Shown: positions 1 to 30,149 of the stretch, piece after piece
Position numbering within the stretch: the stretch's first letter is position 1
Layout of the letters: every line of letters starts with the position of its first letter
Assembly: GCA_021107945.1 (NCBI GenBank)
Contig: JAIORV010000138.1
Location: 1 to 30,149 of the forward strand
DNA: 30,149 nucleotides
Source of the DNA: Vulcanimicrobiota bacterium
GTDB taxonomy: Bacteria; Vulcanimicrobiota; JAJTBE01
Direction of reading: 5' to 3'
Position numbers and translations under genes: made by a program
The notes under the pieces: model-generated
What the model was told of the DNA's origin: nothing
What the model saw: the letters and a program-made list of their open reading frames with translations, nothing else
Database searches by the model: none

Positions 1-68
1 CCCGTCTTTGAGAAAATCATAGAAGTAAAGCTCTTCTCTCGTGATCCGCTCAGAATGACATGCTCAAG
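1..68. repeat. Dispersed ~70-bp repeat W, copy 1 (possibly truncated by the window edge)
   Basis: Aligns to 12208-12276. A third partial core CTTGATCCGCTCAGAAAGACA lies at 75-95. Confidence 0.7.
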
Positions 69-220
69 TCTTTCTTGATCCGCTCAGAAAGACAAGAAGC
101 CCCGGGGGACTGAATAATTACGCCTGAATCTTTGACAAAAAGTAAATGCACCCAAATCATATCAGCGAATGCCTGAAAAATAATGCAATAAATTAACACT
201 GAACCCTCGATATAATAAGT

Positions 221-243
221 TCTCTGCGACCTCTGCGTTGAAT
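221..243. repeat. 23-bp dispersed repeat, copy 1
   Basis: See copy 2 at 22229-22251. Confidence 0.8.
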
Positions 244-399
244 TTAAAAGTATTATCCGGGATAATAACACCAAAATTACATAAAAAAAACAGGGCAGGG
301 ATCCCCGTTTTTTCAATATGGTCATAATAAGGTACATCCAAATTCTATAACAAACAAAAACAATTGATTATTATATTACCATTGAATTCATTATGACTA

Positions 400-885
400 T
401 CATTCCTGTGATTGAGTATTTTCACCCAACAATTCCAGAACTAAGCTAACTGCCTCATTAACTGCGCTTGTTTTGACTTCCAGGCGATCACCTTCAAAGT
501 AAAATTCCTTTATTACTTCATTACCTTCAAATATTCCACCTACAAAAACAAGTCCGACGGGTTTTGCCGTTGTCCCGCCTGTGGGTCCACAGATACCTGT
601 AATTCCAATTCCGATATCCGTATCAAATAATTTCTTTACACCCTTGGCCATTGCAAGTGCTGTCCTGCCACTGACAGCCCCATAAGTGTAAATGATATCG
701 AAAGGTACCCTGAGAATGTTGATCTTGACGTCGTTATTGTATGCGATTACTCCTCCCATGAAGTATTCTGAAGAACCCGGTACATTTGTAAGATGATCAG
801 ACAGCAAACCTCCCGTGCATGATTCAGCGGCAGCCACGGTATATCCCTGTTTTACGCATAGATCTCTTATCTTTCTTTCCTTCAA
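400..885 (-). CDS. cinA: CinA C-terminal domain protein (NMN amidohydrolase PncC-like), stand-alone 161 aa
   Basis: ORF translation has the CinA_C hallmarks: AAAESCTGG, GVIAYNN, GITGICGP. There is no N-terminal MoCF domain. Confidence 0.8.
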   Translation of the reverse strand: MKERKIRDLCVKQGYTVAAAESCTGGLLSDHLTNVPGSSEYFMGGVIAYNNDVKINILRVPFDIIYTYGAVSGRTALAMAKGVKKLFDTDIGIGITGICGPTGGTTAKPVGLVFVGGIFEGNEVIKEFYFEGDRLEVKTSAVNEAVSLVLELLGENTQSQE

Positions 886-970
886 GTTGCTCCCTCCTTT
901 TTCTTGTAGTGGCCTACAATAAATAAATTTTCTTCATTGGTTTGAAAATCCTTTTCTTGTAAAAAAATAA

Positions 971-1000
971 TTACAAAAAAAAACCGGATTTTAAAACCGG
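971..1000 (-). terminator. Weak intrinsic terminator/attenuator between acpP and cinA
   Basis: CCGG-N9-CCGG hairpin at 984-1000. A run of nine A on the plus strand (T on the minus strand) follows the hairpin in the minus-strand direction. Confidence 0.3.
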
Positions 1001-1034
1001 CAATGCAAAAATTAAATATTTGAATTATTAGACA

Positions 1035-1268
1035 TTAACTAACTTTCTTCTGTACATAGTTAATAGCATCCTGAACTGTTTCTATCTGTTCGGCATCCTC
1101 GTCAGAAATTTCTATATTGAATTCTCCCTCAATTGCCATTACAAGTTCTACTCTGTCCAGGGAGTCTGCTCCCAGGTCATCAGTGATTGAAGCATCGGGA
1201 GTTACTTGCTCTTCATCGACGCCCAACTGCTCAACGATTATTTTTTTCAGTCTTTCCAATACGGACAT
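1035..1268 (-). CDS. acpP: Acyl carrier protein
   Basis: 77 aa acidic protein. It has the LGADSLD phosphopantetheine-attachment serine motif. Confidence 0.93.
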
Positions 1269-1302
1269 CTATCCACCTCCTCTCGGATTATTATTATTAT
1301 AA

Positions 1303-2052
1303 TTACATAACCATACCACCATCAACATGGATCACCTGTCCTGTCAGGTAACGTGCCATTCCAGATACGAGAAAATGGACAACATTTGCTACATCGGAAG
1401 GTTCTCCAAAACAACCAAGTGGTATGCTCTCCAGCATCTGGCTCTTCACTTCATCGGATAAAGCGTCAGTCATAGCGGTTCTTATGAAACCCGGCGCGAT
1501 TGCATTGACGGTAATATTGCGGGATGAAAATTCCCGGGCGATAGATTTTGTAAAGCCTATAACCCCGGCTTTTGAAGCGGCGTAATTGGCTTGTCCTGCA
1601 TTTCCTATCAGACCGATGACAGATGCAATGTTTACAATTCTACCGGATCGGGCTTTCAACATATATCGGGAAACTGCCTTTGTCACAAGATAGACTGATT
1701 TCAAATTGACCGACAATACTTTATCCCAGTTCTCCTCTTTCATTCTGATAAGAAGGCCATCTCTGGTTATTCCAGCATTATTTACAAGTATATCGATCTT
1801 GTTAAAATCCGCAATGACAGCTTTGACCATTTCCTGAACCTGTATTGCATCGGATACATCAACAGTGAAGGCGCGTGATTTACGGCCCATAGTAAAGATT
1901 TCCTCTGCCGTGGCTTCTGCGGCTTCCTTATTGATATCACATATAATGACATCAGCTCCGGCCTCCGCTAACTCAAGGGCAGTTGCTTTGCCAATGCCTC
2001 CACCGGATCCTGTTACAAGTGCCGATTTTCCTACTAATTCGATGTTAATCAC
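1303..2052 (-). CDS. fabG: 3-oxoacyl-ACP reductase (SDR family)
   Basis: TGSGGGIGKA Rossmann motif and NAG and YxxxK SDR motifs. The gene sits between fabD and acpP. Confidence 0.9.
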   Translation of the reverse strand: MINIELVGKSALVTGSGGGIGKATALELAEAGADVIICDINKEAAEATAEEIFTMGRKSRAFTVDVSDAIQVQEMVKAVIADFNKIDILVNNAGITRDGLLIRMKEENWDKVLSVNLKSVYLVTKAVSRYMLKARSGRIVNIASVIGLIGNAGQANYAASKAGVIGFTKSIAREFSSRNITVNAIAPGFIRTAMTDALSDEVKSQMLESIPLGCFGEPSDVANVVHFLVSGMARYLTGQVIHVDGGMVM

Positions 2053-2114
2053 CCCATTTTTTTGCTTTTCTCTAAAGAGTTATTGATTCCTTTTTTTTTA
2101 CATAAAATTTCCTG

Positions 2115-3056
2115 CTATACCGGTGTGAGATTCAATTTGTTTATCAAATTTTCATAAGATTTTATATCTTCAAGGTTCAACATGGGAGCCTTGCGATCTA
2201 TTCGTCTCATCATACCGGAAAGAGCTTTTCCGGGACCGATTTCTATGAAAGTTTCAATCCCCAGGGACTGCATTTTTTTAATGGATTTTTCCCACATAAC
2301 CCTGGAAGATATCTGTTTTTTCATGAGATCGCGTATTTCCTCCCCGTTTGTAACCGGTTCTGCACTGACGTTGGAAACCACGGGAATTCTTGCATCTAAA
2401 AATTTAACTTCATCCAACTTTTGCGCAAGTTTTCCGGCCGCTTCATCCATCAGCGGTGAGTGAAATGCGGCGCTTACGGCAAGGGGTATTACTTTCTTCG
2501 CTCCCTGTTCTATAGCGATATTGCCGACCTCTTTCACCGATTCAATCGATCCTGAAATTACCACCTGTCCGGGGCAATTCAAATTGGCAACCACAACAAC
2601 TCCACTTTTTCCGGCTTTTTCACAAATACCCTCTATGGCCGGGACCTCCAGGCCGATTATCGCAGACATTGTACCCGGATGTCTAATTCCGGCCTCTTGC
2701 ATATATTCACCACGAGCCCGGGTTACCTTGAGGCAATCCTCGAAACTAAGCACGCCCGCGCAGTAAAGTGCCGTGAATTCTCCGACACTATGCCCCGCGG
2801 TTATTTCACAATCCAGCCCTTTCTCTCTCAATACTTCGAGGAAGGCAATACTTGTTACTACAACCGCCGGTTGCGTGTTGACTGTCTGTTTTAATTTTTC
2901 CACCGGGCCTTCTTTTATCAATTTTGAGATGGAAAAACCCAGCACTTCATCGGCTTTATCGTAAATTTCCCGGACGCACGGAAATTTCCCGGCAATCTCA
3001 AGCCCCATTCCGACCTTCTGGGAACCCTGTCCCGGAAATATAAAAGCTAGTTTCAT
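2115..3056 (-). CDS. fabD: Malonyl-CoA:ACP transacylase
   Basis: FPGQGSQ start and GHSVGE active-site serine motif. 313 aa, in the fab cluster. Confidence 0.9.
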   Translation of the reverse strand: MKLAFIFPGQGSQKVGMGLEIAGKFPCVREIYDKADEVLGFSISKLIKEGPVEKLKQTVNTQPAVVVTSIAFLEVLREKGLDCEITAGHSVGEFTALYCAGVLSFEDCLKVTRARGEYMQEAGIRHPGTMSAIIGLEVPAIEGICEKAGKSGVVVVANLNCPGQVVISGSIESVKEVGNIAIEQGAKKVIPLAVSAAFHSPLMDEAAGKLAQKLDEVKFLDARIPVVSNVSAEPVTNGEEIRDLMKKQISSRVMWEKSIKKMQSLGIETFIEIGPGKALSGMMRRIDRKAPMLNLEDIKSYENLINKLNLTPV

Positions 3057-3101
3057 CCTGATTCCTCCTGTGGGATAAACGTGTTTCCATTGATATTGGG
3101 T

Positions 3102-4145
3102 CTATTGAACGGCACCCCTGACAGCGTATCTTTTCTCCGGCTGATTGACTTCATATGCCCATTTCATTATTATTGCGCCGTTTGTGAGACCTGCACCGAA
3201 TCCCACCAGCATGACATAGTCTCCCTTGTTGATTTTACCGTCGGCAAGCGCGTCAGCAAGAGCAAGAGGTATTGTTCCAGCCGATGTATTTCCGTATTTT
3301 TCAAGGTTCGAATACATAACGCCATCGGCGAGTTTCAATCTCTTTTTCCCTGCATCCATAATTCGGGAGTTAGCCTGGTGGGGTACAATCAGCTTGATTT
3401 TATCAATCGGGATTCCGGTTTTTTCCGCTAATTCCACGGTTGTTTTCTCGATTGTTTTAACTGCGAATTTGAATACTTCCTTGCCCAACATTTTTATATA
3501 ATGTTGACGATCATCAATGGATTTATGAGTAGCCGGCATAAAGGTTCCACCTGCCGGAATCTCGATACACAGATGACCCAAACCTTTCGCCCCGACTATA
3601 TGGTCTATCAATCCGTAACCCTCTTCGACGGGCTGAACAATTGCCGCCCCGCCGCCGTCTCCGAATAGAACACATGTGTTTCTGTCTTCCCAGTCGGTCA
3701 ACTTCGAAAGGAGATCCGCACCTATCACGAGGACAGTGTTATTGGATCCCGTCGCCACCATCTGGCGTGCCACGGACAGGGCATAAATAAACCCTGTACA
3801 TCCCGCCATAACGTCGAATGCACCGGCATTTACACAACCCAACTTGCCCTGGACGATACAGGCAGTGGAAGGAACGATTTTATCAGGGGAAACAGTCGCC
3901 ATAATAATCAAATCAATATCTTCGGGCTTAACTCCCGCATCTTTCATAGCGCGAATCGAGGCATCACAAGCAAGGTCCGAAGTAGATTTCTCTTCCGACG
4001 CTATATGCCTTTCTCTGATCCCACTACGGCTTACTATCCATTCGTCAGTGGTGTCAACCATTTTCTCCAGATCAAAATTAGTAAGTACCTTCTCGGGAGC
4101 ATAAGAGCCAACTCCTGTAATTCCTACGGAACGAATACCTTTCAT
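3102..4145 (-). CDS. fabH: 3-oxoacyl-ACP synthase III
   Basis: 347 aa thiolase fold with catalytic Cys (AGCTGF) and C-terminal His/Asn region (HQANSRI). Position in the cluster agrees. Confidence 0.88.
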   Translation of the reverse strand: MKGIRSVGITGVGSYAPEKVLTNFDLEKMVDTTDEWIVSRSGIRERHIASEEKSTSDLACDASIRAMKDAGVKPEDIDLIIMATVSPDKIVPSTACIVQGKLGCVNAGAFDVMAGCTGFIYALSVARQMVATGSNNTVLVIGADLLSKLTDWEDRNTCVLFGDGGGAAIVQPVEEGYGLIDHIVGAKGLGHLCIEIPAGGTFMPATHKSIDDRQHYIKMLGKEVFKFAVKTIEKTTVELAEKTGIPIDKIKLIVPHQANSRIMDAGKKRLKLADGVMYSNLEKYGNTSAGTIPLALADALADGKINKGDYVMLVGFGAGLTNGAIIMKWAYEVNQPEKRYAVRGAVQ

Positions 4146-4190
4146 ATTAAAGCACCTGACTTTCTTTCAATATTCTTATCTATGAAAGAC

Positions 4191-4382
4191 CTATTTCTTT
4201 TCTTTTTCTTTGGATTCAAATACATTTCTGCCCTTGTAATATCCACAAGACGTGCAAACATGGTGTGCCTGTGTGGGTTTCTTACAGTTGGAGCAGCTAA
4301 TTATTGAAGGCATTGCGAGATGGGTATTTGCTCTTCTTTGCCTTGTTCTGGTTCTACTGGTTTTACCTTTTGGATTGGCCAT
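4191..4382 (-). CDS. rpmF: 50S ribosomal protein L32
   Basis: 63 aa basic protein. It has MANPKGKTSRTR at the N-terminus and a CxxC...CxxC zinc ribbon. Confidence 0.88.
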   Translation of the reverse strand: MANPKGKTSRTRTRQRRANTHLAMPSIISCSNCKKPTQAHHVCTSCGYYKGRNVFESKEKEKK

Positions 4383-4435
4383 TATTTAACCTCCTGATTT
4401 TTTTCCATATATTTCTTAGAATACAATGAAATCCT

Positions 4436-4921
4436 CTATTCTGAATCAACTGAGCAAGAACAGGATTCACTATTCAAATTCTCTCCGCAAACTGTGCAAA
4501 GCCCCTTGCAATCCTCTCTACACAGAGGCTTCATTGGGACTTCGGCGAGAATATTCTGACGAATCAGTTCATAAACATCTATTGAGTCTCCGGTATAGGT
4601 GAAACGACTGAGATCTTCCCACTCAAGATCTTTCCCGTTGCCCAATTCCGGGCTTCCCTCAGGAAGGAATTCTTCGAAGAAATCAAACTGCAAGTGATGC
4701 CTGTAACTTTCAAGACATCTTGAACAAGTCAGGGAAACATGTGTTTCGATGTGACCGTCTATCGTGATTCGACTTGTTGCATTTGTCAGCTTTAAAACAA
4801 CATTGACAGGTCCCAACAAATCAACCTCAGCGATATCGCAAGGCTCATTATATTCAACTTTCTTTGTCAGTCCCGCTTGCCTTTTTATATCCCTTATACT
4901 GACATTATACATACTACCCAA
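4436..4921 (-). CDS. yceD: YceD/DUF177 family protein (23S rRNA accumulation protein)
   Basis: 161 aa acidic protein with C-terminal CxxC-x-CxxC. It lies immediately upstream of rpmF, as in the conserved yceD-rpmF-fab operon. Confidence 0.75.
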   Translation of the reverse strand: MGSMYNVSIRDIKRQAGLTKKVEYNEPCDIAEVDLLGPVNVVLKLTNATSRITIDGHIETHVSLTCSRCLESYRHHLQFDFFEEFLPEGSPELGNGKDLEWEDLSRFTYTGDSIDVYELIRQNILAEVPMKPLCREDCKGLCTVCGENLNSESCSCSVDSE

Positions 4922-4984
4922 TGACTTCTCCTATCAAAAACTTAACCCATTATATATATTTTGGGTGATAAAGTCAATATTTAA

Positions 4985-5082
4985 TTGACAAGAAATTAGA
5001 TTGAAAGGATTTTTCAACGTTTATTGGACTGAAAGGATTTTTCAACGTTTAATTGAAGAGTACTTAAATGCATTAAATGCAT
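4985..5082 (+). promoter_or_regulatory. Promoter/operator region of the nfeD-flotillin operon
   Basis: TTGACA at 4985-4990. Two 22-bp direct repeats TGAAAGGATTTTTCAACGTTTA at 5002-5023 and 5030-5051. Each repeat contains the inverted half-sites TTGAAA-N5-TTTCAA. TAAATGCAT occurs twice at 5065-5082. Confidence 0.45.
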
Positions 5083-5146
5083 CGGACTTGGTCCGGAACT
5101 GCCGACAACTACTGTCTTTCTTAAAATATGGGAAGGAGGTGGCTTC

Positions 5147-5782
5147 ATGGAGCAATGGTGGAGTGCCATACCTGCTTTTGAGAAAATTTTTTGGTATTTT
5201 GCAATTCCCTCGACAATAATATTTTTTATTCAACTTGTAATGTTCCTTATTGGAGGGGATCACGGGGATATGGCTGACGACGCTAATGGTATCGGCGATA
5301 TTTCTGATGCTCACGATTTTGACCATGATATGGATCACGACATGGATCATGGTGGCGGGCACGAACTTGGAGATCAGGCATCATTCCGAGTCTTTACATT
5401 CAGAAATATTATCATCCTTTTTGCATGTTTCGGCTGGTCTGGAATTGCAGGTCTTCATTCCGGTTTTTCAAAATTCTTTACCGTGCTGGTGGCCCTTGCG
5501 ATTGGCGTTGCGGTAGCTCTAATGGTCGCCGGGCTGTTTTATCTTTTTACAAAACTACAGGGAAGCGGCACGATGGATATCAAGAACGCGCTGGATGCGG
5601 TAGGAACGGTCTATTTACCTATTCCCGCAAAAAAATCAGCGACCGGCATGGTTCAGGTTCCAGTGCAGGGTTCAATCCGTGAGTTGCAGGCAATGACTGA
5701 CGGACCGAAACTGGCGACAGGAACCAAGGTCAAGGTTATATCAATTGTTGACCAGGAGACTGTTATGGTTGACGAATTATAA
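5147..5782 (+). CDS. NfeD-like (YqiJ-like) inner-membrane protein with C-terminal OB-fold
   Basis: TM helices, a His/Asp-rich loop (DHDMDHDMDHGGGHE) and a C-terminal OB-fold-like segment. GGAGG RBS. Immediately upstream of a flotillin gene, as in yqiJ-yqiK. Confidence 0.65.
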   Translation: MEQWWSAIPAFEKIFWYFAIPSTIIFFIQLVMFLIGGDHGDMADDANGIGDISDAHDFDHDMDHDMDHGGGHELGDQASFRVFTFRNIIILFACFGWSGIAGLHSGFSKFFTVLVALAIGVAVALMVAGLFYLFTKLQGSGTMDIKNALDAVGTVYLPIPAKKSATGMVQVPVQGSIRELQAMTDGPKLATGTKVKVISIVDQETVMVDEL

Positions 5783-5819
5783 TGCAATATAAAAAAAATA
5801 AATGAAAGGAGGATGTATT

Positions 5820-7322
5820 ATGCAAGGAGGTGTTATGTGGCTCTTTGTTATAGGTTTTGTCATTATTGTTATTCTCTGGGTTATTGGGACTTTGGTTTCC
5901 AGATATAAAAAATGTCCCTCTGACAAGATCCTTGTAATTTTTGGTAAAACAGGCAAGGATGAATCCGGAGCGACACAGTCATCAAAATGTATCCATGGAG
6001 GAGCGTCATTTGTATGGCCTGTTATACAGGATTATATGTACCTTGACCTTACGCCGATTGCAATTGATATCCCATTAAAATCGGCACTCTCTAAGCAGAA
6101 TATTCGAATCGATGTACCCTCGACATTTACCGTGGGTATCTCCACCGATGCGGGTATAATGACAAACGCCGCCGAGAGACTGCTGGGACTGAATCATGAC
6201 CGTATCAGGATACTGGCACAGGATATCATCTTCGGTCAGCTTCGTGTGGTCATTGCAACGATGGATATCGAGGAGATCAATGCCGACCGTGATAAATTCC
6301 TTGAAAACGTCATGTCAAACGTTGAAGCTGAATTAAAAAAGATCGGATTGAAGCTGATCAACGTTAATGTTACTGATATCACTGACGAGTCAGGATACAT
6401 CGATGCTCTCGGTAAGGAAGCGGCAGCCCATGCTGTCAATGAGGCAAAAAAGAGCGTCGCTGAGAAAAACCGTGATGGATCTATTGGTGCAGCCAATGCA
6501 AAAAGAGACGAACGCGTTAGTGTTTCAAAAGCAAACGCCATTGCAGTAACTGGAGAAAATGAGGCAAAGGTAGCGATTGCCGACTCCGATGCCCAGCGTC
6601 GTGAAAGAGTCGCTCAGGCGGAAAAACTGGCGTCAGCCGCCGAGAAAGTCCAGTCCGCTCAGGCACTGGAAGAAGCATACGCGGCGGAACAAAAGGCCGA
6701 GCTGGTTCGTGCCGAGAAAGATAGGGCGACAAGAGTTGCCGACGAAGTTGTTCCTGCCGAGATTGAGAAGCAGAAAGTGGAAATCGCCGCTGAAGCCGAG
6801 GCAGAAAAAAGAAGAAGAGAAGCCAAGGGTGAAGCGGATGCCATTTACTTCAAACTTGCCGCACAAGCTAAAGGAAGCCTGGAGATTCTCAGCAAGCAGG
6901 CGGAAGGTCTTGGAAAGATTGTACTTGCCGCCGGCGCAGATCCAAAAATGGCGGCAATGCTCATGATTGTTGACAAACTGCCTCAACTCGTGAAGACGCA
7001 GGTTGAAGCTATCAAGGGTATAAAAATTGATAAGGTTGTCGTTTGGGATTCCATGGGAAGTGACGGCACGCCCGCAACTGCAAATTTTCTATCGGGAATG
7101 GCAAAATCGATTCCACCATTGAATGATCTCTTCAAGATAGCAGGAATGGAATTGCCCGATTACCTGGGAAAGAAAATCGAAGAGACAAAAGAACAAGCGA
7201 AGCCCGTAAAAACAGAAGTTTCGACGAGAACGGTAACTTCTTCCCAATCTCCCGTTGTAAAAACCGAGAGACGGATTGAATCACCAAGAAAAACGAAAGA
7301 TATGAGAGGAAGACAACCTTAA
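5820..7322 (+). CDS. Flotillin-like SPFH/band-7 protein (YqiK-like)
   Basis: N-terminal TM, SPFH domain and a long Ala/Glu/Lys-rich coiled coil (EAEKRRREAKGEA...). The ORF-track start 5802 includes the AAGGAGG RBS. Start chosen at ATG 5820, or possibly 5835. Confidence 0.8.
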   Translation: MQGGVMWLFVIGFVIIVILWVIGTLVSRYKKCPSDKILVIFGKTGKDESGATQSSKCIHGGASFVWPVIQDYMYLDLTPIAIDIPLKSALSKQNIRIDVPSTFTVGISTDAGIMTNAAERLLGLNHDRIRILAQDIIFGQLRVVIATMDIEEINADRDKFLENVMSNVEAELKKIGLKLINVNVTDITDESGYIDALGKEAAAHAVNEAKKSVAEKNRDGSIGAANAKRDERVSVSKANAIAVTGENEAKVAIADSDAQRRERVAQAEKLASAAEKVQSAQALEEAYAAEQKAELVRAEKDRATRVADEVVPAEIEKQKVEIAAEAEAEKRRREAKGEADAIYFKLAAQAKGSLEILSKQAEGLGKIVLAAGADPKMAAMLMIVDKLPQLVKTQVEAIKGIKIDKVVVWDSMGSDGTPATANFLSGMAKSIPPLNDLFKIAGMELPDYLGKKIEETKEQAKPVKTEVSTRTVTSSQSPVVKTERRIESPRKTKDMRGRQP

Positions 7323-7372
7323 ATAAGGTACTTAAATAAAGTAAAAGATATTTAATATCTGATACAATGCAC

Positions 7373-7405
7373 AAGGAGCGAATTGAAATTCGCTCCTTGT
7401 TTTAT
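7373..7405 (+). terminator. Intrinsic terminator of the flotillin operon (hairpin copy T1)
   Basis: Perfect hairpin AAGGAGCGAAT-TGAA-ATTCGCTCCTT followed by GTTTTAT. Confidence 0.75.
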
Positions 7406-7490
7406 CTTGTTTTATCTTGTTTTATCTTGTTTTATCTTGTTTTATCTTATCTTGTTTTATCTTATCTTGTTTTATCTTATCTTGTTTTAT
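7396..7490. repeat. Tandem repeat: (CTTGTTTTAT)x5 then (CTTAT+CTTGTTTTAT)x3
   Basis: Direct reading of the sequence. The 10-bp units start at 7396, 7406, 7416, 7426 and 7436. The 15-bp units run from 7446 to 7490. Confidence 0.95.
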
Positions 7491-7658
7491 AGTATATAGT
7501 AATGCATTAATAGGGACAGACACCATTTTATTAATATATTATTTAGGGACAGGGATAAATTCCGGGCAATATTTCCTGAAAACAGCTTAAGCTGTATATA
7601 ATTAATGAAGTCTATTTTTCTCTGCGGCGAGACGCTGCAGACACCTGCATTGTTATAA

Positions 7659-7695
7659 TGGTGGGGGCGGGGGCGGGGGCGGCGTCCCGCCACCC
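7659..7695. other. G-rich tract GGTGGGGGCGGGGGCGGGGGCGG...CCCGCCACCC (G-quadruplex or hairpin candidate)
   Basis: Four G runs of five or more G, and partial complementarity at the ends. Lies 3' of hicB on the minus strand. Confidence 0.4.
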
Positions 7696-7733
7696 AAATA
7701 ACAAGACCTTATTTTCGAGAAATAGCTTGCAAA

Positions 7734-8174
7734 TCAGGAAAATCCAATCTCCAGCTTCTTCCCAAAAGCCCTTGCCAACTTAAATAATGTTCTCAGAGTA
7801 ATATTCGACTTCTTTGCCCGTTCGATTTTTTGATAAGTCTGCCAGGGGATTCTTAGTTTTTCAGCCACCTGTTTCTGGGTCAATCCCGCTTCTTTTCTCA
7901 TATTCTTAAGAACCAGGGGGATCTCGATTTCCGGGTAAGGCGTGATATGAAGAATATCTTCTCCTTCCACTTTGGATGGCAAGGGGACTTCCTCATTGTC
8001 CTCAATCATTGATTCAATTACCATTGATAGAACATCCTGTCCCATTTCCACCAACTCCTCCAGGGATTCTCCCTGGGTAATTGCATCGGGAAAATCGATA
8101 AACTGAAGTGAGTATGCTGTCATATTATCATGATCTTCGAGGATTTCTTTCTCGAATTTTGCAGGATATTTCAT
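7734..8174 (-). CDS. hicB: HicB antitoxin with C-terminal HTH (XRE-like) domain
   Basis: 146 aa. N-terminal HicB fold and C-terminal HTH (LTQKQVAEKLRIPWQTYQKIERAK). Start lies 1 nt after the hicA stop (TAGAATG). Confidence 0.75.
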   Translation of the reverse strand: MKYPAKFEKEILEDHDNMTAYSLQFIDFPDAITQGESLEELVEMGQDVLSMVIESMIEDNEEVPLPSKVEGEDILHITPYPEIEIPLVLKNMRKEAGLTQKQVAEKLRIPWQTYQKIERAKKSNITLRTLFKLARAFGKKLEIGFS

Positions 8175-8175
8175 T

Positions 8176-8412
8176 CTATTTTCCCTCCTTCAGTTTTTCT
8201 TCGACTTCATACATTGCCTTTATTACAGACATTTCTGTTTTCATTGTTATATACCCATGCTCTCTGGGGACAGAGAGTTTGCATTTATATAGATAGTGAA
8301 TGAACTGAGAATGTCCACCCTTTTTAGAGGTTATTTTCCTTTTCCATCCTTGCTTTTTCAATGCTCTGATAATTTCTTTTGAGTTCTTGAACCTTTTACT
8401 CATATCAGCCAC
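8176..8412 (-). CDS. hicA: HicA-like (YcfA family) mRNA interferase toxin
   Basis: 78 aa basic protein. K-Q-G-W...GGHSQF...VP pattern typical of HicA. Tightly coupled to hicB downstream. Confidence 0.65.
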   Translation of the reverse strand: MADMSKRFKNSKEIIRALKKQGWKRKITSKKGGHSQFIHYLYKCKLSVPREHGYITMKTEMSVIKAMYEVEEKLKEGK

Positions 8413-8423
8413 TAACTTTCATA

Positions 8424-8455
8424 CATTATTATACACTATTTATAGTGCATCATCA
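8424..8455 (-). promoter_or_regulatory. hicA promoter with palindromic operator candidate
   Basis: The minus strand reads TATAAT here. It overlaps the palindrome CACTAT-TT-ATAGTG (~8438-8451). Probable HicB autoregulation site. Confidence 0.35.
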
Positions 8456-8540
8456 AGTAAAAAACCATTTTCATCCGGCGTCCCAACCGGAAAAAATGTG
8501 AAGAGTAGTTTTAATAGCGAATTGGTATAATTTAATGAAC

Positions 8541-8566
8541 AAGGAGCGAGTTTCAATTCGCTCCTT
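8541..8566. terminator. Hairpin copy T2 (inverted copy of T1). Likely terminator of ackA and boundary of the hicAB segment
   Basis: AAGGAGCGAGTTTCAATTCGCTCCTT matches the reverse complement of T1 at 25 of 26 positions. Confidence 0.6.
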
Positions 8567-8624
8567 TATATATTTAGCGTCCCAAAACAGGTTCAGGACA
8601 GGTTTTCAGGATCTAATGGATTCG

Positions 8625-9848
8625 TTAGCTTGGGACCTTTTTCAAATTTCCGATAACCTCTTTTGTCTCCCTGGCAATCATAAGTTCCTCATCCGTGGGT
8701 ATGATCCATACACGGACTCTTGAATCATCCGCGGATATTAATCTCTCCGACCCGGGCTTGTCGTTTTTATCGGGATCAAGCTTTATTCCAAGGAATTCAA
8801 GTCCCTTGCAGGATTTTTCTCTGACCAGCGGATCGTTTTCTCCCAATCCTGCGGTGAAAACAAGATCCGTAAGTCCTTCCATCGCCGCGGCGTATGCTCC
8901 GATATATTTTTTTATACGGTAGCAATATACATCTATGGCAAGCTTGGCTCTCTCATTTCCCTTGTCAGCCGCCGCTTCGACATCCCTTATGTCGTTTGAT
9001 ATTCCTGACAACCCGAGAAGACCGCTTTTCTTGTTAAGCACTTTGTCAACTTCATCAACGCTCAGTCCTGTCTGCCTCATTATGAAAAGAATTATCGCAG
9101 GATCAAAATCACCGGAGCGAGTACCCATAACAACTCCTTCAAGAGGAGTCATTCCCATTGAGGTATCAACGGAAATACCGTCTTTTATGGCGGCAAGACT
9201 GGCACCGTTACCCAGATGGCAGGTAATCATCCTGATTCCTTCAGGCTTTTGATTTAAAAGCTCATAGACTCTCAGGGAAACGAATTTATGTGAAGTTCCG
9301 TGAAATCCGTATCTTCTTATGCGCATTTTTTCATAATATTCATATGGCAGCGCATAGAGAAAAGCTTTTTCATCAAGTGTCTGGTGAAATGCCGTATCGA
9401 AAACACCAACATTGGGCACATCGCCGATAATTGCTTTCGCTGCGTAAATTCCAGCAAGATTCGCAGGATTATGAAGAGGAGCAAGGGGGATACATTCTTT
9501 CAATATTTCTATGACTTCGTTGTCAATAAGAACAGTGTGCGCGAATTTCTCGGCTCCATGAACAACCCTGTGACCCACTCCTTTTATCTCGGAAATATTT
9601 TTAATAAGCCCGTATTCATCACTCATAAGCTCATCAATTACCAGCTTGAATGCGGCCTTGTGATCTTCTGCTTTTACTTCCATTTCTTTTACTTTATCGT
9701 TCCAGGAAATTTTAAATATCTGACTTTTCCCGCCGATTCTCTCAACAAGACCTTTTGCCAGAAGTTTCAAATCATTATAACGAAAAAGTCTGAACTTCAG
9801 AGATGAACTCCCGGTGTTGATCACGAGAATCTTCATTCCTTCTGCCAC
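8625..9848 (-). CDS. ackA: Acetate kinase
   Basis: 407 aa. INTGSSSLKF N-terminal motif, HLGNG, and GTSHKF, all characteristic of the acetate kinase family. Confidence 0.9.
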   Translation of the reverse strand: MAEGMKILVINTGSSSLKFRLFRYNDLKLLAKGLVERIGGKSQIFKISWNDKVKEMEVKAEDHKAAFKLVIDELMSDEYGLIKNISEIKGVGHRVVHGAEKFAHTVLIDNEVIEILKECIPLAPLHNPANLAGIYAAKAIIGDVPNVGVFDTAFHQTLDEKAFLYALPYEYYEKMRIRRYGFHGTSHKFVSLRVYELLNQKPEGIRMITCHLGNGASLAAIKDGISVDTSMGMTPLEGVVMGTRSGDFDPAIILFIMRQTGLSVDEVDKVLNKKSGLLGLSGISNDIRDVEAAADKGNERAKLAIDVYCYRIKKYIGAYAAAMEGLTDLVFTAGLGENDPLVREKSCKGLEFLGIKLDPDKNDKPGSERLISADDSRVRVWIIPTDEELMIARETKEVIGNLKKVPS

Positions 9849-9869
9849 CTAACCACTTCCTTCATAGAT

Positions 9870-10427
9870 TTATGCTCTCTTTAGGTATTCTCCGTTTCTC
9901 GTATCCACGAGAATCTTCTGACCGGGCTCCACAAAAAGTGGCACGTTAATTGTAGCGCCTGTTTCAACTGTGGCAGGCTTTGTGCCTCCCTGGGCGGTGT
10001 CTCCTTTGAATCCCGGCTCAGTATGAGTTATCTCCAGCACCATGTGTGCAGAAGGTTCCACACCGATAGCGCGATCTTCATGGAATTGAACATCCATGCT
10101 CGCACCGTCCTTGAGCCATTTCAGAGCTTCGCCCATTACTTCCTTGCTAATCTCAATCTGCTCGTAATTGTCATTATCCATAAACACATACATATCACCG
10201 GTGGGATAAAGATACTGCATGTTTTTTGTCTCTATATGAGCCCGGCGCATTTTTTCACCGGCGCGGAAAGTTTTTTCAAGAACCTGTCCTGTAATCAGAT
10301 TTTTTAATTTTGTTCGTACAAAGGCCTGACCCTTTCCAGGTTTCACATGTAGAAATTCCACGATTGTGAAAAGTGCACGGTCCAGTTCTACTGTCATTCC
10401 ATTTCTTAAGTCATTGCTTGATATCAT
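9870..10427 (-). CDS. efp: Elongation factor P
   Basis: 185 aa. Reads SSNDLRNGM...KPGKGQAFVRTKLKNL, the KPGKG loop carrying the modified Lys. Confidence 0.92.
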   Translation of the reverse strand: MISSNDLRNGMTVELDRALFTIVEFLHVKPGKGQAFVRTKLKNLITGQVLEKTFRAGEKMRRAHIETKNMQYLYPTGDMYVFMDNDNYEQIEISKEVMGEALKWLKDGASMDVQFHEDRAIGVEPSAHMVLEITHTEPGFKGDTAQGGTKPATVETGATINVPLFVEPGQKILVDTRNGEYLKRA

Positions 10428-10649
10428 CAGGATCCTCCAATTTGATTATAATAAACTCAGATAATTTTCATCGAAAAAGTATGGGCGAGTTAATTTTTAC
10501 CTATATTCAATCCTATTTTAAAATTTCCCTTCAGAACCGGTGCAGGAAATATTGAAGAGAGGGATAGAAATACTGACAAGCCAAAAAATTCGGCATTGCA
10601 TCTATTTTTTTACTTGCAGACAACCGTATAGAATGAGATGTTTTTCTAT

Positions 10650-11720
10650 TTATTTATTCAACTTCACAACCGAACCAACCTCTAATAAATCCTTTCCAAC
10701 TTCTTTATAATTCTTTTTAAATTCATCGGATCCCACAACAATATTCCCGATATTTTCGCCGTTCAATTTACCGGTATATATTGTTCTATTTACGATCAAG
10801 AGGCCCGAGAGGAATATCCTGTCAGGATCCTGAGGCATGGGGAGGTTTCTGAAATTGCTGAAAACAGATAGCTTTTTAGGGTATTTGATTATTACAAATT
10901 GTGACGGTGAGTTTAATCTTCTCACATTATGCGAAATCTCCATGAAATAATAATACTTATCAGACTCTTTACCTTCCACTTCTATGAAGCTCTTTTTATA
11001 GACAGCGAGCAGCTCCTCGTAAAATCCCGTCAATCCTTTTACGCTCCATCTCGCCATTTCGCCGTCCGACAGGTTGTCGGGCATTCTATCCCGGGGTGTT
11101 ATATATATCGATGAAAAAGGAATTGAGGCGTCAAATACAGCCTGGGGCGAAATCATGGTCTTTCCCTTCCGAACCCTCGCCACGGGAATTTTTAAGGGCG
11201 GAAATGGATTTTTTATCGAGAATTTCTCATCTTTCGGGGCGATATATCCCTTTTTAACATATAGATTCTCCCTGTTCAGGAGATACACATATATCTTCCT
11301 TACGCTTCTCATCTTATAGAGAAGAAACGGGGAAATCACCCGCTCCGCAGTTAACTTTGGATCCAGGGATGAGGGATATTTGAAAAACTTCATGAAAAAC
11401 TTGTAATCCTGCGGATTCTTCTTTGTGGGAAGTGGGAACCCAAGATCCAGTATGTTTTTCAATTGAATATTAGTTATATCTGGTTTACAGGATTTTGAAA
11501 AAGACGGTGAATCAGGGCGATCATACTTCACCCTGTCCCCTTTAAAGAATTGAGCCTGGGGCATATATGCATAGTGAAACTTTACTGCATCATCAATTTC
11601 CCAGTTATCAATCCCTGTATTTACCGCAAAGCATTTTTCCCGCGATGTCGCCGCCTGCCATGCTATCACCATACAGGCGATTGAAATTATCAAAAGGGGC
11701 AAAAAATAGTTCTTCTTCAT
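10650..11720 (-). CDS. Hypothetical secreted/periplasmic protein
   Basis: 356 aa with an N-terminal signal peptide (MKKNYFLPLLIISIACMVIAWQA). No recognisable domain. Confidence 0.5.
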   Translation of the reverse strand: MKKNYFLPLLIISIACMVIAWQAATSREKCFAVNTGIDNWEIDDAVKFHYAYMPQAQFFKGDRVKYDRPDSPSFSKSCKPDITNIQLKNILDLGFPLPTKKNPQDYKFFMKFFKYPSSLDPKLTAERVISPFLLYKMRSVRKIYVYLLNRENLYVKKGYIAPKDEKFSIKNPFPPLKIPVARVRKGKTMISPQAVFDASIPFSSIYITPRDRMPDNLSDGEMARWSVKGLTGFYEELLAVYKKSFIEVEGKESDKYYYFMEISHNVRRLNSPSQFVIIKYPKKLSVFSNFRNLPMPQDPDRIFLSGLLIVNRTIYTGKLNGENIGNIVVGSDEFKKNYKEVGKDLLEVGSVVKLNK

Positions 11721-11959
11721 TAATTCGTCACCTTTCTCGTGTTGTACTTCGATTATTATTCAGATCCCCTGACATGTCATGTTATGTAAAAGTCAATACT
11801 TTCCAATAACTTATTAGCTTTGTCTGTCTGCCGGTCTGTGGCGTCGATCCGGTGTTGGATTAGGACAACACCCGATTTTAATCGGGTGGGAGGATGATGC
11901 CCCAAACATTGGGTGTTTAACCGTTTTAACGGTTTCCCATTATTTGTCTGCTCCTGTCC

Positions 11960-12050
11960 TGGAAACCACTAAAGTGGTTAAGTCAAGCGAAAAGGGGTGG
12001 TTATGCCCTTCCTTCCACCATAATAAATTATGGTGTTGTCTTAACTTCCG
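11960..12050 (+). ncRNA. Two-hairpin conserved RNA motif, copy A
   Basis: CTGGAA-[AACCAC-TAAA-GTGGTT]-...TGGTTATGCC-pyrimidine tract-[CACCATAA-TAAA-TTATGGTG]-TTGTCTTAA. Homologous to copy B at 19470-19555, with compensatory changes. Confidence 0.5.
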
Positions 12051-12207
12051 ATATTACCGCGCTTTTACTGGATCAACCCCGGCAAGAACGGGTTTTACTT
12101 AACTCCGACGCCTTGCACAGCGAAGGATCTCCACTCATAACACATAGCCCCTCAAGTAAACATTCGATAGATTCTTCGCTGTGTCAATCACCGGTTATCA
12201 ACATAAT

Positions 12208-12276
12208 CCCATCTTTGAGAAAGTAATCTGAGTAAAGGATGTTTTTCGTGATCCGCTCAGTATGACAATCTCAGGG
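12208..12276. repeat. Dispersed ~70-bp repeat W, copy 2
   Basis: About 75% identical to window positions 1-68. Shared core TCTTTGAGAAA...GTGATCCGCTCAGNATGACA. Confidence 0.7.
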
Positions 12277-12299
12277 CTGTCTTTAATAAGGAATCAAAT

Positions 12300-13592
12300 T
12301 TAATTTTCCCTCTTCTTTACAAGAGTCGCCATTGGCTTGTCATTCCCCGGAGGTTTCTCATCCTTCTTGTCAATCTTTCCCCAGTCAATCTTCCCGGTAA
12401 GCTGCATTACTACAAACAATGTCGCTATGCACATTATTGTAACCGCAAGCCCGGTATATCCCTTAAAGAAGAATGTATATGAGAAAAAGACGAGGAAAAT
12501 AAGCTGTGAAAGCCCCACCTCGAGGAATGCGAACTTGTATCCGACGACAAGTCTCATATACGAGATAACCAGGAATATTGACACCGCGGAGCATATCCAG
12601 AAAGAAGCGTGAATCGATACATGATCCACGAGATATGCAAGGAGAAGATGGTATGCAAAGAAAGCGCATCCTATGAAGAAATAATTCATGGGATGAACAT
12701 TCACTTTTTTCATTGTTGTAAATATAAACAGGAGGAAGAAAAACAGGAAAAGTGAAACCGGAGCAAAGTATATCACCTTACTGACCCAGGGCCCGGGATT
12801 CAGCTTTTTGGGCATATCCATACCAATCTGGGCACCCGAGAGAAGGTTGGAATATTTCCATGTCAATTTCCATCCCTTATCGGTTTTCTGCTTTTCAGTG
12901 GGAGAAATGCTGTCCTGGGGAAAGTCAACCTTGTCAAAATTCGTATTCATCACCAGTGAGAAATTCTTGATCTGTGTTACATCCGTTCCAAAATTGTACC
13001 ACCATTCATCCATTCCCTGGGTGAAATATCCCACCTCTACATTTTCCGACTTTCCAGCTTCAATCACCAGACTTTCATGTAACCTGCCATCCGCTATCTG
13101 GATATCGGTTACTTCCCGGTTGCCCAGGACGAGCCTGAAGTTGTCATATACAGATCCCTTACTTGGAAGATTGAGGGTGAAATGGAATTTTCGCGTTTTA
13201 CCCGTATTATTGGTGATTCTGTAGATTCCGGAGAATCCGACCCTATATGTGGAATACCAGAGGAGTCCTTTTTTCCTGTAGTCCAGTTTTAAATCGACAT
13301 TGATGTCGCCTGCGTCAAGTGAAATGGGGTTGTCAACAGTTATGGTCTTCGTCTCCCTGACAATCTTTCCGTCTTTCTTGTCGGTCTCTTCTTTTGTAAT
13401 AACAATTTCCTTTGTCCGGTAGAACACGGACGGAGCTTCCTGTCTCTGGACGGTGCCCCATAGCTGTCCTACCTCTAATCTGAGTTTGTTGTCCTGTGTC
13501 CTTGTTCGGATGTCAACGGTCTGCCCAAGTACAAACCAGGCAATGACCGTGCAGATGTAAATAAACGCTATTACAAATATACGCTTGAACAT
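12300..13592 (-). CDS. creD: Inner membrane protein CreD
   Basis: 430 aa. N-terminal TM, large periplasmic domain and C-terminal TM bundle. The C-terminal block HPMNYFFIGCAF...YHLLLAYLVDHVSIHASFWICSAVS aligns to E. coli CreD HPMQYLLVGLSL...YLLLLALSEHIGF..AWIIAS. Confidence 0.75.
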   Translation of the reverse strand: MFKRIFVIAFIYICTVIAWFVLGQTVDIRTRTQDNKLRLEVGQLWGTVQRQEAPSVFYRTKEIVITKEETDKKDGKIVRETKTITVDNPISLDAGDINVDLKLDYRKKGLLWYSTYRVGFSGIYRITNNTGKTRKFHFTLNLPSKGSVYDNFRLVLGNREVTDIQIADGRLHESLVIEAGKSENVEVGYFTQGMDEWWYNFGTDVTQIKNFSLVMNTNFDKVDFPQDSISPTEKQKTDKGWKLTWKYSNLLSGAQIGMDMPKKLNPGPWVSKVIYFAPVSLFLFFFLLFIFTTMKKVNVHPMNYFFIGCAFFAYHLLLAYLVDHVSIHASFWICSAVSIFLVISYMRLVVGYKFAFLEVGLSQLIFLVFFSYTFFFKGYTGLAVTIMCIATLFVVMQLTGKIDWGKIDKKDEKPPGNDKPMATLVKKREN

Positions 13593-13866
13593 CTGTCATC
13601 CTCCTTTCATGGTTTGATGGGATTATCTGGATAAATTATTAATAATTACAAAAGGACGTAATTCAGGACAAGTTATTATTATGGTAGAGTGATTTGTGTG
13701 GTATTCCGGACGGTATCTCACATGTTTATTTTACTACAAAAATGTTACACTAAGGTTTCATAAAGGTTACAGGGGGGGAAAGATTTGGTAATAATTTTTA
13801 CCGGGATATGAATAAATATTTGATAGATTTTTACAAAGGAGTTATAATAAAATCGGAGGTGAGAAT

Positions 13867-14073
13867 ATGCGACAAGTTATATTGTATCCGGGAGAAGATA
13901 ATTTCTGGGTAGTTGAATGTCCAAGCCTTCCCGGGTGTATAAGCCAGGGAAGAACAAGAGAAGAGTCGCTGGAAAATATAAAAGAAGCGATAATGGGTTA
14001 TATCCACGCGTTGGAGGAAGACGGGCTTCCGGTTCCTGTGGAGCATTTCAATGTAATGGTGGTAGTGGTATGA
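13867..14073 (+). CDS. hicB: HicB-family antitoxin (short, no DNA-binding domain)
   Basis: 68 aa. Reads YPGEDNFWVVECPSLPGCISQGRTREESLENIKEAI, the UPF0150/HicB signature. GGAGGTG RBS. Stop overlaps the hicA start (ATGA). Confidence 0.75.
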   Translation: MRQVILYPGEDNFWVVECPSLPGCISQGRTREESLENIKEAIMGYIHALEEDGLPVPVEHFNVMVVVV

Positions 14074-14297
14074 CAAAGCTTCCGGCTATTTCGGGTAAAA
14101 AATGCATGAAGGCACTAATGTTGAATGGTTTTTATATAAAACGTCGGGAAGGAAGCCATATTATATTAAAAAGAGATATACCTTTCTCTCAATTGGTGGT
14201 ACCTGATCATAAAGAGCTTGACAGAGGGACTCTTCGCGCAATAATAAGGCAATCCGGCCTTTCGGTACCGGAATTCATAAATCTTCTACAGAAATAA
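14070..14297 (+). CDS. hicA: HicA-family toxin
   Basis: 75 aa from the internal Met of ORF 13917..14297. Reads GKK..KAL..NGF...R.GSH.IL.....VP.H.EL..GTLR.I.RQSGLS, the HicA pattern. The upstream part of the ORF overlaps hicB out of frame. Confidence 0.7.
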   Translation: MTKLPAISGKKCMKALMLNGFYIKRREGSHIILKRDIPFSQLVVPDHKELDRGTLRAIIRQSGLSVPEFINLLQK

Positions 14298-14314
14298 TAT
14301 TGTAAAAAAATAAT

Positions 14315-15409
14315 TCATATGTAAAAATTGTTTTTGGCTCTTTCCAAAATCTCAAATATCTTTCCATCATCATCTTTCGATGTACGCCCCGACAGGTTTT
14401 CAATCCATCTTTTGGGGATTCCCTTTTTGCCATGCAACGCCCCGACGACCGCTCCTACAATCGCCCCGATCGTGTCATTGTCGAAAGTGTCATTTATCGC
14501 CCTTATTATTGCCTCCTCGGGATCGTTCCCGTGTTTCATCAGAATATATAAAACAGAGGGAACCGTCTCAAGGAGATACGCACTTGAGCCCCAGGCTTTG
14601 CAGGCATCAAAAGTGGGAATGTCTCTCTCGTAAGTTTCTCTTACATGCTTATCGACAAATTCATGGATTGTACCCTCATACCCCCTGAACTTCCTGCTTT
14701 TGGCGCGGTATGTATGATTGATCTCAAGGTCTTTCGCTGTGTTTATGTATGTATCAATCCACCACGAAGGCTCCGGAGGACTATCCATCTTCAGAACCTG
14801 CCATATTATATTAACAAACGAAAGGCAGGCTGAAATTGATCCCGAGTCGTTATGGGTGATCATTGCGGATAAAGCGGTATCGACCCACATTTGTTTATCT
14901 CCCGTTTTCAGATATGGAATTACCATGGGCGCAATCCTCATCAACGCACCGTTTCCCGCCGACCTGGGACCGCATTTGTACCATGGAAGTTTTCTGAGTT
15001 TATAGTTGTACAGGAATTTTATAACTGTACGCCCGATCCCGAATATTCGTTCACTGGAAAACCTTTTCGACAGTTTCTCCGGGTCAAGCCCCCCGTCTTT
15101 AATCATCTGATCAAGCGTCCAAAAAGCAAGCTGGGTGTCATCGGAAGGATAACCCACGTGTTTACCCCCAAACCACCTCGAGAAATAATCCTTTATCTCC
15201 CCGTAAACCACCCTTCTCAAACCGGGAGGCATGCTTTCTGTGGAGACCCCCAGGGAATCACCCGCCGCAAGACCGATCATAAGCCCTTCTATCCTGTCAA
15301 AATCAAAATTCTCAGGCAGATTCCCCGGCTGGACATCAAAAATACCGCCCCTGTTTATAGATATCTGCTTCTTGTTAAAAAAGGAATCCAGCAGATCCGT
15401 ATTATTCAT
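14315..15409 (-). CDS. ADP-ribosylglycohydrolase family protein
   Basis: 364 aa. GLMIGLAAGDSLG and SDDTQLAF motifs match the ARH/DraG family. Confidence 0.6.
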   Translation of the reverse strand: MNNTDLLDSFFNKKQISINRGGIFDVQPGNLPENFDFDRIEGLMIGLAAGDSLGVSTESMPPGLRRVVYGEIKDYFSRWFGGKHVGYPSDDTQLAFWTLDQMIKDGGLDPEKLSKRFSSERIFGIGRTVIKFLYNYKLRKLPWYKCGPRSAGNGALMRIAPMVIPYLKTGDKQMWVDTALSAMITHNDSGSISACLSFVNIIWQVLKMDSPPEPSWWIDTYINTAKDLEINHTYRAKSRKFRGYEGTIHEFVDKHVRETYERDIPTFDACKAWGSSAYLLETVPSVLYILMKHGNDPEEAIIRAINDTFDNDTIGAIVGAVVGALHGKKGIPKRWIENLSGRTSKDDDGKIFEILERAKNNFYI

Positions 15410-15498
15410 TTTTTCGTGTGGATCCTCCTCATGATGGGGTTGAATAGATACAATTCCAGTAAATAATTAATCATAAGAAAATAAGAACCTTTTAACGT

Positions 15499-15595
15499 GA
15501 GTAAATTTGCAAACAAATTGGCACGCAAATTAACAAACCTAAAGGTTTGAGCTACGAGGTTTGGGTTATGAACGTAGCGCGGGTTTTTAAACCCG
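15499..15595 (+). repeat. Mosaic REP module M1: 12-bp repeats, CCTAAAGGTTTGAGCTACGAGGTTTGGG, then REP
   Basis: Shares the layout of modules at 17365-17520 and 18117-18219. The REP copy (GTAG plus GCGGGTTTTTAAACCCGC) is at 15573-15595. Confidence 0.8.
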
Positions 15596-15807
15596 CCCGG
15601 TGGATGTCAGATTGAAATCGGGTGTTGTCTAAAAAATGTCATGAAAGATTAAGAATTAATAGGGGAAGAAGGAAATATATTTATTTTCAGGAAAAAAATG
15701 CCCTTTACGCAAAAGTTGTAGCTATTTGACGATATATAAAGGTTTTTTCTTGCTAAAATCAAAACTTTCAAGTAATTCTCAAAAAAAATTAAGGAGGATA
15801 ATTCGAT

Positions 15808-16842
15808 ATGAATAAGCGGGTTTTTAAGGCTATTGGCCTCACAATTCTGGTATTATCTTTTTTCGCAGCCATGCTTGTCGCTGGCTGCTCAAGTGGTGGA
15901 GGCGGAGGAGGATCTTCGTCGGATCCGACTTACACGCCGACATCGTCACCCACCCAGACAACAACGGTAACTGGACAAGTTACGGACAATGATGGTCCAG
16001 TTGCCAATGCCAGAGTAGAACTGGAATACACTAGCGGCTCTGGCAAAATGATTAAGGATGTAATTGTTGTTTATACAGATGAAAACGGCGATTACACAAT
16101 TCCGAATGTAGAAGTTGGACAGAATGTTAGAATATCAGCTTACTATCCTGACGGAAGTTGGTTGGGTTACTATGATGTGGTGGTACAAGAAGACCAACCA
16201 CCAATCGATGTTTCCCCAACCTCAACTCCAACGCCAACGCCGACGCCAAGCGTGACACCGAATCCGACGCCGACTTCGACAGCTTCACCGAGTCCGACGC
16301 CGACACCGACGGCAACACCGAGCCCGAGCCCGAGTACAACCCCAACGCCGGGGAATGGAACTCTGAATTTATCTTCAACCCCGAGTGGGGCGAAGATATT
16401 TATAGATAGTGTCGATACCGACACTACAACCCCAAATGTATTTTCCCTGATTCCAGGTAGCCATACATATAAATTAACACTGAGTGGTTATCAGGATTTT
16501 CAGGAAACTATAACGATTGTCGCGGATCAGACTGTGATTCGTGCGACTACATTAGTTCCCACATCTTCTGGGGAACAGGTCGAAGGAGATGTAAAGGATA
16601 GGGACACAGGTGGTCTCCTTGAAGGCGTAGAAATAAAATTTAAACAAGGAGAAACCACAGTTGAGACAATAAAAACAGACGACAAGGGAGAATTCTCAGT
16701 AAAATTACCAGCTGGGTTATATAGAGCCGAACTAAGACTTGCTGGTTACAGAGTAACCAGTTACCCCATAACTATCGAAACGGGGATCGTGAATGAATTT
16801 CATTGGACAATAAAAAATCTCGGTCAACAACAAACCGAGTGA
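15808..16842 (+). CDS. Surface lipoprotein with CarboxypepD_reg-like and PEGA domains and a Pro/Thr/Ser-rich linker
   Basis: Lipobox LVAGC|SSGGGGGG. Linker PTSTPTPTPTPSVTPNPTPTSTASPSPTPTPTATPSPSPS. PEGA-like segment GAKIFIDSVDTDTTTPNVFSLIPGSHTYKLTLSGYQDF. AGGAGG RBS. Confidence 0.7.
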   Translation: MNKRVFKAIGLTILVLSFFAAMLVAGCSSGGGGGGSSSDPTYTPTSSPTQTTTVTGQVTDNDGPVANARVELEYTSGSGKMIKDVIVVYTDENGDYTIPNVEVGQNVRISAYYPDGSWLGYYDVVVQEDQPPIDVSPTSTPTPTPTPSVTPNPTPTSTASPSPTPTPTATPSPSPSTTPTPGNGTLNLSSTPSGAKIFIDSVDTDTTTPNVFSLIPGSHTYKLTLSGYQDFQETITIVADQTVIRATTLVPTSSGEQVEGDVKDRDTGGLLEGVEIKFKQGETTVETIKTDDKGEFSVKLPAGLYRAELRLAGYRVTSYPITIETGIVNEFHWTIKNLGQQQTE

Positions 16843-16861
16843 AATAACAATGGTAATAATA

Positions 16862-16890
16862 GGCCCGCACAAAGTGTGGGTCTTTTTTTG
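16862..16890 (+). terminator. Intrinsic terminator of the lipoprotein gene
   Basis: GGCCCGCACAAAGTGTGGGTC hairpin (with G-U pairs) followed by TTTTTTT. Confidence 0.7.
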
Positions 16891-16941
16891 CAGAATCCAA
16901 AATGGGATATAGAATCCAAAATGGGTTCGCAATTTTTCTAC

Positions 16942-16971
16942 AAAACCACGCTTCGGGCGTGGTTTTGTTTT
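16942..16971 (+). terminator. Second strong hairpin with UUCG-type loop and T tract. Tandem terminator or 3' end of a short transcript
   Basis: AAAACCACGC-TTCG(G)-GCGTGGTTTT followed by GTTTT. Preceded by the direct repeat AGAATCCAAAATGGG at 16893-16907 and 16911-16925. Confidence 0.5.
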
Positions 16972-17180
16972 GGGGGTATAATAAGGGTTCCAGTAACAAA
17001 CGGATAAAATACGACGATCTTAAATTTTATCCACACTTCACACATTAATAAATTCTATGTATAATAACATTCAAACAATTTAATAATTTTAATAGGGGGT
17101 AGCTTAATTAAGACCCTTACGGGTTCTTTTTAAGCTATTAAACATATATTTGAGCTATTTTGTTACGTCGCCATAGGAAC

Positions 17181-17203
17181 GTAGCGCGGGTTTTTAAACC
17201 CGC
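17181..17203 (+). repeat. REP element copy (GTAG plus palindrome)
   Basis: GTAGCGCGGGTTTTTAAACCCGC. Flanked by inverted AATTAAGAC...GGGNTCTT hairpins at about 17102-17141 and 17205-17230. Confidence 0.85.
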
Positions 17204-17280
17204 TCAATTAAGACGTAAGGGGTCTTGTTGTCGGTTCTTTTTGTGATATCCCTTATTTGATTTTATCTTTTGGGATGGAA

Positions 17281-17330
17281 TCTTTAATACCTCATAAATT
17301 AACTGAGCTTCCCCGATTTTATTTTAGGGA
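17281..17330 (+). repeat. Duplicated leader segment L, copy 1
   Basis: AACTGAGCTTCCCCGATTTTATTTTAGGGATAATATGATAACAAA. About 93% identical to 18226-18275. Confidence 0.85.
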
Positions 17331-17364
17331 TAATATGATAACAAATAGAGATAAAATAATTGAT

Positions 17365-17520
17365 ACCAGTTTGGCGGCAAACCTAAAGGTTTGAGCTACG
17401 AGGTTTGAGCTACGAACGTAGCGCGGGTTTTTAAACCCGCTGATCATCTATGAGGTTTGGGGTGCGAGGTTTGGGTTGCGAACGTAGCGCGGGTTTTTAA
17501 ACCCGCTGGTCATCTGCGAG
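17365..17520 (+). repeat. Mosaic REP module M2 with two tandem REP copies (17418-17440 and 17484-17506)
   Basis: GGCAAACCTAAAGGTTTGAGCTACG, then two AGGTTTGRG-N-GAACGTAGCGCGGGTTTTTAAACCCGCTGRTCATCT units. Confidence 0.85.
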
Positions 17521-17613
17521 GTTTGAGATCAATTTGCATTATGGAGAGGATTGTTATATTATCACGTCAAAAAATAAAAAAAAGAGAATCTTGAAAAAGG
17601 GGGATCTAATCCG

Positions 17614-18111
17614 ATGGAACAACAATCTAAAAAATTACATTTCAAAGCGAAGAGATTGAAGGGATTTGAATACCACGGATTTTATCGCTATTTCCTGACA
17701 TTGTGCGTAGAAAAAAAACACCCCCTTTTCAAATCACAAAAACTAGTGGAGTTCATCCGCAGAAGTTTTTTCAAGACGGCTGAAGAATGGAAACCTGACA
17801 TAATCTGCTTTTGCTTTATGCCCGATCATCTTCATTTACTCGTCGGCGGGCTCGACGAATCCTCGGTTCTGAAGGGATTTATCAAAAATTTCAAACAAAA
17901 AACCGGTTACGCCTTCAAGCAAAAGACCGGGCGAAAATTATGGCAAAGGAGTTTCTATGACCATATTCTCCGGGATGAGGAGGAGACATACGTTATAGGC
18001 AAATATATTCTTGAGAACCCGGTGAGAAAAGGGATTGTGGAAGATTATCGGGATTATCCATTTTCATGGTGTAAATATTTTGAGTTGAAAGATGGGGATT
18101 CGGTTATTTGA
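17614..18111 (+). CDS. REP-associated tyrosine transposase (RAYT, IS200-like Y1 HuH transposase)
   Basis: 165 aa. HuH motif MPDHLHLLV. Catalytic Tyr motif YILENPVRKG (the YxxxNPV of TnpA_REP). Flanked on both sides by GTAG-palindrome REPs. AAGGGGGAT RBS. Confidence 0.85.
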   Translation: MEQQSKKLHFKAKRLKGFEYHGFYRYFLTLCVEKKHPLFKSQKLVEFIRRSFFKTAEEWKPDIICFCFMPDHLHLLVGGLDESSVLKGFIKNFKQKTGYAFKQKTGRKLWQRSFYDHILRDEEETYVIGKYILENPVRKGIVEDYRDYPFSWCKYFELKDGDSVI

Positions 18112-18116
18112 AGACA

Positions 18117-18219
18117 AATTGGCAAACAAATTCGCAAACAAATTGGCAAACCTAAAGGTTTGAGCTACGAGGTTTGAGAGGTTTGAGTTATGGAACGTAG
18201 CGCGGGTTTTTAAACCCGC
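18117..18219 (+). repeat. Mosaic REP module M3: 12-bp TTSGCAAACAAA x3, CCTAAAGGTTTGAGCTACGAGGTTTGAG, then REP at 18197-18219
   Basis: Direct reading. Same layout as M1 and M2. Confidence 0.85.
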
Positions 18220-18225
18220 TCGGTG

Positions 18226-18275
18226 ACTGAGCTTCCCCGTTTTGTTTTAGGGATAAATGATAACAAACATAAAGG
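18226..18275 (+). repeat. Duplicated leader segment L, copy 2 (provides the RBS region of the radical SAM gene)
   Basis: GACTGAGCTTCCCCGTTTTGTTTTAGGGATAAATGATAACAAACATAAAGG. Confidence 0.85.
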
Positions 18276-18287
18276 TGCCATAATAAT

Positions 18288-19430
18288 ATGCATATTACTC
18301 CGGAACAACAATCGAGGATGACAATGCCCATTACACATTGTGCGATATTTCTTACGGAGAGATGTGACCTTGCTTGCACTTATTGCTACCTGAAGAATAT
18401 CGCTCCTGCAAGAGATATGAGCGAGAAGGCCGGGATGGATGTTGTTGATTTTCTTTTATCACGGGCGAAAGAATATCTTTCAATAAGCTTTTTTGGCGGG
18501 GAGCCTCTGTTGGAATTTGATCTTATAAAAAAATTAATCTCCTATGCACGAAAAAGAGCGGAAGAGAATGAAATTAAAATCACTTTTTCCATAAACACGA
18601 ACGGCATACTGATCGACAGGGAAAAGATTGATTACCTTCGTAAAAACAGAATGGGAATAGTCCTCTCAATCGACGGGCTTCCGGAATCGCACGACACAAG
18701 GCGGATAACAAAAGAAGGTGGGGGGTCCTTTGACCTGCTGAATAAGAAAATCCCCATTCTTCTTGAAGATCCCCGGCAAGTGCATATAAGAATGACAGTC
18801 ACGCCTGATACTGTTTCGAAGATGTTCTGTGGGGTCAAATTTATTCACGACATCGGATTTCGAAGCCTTGCCGTGGCGATGGACAGAACTGCTCCCGGTT
18901 GGACAGGCGATAAGAAGAAAATTTTTGCAGACGAATACAAAGAAATCGTTGATTGGTATATTGATATGCTCAGGGAAGGAGACAAATTCAAGCTGATCGA
19001 TCTCGACTACGGTGCGGCAAGCCTGGATCATCCTTACCGGGAAAAGGGAATGCCTTGCGAAGCCGGCAGGAGTGGAATCGCCATTGATCCGGTGGGCATC
19101 ATATACCCATGCTACCGTTTCGTGGGGATGAAGGATACGGCAATTGGCGATATTTACAACGGATTTGATGATGAAAAGAGAAAAATATTCTTCGACTATT
19201 CCAGGTTGAATATTGAGAAATGTAAGAATTGTCCCTTCAATTTCCGCTGTCATCGCTGCCCATGGCTTTCATATACAATCACCGGTGATTATTCAGCTCC
19301 TGTTGACATCAACTGTTTTGAAGCGGATCTTATGATTGGTCTTTTCAGGTATTTCAGGGAGAAGATGGAGAAAGAAGAAAATGAGATTTACAGGAAAAGG
19401 GTTGAAATCCTGAAGAAAAAATATTTTTAA
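18288..19430 (+). CDS. Radical SAM/SPASM domain protein (anSME-like peptide or protein maturase)
   Basis: CDLACTYC (Cx3Cx2C). C-terminal Cx13Gx4C (CEAGRSGIAIDPVGIIYPC) and CKNCPFNFRCHRC cluster, typical of SPASM auxiliary Fe-S domains. Confidence 0.8.
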   Translation: MHITPEQQSRMTMPITHCAIFLTERCDLACTYCYLKNIAPARDMSEKAGMDVVDFLLSRAKEYLSISFFGGEPLLEFDLIKKLISYARKRAEENEIKITFSINTNGILIDREKIDYLRKNRMGIVLSIDGLPESHDTRRITKEGGGSFDLLNKKIPILLEDPRQVHIRMTVTPDTVSKMFCGVKFIHDIGFRSLAVAMDRTAPGWTGDKKKIFADEYKEIVDWYIDMLREGDKFKLIDLDYGAASLDHPYREKGMPCEAGRSGIAIDPVGIIYPCYRFVGMKDTAIGDIYNGFDDEKRKIFFDYSRLNIEKCKNCPFNFRCHRCPWLSYTITGDYSAPVDINCFEADLMIGLFRYFREKMEKEENEIYRKRVEILKKKYF

Positions 19431-19469
19431 GCATTCCCTGTCGGAGTGGAATCTTGCCACGAAAATCGA

Positions 19470-19555
19470 GGCTGGAAGCCTCTAAAGAGGCTAAGACGGC
19501 GTGGTTAAGCCATTCTCCCTCCCACCACAATAAATTGTGGTGTTGTCTTAAAAGT
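19470..19555 (+). ncRNA. Two-hairpin conserved RNA motif, copy B (3' of the radical SAM gene)
   Basis: CTGGAA-[AGCCTC-TAAA-GAGGCT]-...TGGTTAAGCC-pyrimidine tract-[CACCACAA-TAAA-TTGTGGTG]-TTGTCTTAA. Stems covary with copy A. Confidence 0.5.
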
Positions 19556-19580
19556 CAAATAATGTATATAAGATAAACAA

Positions 19581-21047
19581 CTACCTCAGCGTTTTTATTT
19601 TCTCTTTGACCTTTTTCACTTGGGAATTCCTGGGAGGCGCAAGCCTGACAAATTCCTTATATGCTTCAACAGCTTCTTTATTTCTGCCGACTTTTTCGCA
19701 TAACACCCCTTTCTGATAATATGCCCAGTAATATTTAGGGTCAACAGATATCGCCTTTGAAAAATCTTCTATCGCTTTCTCATTATCATCTATATCCCGG
19801 TATATTCGTCCCCTGTTGTAAAATGCATATTTATAATTGGGATCAATTGAAAGTGCGGCGTTCATATCCGCCAGTGCCTCATCATGCTTACCGAGCTTAC
19901 GATATGTATTTCCCCTGTTATTATATGCCTGTTTGAATTTTGGATTGAGTTTTATTGCTTCCGAGAAATCCGCGATTGCTTTTTGATTCATTCCCAGGTT
20001 CTTGTATGCGAGTCCCCTGTTGACGTATGCTCCCACGTTTTTCTTGGGGTCAATTTTAATAGTTCTCGTATTATCTGCGATGGATTCCCTATACTTTTTC
20101 TTTTTCAGCATAATCTGCCCGCGATTGTAATATGCAAGGGCGTAATTTGGATTCAACTTTATTGCCTTTGAATAATCTGCGAGAGCTTTTTCGGTATTCC
20201 CGGAATTTTGATTGCAAAGCCCCCTGTTATTGTATGCGATGTCATATTTGGGATCGATTTTTATCGCTGATGTATAATCTTTCATCGCCCTTTCGTATTT
20301 TTTCTTTCTCATATATGCATTCCCGCGGTTGTAATATGCCTTCTTGTATTTCGGATTCAATGTGATAACTCTGGTGTAATCCTCGATTGCTTTATCATAT
20401 TCTCTCATTGAGCTGTATGTAATACCGCGGTCATTGTATGCATCCTGGTATCCGGAGTATGTGGCTATAGCCTTTCCGAAGCTTTCCAACGCTTTCTTTT
20501 TGTTGTTTTTCTTCCTATAAACATTAGCTTTCTTGTAATGCGATTTCGCCAGCTTCATTTTTTGGGGAGAAACAGTGCTTGACACGGCAGGAGTCTCGAT
20601 TGATGCCGCCGGTGTTCCTGATACCTCGACAACTATCGGTGGAATGAATCTCTCAGACTTCTGAGCTTTGTAGTAATAAAGTATCCCCGCCGGGAAGGCA
20701 ATAAGTAACAACGATAATACAATCAATAATGGGAGAAGTGGATTGCCTTTCTTGTCTCTCCTGCCCTCGTTGGAATACTGACCGCTTTTTTCGTCCCGGT
20801 TTGAGGTGTAATCCCCGCGTTCCTGCTGAACGGATAAATCGGAGGGTCGTTGTCTCTCTGCATCCCGTACTGACTGACGTTTGCCAGTACTCCCACCTCC
20901 GGAGCGAGTTGAGCGGGATCTGTCACTTCCATTTTTCCTTGTAGATTGTGCCTGGTAGGACGATGAATCCTGTTTGATTCTGAATCCACAGGATATGCAA
21001 AATATACTTTTGTCGTCGTTCTCCACACCGCATGCGGGACATATCAT
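19581..21047 (-). CDS. Zinc-ribbon, TM and TPR-repeat protein
   Basis: N-terminal CPACG...CISCG zinc ribbon, Ser/Arg-rich disordered segment, one TM (LLPLLIVLSLLLIAF), and about 9 TPR repeats (AYYNRG...). Confidence 0.75.
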   Translation of the reverse strand: MICPACGVENDDKSIFCISCGFRIKQDSSSYQAQSTRKNGSDRSRSTRSGGGSTGKRQSVRDAERQRPSDLSVQQERGDYTSNRDEKSGQYSNEGRRDKKGNPLLPLLIVLSLLLIAFPAGILYYYKAQKSERFIPPIVVEVSGTPAASIETPAVSSTVSPQKMKLAKSHYKKANVYRKKNNKKKALESFGKAIATYSGYQDAYNDRGITYSSMREYDKAIEDYTRVITLNPKYKKAYYNRGNAYMRKKKYERAMKDYTSAIKIDPKYDIAYNNRGLCNQNSGNTEKALADYSKAIKLNPNYALAYYNRGQIMLKKKKYRESIADNTRTIKIDPKKNVGAYVNRGLAYKNLGMNQKAIADFSEAIKLNPKFKQAYNNRGNTYRKLGKHDEALADMNAALSIDPNYKYAFYNRGRIYRDIDDNEKAIEDFSKAISVDPKYYWAYYQKGVLCEKVGRNKEAVEAYKEFVRLAPPRNSQVKKVKEKIKTLR

Positions 21048-21256
21048 GGCGATTTCCTTTCTCTCTTTACCCTGGTTTTATTCCTGGAACGATAAGAGTA
21101 TTTTTCCCATCAACACGAATTCCTGCTTAGTTTTTGCCCTATATGTTCAGTCCGGGCAATCGGGGGCAGCCGTTCTCGGTGTTTTAGAAAGGGAATAATC
21201 GGATTGCAGAAAAGCTGAAATGTGTTATAATTTATCTTGGCAAGGAGATAAGGATA

Positions 21257-22174
21257 TTGAGAATAATAGCTGAAACAAGAATTCCGGTAAAAATCAAATT
21301 TTCACTCAAAATATTGCTTGTCATAATTATTGCGATTTTATTCATCTCAATTTTTTATACAGGAAATGTATTTGCGGATTACACGGTGAAGGAGAAAAAG
21401 GACATACCGTACGTAACCGGTAGTAAATCTCATCCTGAGAAGCACAAGTTGAATGTTTTTTATCCGGAAGGAAAGAAGAATTGCCCCGTCTATATGTTTA
21501 TACACGGCGGCGGATGGAAAAAAGGCGACAGGAAATTGTATGACAAACTTGGCAAGACATTCGCCAGGAAGGGTATCGTGGCGGTCATAATAAGCTACAG
21601 GCTATCGCCCGATTACAGACATCCCGCCCATGTACAGGACGCCGCCTCTGCATTTGCCTGGACATACAAAAATATCAAGAAATACAGCGGTGATCCGGGC
21701 AATATTTTCGTCAGCGGACATTCCGCCGGGGGGCACATATCGGCGTTGTTGGCACTGGACGGCCAATACTTGAAAGCCCATGGATTATCGCCAAAAAATA
21801 TCAGGGGAGTTATTCCCATCAGTGGGCTTTATAAAATTGCATTTCCGACTCCCGGCAAGGGAATAAGTAGAAGAGACAAGAAATTAATGCCTGTGTTCGG
21901 CAAAGATCAATCCAAATGGGATTCCGCTTCACCCATCACTTATGTCAGGAAAGATGTGCCGCCGTTTCTCATTCTCACGGGAGAAAAGGAGCCGAGATTC
22001 GTGATTTACCAGGCGAAATTGTTTTGTAACGCACTGAAGAGAAAAGGCGCGAATGTATGGAAAAAGGAAATCCCCGGTAAGAATCATATCACCGAGATCA
22101 GATCGATTGGCAGGAGTGGTGATAAGACTTCTCCCATTGTAATAAAGTTTATTAATGAGGAAAGCAAGAATTGA
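21257..22174 (+). CDS. Alpha/beta hydrolase (esterase/lipase, HGGG family)
   Basis: HGGGW oxyanion motif and GHSAGG nucleophile elbow. N-terminal signal anchor. TTG start with AAGGAGATAAGGA RBS. Confidence 0.75.
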   Translation: MRIIAETRIPVKIKFSLKILLVIIIAILFISIFYTGNVFADYTVKEKKDIPYVTGSKSHPEKHKLNVFYPEGKKNCPVYMFIHGGGWKKGDRKLYDKLGKTFARKGIVAVIISYRLSPDYRHPAHVQDAASAFAWTYKNIKKYSGDPGNIFVSGHSAGGHISALLALDGQYLKAHGLSPKNIRGVIPISGLYKIAFPTPGKGISRRDKKLMPVFGKDQSKWDSASPITYVRKDVPPFLILTGEKEPRFVIYQAKLFCNALKRKGANVWKKEIPGKNHITEIRSIGRSGDKTSPIVIKFINEESKN

Positions 22175-22228
22175 TTTAAGGAACTAAAGAGTTTTTTACC
22201 TCTGAGGAAATAAGGAAAATACGAAATT

Positions 22229-22251
22229 TCTCTGCGAGCTCTGCGTTGAAA
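22229..22251. repeat. 23-bp dispersed repeat TCTCTGCGAGCTCTGCGTTGAA, copy 2 (5' of nfeD)
   Basis: 22 of 23 identical to 221-243 (TCTCTGCGACCTCTGCGTTGAA). Internal direct half-repeats CTCTGCGA and CTCTGCGT. Confidence 0.8.
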
Positions 22252-22274
22252 AATAATAAAGATGGTGATTTTAA

Positions 22275-23726
22275 ATGCCAAAAAAATACATATTCATAAT
22301 AATTCTCCTAATGGGGCTGGTTCTTCTTTCAAGCAGTCTTGTGATCGGGCGGAATTTGCCCGATAAAGATCAGCCCGTCGATGTAATTGTGGTAAAAGGA
22401 GCAATCTTTTCATCAACCGCACGTTATATCGAGCGCGGCATAAAACAGTCCGAGGAAGACGGCGCAATTTGTATCATCCAACTGGACACTCCCGGCGGAC
22501 TGGTCAAGTCGATGAGAGACATAATACAGGCGATGCAGGCTTCCGAGGTACCCGTTGTTGTCTATGTTTCTCCACATGGAGCTATGGCGACAAGTGCGGG
22601 CGCATATATCACGTATGCATCACATATCGCAGCGATGGCGCCGGGAACTCATATAGGATCGGCGCATCCCGTCTCCATAGGACAGGAGAACAAGCGCTGG
22701 AAAAAGAATGACGAGAATCCTTATGAATTCGGAAAAAAGAAAGAGGATGATAAAAAGAGCAAAGACAAGAAAAAAGATGATAAAAAAATAAAAGAAGATA
22801 AAAAGAAGGAGAAATCTTCCCCCGGGGTTGAGGCAGACATAGGCATGGAAAAAGCCACGAATGCAATGGTGGCGTTGATTCGTTCCCTAGCTGAGAAAAC
22901 AGGACGAAACGCCGACTGGGCGGAGAAAGCTGTCAGGGAATCCGCTTCTATCACGGCAAACGAAGCTGTAAAACTTAAGGTTGTCGAAATCAATGCGGAG
23001 GATCTCAGGGATCTTCTTGAAAAACTCCGGGGAAGAAAAGTCACATTGCCCGGAAAGAAAGTTGTAACGCTTTACCCGTCACAGGATAATATAAAATATA
23101 TACGCATGTCTGCAATTGAGCGATTCCTTCTGACGATCAACGATCCACAGATTGCAATTATACTCATGTTTCTCGGAACAATGGGTCTCTATTTCGAGCT
23201 TGCAAATCCCGGAGCAACAATTCCCGGCATCATCGGCGGAATATGCATTATTCTCAGCTTATATACACTGGGATCCCTTCCTATAAATTATGCCGCGCTT
23301 GGGCTTATCATACTCGCCGCGATACTATTCATAGCTGAGGTTTTCACACCCACATTCGGCGCCCTCACAATGGGGGGCGTTATAGCGTTTACTCTCGGGG
23401 CGGTTTTCCTCATACCCGCAGGCGTTCCATATCTTGAAATATCAAAAAGCCTAATTTTCTCAATAGCTCTCTTGATGGGTATTATCTCATTCCTCATATT
23501 CACCATGGTAATAAAAATGATGAGAACAAAGCCCGTCTCGGGCAAAGAAGGAATGATAGGAAAAATCGGAACTGCAAAAGAAAATCTTGATCCTGAGGGA
23601 ACAATCCTTTTTATGGGCGAATTTTGGAATGCAAAATCTGAAGGAGATATAATTCAGAAAGGTAAAAAAGTGAAAGTTGAAAAAGTCGAGGGGCTCCTTT
23701 TACATGTAAAAGAATACGAGGAGTAA
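22275..23726 (+). CDS. NfeD-like membrane-bound ClpP-class serine protease (long form) with C-terminal OB-fold
   Basis: 483 aa. N-terminal TM, ClpP/S49-like domain (TPGGLV...ATSAGAYI...GSAHPV), multi-TM segment and C-terminal OB domain. Followed by a stomatin gene. A Lys/Asp/Glu-rich insertion is encoded at about 22690-22830. Confidence 0.8.
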   Translation: MPKKYIFIIILLMGLVLLSSSLVIGRNLPDKDQPVDVIVVKGAIFSSTARYIERGIKQSEEDGAICIIQLDTPGGLVKSMRDIIQAMQASEVPVVVYVSPHGAMATSAGAYITYASHIAAMAPGTHIGSAHPVSIGQENKRWKKNDENPYEFGKKKEDDKKSKDKKKDDKKIKEDKKKEKSSPGVEADIGMEKATNAMVALIRSLAEKTGRNADWAEKAVRESASITANEAVKLKVVEINAEDLRDLLEKLRGRKVTLPGKKVVTLYPSQDNIKYIRMSAIERFLLTINDPQIAIILMFLGTMGLYFELANPGATIPGIIGGICIILSLYTLGSLPINYAALGLIILAAILFIAEVFTPTFGALTMGGVIAFTLGAVFLIPAGVPYLEISKSLIFSIALLMGIISFLIFTMVIKMMRTKPVSGKEGMIGKIGTAKENLDPEGTILFMGEFWNAKSEGDIIQKGKKVKVEKVEGLLLHVKEYEE

Positions 23727-24020
23727 TGGAGATATAGAATGCAAGGTTGCTTGAAGGAGACATTCCGCAGGCGAGAGGGTAATTGCAGGAGACAAAAAAG
23801 GTTTAACCCTTCTTGTGGAGAAGATAAAATTATAAGAAAAGGTAACTATTCACCACAGAAAGCTCATAAGTTTAAAGATAGCGGAAGCTTCAATTTTCTC
23901 ATACTTACGATGATATACTCCCATGAATAAAGAAACCGGCATGGATATAGCATCGTCAGAGTCAAAAAAAACAGGGGTGAATAGTAACAAAAATAAAGAT
24001 ATAGCAGGAGGATAGGAACG

Positions 24021-24851
24021 ATGCCAAAGTTATTCAGTACTTTCGGGTTTATAATTGTTTTTTTTCTAATAATAATATTACCCCAGATTTTCAAGATTGT
24101 CCAGGAATATGAAAGGGGAGTTGTTTTTCGCCTGGGACGTTATGCAGGAGTAAGAGGACCTGGCCTCATTATTCTCATTCCATTAATGGAACGGATGGTC
24201 AAAGTCGATCTCCGTATCATCACCATGGATGTCCCCGCCCAAGAAGTAATTACAAGAGACAACGTGACCATCAAGGTAAATGCCGTTGTATATTTCAAGG
24301 TGGTCGAACCGGAAAATGCAATTATCAGAGTAGAGCATTACATGCGGGCAACTTCACAATATGCTCAGACCGCGCTACGCTCAATCCTTGGACAGTCCGA
24401 GTTGGACGAAATATTGTCCCATACGGATGAAGTGAATGTTCAACTGCAGAAGATAATCGACGAAGCGACAGATAGCTGGGGCATAAAAGTAACAGCGGTC
24501 GAGTTGAAGGATGTCGAGCTTCCTCAGACGATGCAGAGAGCTATGGCGAAACAGGCAGAGGCTGAGCGTGAGAAGAGGGCGAAAATTATTCATGCCGAGG
24601 GTGAATCTCTTGCCGTCCGGAAGCTCACTGAAGCCGCCGAGGTAATGACAGTTTATCCTGCAGCTCTTCAGCTTCGATATTTACAGACACTAGCGGAGAT
24701 CGCGGTTGAGAAATCGTCCACGATCCTATTCCCCGTGCCTATTGACACATTGAGCTCGTTCTTGCAGAGTGTCGGAGGGAAAGTCAACCCGGACTTAGAA
24801 AAACCTGCCACCGAAAAACCCTCCATCGAACCACCCAAGGATTCAGGATAA
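24021..24851 (+). CDS. Stomatin-like SPFH/band-7 protein
   Basis: 276 aa. N-terminal TM and SPFH domain ([12 protein letters not shown]...). GGAGGA RBS. Classic nfeD-stomatin operon partner. Confidence 0.85.
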
Positions 24852-24983
24852 CGGGACGAAGGATTTTTATTAATAACGAGTAAATCATGTAAGTATTATA
24901 ATAGCGCATGAAATTTCCCTTCGGTTTCAATCGGGGGAAATGGTAATGATATAATAATAATAAATAAAATGGAGGCGATATAA

Positions 24984-25892
24984 TTGGCAGTCGTTTATAT
25001 TGATGGAAAATTCTATGACAACAAGGATGATGCAAAAATTTCCGTATGGGATCATGGTTTCCTATATGGAGACGGAATTTTTGAGGGAATACGGGTCTAT
25101 AACGGATTAGTATTCAAGCTGGATGAACATCTGGATAGACTTTACGATTCTGCGAAGACTCTTGCAATGAAAATCCCCCTTAATTTCGAAGAGCTCAAGG
25201 AAGTAACCCTCGAGACAATCCGGCGCACAAAAGAGAAGGATTGTTACATCCGTCTTATTATTTCCCGTGGCAAGGGAGACCTGGGAATAGACCCCAGAAA
25301 ATGCCCAAAAGCTACCGTAGTGATTATAGTGGATACAATCAAATTATTCCCGGAGGAATTATACGATGTGGGAGTTGACGTGATTATCGCTTCAACACGC
25401 AAGAACGTTATGGATGCCCTTAATCCAAACGTTAAATCACTCAATTACCTTAACAATATTATGGCCAAGATAGAAGCGGTACATGCCGGTGTTCCGGAAG
25501 CTATTCTTGTCAATGCACATGGACATATAACCGAGGGAACCGCCGATAATATTTTCATTATTAAAAACGGTGTATTGAAAACCCCGCCGGCCTATGCAGG
25601 TATTCTCGTTGGAATTACAAGAAATCTTATAATGGACATCGCACGTTCCATGAACATCCCTGTACAGGAAACGCTTATGACTGCTCATGATTTATTCATT
25701 GCCGATGAGATTTTCCTTTCAGGAACCGCCGCAGAAATGATTCCCGTTATAAAAGTCAATCAAAGAGTTATTAACGATGGAAAACCGGGACCCATATTCC
25801 GCAAACTGCTGGAAGGACTCAGAGCAAAAACTAAAGTGGAAGGCACGCCCGTATATTCAAAAGAACAGTTGAATAAAATGGCGAAAGTATAG
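24984..25892 (+). CDS. ilvE: Branched-chain amino acid aminotransferase (class IV PLP fold)
   Basis: 302 aa. Reads LYGDGIFEGIRVYNG, then the class IV pattern. TTG start, 8 nt after a GGAGG RBS. Confidence 0.65.
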   Translation: MAVVYIDGKFYDNKDDAKISVWDHGFLYGDGIFEGIRVYNGLVFKLDEHLDRLYDSAKTLAMKIPLNFEELKEVTLETIRRTKEKDCYIRLIISRGKGDLGIDPRKCPKATVVIIVDTIKLFPEELYDVGVDVIIASTRKNVMDALNPNVKSLNYLNNIMAKIEAVHAGVPEAILVNAHGHITEGTADNIFIIKNGVLKTPPAYAGILVGITRNLIMDIARSMNIPVQETLMTAHDLFIADEIFLSGTAAEMIPVIKVNQRVINDGKPGPIFRKLLEGLRAKTKVEGTPVYSKEQLNKMAKV

Positions 25893-25944
25893 CATTCCAT
25901 TATCTGATTTTTATATTTAATAATATACAGAATCAATATAAAAC

Positions 25945-25976
25945 CAAAAAACCCACATTGTAACATGTGGGTTTTT
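25945..25976. terminator. Bidirectional intrinsic terminator between ilvE and the HNH gene
   Basis: AAAAAA-CCCACAT-TGTAAC-ATGTGGG-TTTTTT. Perfect stem with flanking A and T tracts. Confidence 0.85.
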
Positions 25977-26038
25977 TATATATCAACTGTTGTAGTTTTT
26001 GTAGTCTTTGCGGTGAATAGTTGCTGTATCAACCTAAA

Positions 26039-26536
26039 CTAAAGATATTTATTCCAATTCAACAATCCAATATCCCATTTCATCAGGAACCAGGTTATGT
26101 ACATGGGTTTCTTCGGTTTTCTCAACAGCTTCATATCCGCCTCGGCAGGGGTTCGGTTGTTCTTCCCTGTATTACAGTGACCGCAGGCACAGACACAATT
26201 TGTCCAGACATCCTTGCCTCCGCGACTACGGGGCAAAATATGGTCAACCGTGTTGCCTTTTTTGCCACAGTATTGACAGTTATGTCGATCTCTTATCAGG
26301 ACATTCTTCTTGGTAAGAGGAACTTCCCTGAAGGGACTGACAATGTAATATAGCAATCGAATAATCGAGGGCATATCAATTGTTACTGACGGAGAATGTA
26401 TTTCTCTGTCGGGGCGGATCTCTAGAACTTCCGCCTTTCCTTTGTATAACAACTTGATTGCTCTGTGCAGGCTGGTGACATTCAGGAACTCGTAACCGGC
26501 ATTCAGAACAAGCACATACTCCGCCATCTTAAACAC
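26039..26536 (-). CDS. HNH endonuclease
   Basis: 165 aa. Reads CQYCG...DHILPRSRGG..W.N...C..CN, the HNH motif. Confidence 0.8.
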   Translation of the reverse strand: MFKMAEYVLVLNAGYEFLNVTSLHRAIKLLYKGKAEVLEIRPDREIHSPSVTIDMPSIIRLLYYIVSPFREVPLTKKNVLIRDRHNCQYCGKKGNTVDHILPRSRGGKDVWTNCVCACGHCNTGKNNRTPAEADMKLLRKPKKPMYITWFLMKWDIGLLNWNKYL

Positions 26537-26583
26537 CCCTCCGGATTCTCTTCATACTCGCACGAACCGGCACAATTTGACCC

Positions 26584-26748
26584 TTACCAGCCGATACTCA
26601 CTACCGGAACCACGAGGCGGCTACCAGGAGGTTCTTCATCTTCTTCCAACTCCAGTTCACTGTTTCTGAACTCAAGCCAGATGAAGTATCCCATAGCCAT
26701 TACCATGGTAAACCACCCTAACATCGATCTTGCAAAATCGAGCATCAT
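26584..26748 (-). CDS. Small hydrophobic/acidic protein (~54 aa)
   Basis: Internal start MMLDFARSM... is preceded by a strong AAGGAGG RBS at 8-nt spacing. One TM helix and an acidic tail (ELELEEDEE). The ORF-track start 26796 lacks an RBS. Confidence 0.4.
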   Translation of the reverse strand: MMLDFARSMLGWFTMVMAMGYFIWLEFRNSELELEEDEEPPGSRLVVPVVSIGW

Positions 26749-26875
26749 TTTTACCGCCTCCTTTCGTACTGTATTTCCGGGTATCGTAAATTCCATTTAA
26801 CAACTTACAATTATTTAGTCGCATTTATCTAATATTTTATTACCTTTTGGAAATCTCTTTACTACAAACCTCTAT

Positions 26876-26907
26876 TAAAAAACCGGGAGAGTTATCAACC
26901 CTCCCGG
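26876..26907 (-). terminator. Intrinsic terminator oriented for a minus-strand transcript coming from the right
   Basis: CCGGGAGAG...CTCCCGG hairpin with a 5' A tract on the plus strand (T tract on the minus strand). Confidence 0.5.
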
Positions 26908-27390
26908 CTATTTGCCTGATATGATAATAAATTCATTATTGCCATAATGGAGGGCGCTTAATAATTATATTAACTTTTTTAGAGATTCTTCCACTGACCC
27001 ATAAACCTGAGTCTGAACTCATTTAAAATTCACCACAATTTTAAATATAAATATTTTCTCTCATCATTAAAGCTATCATGAAATCAACAGAGTGTCAAGA
27101 TTGAGCTTGTTAAATTTAGATTAACAAACGGAGATTCGAACGGGATCATTTCTTAGCAATAGTTAATTGTTATATATTCATCATTCCTTTTATGCATGTT
27201 TAAATTACTTCAAGTTGTTCGACATAATGGTCCATAAAATCAGACTCCCAACACATGCGTTCCTGGCGTTTTGTTAACAATTGTGTAACCTAAGTCCAAC
27301 GGATGCCGGAGCCCGATTCCCGTCTCACGTTTTCCACTTCCATTCCTGGTAGCGGAGGTTTTTGACTTACCCATATATAGTGATTTATTT

Positions 27391-27414
27391 GCGGATTTAA
27401 AAACCCGCGCTACG
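27391..27414 (-). repeat. REP element copy in inverted orientation, ~80 nt upstream of mutL
   Basis: GCGGATTTAAAAACCCGCGCTACG. This is the reverse complement of CGTAGCGCGGGTTTTTAAATCCGC. Confidence 0.8.
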
Positions 27415-27492
27415 TGATTGAAGTGAAGAATTACAAAATTTATTGAGAGAAACAGGAGGGAATGAAGGGCTCTCTGGTCGTAATTAATATAT

Positions 27493-29268
27493 ATGGGAAA
27501 AATAAATATTCTTGACAAGACAGTTGCGAATAAAATTGCCGCCGGAGAGGTGGTAGAGCGCCCCGCGTCTGTCATAAAGGAACTTATCGAAAACGCCATT
27601 GACGCCGGGGCAAAGAAAATACAGGTCAACCTGGAAGAAGGCGGGCAAAAGCTCATCGAAGTGATTGACGACGGTATCGGAATGTCCGGTGAGGACGCAA
27701 AGCTTGCCATGGAGAGATTCGCCACGAGCAAGATAAACTCGTGGGAAGATCTTGAGTCGATCAACACATTCGGATTCAGAGGCGAGGCACTTCCCAGCAT
27801 ATCAGCAATATCCAGGCTCACTATAACCACCCGCGAGCATGATTCAAAAGTGGGATACAGGGTGGTCTGTAACGGCGGCGAGGTCGAAGATCCCGTGGAA
27901 GTGGGCGCGCCCGTCGGCACAAGGGTGACGGTGAGGGATATATTTTACAACACTCCAGCAAGACGCAAATTTCTGAAGAAAGCTTCATCCGAAACGGCGC
28001 ATATTGTGGGTATCACACAAAAACTAGCTCTGGTGAATGATAATATCGCATTCCACCTGGCAAGCAACGGCAGAACGCTCATCAACTTCCCCTCGCAGAT
28101 GAACCTTAGAGAGAGGATTCTCACCATATGGGGACTCCCCCTCGATTACAACTCCATTTTTATCGAGCATGAATCACCGTCGGTGCGGGTGTCCGGGTAC
28201 ATTTGCCCACCTGATAAACTAAAATCACACCGTTCATACCAGACATTTTTTGTAAACGGCCGGTATATAAAGAATATCATGATCAACCAGGCGGTTGTGG
28301 AGGGATTCTCCCCGCTTCTTCCGGCCGGGAAATTCCCAATTGCCCTTATTTTTATTGATCTGTCCGGCGAAGATGTTGATATTAATGTTCATCCAAACAA
28401 GATGGAGGTTCGCTTTTTAAGACCCGGAGCGATTTTCAAGACTGTCAGGGATGCCATAAAAAAAGGATTGAGAGATTTCGGATACACTCCCTTCACGCCG
28501 GTTATGGGAGATGTGAACCCGTTGCTACAGGCTCCTGTATATCCCGCGGCAACACATGAATCGCAAAAATCAACCACATCAGGATACCTGCCTTCCTCCG
28601 TTGAGTTACCGGGGTTTGTTGTTGAACCGGGATATAGAACACCTCCTGCAGGGATCCAATATACAAAGACGCCGGAAACTGACCTGCCTGTAAAAAGGGA
28701 ATTCAGAGCGCTTGCCCAGATAAGAAAAACATACATTATCGGGCTTGTGGGAGATGAAATATGGATTGTGGATCAGCACACCGCACACGAGAGGATCAAT
28801 TACGAGAAGCTCTCAAGAGTTGGGAAAAATATAGTGGGTTCGCAGAAATTGATGTTTCCCATAATGATGGAGCTTCCTCCAACGCTTTTTAATTTCCTTG
28901 GAGATAAAAAGGAGAGGTTTGAAGAGATTGGTTTTGAGATTGAACCTTTCGGCGGGAACAGCTATCTTATTAAGGCGGTTCCGTATGGGTTCAATAAATT
29001 GGAGAAAAAGGAAAACCTGATAGAAATCCTCGAAGAAGTGGCGGAAGGAGAACCTTACAGCAACCTGACGGCGCTTTACGAACATTTGAGGGCGACAATT
29101 GCATGCAAATCCTCGATAAAAGCAGGGGATACCTTGAACGTCGAGGAGATGAACTCACTTGTAAATGAACTTATAAGAATGGATTACTCCTCGTTTTGCC
29201 CCCATGGCAGGCCGGTTGTGATAAAGCTCTCGAAGGAACATGTTGACAGGATGTTTTTCAGGAGTTAG
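27493..29268 (+). CDS. mutL: DNA mismatch repair protein MutL
   Basis: 591 aa. GHKL ATPase N-terminus (AAGEVVERPASVIKELIENAIDAGA), and a C-terminal dimerisation/endonuclease region. Confidence 0.9.
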   Translation: MGKINILDKTVANKIAAGEVVERPASVIKELIENAIDAGAKKIQVNLEEGGQKLIEVIDDGIGMSGEDAKLAMERFATSKINSWEDLESINTFGFRGEALPSISAISRLTITTREHDSKVGYRVVCNGGEVEDPVEVGAPVGTRVTVRDIFYNTPARRKFLKKASSETAHIVGITQKLALVNDNIAFHLASNGRTLINFPSQMNLRERILTIWGLPLDYNSIFIEHESPSVRVSGYICPPDKLKSHRSYQTFFVNGRYIKNIMINQAVVEGFSPLLPAGKFPIALIFIDLSGEDVDINVHPNKMEVRFLRPGAIFKTVRDAIKKGLRDFGYTPFTPVMGDVNPLLQAPVYPAATHESQKSTTSGYLPSSVELPGFVVEPGYRTPPAGIQYTKTPETDLPVKREFRALAQIRKTYIIGLVGDEIWIVDQHTAHERINYEKLSRVGKNIVGSQKLMFPIMMELPPTLFNFLGDKKERFEEIGFEIEPFGGNSYLIKAVPYGFNKLEKKENLIEILEEVAEGEPYSNLTALYEHLRATIACKSSIKAGDTLNVEEMNSLVNELIRMDYSSFCPHGRPVVIKLSKEHVDRMFFRS

Positions 29269-29334
29269 GGAGGCTGTAGTATTCCCAAAAAAACCGTAAG
29301 GAAACGCAATTATTCAGACCATCCCACAATTTGA

Positions 29335-29358
29335 GTAGCGGCGGGTCTCCCGACCCGC
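29335..29358 (+). repeat. Variant REP-like element downstream of mutL (possible terminator)
   Basis: GTAG-CG-GCGGGTC-TCCC-GACCCGC. Same GTAG-CG-palindrome architecture as the main REP family but with a different stem. Confidence 0.5.
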
Positions 29359-29396
29359 CTGGAAACGGCATGAAATCTATATGGAAATAAATATAA

Positions 29397-29594
29397 CTAA
29401 GCACTTTCATAAATCACTTGCCCTGTTCTCAGGACTTCGCTTATGAAGCTAGCGGGTTCACGTTCCTCGTATTCGCTGAGGTAAAACAGAGTGGGAGTGA
29501 TATAAAAATCAATGGGGCGGCGCAATTTTCTAAGCAGAATTTCATCATCAAGGGAGTTAGCCCCGGGCTCTTTTTTGACAATCAATGCAACCAT
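29397..29594 (-). CDS. Hypothetical small protein (possibly a nucleotidyltransferase-like fragment)
   Basis: 65 aa ORF with weak resemblance to C-terminal regions of minimal nucleotidyltransferases. No catalytic motif. Confidence 0.2.
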   Translation of the reverse strand: MVALIVKKEPGANSLDDEILLRKLRRPIDFYITPTLFYLSEYEEREPASFISEVLRTGQVIYESA

Positions 29595-30045
29595 CTATGT
29601 CACTGTATTAATTCGCTTCCCCCCTGACTTGGGAGCCGAATAACAGTGCCATTCTTAAATCGAACTTCTGCCTGACAACCTCGATATATTGCTCTACCTT
29701 TCTTTTAACTTCTTCATCAACCATTCGAAAAGCTCCTCGGTTGAAGTTTGCCAATTTTGAGCATACCCCTTGCGGTATCGAGGTCGTATTCCGCCGACTC
29801 GATCCATGACCTTATTGTTCTTTCATTTTCTATTTGCCAATACTATTCCCCTCCACATGATATTTTATCATAAAAATGCATTGAATGAAATATGCACTTC
29901 ACAATTCTGGGCGAAATGAATGAAATAGAATGAAGTCGAGAATCCAAGACAATCTTGGCGGCAACGCATTTTTTATGATGAATCGTGTGGAAGTCTTACA
30001 TATTGAAGAAATTCTCCAAGCATTTATTGATTTTGCAGGAATGTC

Positions 30046-30059
30046 GGGGGGGGGGGGGG
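30046..30059. other. G14 homopolymer near the window end
   Basis: Direct reading. The surrounding sequence is AT-rich and low in complexity. Confidence 0.9.
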
Positions 30060-30149
30060 AAAATTTAAAAAAACTAAAATTAAAATATGATTTTTCCCTG
30101 AAAAAATTTTTTTTTTTAAACAGGGCTGCTTTTAGGGGTATTTAGGGGG

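Follow-up and report, generated by a model that had tools for sequence, protein, structure and literature searches.

Two near-identical hairpins lie in inverted orientation on either side of a hicAB toxin-antitoxin (TA) module, in the gap between the convergent genes for flotillin (+ strand) and acetate kinase (ackA, − strand). The pair is best filed as duplicated intrinsic terminators flanking the hicAB module, and a role as mobile-element ends is unsupported. The analysis covered a window of 30,149 nt, which is the whole of one MAG contig (Table 1). On balance we consider it probable, though not strongly so, that the hairpins are paralogous copies of a ~30-nt stem-loop, that each serves as the Rho-independent terminator of flotillin or of ackA, and that the two insulate hicAB within a variable hotspot.

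Table 1. Features of the window at and around the two hairpins
Feature	Coordinates	Strand	Evidence
Flotillin/SPFH (Band_7) gene	5820..7322	+	Pfam PF01145, E 8e-27
Hairpin 1, putative intrinsic terminator of flotillin	7371..7400	+	sequence, repeat search, RNA fold
Tandem array (CTTGTTTTAT)n / (CTTGTTTTATCTTAT)n	7396..7490	.	TRF periods 10 and 15
GC-rich palindrome with (GGGGGC)3 at 7660-7682	7650..7704	-	inverted repeat
hicB antitoxin gene	7734..8174	-	PF15919, E 4e-10; PF01381, E 1.1e-14
hicA toxin gene	8176..8412	-	PF07927, 28.4 bits
Sigma-70-like hicAB promoter, TTGATG - 17 nt - TATAAT	8428..8456	-	promoter scan, 10/12 matches
Hairpin 2	8538..8566	-	repeat search, RNA fold
Acetate kinase gene ackA	8625..9836	-	PF00871, E 3e-158
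RAYT-like Y1_Tnp gene	17614-18111		

Geometry and folding of the hairpin pair

Copies of the 26-nt core AAGGAGCGAATTGAAATTCGCTCCTT are found at 7373-7398 (+ strand, no mismatch) and at 8541-8566 (− strand, one mismatch), against a mean count of 0.00 in 100 dinucleotide-preserving shuffles of the window. A repeat search extended the pair to inverted arms of 29 nt (7373-7401 and 8538-8566; 97% complementary, 28/29 identical between the hairpins, 1136 nt apart). The initial annotation had described two near-identical hairpins that are reverse complements of each other with one mismatch, and this description holds for both the core and the longer arms. It had also located the core of hairpin 1 correctly, although the 29-letter string that it gave starts at 7371. 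Aligned in inverted orientation, the hairpins agree at 25/26 positions, with an identical loop and a GTT in common. This alignment is better than the direct one (23/26, with the 5′ flank AATGNAC in common), which scores as well as it does because the unit is itself palindromic. The identity of loop and flanking GTT within the window shows the hairpins to be true paralogous copies, not products of convergence.

Hairpin 1 lies 48 nt past the flotillin stop, on the flotillin strand. Its 13-bp stem (ACAAGGAGCGAAT / ATTCGCTCCTTGT, including an ACAAGG...CCTTGT extension) closes a TGAA loop and is followed 3′ by TTTTATCTTGTTTTAT, in which the U-tract UUUUAUCUUGUUUUAU is canonical. Folded as RNA on the + strand it reaches −20.4 kcal/mol (z = −6.4 vs shuffles), and it was the highest-ranked terminator-like site of the whole window. 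Hairpin 2 lies 58 nt past the ackA stop, on the ackA strand, where it reads AAGGAGCGAATTGAAACTCGCTCCTTGTT. Its stem comprises 9 bp plus an A.C mismatch on the − strand (−14.6 kcal/mol, z = −4.0) and 11 bp with a G.U pair on the + strand (−15.7 kcal/mol), and its T-tract is weak in both directions (GUUCAUUAAAUUAUAC on the − strand). No shuffled sequence folded as well as hairpin 1 on the + strand or hairpin 2 on the − strand. A search of Rfam gave no match at gathering scores, hairpin 1 drawing sub-threshold terminator-like matches only. The other strong terminators in the window consist of a canonical hairpin and T-tract at a gene end, and the sequence of each is unique. A 9-nt partial copy (AGCGAATTG) is present at 8518-8526, just inside hairpin 2, and may be a chance occurrence.

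The enclosed hicAB module and its flanking genes

The flotillin gene likely starts at ATG 5820, with the ribosome-binding site (RBS) AAAGGAGGA upstream; a 500-aa product is recorded for it in independent contigs, and a 403-aa product is recorded for ackA. Pfam matches and repeat coordinates confirm the earlier observation that the hairpins enclose hicA, hicB, a tandem repeat and a G-rich tract. HicA (PF07927) adjoins HicB (PF15919 plus a DNA-binding domain), the arrangement by which type II HicAB is recognized, with the HicA score just above the PF07927 cut-off of 27 bits. HicB carries a HicB-like N-terminal domain and a C-terminal Xre-type HTH (HTH_3); the product is identical to MCD4784984.1 and belongs to a subfamily that is rare in the database (5 matches). 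Like ackA, the module is encoded on the − strand, and on that strand it follows hairpin 2. hicA starts at ATG 8403 or GTG 8412, its stop is separated from the hicB ATG by 1 nt, and the hicB RBS (AAGGAGGG) falls within the 3′ end of hicA. Within the spacer of the hicAB promoter is a palindrome, CACTAT-TT-ATAGTG (8434-8447), which from its sequence is a putative operator for the HTH of HicB.

The remainder of the segment is repetitive. In the tandem array, T-tracts are phased at ~10 nt. The G-rich tract occupies 7660-7695, and the GC-rich palindrome of Table 1 is found 30 nt past the hicB stop, without a U-tract. Because this palindrome folds no better than its shuffles (z = −0.5 on the − strand, −1.5 on the + strand), we suggest no more than that it may form a stem-loop at the 3′ end of the hicAB mRNA. 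Neither the second hicB/hicA pair of the window nor its MNT/HEPN region is flanked by comparable palindromes.

Assembly support

Each side of the window was matched at 100% identity by ENA contigs NODE_37 (L055) and NODE_131 (L001) and by Logan contigs L056 and L002, all of which terminate within the array of tandem repeats. Between the two ENA contigs, whose recorded coverages are similar (8.9 and 8.6), there is an overlap of 55 nt (7436-7490); the parts of the locus with flotillin and with hicAB are therefore truly adjacent. Both hairpins are reproduced by independent contigs, so the bracketing is not an artefact of a single assembly. The tandem array may exceed the length shown in the window, since L055 continues for 11 nt more of repeat sequence at the point where the window exits the array. 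Hairpin 2 was seen in a single orientation in two samples.

Occurrence of the hairpin elsewhere

With 5-6 mismatches allowed, no third copy of the hairpin was found in the window plus the 4.2 kb added by L055 (34 kb of the source genome), nor was any copy found in ~80 kb from relatives. Genome contigs (one genome per species, 185,579 species) were then scanned with AAGGAGCGANTNNNNANTCGCTCCTT, in which the loop was left free. This returned 41 loci with one site each, mostly in different genomes from unrelated phyla, and the source lineage was absent among these matches. All 41 have the 9-bp stem in common and all differ in loop and flanks, while most have an A-tract before the stem and a T-tract after it; from their sequences they look like convergent bidirectional terminators. 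Recurrence of the 9-bp stem across unrelated phyla means that the stem alone is no evidence of relatedness. A loop-specific scan of JGI metagenomes, which included the sample of the 85% relative described below, gave a single match (L044), an unrelated terminator between convergent ORFs. Viral contigs held no match to the loop-specific pattern, and the DNA of the cassette had no match in plasmids or phages. Within the sequences scanned, the search for further copies that the initial annotation had called for recovered the stem in unrelated loci and the whole hairpin only in the window. Its second suggestion, a conserved family of bidirectional terminators, is right in so far as the hairpins are terminator-like and fails as to the family, with two copies in 34 kb and none elsewhere.

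Turnover at both gene ends in relatives

Flotillin homologues were found at 91, 85 and 79% amino-acid identity (L046, L045 and L047, respectively). Upstream synteny is kept in all three (YceD, L32, FabH, FabD, FabG, ACP, CinA), and similarity to the window is gone within ~8 nt of the flotillin stop. What follows the gene is different in each: a REP hairpin of GTAG type and a short tandem repeat unlike that of the window in the 91% relative, a HEPN/MNT pair and an NsnB/HEC-03B-like ATPase in the 85% relative, and a unique hairpin in the 79% relative. On the other side of the gap, the ackA stop of an 89% ackA relative (L051) is immediately followed by the REP GAACGTAGCGCGGGTCTTTAGACCCGC, and then come unrelated genes. 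In a sibling lineage (91% nucleotide identity) a HEC-01A-like ATPase, and not ackA, comes after EF-P. The sibling ackA lies on 1.47-kb contigs from three samples, on which the ackA stop is followed by 43 unrelated nt and then by a 48-nt piece of hicB, where similarity ends. This relic corresponds to window positions 8019-7972 at 92% identity, all four differences being synonymous, and hairpin 2 is absent. The presence of the relic beside ackA implies that hicAB adjoined ackA in the common ancestor and was eroded in the sibling. A similarity between the 43-nt spacer of the sibling and window positions 8494-8516 was also considered and was not significant (53/300 shuffles scored as well).

TA and defence genes are thus gained and lost in the flotillin-ackA gap. 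Homology with relatives breaks at the stop codons of the two genes (~7330 and ~8632), 40-65 nt outside the hairpins; the variable segment therefore extends beyond the hairpins on both sides and is not bounded by them. Among HicB proteins elsewhere, the closest (81% identity, on a 7.6-Mb contig, L048) is solitary and has no such hairpins; with the sibling relic, it indicates that the hairpins do not travel with hicB. These results bear directly on the proposal of the initial annotation that the cassette had been inserted between copies of a small palindromic element. The paralogy of the copies and the turnover of TA and defence genes in the gap agree with it, but the hairpins as insertion boundaries are unsupported, and the position of the homology breaks, the lack of a target-site duplication and the closest hicB elsewhere, which lacks them, speak against such a role. 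The empty site that it had predicted, with flotillin and ackA adjacent and the hairpins collapsed to one, was found in none of the relatives examined, which are without any copy. The finding that it had named as evidence against insertion, hicAB at the same site in a relative without the hairpins, is nearly what the sibling presents, in the form of a hicB relic beside ackA without hairpin 2.

Duplicated terminators as the preferred explanation

We read the hairpins as terminators on the grounds of position, orientation, folding, the U-tract of hairpin 1, the recurrence of the stem in terminator-like sites of many phyla, and the other hairpins found at the gene ends of relatives. Each hairpin would terminate one of the two convergent housekeeping genes. 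Located 48-58 nt past the stops and in identical gene-relative orientation, they would cause both mRNAs to end in ...AAGGAGCGAAUUGAAAYUCGCUCCUUGUU. The hicAB module between them would be self-contained, having a dedicated promoter, an operator-like palindrome, translationally coupled genes and a GC-rich 3′ structure, and with a hairpin on either side of such a module the two may act as transcriptional insulators. The gap past both genes would be a lineage-specific hotspot in which TA and defence genes, together with terminator hairpins, are gained, replaced and eroded. A recent copying event is needed to account for two hairpins so nearly identical, and the second copy probably came from a recent local duplication in the source lineage.

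Some features of the locus count against terminators. The U-tract of hairpin 2 is poor in the ackA sense (GUUCAUUAAAUU) and the mismatch weakens its − strand stem. There is no reason for independent terminators to agree at 28/29 positions, and the finding of only two copies in 34 kb, separated by 1.1 kb, suggests that they belong together as a pair. In a close parallel, a ParE/RelE operon with a duplicated 24-bp palindrome on its flanks, the palindrome has been interpreted as a recombination site (PMC13617665).

Alternative explanations

The last of these points leads to an alternative that we regard as unlikely, namely that a site-specific recombinase (Xer/dif-like or resolvase res-I-like) acts on the palindromes and inserts, excises or flips the hicAB segment between them. 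It has two precedents. In Photorhabdus, a ParE/RelE operon lies between two 24-bp palindromes similar to Tn3 res-I, and a relative without the TA has only one of them (PMC13617665); in Acinetobacter, dif modules, one of them a TA module of 768 bp, have inversely oriented 28-bp XerC/D sites (11+6+11 bp) on their flanks (PMC6449649). Hairpin 1 can likewise be parsed as 11+6+11 (CAAGGAGCGAA TTGAAA TTCGCTCCTTG), both hairpins have the identical asymmetric centre TTGAAA, in inverted orientation, and the locus is a TA/defence hotspot. A more specific form, in which a tyrosine, serine or HUH recombinase would flip or shuttle hicAB between 11+6+11 sites with inverted TTGAAA centres that double as terminators, is slightly more doubtful still; it would make hicAB a chromosomal TA cassette akin to a dif module or an inverton. 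Inverted sites predict inversion, not excision, yet only one orientation was seen at hairpin 2 in two samples. Searches of genomes, metagenomes, viral contigs, relatives, plasmids and phages gave neither an empty site with a single palindrome nor the hicAB module in another context; the relatives have no palindrome at all, their homology breakpoints fall outside the hairpins, the closest hicB elsewhere lacks them, and the cassette has no plasmid or phage match. The window contains no recombinase gene apart from the RAYT-like gene, and a symmetric GC-rich stem with a T-tract right past a gene is the pattern of a terminator. To our knowledge the hairpin arms resemble none of the known dif consensus sequences, which may not match the dif of this lineage.

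The RAYT-like gene itself raises the question of whether the hairpins belong to a dispersed family of REP-like palindromes that a Y1 (HUH) transposase mobilizes in trans, and of which two inserted at adjacent gene ends. We find this improbable, to the same degree as the shuttling of hicAB between recombination sites. A bona fide GTAG-REP family sits at exactly these gene ends in relatives, and the size and palindromic nature of the hairpins match REPs of 30-40 nt (PMC3333891). However, the REP family that belongs to the RAYT differs from hairpins 1 and 2, whose flanks (AATGCAC and AATGAAC) contain no GTAG/guide motif and have only a weak AATGNAC in common. The two copies in 34 kb compare with six of the true REP, and ~80 kb from relatives and the JGI metagenomes held none. 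The TnpA-REP of Escherichia coli needs a stem mismatch and neither bound nor cleaved a perfect palindrome (PMC3333891), whereas the stem of hairpin 1 is perfect.

Much less probable is the already disfavoured view that hicAB is carried by a MITE- or IS-like transposon with the hairpins as its terminal inverted repeats, or by an integron cassette with the hairpins as attC-like ends. The 29-nt inverted repeats do enclose 1.2 kb that include a TA pair, and chromosomal integrons commonly contain TA cassettes. Against this, there is no target-site duplication (flanks ...AATGCAC vs TATATAT...), the window has neither IntI nor a transposase beyond the RAYT, the stems are followed by GTTTTAT and GTTCATT and not by a GTTRRRY core, variation among relatives reaches past the repeats, and no other copy was found in the genome, metagenome or viral contigs scanned. 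Least credible, and essentially refuted, is that the similarity reflects chance, convergence of unrelated terminators or an assembly artefact: the 9-bp stem does arise independently in many phyla, but shuffles gave zero matches, the loop and GTT flank are identical here and differ in all 41 unrelated instances, and independent assemblies from two samples reproduced both hairpins.

Comparison with known systems

The closest counterpart in layout is ParE/RelE 26 of Photorhabdus laumondii TT01, also a type II TA pair between near-identical palindromes of 24-30 bp in a chromosomal intergenic gap. In that system a relative has a one-palindrome empty site and a homologous TA is carried on a Tn3-family transposon (PMC13617665); here neither was found. 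The pdif modules of Acinetobacter are likewise ~1 kb in size, include TA pairs and have inverted sites of ~28 bp, with which the 11+6+11 parse of hairpin 1 agrees, but they have distinct XerC and XerD arms and many copies on plasmids (PMC6449649). The arms here are symmetric and GC-rich, and the two copies are chromosomal with no sign of movement. If the hairpins were nonetheless recombination sites, palindrome-flanked TA modules, so far described from Acinetobacter plasmids and Photorhabdus chromosomes, would reach a distant uncultured phylum, and one sequence would be both terminator and recombination site. REP/BIME elements with their RAYTs (PMC3333891) are also short extragenic palindromes at gene ends, and a RAYT and a true GTAG-REP are present on the same contig; the hairpins differ from them in having no GTAG, a perfect stem (hairpin 1) and no sign of dispersal.

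Intrinsic terminators between convergent genes, which are often bidirectional, share with the hairpins a GC-rich stem-loop some tens of nt past the stop and, for hairpin 1, the U-tract. The locus departs from them in its pair of near-identical hairpins around an inserted operon and in the poor U-tract of hairpin 2, the terminator role here being a predicted one. If the hairpins are terminators only, the locus would be a TA module insulated between convergent housekeeping genes in a hotspot with fast turnover of terminators, REPs, TA and defence genes, which is useful context and unsurprising. The module itself conforms to type II HicAB systems, with hicA upstream of hicB, a HicB-like domain joined to an HTH, translational coupling and a promoter that contains a palindrome, and there is nothing unusual in the proteins.

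Toxin-antitoxin and defense genes around flotillin, efp and ackA

On contigs of relatives, toxin-antitoxin or defense genes follow flotillin (L045, whose flotillin is 85% identical to that of the window at the amino acid level) and the EF-P gene efp (L049 and L050), so that the interval from flotillin to efp behaves like a toxin-antitoxin/defense hotspot. Window positions 29422-29806 share 72-83% nucleotide similarity with the MNT/HEPN genes of L045, so a related MNT/HEPN pair lies near the right end of the window. A strong promoter-like site (13820-13848) accompanies the second HicB-like/HicA pair, whose flanks carry no palindrome pair. In the sibling lineage, where ackA itself is without synteny, the hicB relic shows four differences from hicB of the window; as all four are synonymous, comparison of the two sequences suggests that hicB of that lineage was intact until recently.

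Features in the window and on contigs of relatives (REP, short palindromic repeat of GTAG type)
Feature	Contig	Position	Strand	Remarks
Tandem array (CTTGTTTTAT / CTTGTTTTATCTTAT)n	Window; L055	7396-7490; 11577-11682		
Palindrome, 18-nt arms enclosing (GGGGGC)3	Window	7650-7704		30 nt past hicB stop
9-nt copy of hairpin 5' arm and loop, AGCGAATTG	Window	8518-8526		15 nt inside hairpin 2
Second pair, HicB-like (68 aa) with HicA (75 aa)	Window	~13867-14297	+	Antitoxin gene first
37-nt hairpin, two copies	Window	12008-12044; 19515-19551		
Repeat with GTGATCCGCTCAGAATGACA	Window; L045	1-95, 12208-12283; 10523-10624		
RAYT-like Y1 transposase gene	Window	17614-18111	+	PF01797
REP copies (starts)	Window	15574, 17181, 17418, 17484, 18197	+	
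REP copy (start)	Window	27391	-	
REP copies (starts)	L051; L046	186, 249, 9206; 2983		
HEPN/MNT pair and NsnB/HEC-03B-like ATPase	L045	9694-13450		After flotillin
HEC-01A-like AAA ATPase and 214-aa protein	L049; L050	3596-5577; 1841-3813		After efp
hicB relic, 48 nt	L052; also L053, L054	1403-1450 (L052)		43 nt after ackA

Repeats beside hicAB

Every short-read assembly breaks in the tandem array beside hairpin 1. Where the window exits the array, L055 (an independently assembled contig of the source genome) continues for 11 nt more in repeat sequence, and the true array may therefore be longer than that in the window. Its T-tracts are phased at ~10 nt, a spacing from which curved DNA could be inferred. 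At the corresponding position the sibling contig L046 carries another kind of short tandem repeat (CCTTGTAAA-like), and a tandem repeat of 15 nt lies upstream of ackA in L052. The palindrome after hicB has G-quadruplex potential on the + strand and is predicted to form a C-rich hairpin in the hicAB transcript; its predicted fold was no better than that of shuffled sequence. The 9-nt copy near hairpin 2, which may be a half-copy relic or may have arisen by chance, reads CAATTCGCT on the - strand, a potential pairing partner of the hairpin's 5' arm.

Other repeats and the RAYT-like gene

The two 37-nt hairpins differ by a compensatory stem change (CACCATAAT..ATTATGGTG versus CACCACAAT..ATTGTGGTG). 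A conserved box, GGTGTTGTCT(T)AA, comes after each of them and is present again at 15621 (+ strand) and 11864-11872 (- strand), beside a further hairpin in each case. The GTGATCCGCTCAGAATGACA repeat, whose two window copies are 76% identical over 76 nt and whose L045 copy adjoins the HEPN/MNT pair of that relative, may be another dispersed intergenic element. A REP family with the unit GAAC-GTAG-CGCGGGTTTTTAAACCCGC occurs on both sides of the RAYT-like gene, its copies often within longer composite repeats of 63-110 nt (CAAACCTAAAGGTTTG AGCTACGAGGTTTG...), and in relatives the same REP lies at the 3' end of ackA and at that of flotillin. The arrangement of the RAYT-like gene and its surrounding REPs resembles a "REPtron".

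What the first reader, a model, noticed from the sequence alone, without database searches (positions are those of the whole stretch)
15499..18275. REP-RAYT system: a Y1 HuH transposase domesticated with its GTAG-palindrome REPs
ORF 17614-18111 has both RAYT hallmarks: the HuH motif (PDHLHLLV) and the catalytic YxxxNPV motif (YILENPV). It is flanked by repeats made of GTAG immediately 5' of the imperfect palindrome GCGGGTTTTTAAACCCGC. Copies lie at 15573-15595, 17181-17203, 17418-17440, 17484-17506 and 18197-18219. An inverted copy is at 27391-27414, and a stem variant is at 29335-29358. A conserved GTAG tetranucleotide plus a palindrome is the defining architecture of the REPs recognised by TnpA_REP in E. 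coli and Pseudomonas. Here it appears in a low-GC lineage with an AT-rich palindrome loop. The REP family seen here is therefore probably mobilised or maintained by this RAYT and likely recurs throughout the genome.
Basis: partly seen in the sequence, partly recalled or inferred. Interest (0 to 1): 0.78.

Follow-up and report, generated by a model that had tools for sequence, protein, structure and literature searches.

The report
REP hairpins around a RAYT transposase gene
This is an ordinary example of a known bacterial system: a small tamed transposase gene (a RAYT) sitting in a cluster of the short GTAG-tagged DNA hairpins it is thought to cut and copy, here in an uncultured Eremiobacterota-like bacterium.

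Summary
The 23-mer GTAGCGCGGGTTTTTAAACCCGC occurs five times exactly on the + strand. A sixth copy, with one mismatch, lies inverted at 27391-27413. Shuffles expect none. ORF 17614-18111 passes NCBI's REP-associated tyrosine transposase equivalog model and fails the IS200 model. It carries H72-L-H74, Y131 and NPVRKG, and its predicted fold is closest to E. coli TnpA_REP (4ER8).

A second repeat type, GTAGCTCAAACCTTTAGGTTTG, lies on the minus strand head-to-head with the first, so the gene sits in BIME-like doublets. That second repeat is embedded in tandem half-hairpin arrays.

Five relatives at 45-55% identity are all flanked by the same design: GTAG, 1-2 nt, a 7-8 bp stem and a TTYA loop. 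Their stems covary. [quoted passage not shown]

Two points stay open:
- **Genome-wide spread.** It could not be counted, because the source genome is in neither scannable collection. In about 55 kb I found only three repeat loci away from the transposase genes.
- **"Domesticated".** This is plausible but not shown. The genome holds a second, frameshifted copy with the same ends.

Verdict: a new member of a known kind, of low to moderate interest.

The parts
15503..15531 (+). Tandem 12-mers (AAATTGGCAAAC-like, 2.4 copies). Each unit carries the GCAAAC arm of the REP2 hairpin.
   Evidence: TRF; repeat family D5
15534..15555 (-). REP2 copy. On the minus strand it reads GTAGCTCAAACCTTTAGGTTTG: GTAGC, T, a 6-7 bp stem and a TTTA loop.
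   Evidence: ssDNA fold -4.0 kcal/mol
15556..15569 (-). Degenerate half-REP2 14-mer (GAGGTTTGGGTTAT on the + strand).
15574..15596 (+). REP1 copy: GTAGC, then GCGGGTT-TTTA-AACCCGC. It lies head-to-head with the REP2 at 15534-15555.
   Evidence: ssDNA fold -7.6 kcal/mol
17181..17203 (+). Solitary REP1 copy, 340 nt downstream of the PEGA-domain lipoprotein gene.
17378..17399 (-). REP2 copy upstream of the RAYT gene. It marks the left limit of the unit shared with L001 and L002.
17400..17413 (-). Half-REP2 14-mer. On the minus strand it reads GTAGCTCAAACCTC.
17418..17440 (+). REP1 copy, in the first unit of the 66-nt tandem duplication 17387-17527.
17452..17479 (-). Two degenerate half-REP2 14-mers (GAGGTTTGGGGTGC and GAGGTTTGGGTTGC).
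17484..17506 (+). REP1 copy, in the second unit of the 66-nt duplication. An independent assembly of the same genome breaks inside it.
   Evidence: L013 starts at window position 17493
17533..17562 (+). Promoter-like site (TTTGCA, 16-18 nt, TATATT/TATTAT) in the leader conserved between the window, L001 and L002. A GGGGGA ribosome-binding site follows about 8 nt before the ATG.
   Evidence: This is a consensus match only.
17614..18111 (+). RAYT / TnpA_REP gene, 165 aa. HuH motif at H72-L-H74, catalytic Y131, NPVRKG at 135-140, T29, W110-Q111.
   Evidence: dN/dS 0.11 against L001
18114..18151 (+). Tandem 12-mers (ACAAATTGGCAA, 3.2 copies) starting just after the stop codon and running into REP2.
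18147..18168 (-). REP2 copy downstream of the RAYT gene. It marks the right limit of the shared unit.
18169..18191 (-). Half-REP2 units: a 9-mer GAGGTTTGA and a 14-mer GAGGTTTGAGTTAT.
18197..18219 (+). REP1 copy downstream of the RAYT gene, head-to-head with the REP2 at 18147-18168.
27349..27371 (+). Decayed REP1-like element, GTAGCGGAGGTTTTTGACTTACC. It differs at 3 positions from the L002 variant GTAGCGGAGGTTTTTAAACCTCC.
27391..27413 (-). Dispersed REP1 copy with 1 mismatch. It lies tail-to-tail with the decayed element at 27349 and about 80 nt upstream of mutL.
29335..29359 (+). Third GTAG hairpin type, GTAGC-GGCGGGTC-TCCC-GACCCGCC, 67 nt after the mutL stop codon.
   Evidence: ssDNA fold -10.3 kcal/mol, z -3.4

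Best explanation
The region is a REPtron: a gene for a REP-associated tyrosine transposase (RAYT, also called TnpA_REP; an HUH single-tyrosine nuclease) embedded in clusters of its cognate repetitive extragenic palindromes.

Two REP types share one design: GTAGC, one spacer base, a 6-7 bp stem and a TTTA loop. REP1 lies on the + strand and REP2 on the - strand. They form head-to-head heterodimers, as in BIMEs, on both sides of the gene.

By analogy with E. coli TnpA_REP and the group-3 enzymes of Stenotrophomonas and Marinomonas, the inferred mechanism has these steps:
1. The protein binds the folded single-stranded REP, but not its complement. It reads the GTAG tag and the loop.
2. It cleaves at a nearby CT or CA dinucleotide using Y131, with metal held by H72 and H74.
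3. It forms a 5'-phosphotyrosyl link.
4. It rejoins the strands.

This would amplify REPs locally, as in the 66-nt tandem duplication and the cluster of five REP1 copies. It would occasionally seed copies in other intergenic regions, such as 27349-27413, 29335 and L002 1784-1919.

Shown here: protein family and fold, hairpin anatomy, physical association, covariation across lineages, and purifying selection on the gene. Inferred: binding, cleavage, strand transfer and ongoing activity.
For: **Protein.**
- Pfam Y1_Tnp scores 44.9 bits.
- NCBIfam REP_Tyr_transpos equivalog scores 102.5 bits against a cut-off of 80, while the IS200 model scores 32.8 against 55.
- The best PDB sequence hit is 4ER8, with the HuH and YxxxNPV motifs aligned.
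- The AlphaFold model has mean pLDDT 89. Its best Foldseek hit is 4ER8 (TM 0.70, rmsd 2.3 A), against TM about 0.52 for IS608 and ISDra2 TnpA.
- T29, H74, Y131, N135, P136 and R138 are invariant in 36 homologues; H72, K139 and G140 are conserved in at least 90%.
- dN/dS is 0.11 against the 89%-identical homologue in L001.

**DNA.**
- REP1 has 6 copies against 0 expected.
- The window has 9 perfect GTAG hairpins against 1.6 expected, and all are intergenic.
- The hairpins fold as ssDNA with 4-nt TTTA loops.

**Comparative.**
- In 8 loci from 6 lineages, GTAG hairpins reach 4.5 per kb within 400 nt of the RAYT gene, against 0.09 per kb elsewhere (Poisson P about 2e-38).
- In 21 REPs from these lineages, GTAG and loop positions T, T and A are invariant. 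The third loop position is T or C. Six of 7 stem pairs covary.
- This matches the loop requirement T12 T13 N14 A15 found for Marinomonas REPMb (PMC8266576).

**Multi-copy status.** Two independent assemblies of the same genome break inside the REP clusters, at window positions 17493 and 15563.
Against: - No biochemical data exist for this protein or its clade.
- The genome-wide copy number is unknown. Exact REP1 was found only next to the two RAYT copies and once, with 1 mismatch, 9 kb away.
- The scan that picked REPs in other lineages required near-perfect hairpins, so the stem covariation is partly circular. The loop and GTAG conservation and the enrichment near the gene are not.
- The three closest loci (window, L001, L002) are not independent.
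Confidence: 0.85

Rival explanations
1. The whole unit of about 740-810 bp (REP2, REP1, promoter, RAYT, REP2) is, or recently was, an autonomous IS200/IS605-like insertion sequence that moves as a unit. The two REP2 hairpins, in direct orientation on the bottom strand, would act like left and right ends.
For: - The unit has the same boundaries in three unrelated gene contexts: window 17368-18178, L001 3851-4595 and L002 9601-10341.
- Two of those contexts are in the same genome or population.
- Its size is that of IS200.
- A solo 'end' without a gene lies at 15503-15602, 84% identical to the right end at 18116-18225.
Against: - The IS200 profile score is below its cut-off.
- The Y motif is Y---NP, not Y[IV]ENQ, and the W motif is WQ. 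These are the class 2 signatures of PMC6006769.
- The copies differ by 9-16% at the nucleotide level, with dS 0.34-0.5. IS copies are typically about 99% identical.
- Distant relatives show the gene sitting in alternating BIME-like arrays, so direct flanking pairs arise automatically.
- Homologues are nearly absent from plasmids (6 of 72,556 records) and phages (1 of 50,697).
Confidence: 0.12
2. The repeats are only a local duplication product around one gene, made by slippage or recombination. They are not a dispersed REP family and are not acted on by the RAYT.
For: - Five of the six REP1 copies lie within 2.7 kb.
- There is a 66-nt tandem duplication.
- A 45-nt direct repeat brackets the gene.
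- Exact REP1 is rare in public collections: 3 genome loci and 6 metagenome loci.
Against: - A REP1 copy and a decayed partner lie 9 kb away at 27349-27413, and a variant lies at 29335.
- A BIME-like cluster of REP1-like and REP2-like variants lies 8 kb from the second RAYT copy (L002 1784-1919).
- REP1 stays 100% identical in L001 and L002 although the adjacent gene has diverged by 9-16%.
- The same gene-plus-hairpin design recurs in five distant lineages with different stems.
- Assemblies break in the repeats.
Confidence: 0.08
3. The hairpins are host regulatory elements, such as terminators, mRNA stabilisers or protein-binding sites, and their position next to the transposase-like gene is incidental.
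For: - REPs in E. coli have such secondary roles (general knowledge, cited in PMC8266576).
- All copies here are intergenic.
Against: - No T-run follows REP1. The lipoprotein gene has its own canonical terminator at 16861-16883, 300 nt before the nearest REP1.
- There are no Rfam matches.
- The 49-fold enrichment right at RAYT genes in six lineages is not expected for generic regulatory hairpins.
Confidence: 0.05

Closest known systems
REPtron Mb of Marinomonas sp. MWYL1 (group 3 / subclass 2.5 TnpA_REP; Corneloup et al. 2021, PMC8266576)
   Same: - The REPs are short perfect palindromes with the GTAG tag set 1-2 nt away from the stem.
- The loop is TTTA. In vitro, positions 1, 2 and 4 are required and position 3 is free. 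In my comparison, T, T and A are invariant and position 3 is T or C.
- The REPs are concentrated next to the tnpA gene rather than spread evenly.
- The HuH motif is DHLH, the W motif is WQ, and D replaces E100 of the E. coli enzyme.
   Different: - The stems are 6-7 bp rather than 5 bp.
- The Y motif is YILENP rather than YI[VI]ANP.
- The host is an uncultured Eremiobacterota-like anaerobe, not a gammaproteobacterium.
- Two REP types with unrelated stems form the doublets.
- Half-hairpin tandem arrays surround REP2.
- Phylogenetic membership of subclass 2.5 was not tested.
E. coli TnpA_REP (RayT/YafM) with Y, Z1 and Z2 REPs and BIMEs (group 2 / subclass 2.2; PDB 4ER8)
   Same: - It is the best sequence and structure match among solved structures.
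- Both proteins are 165 aa.
- The gene is flanked by two different REP types in inverted orientation.
- The hairpins carry a GTAG tag.
   Different: - Identity is only about 21%.
- E. coli REPs are long (29-37 nt), with a bulge that is required for activity. Here the hairpins are short and perfect.
- The W motif is WE in E. coli and WQ here.
- The tail after the catalytic Tyr is shorter: 34 aa here against 50 aa (Y131 against Y115).
Pseudomonas REPIN-RAYT systems (Bertels & Rainey 2011; group 3)
   Same: - The REPs are arranged as inverted doublets.
- A genome can hold several RAYT paralogues.
- The RAYT is under purifying selection and is chromosomal.
   Different: - Pseudomonas REPINs are homodimers that form one long hairpin and number in the hundreds.
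- Here the doublets are heterodimers in which only the GTAGC heads pair.
- The copy number here is unknown.
- Both paralogues here carry the same REP types.
IS200/IS605 family (IS608, ISDra2, IS200)
   Same: - Both have an HUH-Y1 catalytic core.
- Both recognise subterminal ssDNA hairpins with a 5' tetranucleotide.
- The unit is about 0.7-0.8 kb.
   Different: - The match falls below the IS200 model cut-off.
- The Y---NP and WQ signatures are present instead.
- The fold matches the monomeric 4ER8 arrangement better (TM 0.70 against 0.52).
- Copy number is low and the copies have diverged.

Membership tests
RAYT / TnpA_REP (class 2 TnpA_Y1) | HuH metal-binding motif and a single catalytic tyrosine | tested here: met
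   D71-H72-L73-H74 and Y131 are present. H74 and Y131 are invariant and H72 is at least 90% conserved in 36 homologues. Both motifs align to those of 4ER8.
RAYT / TnpA_REP (class 2 TnpA_Y1) | RAYT-specific motifs absent from IS200 transposases: Y---NP, NP(L/V)(R/K)xG next to the Tyr, and a conserved N-terminal Thr (PMC2817692, PMC6006769) | tested here: met
   Y131-ILE-N135-P136-V-R-K-G140 and T29 are present, and the core residues are invariant in alignment A3.
RAYT / TnpA_REP (class 2 TnpA_Y1) | Scores above the curated cut-off of the family model and not of the IS200 model | tested here: met
   NF047646 scores 102.5 bits against 80. NF033573 scores 32.8 bits against 55.
RAYT / TnpA_REP (class 2 TnpA_Y1) | TnpA_REP fold | tested here: met
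   The model has pLDDT 89.1. The top Foldseek hit is 4ER8 with E 7e-10, TM 0.70 and rmsd 2.3 A.
RAYT / TnpA_REP (class 2 TnpA_Y1) | Gene flanked by REPs in inverted orientation (REPtron) | tested here: met
   Upstream lie REP2(-) at 17378 and REP1(+) at 17418 and 17484. Downstream lie REP2(-) at 18147 and REP1(+) at 18197. The pattern is the same in L001 and L002.
RAYT / TnpA_REP (class 2 TnpA_Y1) | REP is a hairpin with a 5' GT[AG]G tag at or near its foot | tested here: met
   All 10 elements start with GTAGC, followed by a hairpin after 1-2 nt.
RAYT / TnpA_REP (class 2 TnpA_Y1) | [quoted passage not shown] | not testable with these tools
Partial evidence: three dispersed loci in about 55 kb, and assemblies that break in the REPs.
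RAYT / TnpA_REP (class 2 TnpA_Y1) | Low copy number with diverged copies, unlike an IS | tested here: inconclusive
   At least two copies exist in the MAG, one of them frameshifted. They are 91% identical at the nucleotide level over the 396-nt in-frame part downstream of the frameshift, with dS 0.34. The genome is incomplete, so the total is unknown.
RAYT / TnpA_REP (class 2 TnpA_Y1) | Strand-specific binding, cleavage and strand transfer on single-stranded REP | not testable with these tools
   This needs purified protein and a CST assay as in PMC8266576.
Subclass 2.5 / Bertels group 3 | Signature DH[LF]H, WQ and YI[VI]ANP, with short REPs whose tag may sit 1-2 nt from the stem (PMC6006769) | tested here: inconclusive
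   DHLH, WQ and the short REPs with a 1-2 nt spacer match. The Y motif is YILENP, not YI[VI]ANP. No reference sequences were available for a tree.
IS200/IS605 (subclass 1.1) | Y[IV]ENQ and W[TS] motifs, a score above the IS200 model cut-off, and several near-identical copies | tested here: not met
   The motifs are YILENP and WQ. The score is 32.8 bits, below 55. The copies are 9-16% diverged.

The most novel reading that the evidence does not exclude
This REPtron may be less 'tamed' than the textbook cases. A unit of about 0.75 kb, bounded on both sides by the same REP2 composite, occurs in three unrelated contexts, twice in one genome. REP2 is embedded in tandem arrays of its own half-sites (GTAGC plus the 5' arm, and the 3' arm plus a spacer). 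These could be footprints of RAYT cleavage and rejoining. If so, the locus would be a natural intermediate between IS200/IS605 elements and domesticated RAYTs, and it would record the enzyme's cut sites in the genome.
Probability: 0.15. Interest if true: 0.55.

Novelty: new member of a known kind. Interest (0 to 1): 0.27.

Why it matters
It matters modestly.
- It places a REP/RAYT system with the short-hairpin, TTYA-loop design in uncultured anaerobic lineages: an Eremiobacterota-like MAG, with relatives labelled Nitrospirota, Thermodesulfobacteriota and Saganbacteria. That design has been studied experimentally only in gammaproteobacteria.
- The natural variation agrees with the published SELEX result for the Marinomonas enzyme: GTAG and loop positions 1, 2 and 4 are fixed, and the stems are free to covary.
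- Practically, these repeats break short-read assemblies of this genome. The gene should be annotated as a REP-associated tyrosine transposase rather than as a plain 'transposase'.
- It does not open a new question.

Tried and rejected
- **Finding the source genome.** I scanned genome contigs and metagenome contigs for exact REP1, to find the source genome and count copies. Only 3 and 6 single-copy loci came back, none from the source genome. The genome-wide count was abandoned.
- **Walking the second RAYT contig.** I tried to extend the 67-kb contig that holds the second RAYT copy by looking up its proteins.
- **Left-flank synteny with L001.** I suspected it because of a shared TTTTTTTGCAGAATCC motif. 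The neighbouring proteins are unrelated (E 0.34), and only a short motif aligns. Rejected.
- **Conserved RAYT-radical SAM pairing.** A radical SAM gene also follows the RAYT in L016. The two radical SAM proteins are only 28% identical. I treat this as coincidence.
- **REP1 as an intrinsic terminator.** Rejected, because no T-run follows it and a canonical terminator lies elsewhere.
- **Known RNA families.** None reach threshold in the window.
- **Plasmid or phage origin.** Homologues are almost absent from both, and the neighbours are housekeeping genes: fabD, fabG, fabH, ackA and mutL.
- **A first dN/dS run on copy B.** It was out of frame and was discarded (second part). It was redone in frame.


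Full report
**1. Observation**

The 23-mer GTAGCGCGGGTTTTTAAACCCGC ("REP1") is exact at 15574-15596, 17181-17203, 17418-17440, 17484-17506 and 18197-18219 on the + strand. It also occurs once on the - strand at 27391-27413 with one mismatch. None is expected in 100 dinucleotide-preserving shuffles.

The variant at 29335-29359 is real: GTAGC-GGCGGGTC-TCCC-GACCCGCC.

ORF 17614-18111 encodes 165 aa containing MPDHLHLLV and YILENPV.

A general scan for GTAG followed within 3 nt by a perfect hairpin finds 9 sites in the window. Shuffles give 1.6 on average and at most 5, and control tetramers give 0-2. All ten elements, counting the mismatched copy, are intergenic. About 75% of the window is coding, by my own tally of the ORFs.

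**2.

- A second GTAG hairpin family ("REP2") lies on the minus strand. It reads GTAGCTCAAACCTTTAGGTTTG, at 15534-15555, 17378-17399 and 18147-18168.
- REP1 and REP2 share one design: GTAGC, one spacer base, a 6-7 bp stem and a TTTA loop. As single-stranded DNA they fold at -7.6 and -4.0 kcal/mol.
- They sit head-to-head, and their GTAGC heads are mutually complementary. This is a heterodimeric, BIME-like doublet.
- REP2 is embedded in tandem half-sites. The 14-mers GAGGTTTGAGCTAC read, on the minus strand, as GTAGC plus the 5' arm. The 12-mers AAATTGGCAAAC carry the other arm.
- The two REP1 copies just upstream of the gene come from a 66-nt tandem duplication at 17387-17527.

**3. The protein**

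- Pfam Y1_Tnp scores 44.9 bits.
- The NCBIfam equivalog "REP-associated tyrosine transposase" scores 102.5 bits against a cut-off of 80. The IS200 equivalog scores 32.8 bits against 55.
- The best solved-structure sequence match is E. coli TnpA_REP (4ER8, E 2e-6), with both motifs aligned.
- In an alignment of 36 homologues, T29, H74, W110, Y131, N135, P136 and R138 are invariant. H72, K139 and G140 are nearly so.
- These residues cover the RAYT-specific N-terminal Thr and the NP(L/V)(R/K)xG motif of Nunvar et al. (PMC2817692). They also cover the class 2 Y---NP signature of Quentin et al. (PMC6006769).
- The AlphaFold model (pLDDT 89) matches 4ER8 best (TM 0.70, rmsd 2.3 A). IS608 and ISDra2 transposases reach TM of about 0.52.
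- dN/dS against the 89%-identical homologue in L001 is 0.11, with dS 0.48. The gene is therefore under purifying selection.
- The family is large: 11,487 clusters at 50% identity with E <= 1e-3. It is almost absent from plasmids and phages.

**4. Source and context**

The window is a 30,149-bp contig of an NCBI MAG labelled Candidatus Eremiobacteraeota. The RAYT is MCD4784994.1 and MutL is MCD4785003.1. The neighbours are housekeeping genes: fabG, fabD, fabH, yceD, acetate kinase and mutL.

The same population was assembled in ENA ERZ26872897. There, the contig syntenic to the window starts at window position 17493, inside a REP1. A Logan contig from another run ends at 15563, inside the REP2/14-mer cluster. 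Assemblers breaking there fits with these sequences being multi-copy.

**5. A second copy**

The same assembly and the NCBI MAG hold a second RAYT (L002; MCD4786397.1) in an unrelated context, between a histidine kinase and peptidase U32 genes. It is broken by a 1-nt deletion in an A-run and has a P-to-L change next to the HuH motif.

It is 91% identical to the window copy at the nucleotide level over the 396-nt in-frame part downstream of the frameshift, with dS 0.34 and dN/dS 0.12. The two are therefore old paralogues, and the break is either recent or a homopolymer error.

A third context is seen in L001, a JGI metagenome contig.

In all three, homology starts at a REP2 composite on the left and ends in a REP2 composite on the right. 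It includes REP1 and a conserved promoter-like leader. REP1 is 100% identical in all three although the genes differ by 9-16%.

**6. Comparative test**

I fetched five homologues at 45-55% identity: L003 and L015-L018. All are flanked on both sides by GTAG hairpins of the same format, in alternating orientation. Each lineage has its own stems, and each 20-kb locus holds 0-4 further copies elsewhere.

Over eight loci, the density is 4.5 per kb within 400 nt of the gene against 0.09 per kb elsewhere, P about 2e-38. The three closest loci are not independent.

In 21 REPs from these lineages, GTAG and loop positions 1, 2 and 4 (T, T, A) are invariant. Loop position 3 is T or C. Six of seven stem pairs show changes on both sides.

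The stem result is partly circular, because my scan required near-perfect hairpins. The loop and tag conservation is not, because the scan did not constrain the loop.

[quoted passage not shown] There the loop is T12 T13 T14 A15, a substrate with position 14 degenerate behaves like wild type, and changes at the other three positions compromise activity. GTAG sits 2 nt from a short perfect stem (PMC8266576).

By signature (DHLH, WQ, D in place of E100, short REPs with a spacer) the protein resembles subclass 2.5 / group 3 (PMC6006769). Its Y motif, YILENP, differs from YI[VI]ANP, and I could not build a tree.

**7. Dispersal**

The source genome is in neither scannable collection. Exact REP1 gave only 3 loci in species-representative genomes and 6 in metagenomes. 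None is from this genome. Several are from much higher-GC contigs, such as a Smithellaceae MAG, where REP1 pairs tail-to-tail with GTAGTGCGCACCTTCAGGTGCGC.

In the roughly 55 kb of this genome that I could read, the REP loci away from RAYT genes are:
- window 27349-27413, a decayed REP1-like element tail-to-tail with REP1, 80 nt before mutL;
- window 29335-29359;
- L002 1784-1919, a BIME-like cluster of the variants GTAGCGGAGGTTTTTAAACCTCC and GTAGCGGATACCTTCAGGTTTCC.

So dispersed and diversified copies exist. Exact REP1, however, is concentrated around the gene. The same pattern is described for the Marinomonas REPtrons, where it was read as recent local multiplication (PMC8266576).

**8. 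Mechanism**

Best explanation, confidence 0.85: this is a REPtron.

Inferred steps, from the E. coli, Stenotrophomonas and Marinomonas enzymes:
1. The RAYT binds the folded single-stranded REP in a strand-specific way, through GTAG and the loop.
2. It cuts at a nearby CT or CA with Y131, with metal held by H72 and H74.
3. It forms a 5'-phosphotyrosyl intermediate.
4. It rejoins the strands, giving local amplification and occasional new intergenic copies.

Nothing about activity is shown here.

Rivals:
- An autonomous IS200-like unit (0.12). The conserved boundaries in three contexts argue for it. The profiles, motifs, diverged copies and BIME-like embedding argue against it.
- Purely local duplication (0.08).
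- Host regulatory hairpins with an incidental association (0.05).

**9. Novelty and verdict**

RAYTs, REPtrons, GTAG-tagged REPs, heterodimeric doublets, multiple REPtrons per genome and REPs concentrated near the gene are all described (PMC2817692, PMC3733652, PMC5581495, PMC6006769, PMC8266576).

Three things are new here:
- the host lineage (no paper in the library links RAYTs with Eremiobacterota);
- the half-hairpin tandem arrays around REP2;
- two paralogous units sharing the same REPs.

This is a new member of a known kind. "Genome-wide" remains untested and "domesticated" remains unproven. Interest: 0.27.

Noticed in passing
window 1-95 and 12060-12283; L002 3391-3575 and 12931-13115; L001 3191-3430 and 4673-4785: A second, unrelated intergenic repeat of about 200 bp is shared by these genomes at 70-80% identity. 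It has internal inverted arms (CAGCGAAGGATCTC / GAGATTCTTCGCTG) and ends in GTGATCCGCTCAGAATGAC. The window contig starts inside one copy. There is no Rfam match.
   Followed up: partly
window 15503-15569, 17378-17413, 17452-17479, 18114-18191; L001 3546-3659, 3851-3943, 4548-4595: REP2 is surrounded by tandem arrays of its own half-sites: 14-mers carrying GTAGC plus the 5' arm, and 12-mers carrying the 3' arm plus a spacer. Copy number varies from 1 to 7 between loci. The spacer differs between lineages (AAATTG against AAGATG) while the arm is kept. The origin is unexplained.
   Followed up: partly
window 17302-17345 and 18226-18267: A 45-nt direct repeat (93% identical) brackets the RAYT core. 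Each copy lies downstream of a REP1, by 98 nt and 6 nt respectively. It could be a trace of how the unit arrived upstream of the radical SAM gene.
   Followed up: no
L002 9798-10294 (ENA ERZ26872897 NODE_24; NCBI MCD4786397.1): This is a second RAYT copy in the same genome. It is broken by a 1-nt deletion in an A8-9 run and has a P-to-L change beside the HuH motif, yet dN/dS against the intact copy is 0.12. It may be a recent pseudogene or a homopolymer sequencing error.
   Followed up: partly
L004, L006 (Smithellaceae MAG JAQVQT01), L007, L008, L010-L012: The exact 23-nt REP1 also occurs in contigs of 51-58% GC from other lineages. In several it is paired tail-to-tail with another GTAG hairpin (GTAGTGCGCACCTTCAGGTGCGC). 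No RAYT more than 56% identical was found outside the window's lineage. This could be convergence in a small sequence space or horizontal transfer.
   Followed up: partly
window 7373-7496 and 8538-8566: A hairpin, AAGGAGCGAATTGAAATTCGCTCCTT, and its inverted twin bracket a HicB-like/HTH antitoxin gene (7734-8174). The first hairpin abuts a tandem array of 10- and 15-mers (TTGTTTTATC, about 8 copies).
   Followed up: no
window 19581-21047 (- strand): A 488-aa ORF with no Pfam match on record shows a 102-nt (34-aa) internal periodicity, with five copies at 19810-20370.
   Followed up: no
window 16884-16945; L001 3040-3085: The motif TTTTTTTGCAGAATCC...TTCRCAATTTTTCTRC follows a terminator in both genomes, although the adjacent genes are unrelated. 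It is another small shared intergenic element.
   Followed up: partly
window 18288-19430; L016 10729-11802: A radical SAM gene directly follows the RAYT both here (with a weak SPASM match, below the Pfam cut-off) and in a 49%-identical relative. The two radical SAM proteins are only 28% identical, so this is probably coincidence. A preprint reports TnpA_REP genes associated with lanthipeptide genes in picocyanobacteria (10.1101/2020.03.09.984088).
   Followed up: partly
L013 14148-17612 (beyond the window's 3' end): Three consecutive HEPN / nucleotidyltransferase (MNT-type) toxin-antitoxin pairs lie there.
   Followed up: no

What the first reader, a model, noticed from the sequence alone, without database searches (positions are those of the whole stretch)
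15499..18275. BIME-like mosaic modules and a duplicated leader precede three consecutive plus-strand genes
Three loci share the same composite layout. Each has degenerate 12-bp tandem units (CAAATTGGCAAA-like, x3), then CCTAAAGGTTTGAGCTACG, then one to three AGGTTTGRG units, then a REP. The loci are 15499-15595, 17365-17520 and 18117-18219. They lie upstream of the lipoprotein, the RAYT and the radical SAM gene respectively. A 45-nt leader (ACTGAGCTTCCCCG..TTTTAGGGATAA.ATGATAACAAA) is also duplicated at 17281-17330 and 18226-18275. In the second copy it supplies the RBS region of the radical SAM gene. This indicates REP-mediated recombination or duplication that assembled this locus. It may also place these genes under shared regulation.
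Basis: seen in the sequence. Interest (0 to 1): 0.6.

Follow-up and report, generated by a model that had tools for sequence, protein, structure and literature searches.

The report
RAYT transposase gene with REP clusters
The repeated modules are real. They are pairs of two different GTAG-tagged palindromic repeats (REPs) clustered around the gene for their own REP-associated tyrosine transposase, a well-known kind of bacterial repeat system found here in an uncultured Eremiobacterota genome, and there is no evidence that they co-regulate the three genes.

Summary
The 27-nt REP occurs exactly five times on the + strand and once, diverged, on the − strand (none expected by chance). CCTAAAGGTTTGAGCTACG occurs three times.

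Each module is therefore an inverted heterodimer of REP-A and REP-B with the GTAG tags facing each other, which is genuinely BIME-like. The 14-nt and 12-nt units are tandem copies of the two halves of REP-A.

The gene at 17614-18111 is a bona fide RAYT (NCBIfam equivalog above cut-off, HUH and Tyr conserved). It is flanked by [GTAG-REP-B] and [REP-A-CTAC], the classical REPtron layout. The same cassette sits in two other gene contexts, one of them a pseudogene copy in the same assembly. In the 79 %-identical rSAM orthologue locus, RAYT and lipoprotein are absent.

L does not supply the rSAM ribosome-binding site, because the likely start is 18324. Shared regulation is unsupported. Verdict: a new member of a known kind, of modest interest.

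The parts
15502..15537 (+). Module 1: three degenerate 12-nt units (CAAATTGGCAAA-like). Each carries the GCAAAC left arm of REP-A.
15534..15556 (-). Module 1: REP-A. Read on the - strand it is CGTAG-CT-CAAACC-TTTA-GGTTTG, i.e. GTAG tag plus a 6-bp hairpin.
15557..15570 (+). Module 1: degenerate 14-nt half-REP-A unit (AGGTTTGGGTTATG).
15570..15596 (+). Module 1: REP-B (GAAC-GTAG-C-GCGGGTTT-TT-AAACCCGC).
17149..17203 (+).
   Evidence: (family D3)
17302..17345 (+). L copy 1, the 44-nt duplicated segment.
17378..17414 (-). Module 2a: REP-A hairpin (17378-17393) plus two exact 14-nt units AGGTTTGAGCTACG (17387-17414).
17414..17440 (+). Module 2a: REP-B.
17453..17506 (+). Module 2b: two degenerate 14-nt half-REP-A units (17453-17480) plus REP-B (17480-17506). 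With module 2a it forms a 66-nt tandem of 2.1 copies. This REP-B is the left (GTAG-oriented) flank of the RAYT cassette.
17519..17613 (+). Conserved 5' region of the RAYT cassette: AGGTTTGAG, then GATCAATTTGCATTAT... with a promoter-like TTTGCA-16-TATATT at 17533-17560 and an AGGGGGA ribosome-binding site. Conserved in L006 and L007.
17614..18111 (+). RAYT gene (165 aa): HUH = H72-L-H74, catalytic Tyr131 in YILENPV.
18115..18150 (+). Module 3: three 12-nt units (CAAATTGGCAAA), starting 3 nt after the RAYT stop codon.
18147..18192 (-). Module 3: REP-A hairpin (18147-18162), a 14-nt unit (18156-18169), a 9-nt partial unit (18170-18178) and a 14-nt unit (18179-18192). This is the right (CTAC-oriented) flank of the RAYT cassette.
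18193..18219 (+). Module 3: REP-B.
18226..18267 (+). L copy 2.
18288..19430 (+). Radical SAM/SPASM gene, PapB-like but below the family cut-off. The likely true start is ATG 18324. It is a neighbour, not part of the repeat system.
15808..16842 (+). Lipoprotein gene (PEGA and CarboxypepD_reg domains). A neighbour, not part of the repeat system.
27391..27417 (-). Solitary REP-B copy (3 mismatches over 27 nt, 1 in the tag-plus-hairpin core), 9 kb from the RAYT and just upstream of mutL.

Best explanation
The locus is a REPtron: a REP-associated tyrosine (HUH/Y1) transposase gene together with its cognate repetitive extragenic palindromes.

Two REP types are present, each a short hairpin with a GTAG tag at its 5' foot:
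- REP-B: GTAG-C-GCGGGTTT/AAACCCGC, tag on the + strand.
- REP-A: GTAG-CT-CAAACC/GGTTTG, tag on the - strand.

The RAYT gene lies between a REP-B upstream and a REP-A downstream, with the tags pointing outward. Elsewhere A and B abut with their tags facing each other (...GCTACG AA CGTAGC...). This gives BIME-like heterodimers (modules 1, 2a, 3), one of which is reiterated as a 66-nt tandem (module 2).

The 14-nt units are tandem copies of the tag plus adjacent arm of REP-A. The 12-nt units are tandem copies of its other arm plus flank. Their copy number differs between homologous loci (1-6 and 1-3), so they behave like minisatellites.

Inferred mechanism, by analogy with E. coli TnpA_REP: on single-stranded DNA the RAYT binds the hairpin and its GTAG tag, cleaves at a nearby CT, and can rejoin strands. 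This would create, multiply and rearrange REPs, dimers and partial units around its own gene and at scattered intergenic sites. The 44-nt L duplication bracketing the cassette (17346-18225) is most simply a by-product of the rearrangement that brought the cassette next to the rSAM gene.

Shown here: the sequence anatomy, RAYT identity, cassette homology in three contexts, and enrichment of tagged hairpins around related RAYTs. Inferred: binding, cleavage, and the origin of the half-unit arrays and of L.
For: - RAYT identity: NCBIfam NF047646 REP_Tyr_transpos scores 102.5 bits against a cut-off of 80, whereas the IS200 model scores 32.8 against 55. Pfam Y1_Tnp matches. The best PDB match is E. 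coli TnpA_REP 4ER8, with the HUH and Tyr motifs aligned. H72, H74 and Y131 are invariant in 23 homologues.
- The repeats are far above chance.
- Tagged-hairpin detection finds REP-A on the - strand and REP-B on the + strand in every module.
- As ssDNA, the modules fold into hairpin A, a 6-bp tag-tag helix and hairpin B, with z-scores of -3.4 to -4.5.
- A 55 %-identical RAYT (L008) is flanked by GGAAACCTGAAGGTTTCC-CCTACG repeats, which align position for position with REP-A.
- L006 (RAYT 89 % identical) and L007 (same assembly, pseudogene) carry the same cassette, with REP-A arrays right after the stop codon and REP-B and/or REP-A upstream, in unrelated neighbourhoods.
- Across the window, L006-L008 and the 80 GTDB relatives, the commonest nearest-neighbour layout is [GTAG-hairpin] RAYT [hairpin-CTAC] (32 of 84 loci; 51 of 84 have both within 400 nt). 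In the 80 GTDB loci, tagged hairpins are 6.6-fold enriched in the flanks.
- Copies away from any RAYT: module 1 (2 kb away), the REP at 27391, and L001, a contig from a different metagenome with REP-B plus REP-A and three 14-nt units but no RAYT in 4.3 kb.
- A REP-B variant in L009 has a compensatory stem change, GCGGGTCT/AGACCCGC.
- Literature: RAYT genes are flanked by inverted REPs and often by BIMEs (PMC2817692). GTAG REPs form hetero- and homodimers and tandem clusters (PMC3733652). TnpA_REP needs GTAG and cleaves at CT on either side of the hairpin (PMC3479197).
Against: - Genome-wide abundance is not shown. Only about 50 kb of this genome was available, and most copies lie within about 2 kb of a RAYT gene.
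- The exact REP-B was absent from the GTDB representative genomes and occurred once in the JGI metagenome scan.
- The two REP types differ in sequence, so they cannot form the long REPIN hairpin. It is untested whether one RAYT recognises both.
- REP-A has only a 6-bp stem.
- No activity data exist for this clade.
- L has no precedent as a product of Y1 transposition, which makes no target duplications.
Confidence: 0.85

Rival explanations
1. The cassette is an autonomous IS200/IS605-type insertion sequence. The hairpins would be its left and right subterminal ends, the whole element would transpose, and the extra repeats would be remnants of IS ends.
For: - The cassette occurs in three different gene contexts, and twice in one assembly.
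- REP-A copies flank the gene in direct orientation in L006 and L008, as IS608 ends do.
- The protein has the Y1_Tnp fold family.
Against: - The IS200 NCBIfam model scores 32.8 bits, below its cut-off of 55, while the RAYT equivalog is above its cut-off.
- The two copies in the assembly are only 84 % identical and one is a pseudogene, so there has been no recent transposition.
- The repeats carry GTAG tags and occur as dimers, singlets and tandem clusters away from any transposase gene.
- The left boundaries of the three cassettes differ.
Confidence: 0.08
2. The modules are cis-regulatory elements (operators, attenuators or mRNA-stabilising 3' hairpins) that place the lipoprotein, RAYT and rSAM genes under common control, with L as a shared leader.
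For: - All three modules lie upstream of + strand genes.
- REPs in E. coli can stabilise upstream mRNA and affect termination. This is established knowledge, summarised in PMC2817692 and PMC3733652.
- L copy 2 contributes a weak -35-like hexamer to a promoter-like site at 18257-18284.
Against: - Module 3 begins 3 nt after the RAYT stop codon and is part of the RAYT cassette in L006 and L007, where different genes follow it.
- rSAM orthologues at 88 % and 79 % identity lack the modules and L.
- The hairpins are not followed by T-runs.
- There are no Rfam matches.
- L copy 1 precedes no gene.
- The promoter-like hits in the region are not more numerous than in shuffles (11 against 7.6 ± 2.7).
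Confidence: 0.05
3. The similarity among the three loci is a chance or low-complexity artefact.
For: The 12-nt units are A/T-rich and degenerate, and module 2 lacks them.
Against: Exact 19- to 34-nt matches occur where none is expected in shuffles. The same elements recur in independent metagenomes.
Confidence: 0.01

Closest known systems
E. coli K-12 REPtron (tnpA_REP / yafM flanked by BIME-2 made of Y and Z2 REPs; structure 4ER8)
   Same: - An HUH/Y1 RAYT gene sits between REPs of two different sequence types in opposite orientation.
- The REPs carry a 5' GTAG tag.
- REP pairs are reiterated in tandem next to the gene.
- The best PDB match of the window protein is 4ER8.
   Different: - The protein match to 4ER8 is weak (30.9 bits, E = 2.2e-6).
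- The hairpin sequences are unrelated, and REP-A has a very short 6-bp stem.
- The REP pairs have their tags facing each other, with 2-25 nt between them.
- Half-REP units form 12- and 14-nt tandem arrays.
- Copy number in the genome is unknown, and no IHF or gyrase linker motifs are known here.
REPIN-RAYT systems of Pseudomonas fluorescens (Bertels & Rainey 2011; groups 2 and 3 of PMC5581495)
   Same: A RAYT with flanking REPs, REP doublets as the repeated unit, and clusters of doublets.
   Different: - REPINs are two copies of the same REP, which form one long hairpin. Here the partners are different REPs that fold separately.
- This genome has two RAYT paralogues of the same type, one of them decayed.
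GTAG-tagged REP superfamily dimers and clusters (Di Nocera et al. 2013, PMC3733652)
   Same: A GTAG tag not involved in pairing, stems of 5-13 bp, heterodimers with tags inside ('TT') or outside ('HH'), and tandem reiteration of dimers. All of these are described there.
   Different: Judging from the passages I read, that survey found GTAG REPs in Proteobacteria, Cyanobacteria, Chloroflexi and the PVC superphylum. This host is annotated as Eremiobacterota. Tandem arrays of half REPs are not mentioned in those passages.
IS200/IS605 family (IS608, ISDra2)
   Same: An HUH Y1 catalytic core, recognition of subterminal DNA hairpins on one strand, and a guide tetranucleotide 5' of the hairpin.
   Different: The window protein falls below the IS200 family cut-off. 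There are no defined left and right ends, the repeats are dispersed without the gene, and there are no near-identical copies.

Membership tests
RAYT (REP-associated tyrosine transposase) | Protein matches the curated RAYT equivalog model above its cut-off and matches it better than the IS200 model | tested here: met
   NF047646 scores 102.5 bits (cut-off 80); NF033573 IS200 scores 32.8 bits (cut-off 55)
RAYT (REP-associated tyrosine transposase) | HUH motif and catalytic tyrosine conserved | tested here: met
   H72-L-H74 and Y131 (YILENPV) are invariant in 23 homologues and align with E. coli TnpA_REP 4ER8
RAYT (REP-associated tyrosine transposase) | [quoted passage not shown] | tested here: met
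   REP-B at 17480-17506 (GTAG on +) lies upstream and REP-A at 18147-18169 (GTAG on -) downstream. The same holds in L007, and this is the dominant layout in 84 loci
RAYT (REP-associated tyrosine transposase) | Binds and cleaves its REP as ssDNA | not testable with these tools
   Needs biochemistry. Inferred from E. coli TnpA_REP (PMC3479197)
REP (GTAG-tagged repetitive extragenic palindrome) | Short imperfect palindrome with an unpaired GTAG at one foot | tested here: met
   REP-A and REP-B are both detected as GTAG + stem ≥6 bp + loop of 4. ssDNA folds are
REP (GTAG-tagged repetitive extragenic palindrome) | Extragenic location | tested here: met
   All copies lie between called genes
REP (GTAG-tagged repetitive extragenic palindrome) | High copy number dispersed over the genome (tens to hundreds) | tested here: inconclusive
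   About 50 kb of this genome holds 7 REP-B and 5 REP-A. Only 1 REP-B lies more than 2.2 kb from a RAYT. One RAYT-less copy pair was found in another metagenome (L001). There were no exact hits in the GTDB representatives
BIME (bacterial interspersed mosaic element) | REPs of different types, closely spaced, in alternating orientation, reiterated in tandem | tested here: met
   REP-A(-)/REP-B(+) pairs occur in modules 1, 2a and 3, and module 2 is a 66-nt tandem of 2.1 copies. In the second unit of module 2 the REP-A is only a degenerate half
BIME (bacterial interspersed mosaic element) | Defined linker motifs that bind IHF or gyrase | not testable with these tools
   No equivalent motifs are known for this lineage
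REPIN | Two inverted copies of the same REP forming one long hairpin | tested here: not met
   The partners are different sequences. The predicted fold is two separate hairpins plus a 6-bp tag-tag helix
IS200/IS605 insertion sequence | Transposase matches the IS200 family model, with multiple near-identical copies having defined ends | tested here: not met
   The protein is below the IS200 cut-off. The two copies are 84 % identical and one is a pseudogene. The left boundaries differ

The most novel reading that the evidence does not exclude
The tandem arrays of half REPs may be direct sequence footprints of RAYT-catalysed cleavage at the CT next to the GTAG tag followed by strand transfer, and not simple replication slippage.

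The arrays in this lineage are:
- The 14-nt unit, tag plus adjacent arm, at 1-6 copies.
- The 12-nt unit, the other arm plus flank, at 1-3 copies.

Tight half-REP duplications with 12-19 nt spacing also occur next to distant RAYTs in L016, L032, L044, L048 and L089. L030 has right-arm-plus-CTAC half units.

If this reading is right, such arrays record how REP clusters and BIMEs grow. They would also give a predicted cleavage site for an uncharacterised RAYT clade, and the 44-nt L duplication would mark a cassette-level rearrangement by the same enzyme.
Probability: 0.2. Interest if true: 0.5.

Novelty: new member of a known kind. Interest (0 to 1): 0.3.

Why it matters
It adds a RAYT/REP system from a poorly studied, uncultured lineage (a MAG annotated as Eremiobacterota). 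It shows that the classical REPtron and BIME logic holds there: two REP types, inverted flanks, tandem dimers.

For annotators the practical points are:
- The 'leader' and 'modules' are not regulatory signals of the lipoprotein or rSAM genes.
- The rSAM start is probably mis-called.
- The repeats explain why short-read assemblies break at 15563 and 18149.

For REP specialists, the recurring half-REP tandem arrays and the near-identity of REP hairpins between RAYT loci of different phyla are small but testable clues. They bear on how RAYTs generate REP clusters and on co-transfer of a RAYT with its REP.

Tried and rejected
- An exact-match scan of the GTDB representative genomes for REP-B gave no hits. 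The metagenome scan gave a single contig, so genome-wide abundance could not be measured.
- An exact look-up of the RAYT protein found no record.
- I tested whether the 549-aa gene upstream of the L006 cassette is the lipoprotein homologue. It shows no similarity, so there is no lipoprotein-RAYT synteny.
- I tested whether the 12-nt and 14-nt arrays fold into one long interrupted hairpin by nested arm pairing. The MFE structures do this in part, but they are no more stable than shuffles (z = -0.9 to -1.9) and the ensembles are diffuse. Rejected as a defined structure.
- Rfam gave nothing at gathering threshold. Below it there were only weak terminator-like hits downstream of the lipoprotein gene.
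- I looked for a precursor-peptide ORF in 16843-17613 and found nothing convincing.
- I looked for L in L006, L007, L009 and L091. It is absent. L091 has only a weak resemblance, about 15 of 26 nt by eye, which is not interpretable.
- The period-19 array in L039 is not clearly a half-REP array.
- The Logan contig breaks at the modules are explained by the repeats within the window, so they are not independent evidence of genome-wide copies.
- GC skew over 30 kb is uninformative about the replication strand.
Full report
**Source.** The window is a complete 30,149-nt contig of a MAG that NCBI annotates as Candidatus Eremiobacteraeota bacterium (proteins MCD4784987-95). An ENA contig from assembly ERZ26872897 is identical to it over 18 kb.

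**Observation**
- The 27-nt REP GAACGTAGCGCGGGTTTTTAAACCCGC occurs exactly at 15570, 17177, 17414, 17480 and 18193 on the + strand. It also occurs with 3 mismatches at 27391-27417 on the − strand. None is expected in shuffles.
- CCTAAAGGTTTGAGCTACG occurs exactly three times, with none expected.
- AGGTTTGRG occurs 11 times against 0.45 expected, and 10 of these lie in the region.
- TRF reports 12-nt arrays at 15503-15531 and 18114-18151, 14-nt arrays, and a 66-nt tandem at 17387-17527.
- The duplicated segment L is real: 17302-17345 against 18226-18267, 93 % identity over 44 nt.
- Locus 2 has only one degenerate 12-nt unit.

**Genes**
- 17614-18111 encodes a RAYT. The NCBIfam REP_Tyr_transpos equivalog scores 102.5 bits (cut-off 80), whereas the IS200 model scores 32.8 (cut-off 55). 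Pfam Y1_Tnp also matches.
- The best PDB match of the RAYT is E. coli TnpA_REP 4ER8, with the HUH motif and catalytic Tyr aligned. H72, H74 and Y131 are invariant among 23 homologues.
- 15808-16842 is a lipoprotein with PEGA and CarboxypepD_reg domains.
- 18288-19430 is a radical SAM/SPASM enzyme, PapB-like but below the family cut-off.

**Key reinterpretation.** A 55 %-identical RAYT on a 7.6-Mb contig (L008) is flanked by GGAAACC-TGAA-GGTTTCC-CCTACG repeats: three upstream at 58-nt spacing, two downstream, and one inverted variant.
- These repeats align position for position with the window's GCAAACC-TAAA-GGTTTG-AGCTACG.
- The 'CCTAAAGGTTTGAGCTACG' piece is therefore itself a REP read from the other strand: 5'-CGTAG-CT-CAAACC-TTTA-GGTTTG. 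I call it REP-A.
- An independent detector for GTAG + stem + loop finds REP-A on the − strand and REP-B on the + strand in every module.
- Each module is thus an inverted heterodimer with the tags facing each other (...GCTACG AA CGTAGC...). This is a 'TT heterodimer' in the nomenclature of PMC3733652. In module 2 it is reiterated as a 66-nt tandem, which is BIME-like.
- As ssDNA, the modules fold into hairpin A, a 6-bp tag-tag helix and hairpin B, with z-scores of −3.4 to −4.5.
- The 14-nt unit AGGTTTGAGCTACG equals one arm of REP-A plus its tag. The 12-nt unit carries the other arm (GCAAAC) plus flank. Both are therefore half-REP tandem arrays.

**The RAYT cassette.** The gene lies between REP-B at 17480-17506 (tag outward, upstream) and REP-A at 18147-18169 (tag outward, downstream). 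This is the arrangement that defines RAYT loci (PMC2817692).
- The same cassette, from GATCAATTTG through the gene to REP-A plus two 14-nt units, is 87 % identical in L006. L006 is a JGI contig with an 89 %-identical RAYT and unrelated neighbours (tyrS, SHMT).
- It is 84 % identical in L007, contig NODE_24 of the same ERZ26872897 assembly, which lies between a histidine kinase gene and peptidase U32 genes.
- The L007 copy is a pseudogene, with a 1-nt deletion in an A-run and five in-frame stops.
- Array copy numbers differ between homologous positions. The 12-nt units number 3, 2 and 1 after the stop codon in the window, L006 and L007. The 14-nt units range from 1 to 6.
- L001, a contig from another metagenome, has REP-B followed 66 nt later by REP-A with three 14-nt units. 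It has no RAYT within 4.3 kb.

**Wider comparison.** I fetched 80 RAYT relatives from GTDB representative genomes. None is more than 51 % identical, and they span many phyla.
- In these 80 loci, GTAG-tagged hairpins are 6.6-fold enriched in the ±400-nt flanks (4.45 against 0.67 per kb).
- Counting these together with the window and L006-L008 (84 loci), the commonest nearest-neighbour layout is [GTAG-hairpin] gene [hairpin-CTAC], in 32 of 84. At least one of each is present in 51 of 84.
- Many loci show heterodimers of two REP types.
- REP-A's hairpin and tag side recur identically in L016 (Stahlbacteria) and L020 (a Clostridia MAG). REP-B's hairpin recurs in L011.
- Tight half-REP duplications with 12-19 nt spacing also occur in L016, L032, L044, L048 and L089. 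L030 has right-arm-plus-CTAC half units.

**Synteny of the neighbours**
- The rSAM orthologue at 79 % identity (L009) keeps the downstream TPR gene. Upstream it has a glycosyltransferase and a 297-nt spacer, with no RAYT, no lipoprotein, no REP-A and no L.
- That spacer holds a REP-B variant with a compensatory stem change (GCGGGTCT/AGACCCGC) and another GTAG hairpin type.
- The orthologues in L009 and L091 (88 % identical) begin at the codon equivalent to window 18324, preceded by a conserved GAGGA(G). The true start is therefore probably 18324, and L (which ends at 18267) does not provide the ribosome-binding site.
- The lipoprotein's similarity to TIGR04134 'radical SAM-associated lipoprotein' is below cut-off and lies in a generic β-sandwich region.

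**Interpretation.** This is a REPtron with BIME-like REP clusters.
- By analogy with E. coli TnpA_REP, the RAYT presumably binds these hairpins on ssDNA and remodels them. TnpA_REP needs the GTAG tag and cleaves at CT on either side of the hairpin (PMC3479197).
- A CT directly follows the tag in REP-A, and GCT follows hairpin B in four of the five + strand copies.
- L brackets the 880-nt cassette and is absent from all other copies. It most likely arose in the rearrangement that placed the cassette here. Y1 transposition does not make target duplications, so the mechanism is unresolved.
- Nothing supports shared regulation. Module 3 belongs to the RAYT cassette's 3' end. Promoter-like hits are not enriched over shuffles (11 against 7.6 ± 2.7). 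No hairpin is followed by a T-run. There are no Rfam matches.

**Limits**
- Only about 50 kb of this genome was accessible, so dispersal and copy number are open.
- Whether one RAYT recognises both REP types, and whether the half-REP arrays come from RAYT action or from slippage, cannot be decided computationally.

**Verdict.** This is a new member of a known kind.

Noticed in passing
window 18288-18324: The rSAM/SPASM gene is probably annotated 12 codons too long. Orthologues in L009 (79 %) and L091 (88 %) start at the codon equivalent to ATG 18324, which is preceded by a conserved GAGGA(G) at 18311.
   Followed up: yes
L007 9798-10294 (ERZ26872897 NODE_24, same assembly as the window): A second RAYT cassette lies in the same assembly. 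It is 84 % identical in DNA, has a 1-nt deletion in an A-run and five in-frame stops, so it is a pseudogene. It is still flanked by REP-A/REP-B upstream and REP-A downstream.
   Followed up: yes
window 29335-29360 (flanks 29306-29382); L009 11398-11473: A further GTAG-tagged hairpin, GTAGCGG-CGGGTC-TCCC-GACCCG-CC, lies downstream of mutL. About 77 nt including its flanks is 82 % identical to a non-syntenic site in L009. It may be another REP or MITE-like family.
   Followed up: partly
window 11864-11883 (-), 12008-12044, 15608-15635, 19515-19551; L009 9358-9435; L007 3684-3790: Another small intergenic repeat family: a hairpin followed by GGTGTTGTCT(T)AAAA, with compensatory stem differences between copies (CACAAT/ATTGTG against CATAAT/ATTATG). 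The copy between the rSAM and TPR genes is syntenic in L009.
   Followed up: partly
window 1-95 and 12064-12283; L007 3391-3575 and 12931-13115; L006 3191-3259: A repeat family of roughly 70-190 nt, 71-80 % identical between copies, is present at several places in this genome and in a relative. Its nature is unknown.
   Followed up: no
window 7373-7506 and 8538-8566: The palindrome AAGGAGCGAATTGAAATTCGCTCCTT is followed by about ten tandem copies of TTGTTTTATC. A second copy of the palindrome lies 1.1 kb away. Together they bracket a HicB-like antitoxin/HTH gene (7734-8174, - strand).
   Followed up: no
L016 2828-2965 and 3455-3545; L020 3448-3575; L011 2880-2940: RAYT relatives only 46-51 % identical, in other phyla (Stahlbacteria, a Clostridia MAG, an unclassified MAG), are flanked by REPs whose hairpins are identical to REP-A (GCAAACCTAAAGGTTTG + CTAC side) or REP-B (GCGGGTTTTTAAACCCGC). 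This suggests either co-transfer or strong co-constraint of a RAYT and its REP.
   Followed up: partly
L030 3478-3660; L016 2830-2853; also L032, L044, L048, L089: Tandem duplications of half REPs (tag plus one arm, spacing 12-21 nt) recur next to distant RAYT genes, so the 14-nt arrays are not unique to this lineage.
   Followed up: partly
window 17037-17065: This is the best sigma-70-like match in the region (TTCACA-17-TATAAT, 11 of 12). It lies after the lipoprotein terminators (16861-16890 and about 16935-16965) and upstream of module 0. It might be a promoter reading into the REP cluster and RAYT.
   Followed up: no
window 16896-16925; L006 3030-3075: Downstream of the lipoprotein terminator there is a direct repeat, GAATCCAAAATGGG ×2. 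The motif TTTTTTTGCAGAATCC...CRCAATTTTTCTRCRAAA also follows the terminator of the unrelated upstream gene in L006.
   Followed up: no
window 15808-16842: Residues 47-117 of the lipoprotein weakly match TIGR04134 'radical SAM-associated putative lipoprotein' (32.3 bits, cut-off 39.8). If the match is real, the RAYT cassette would sit between two functionally linked genes. The match lies in a generic β-sandwich domain, and L009 lacks the lipoprotein.
   Followed up: partly
L002, L003, L005 (Logan assemblies SRR15668619, SRR32473240): Short-read contigs of the same organism end exactly inside the modules (window 15563 and 18149/18150) and at 19480. This shows that these repeats fragment de Bruijn assemblies.
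   Followed up: yes
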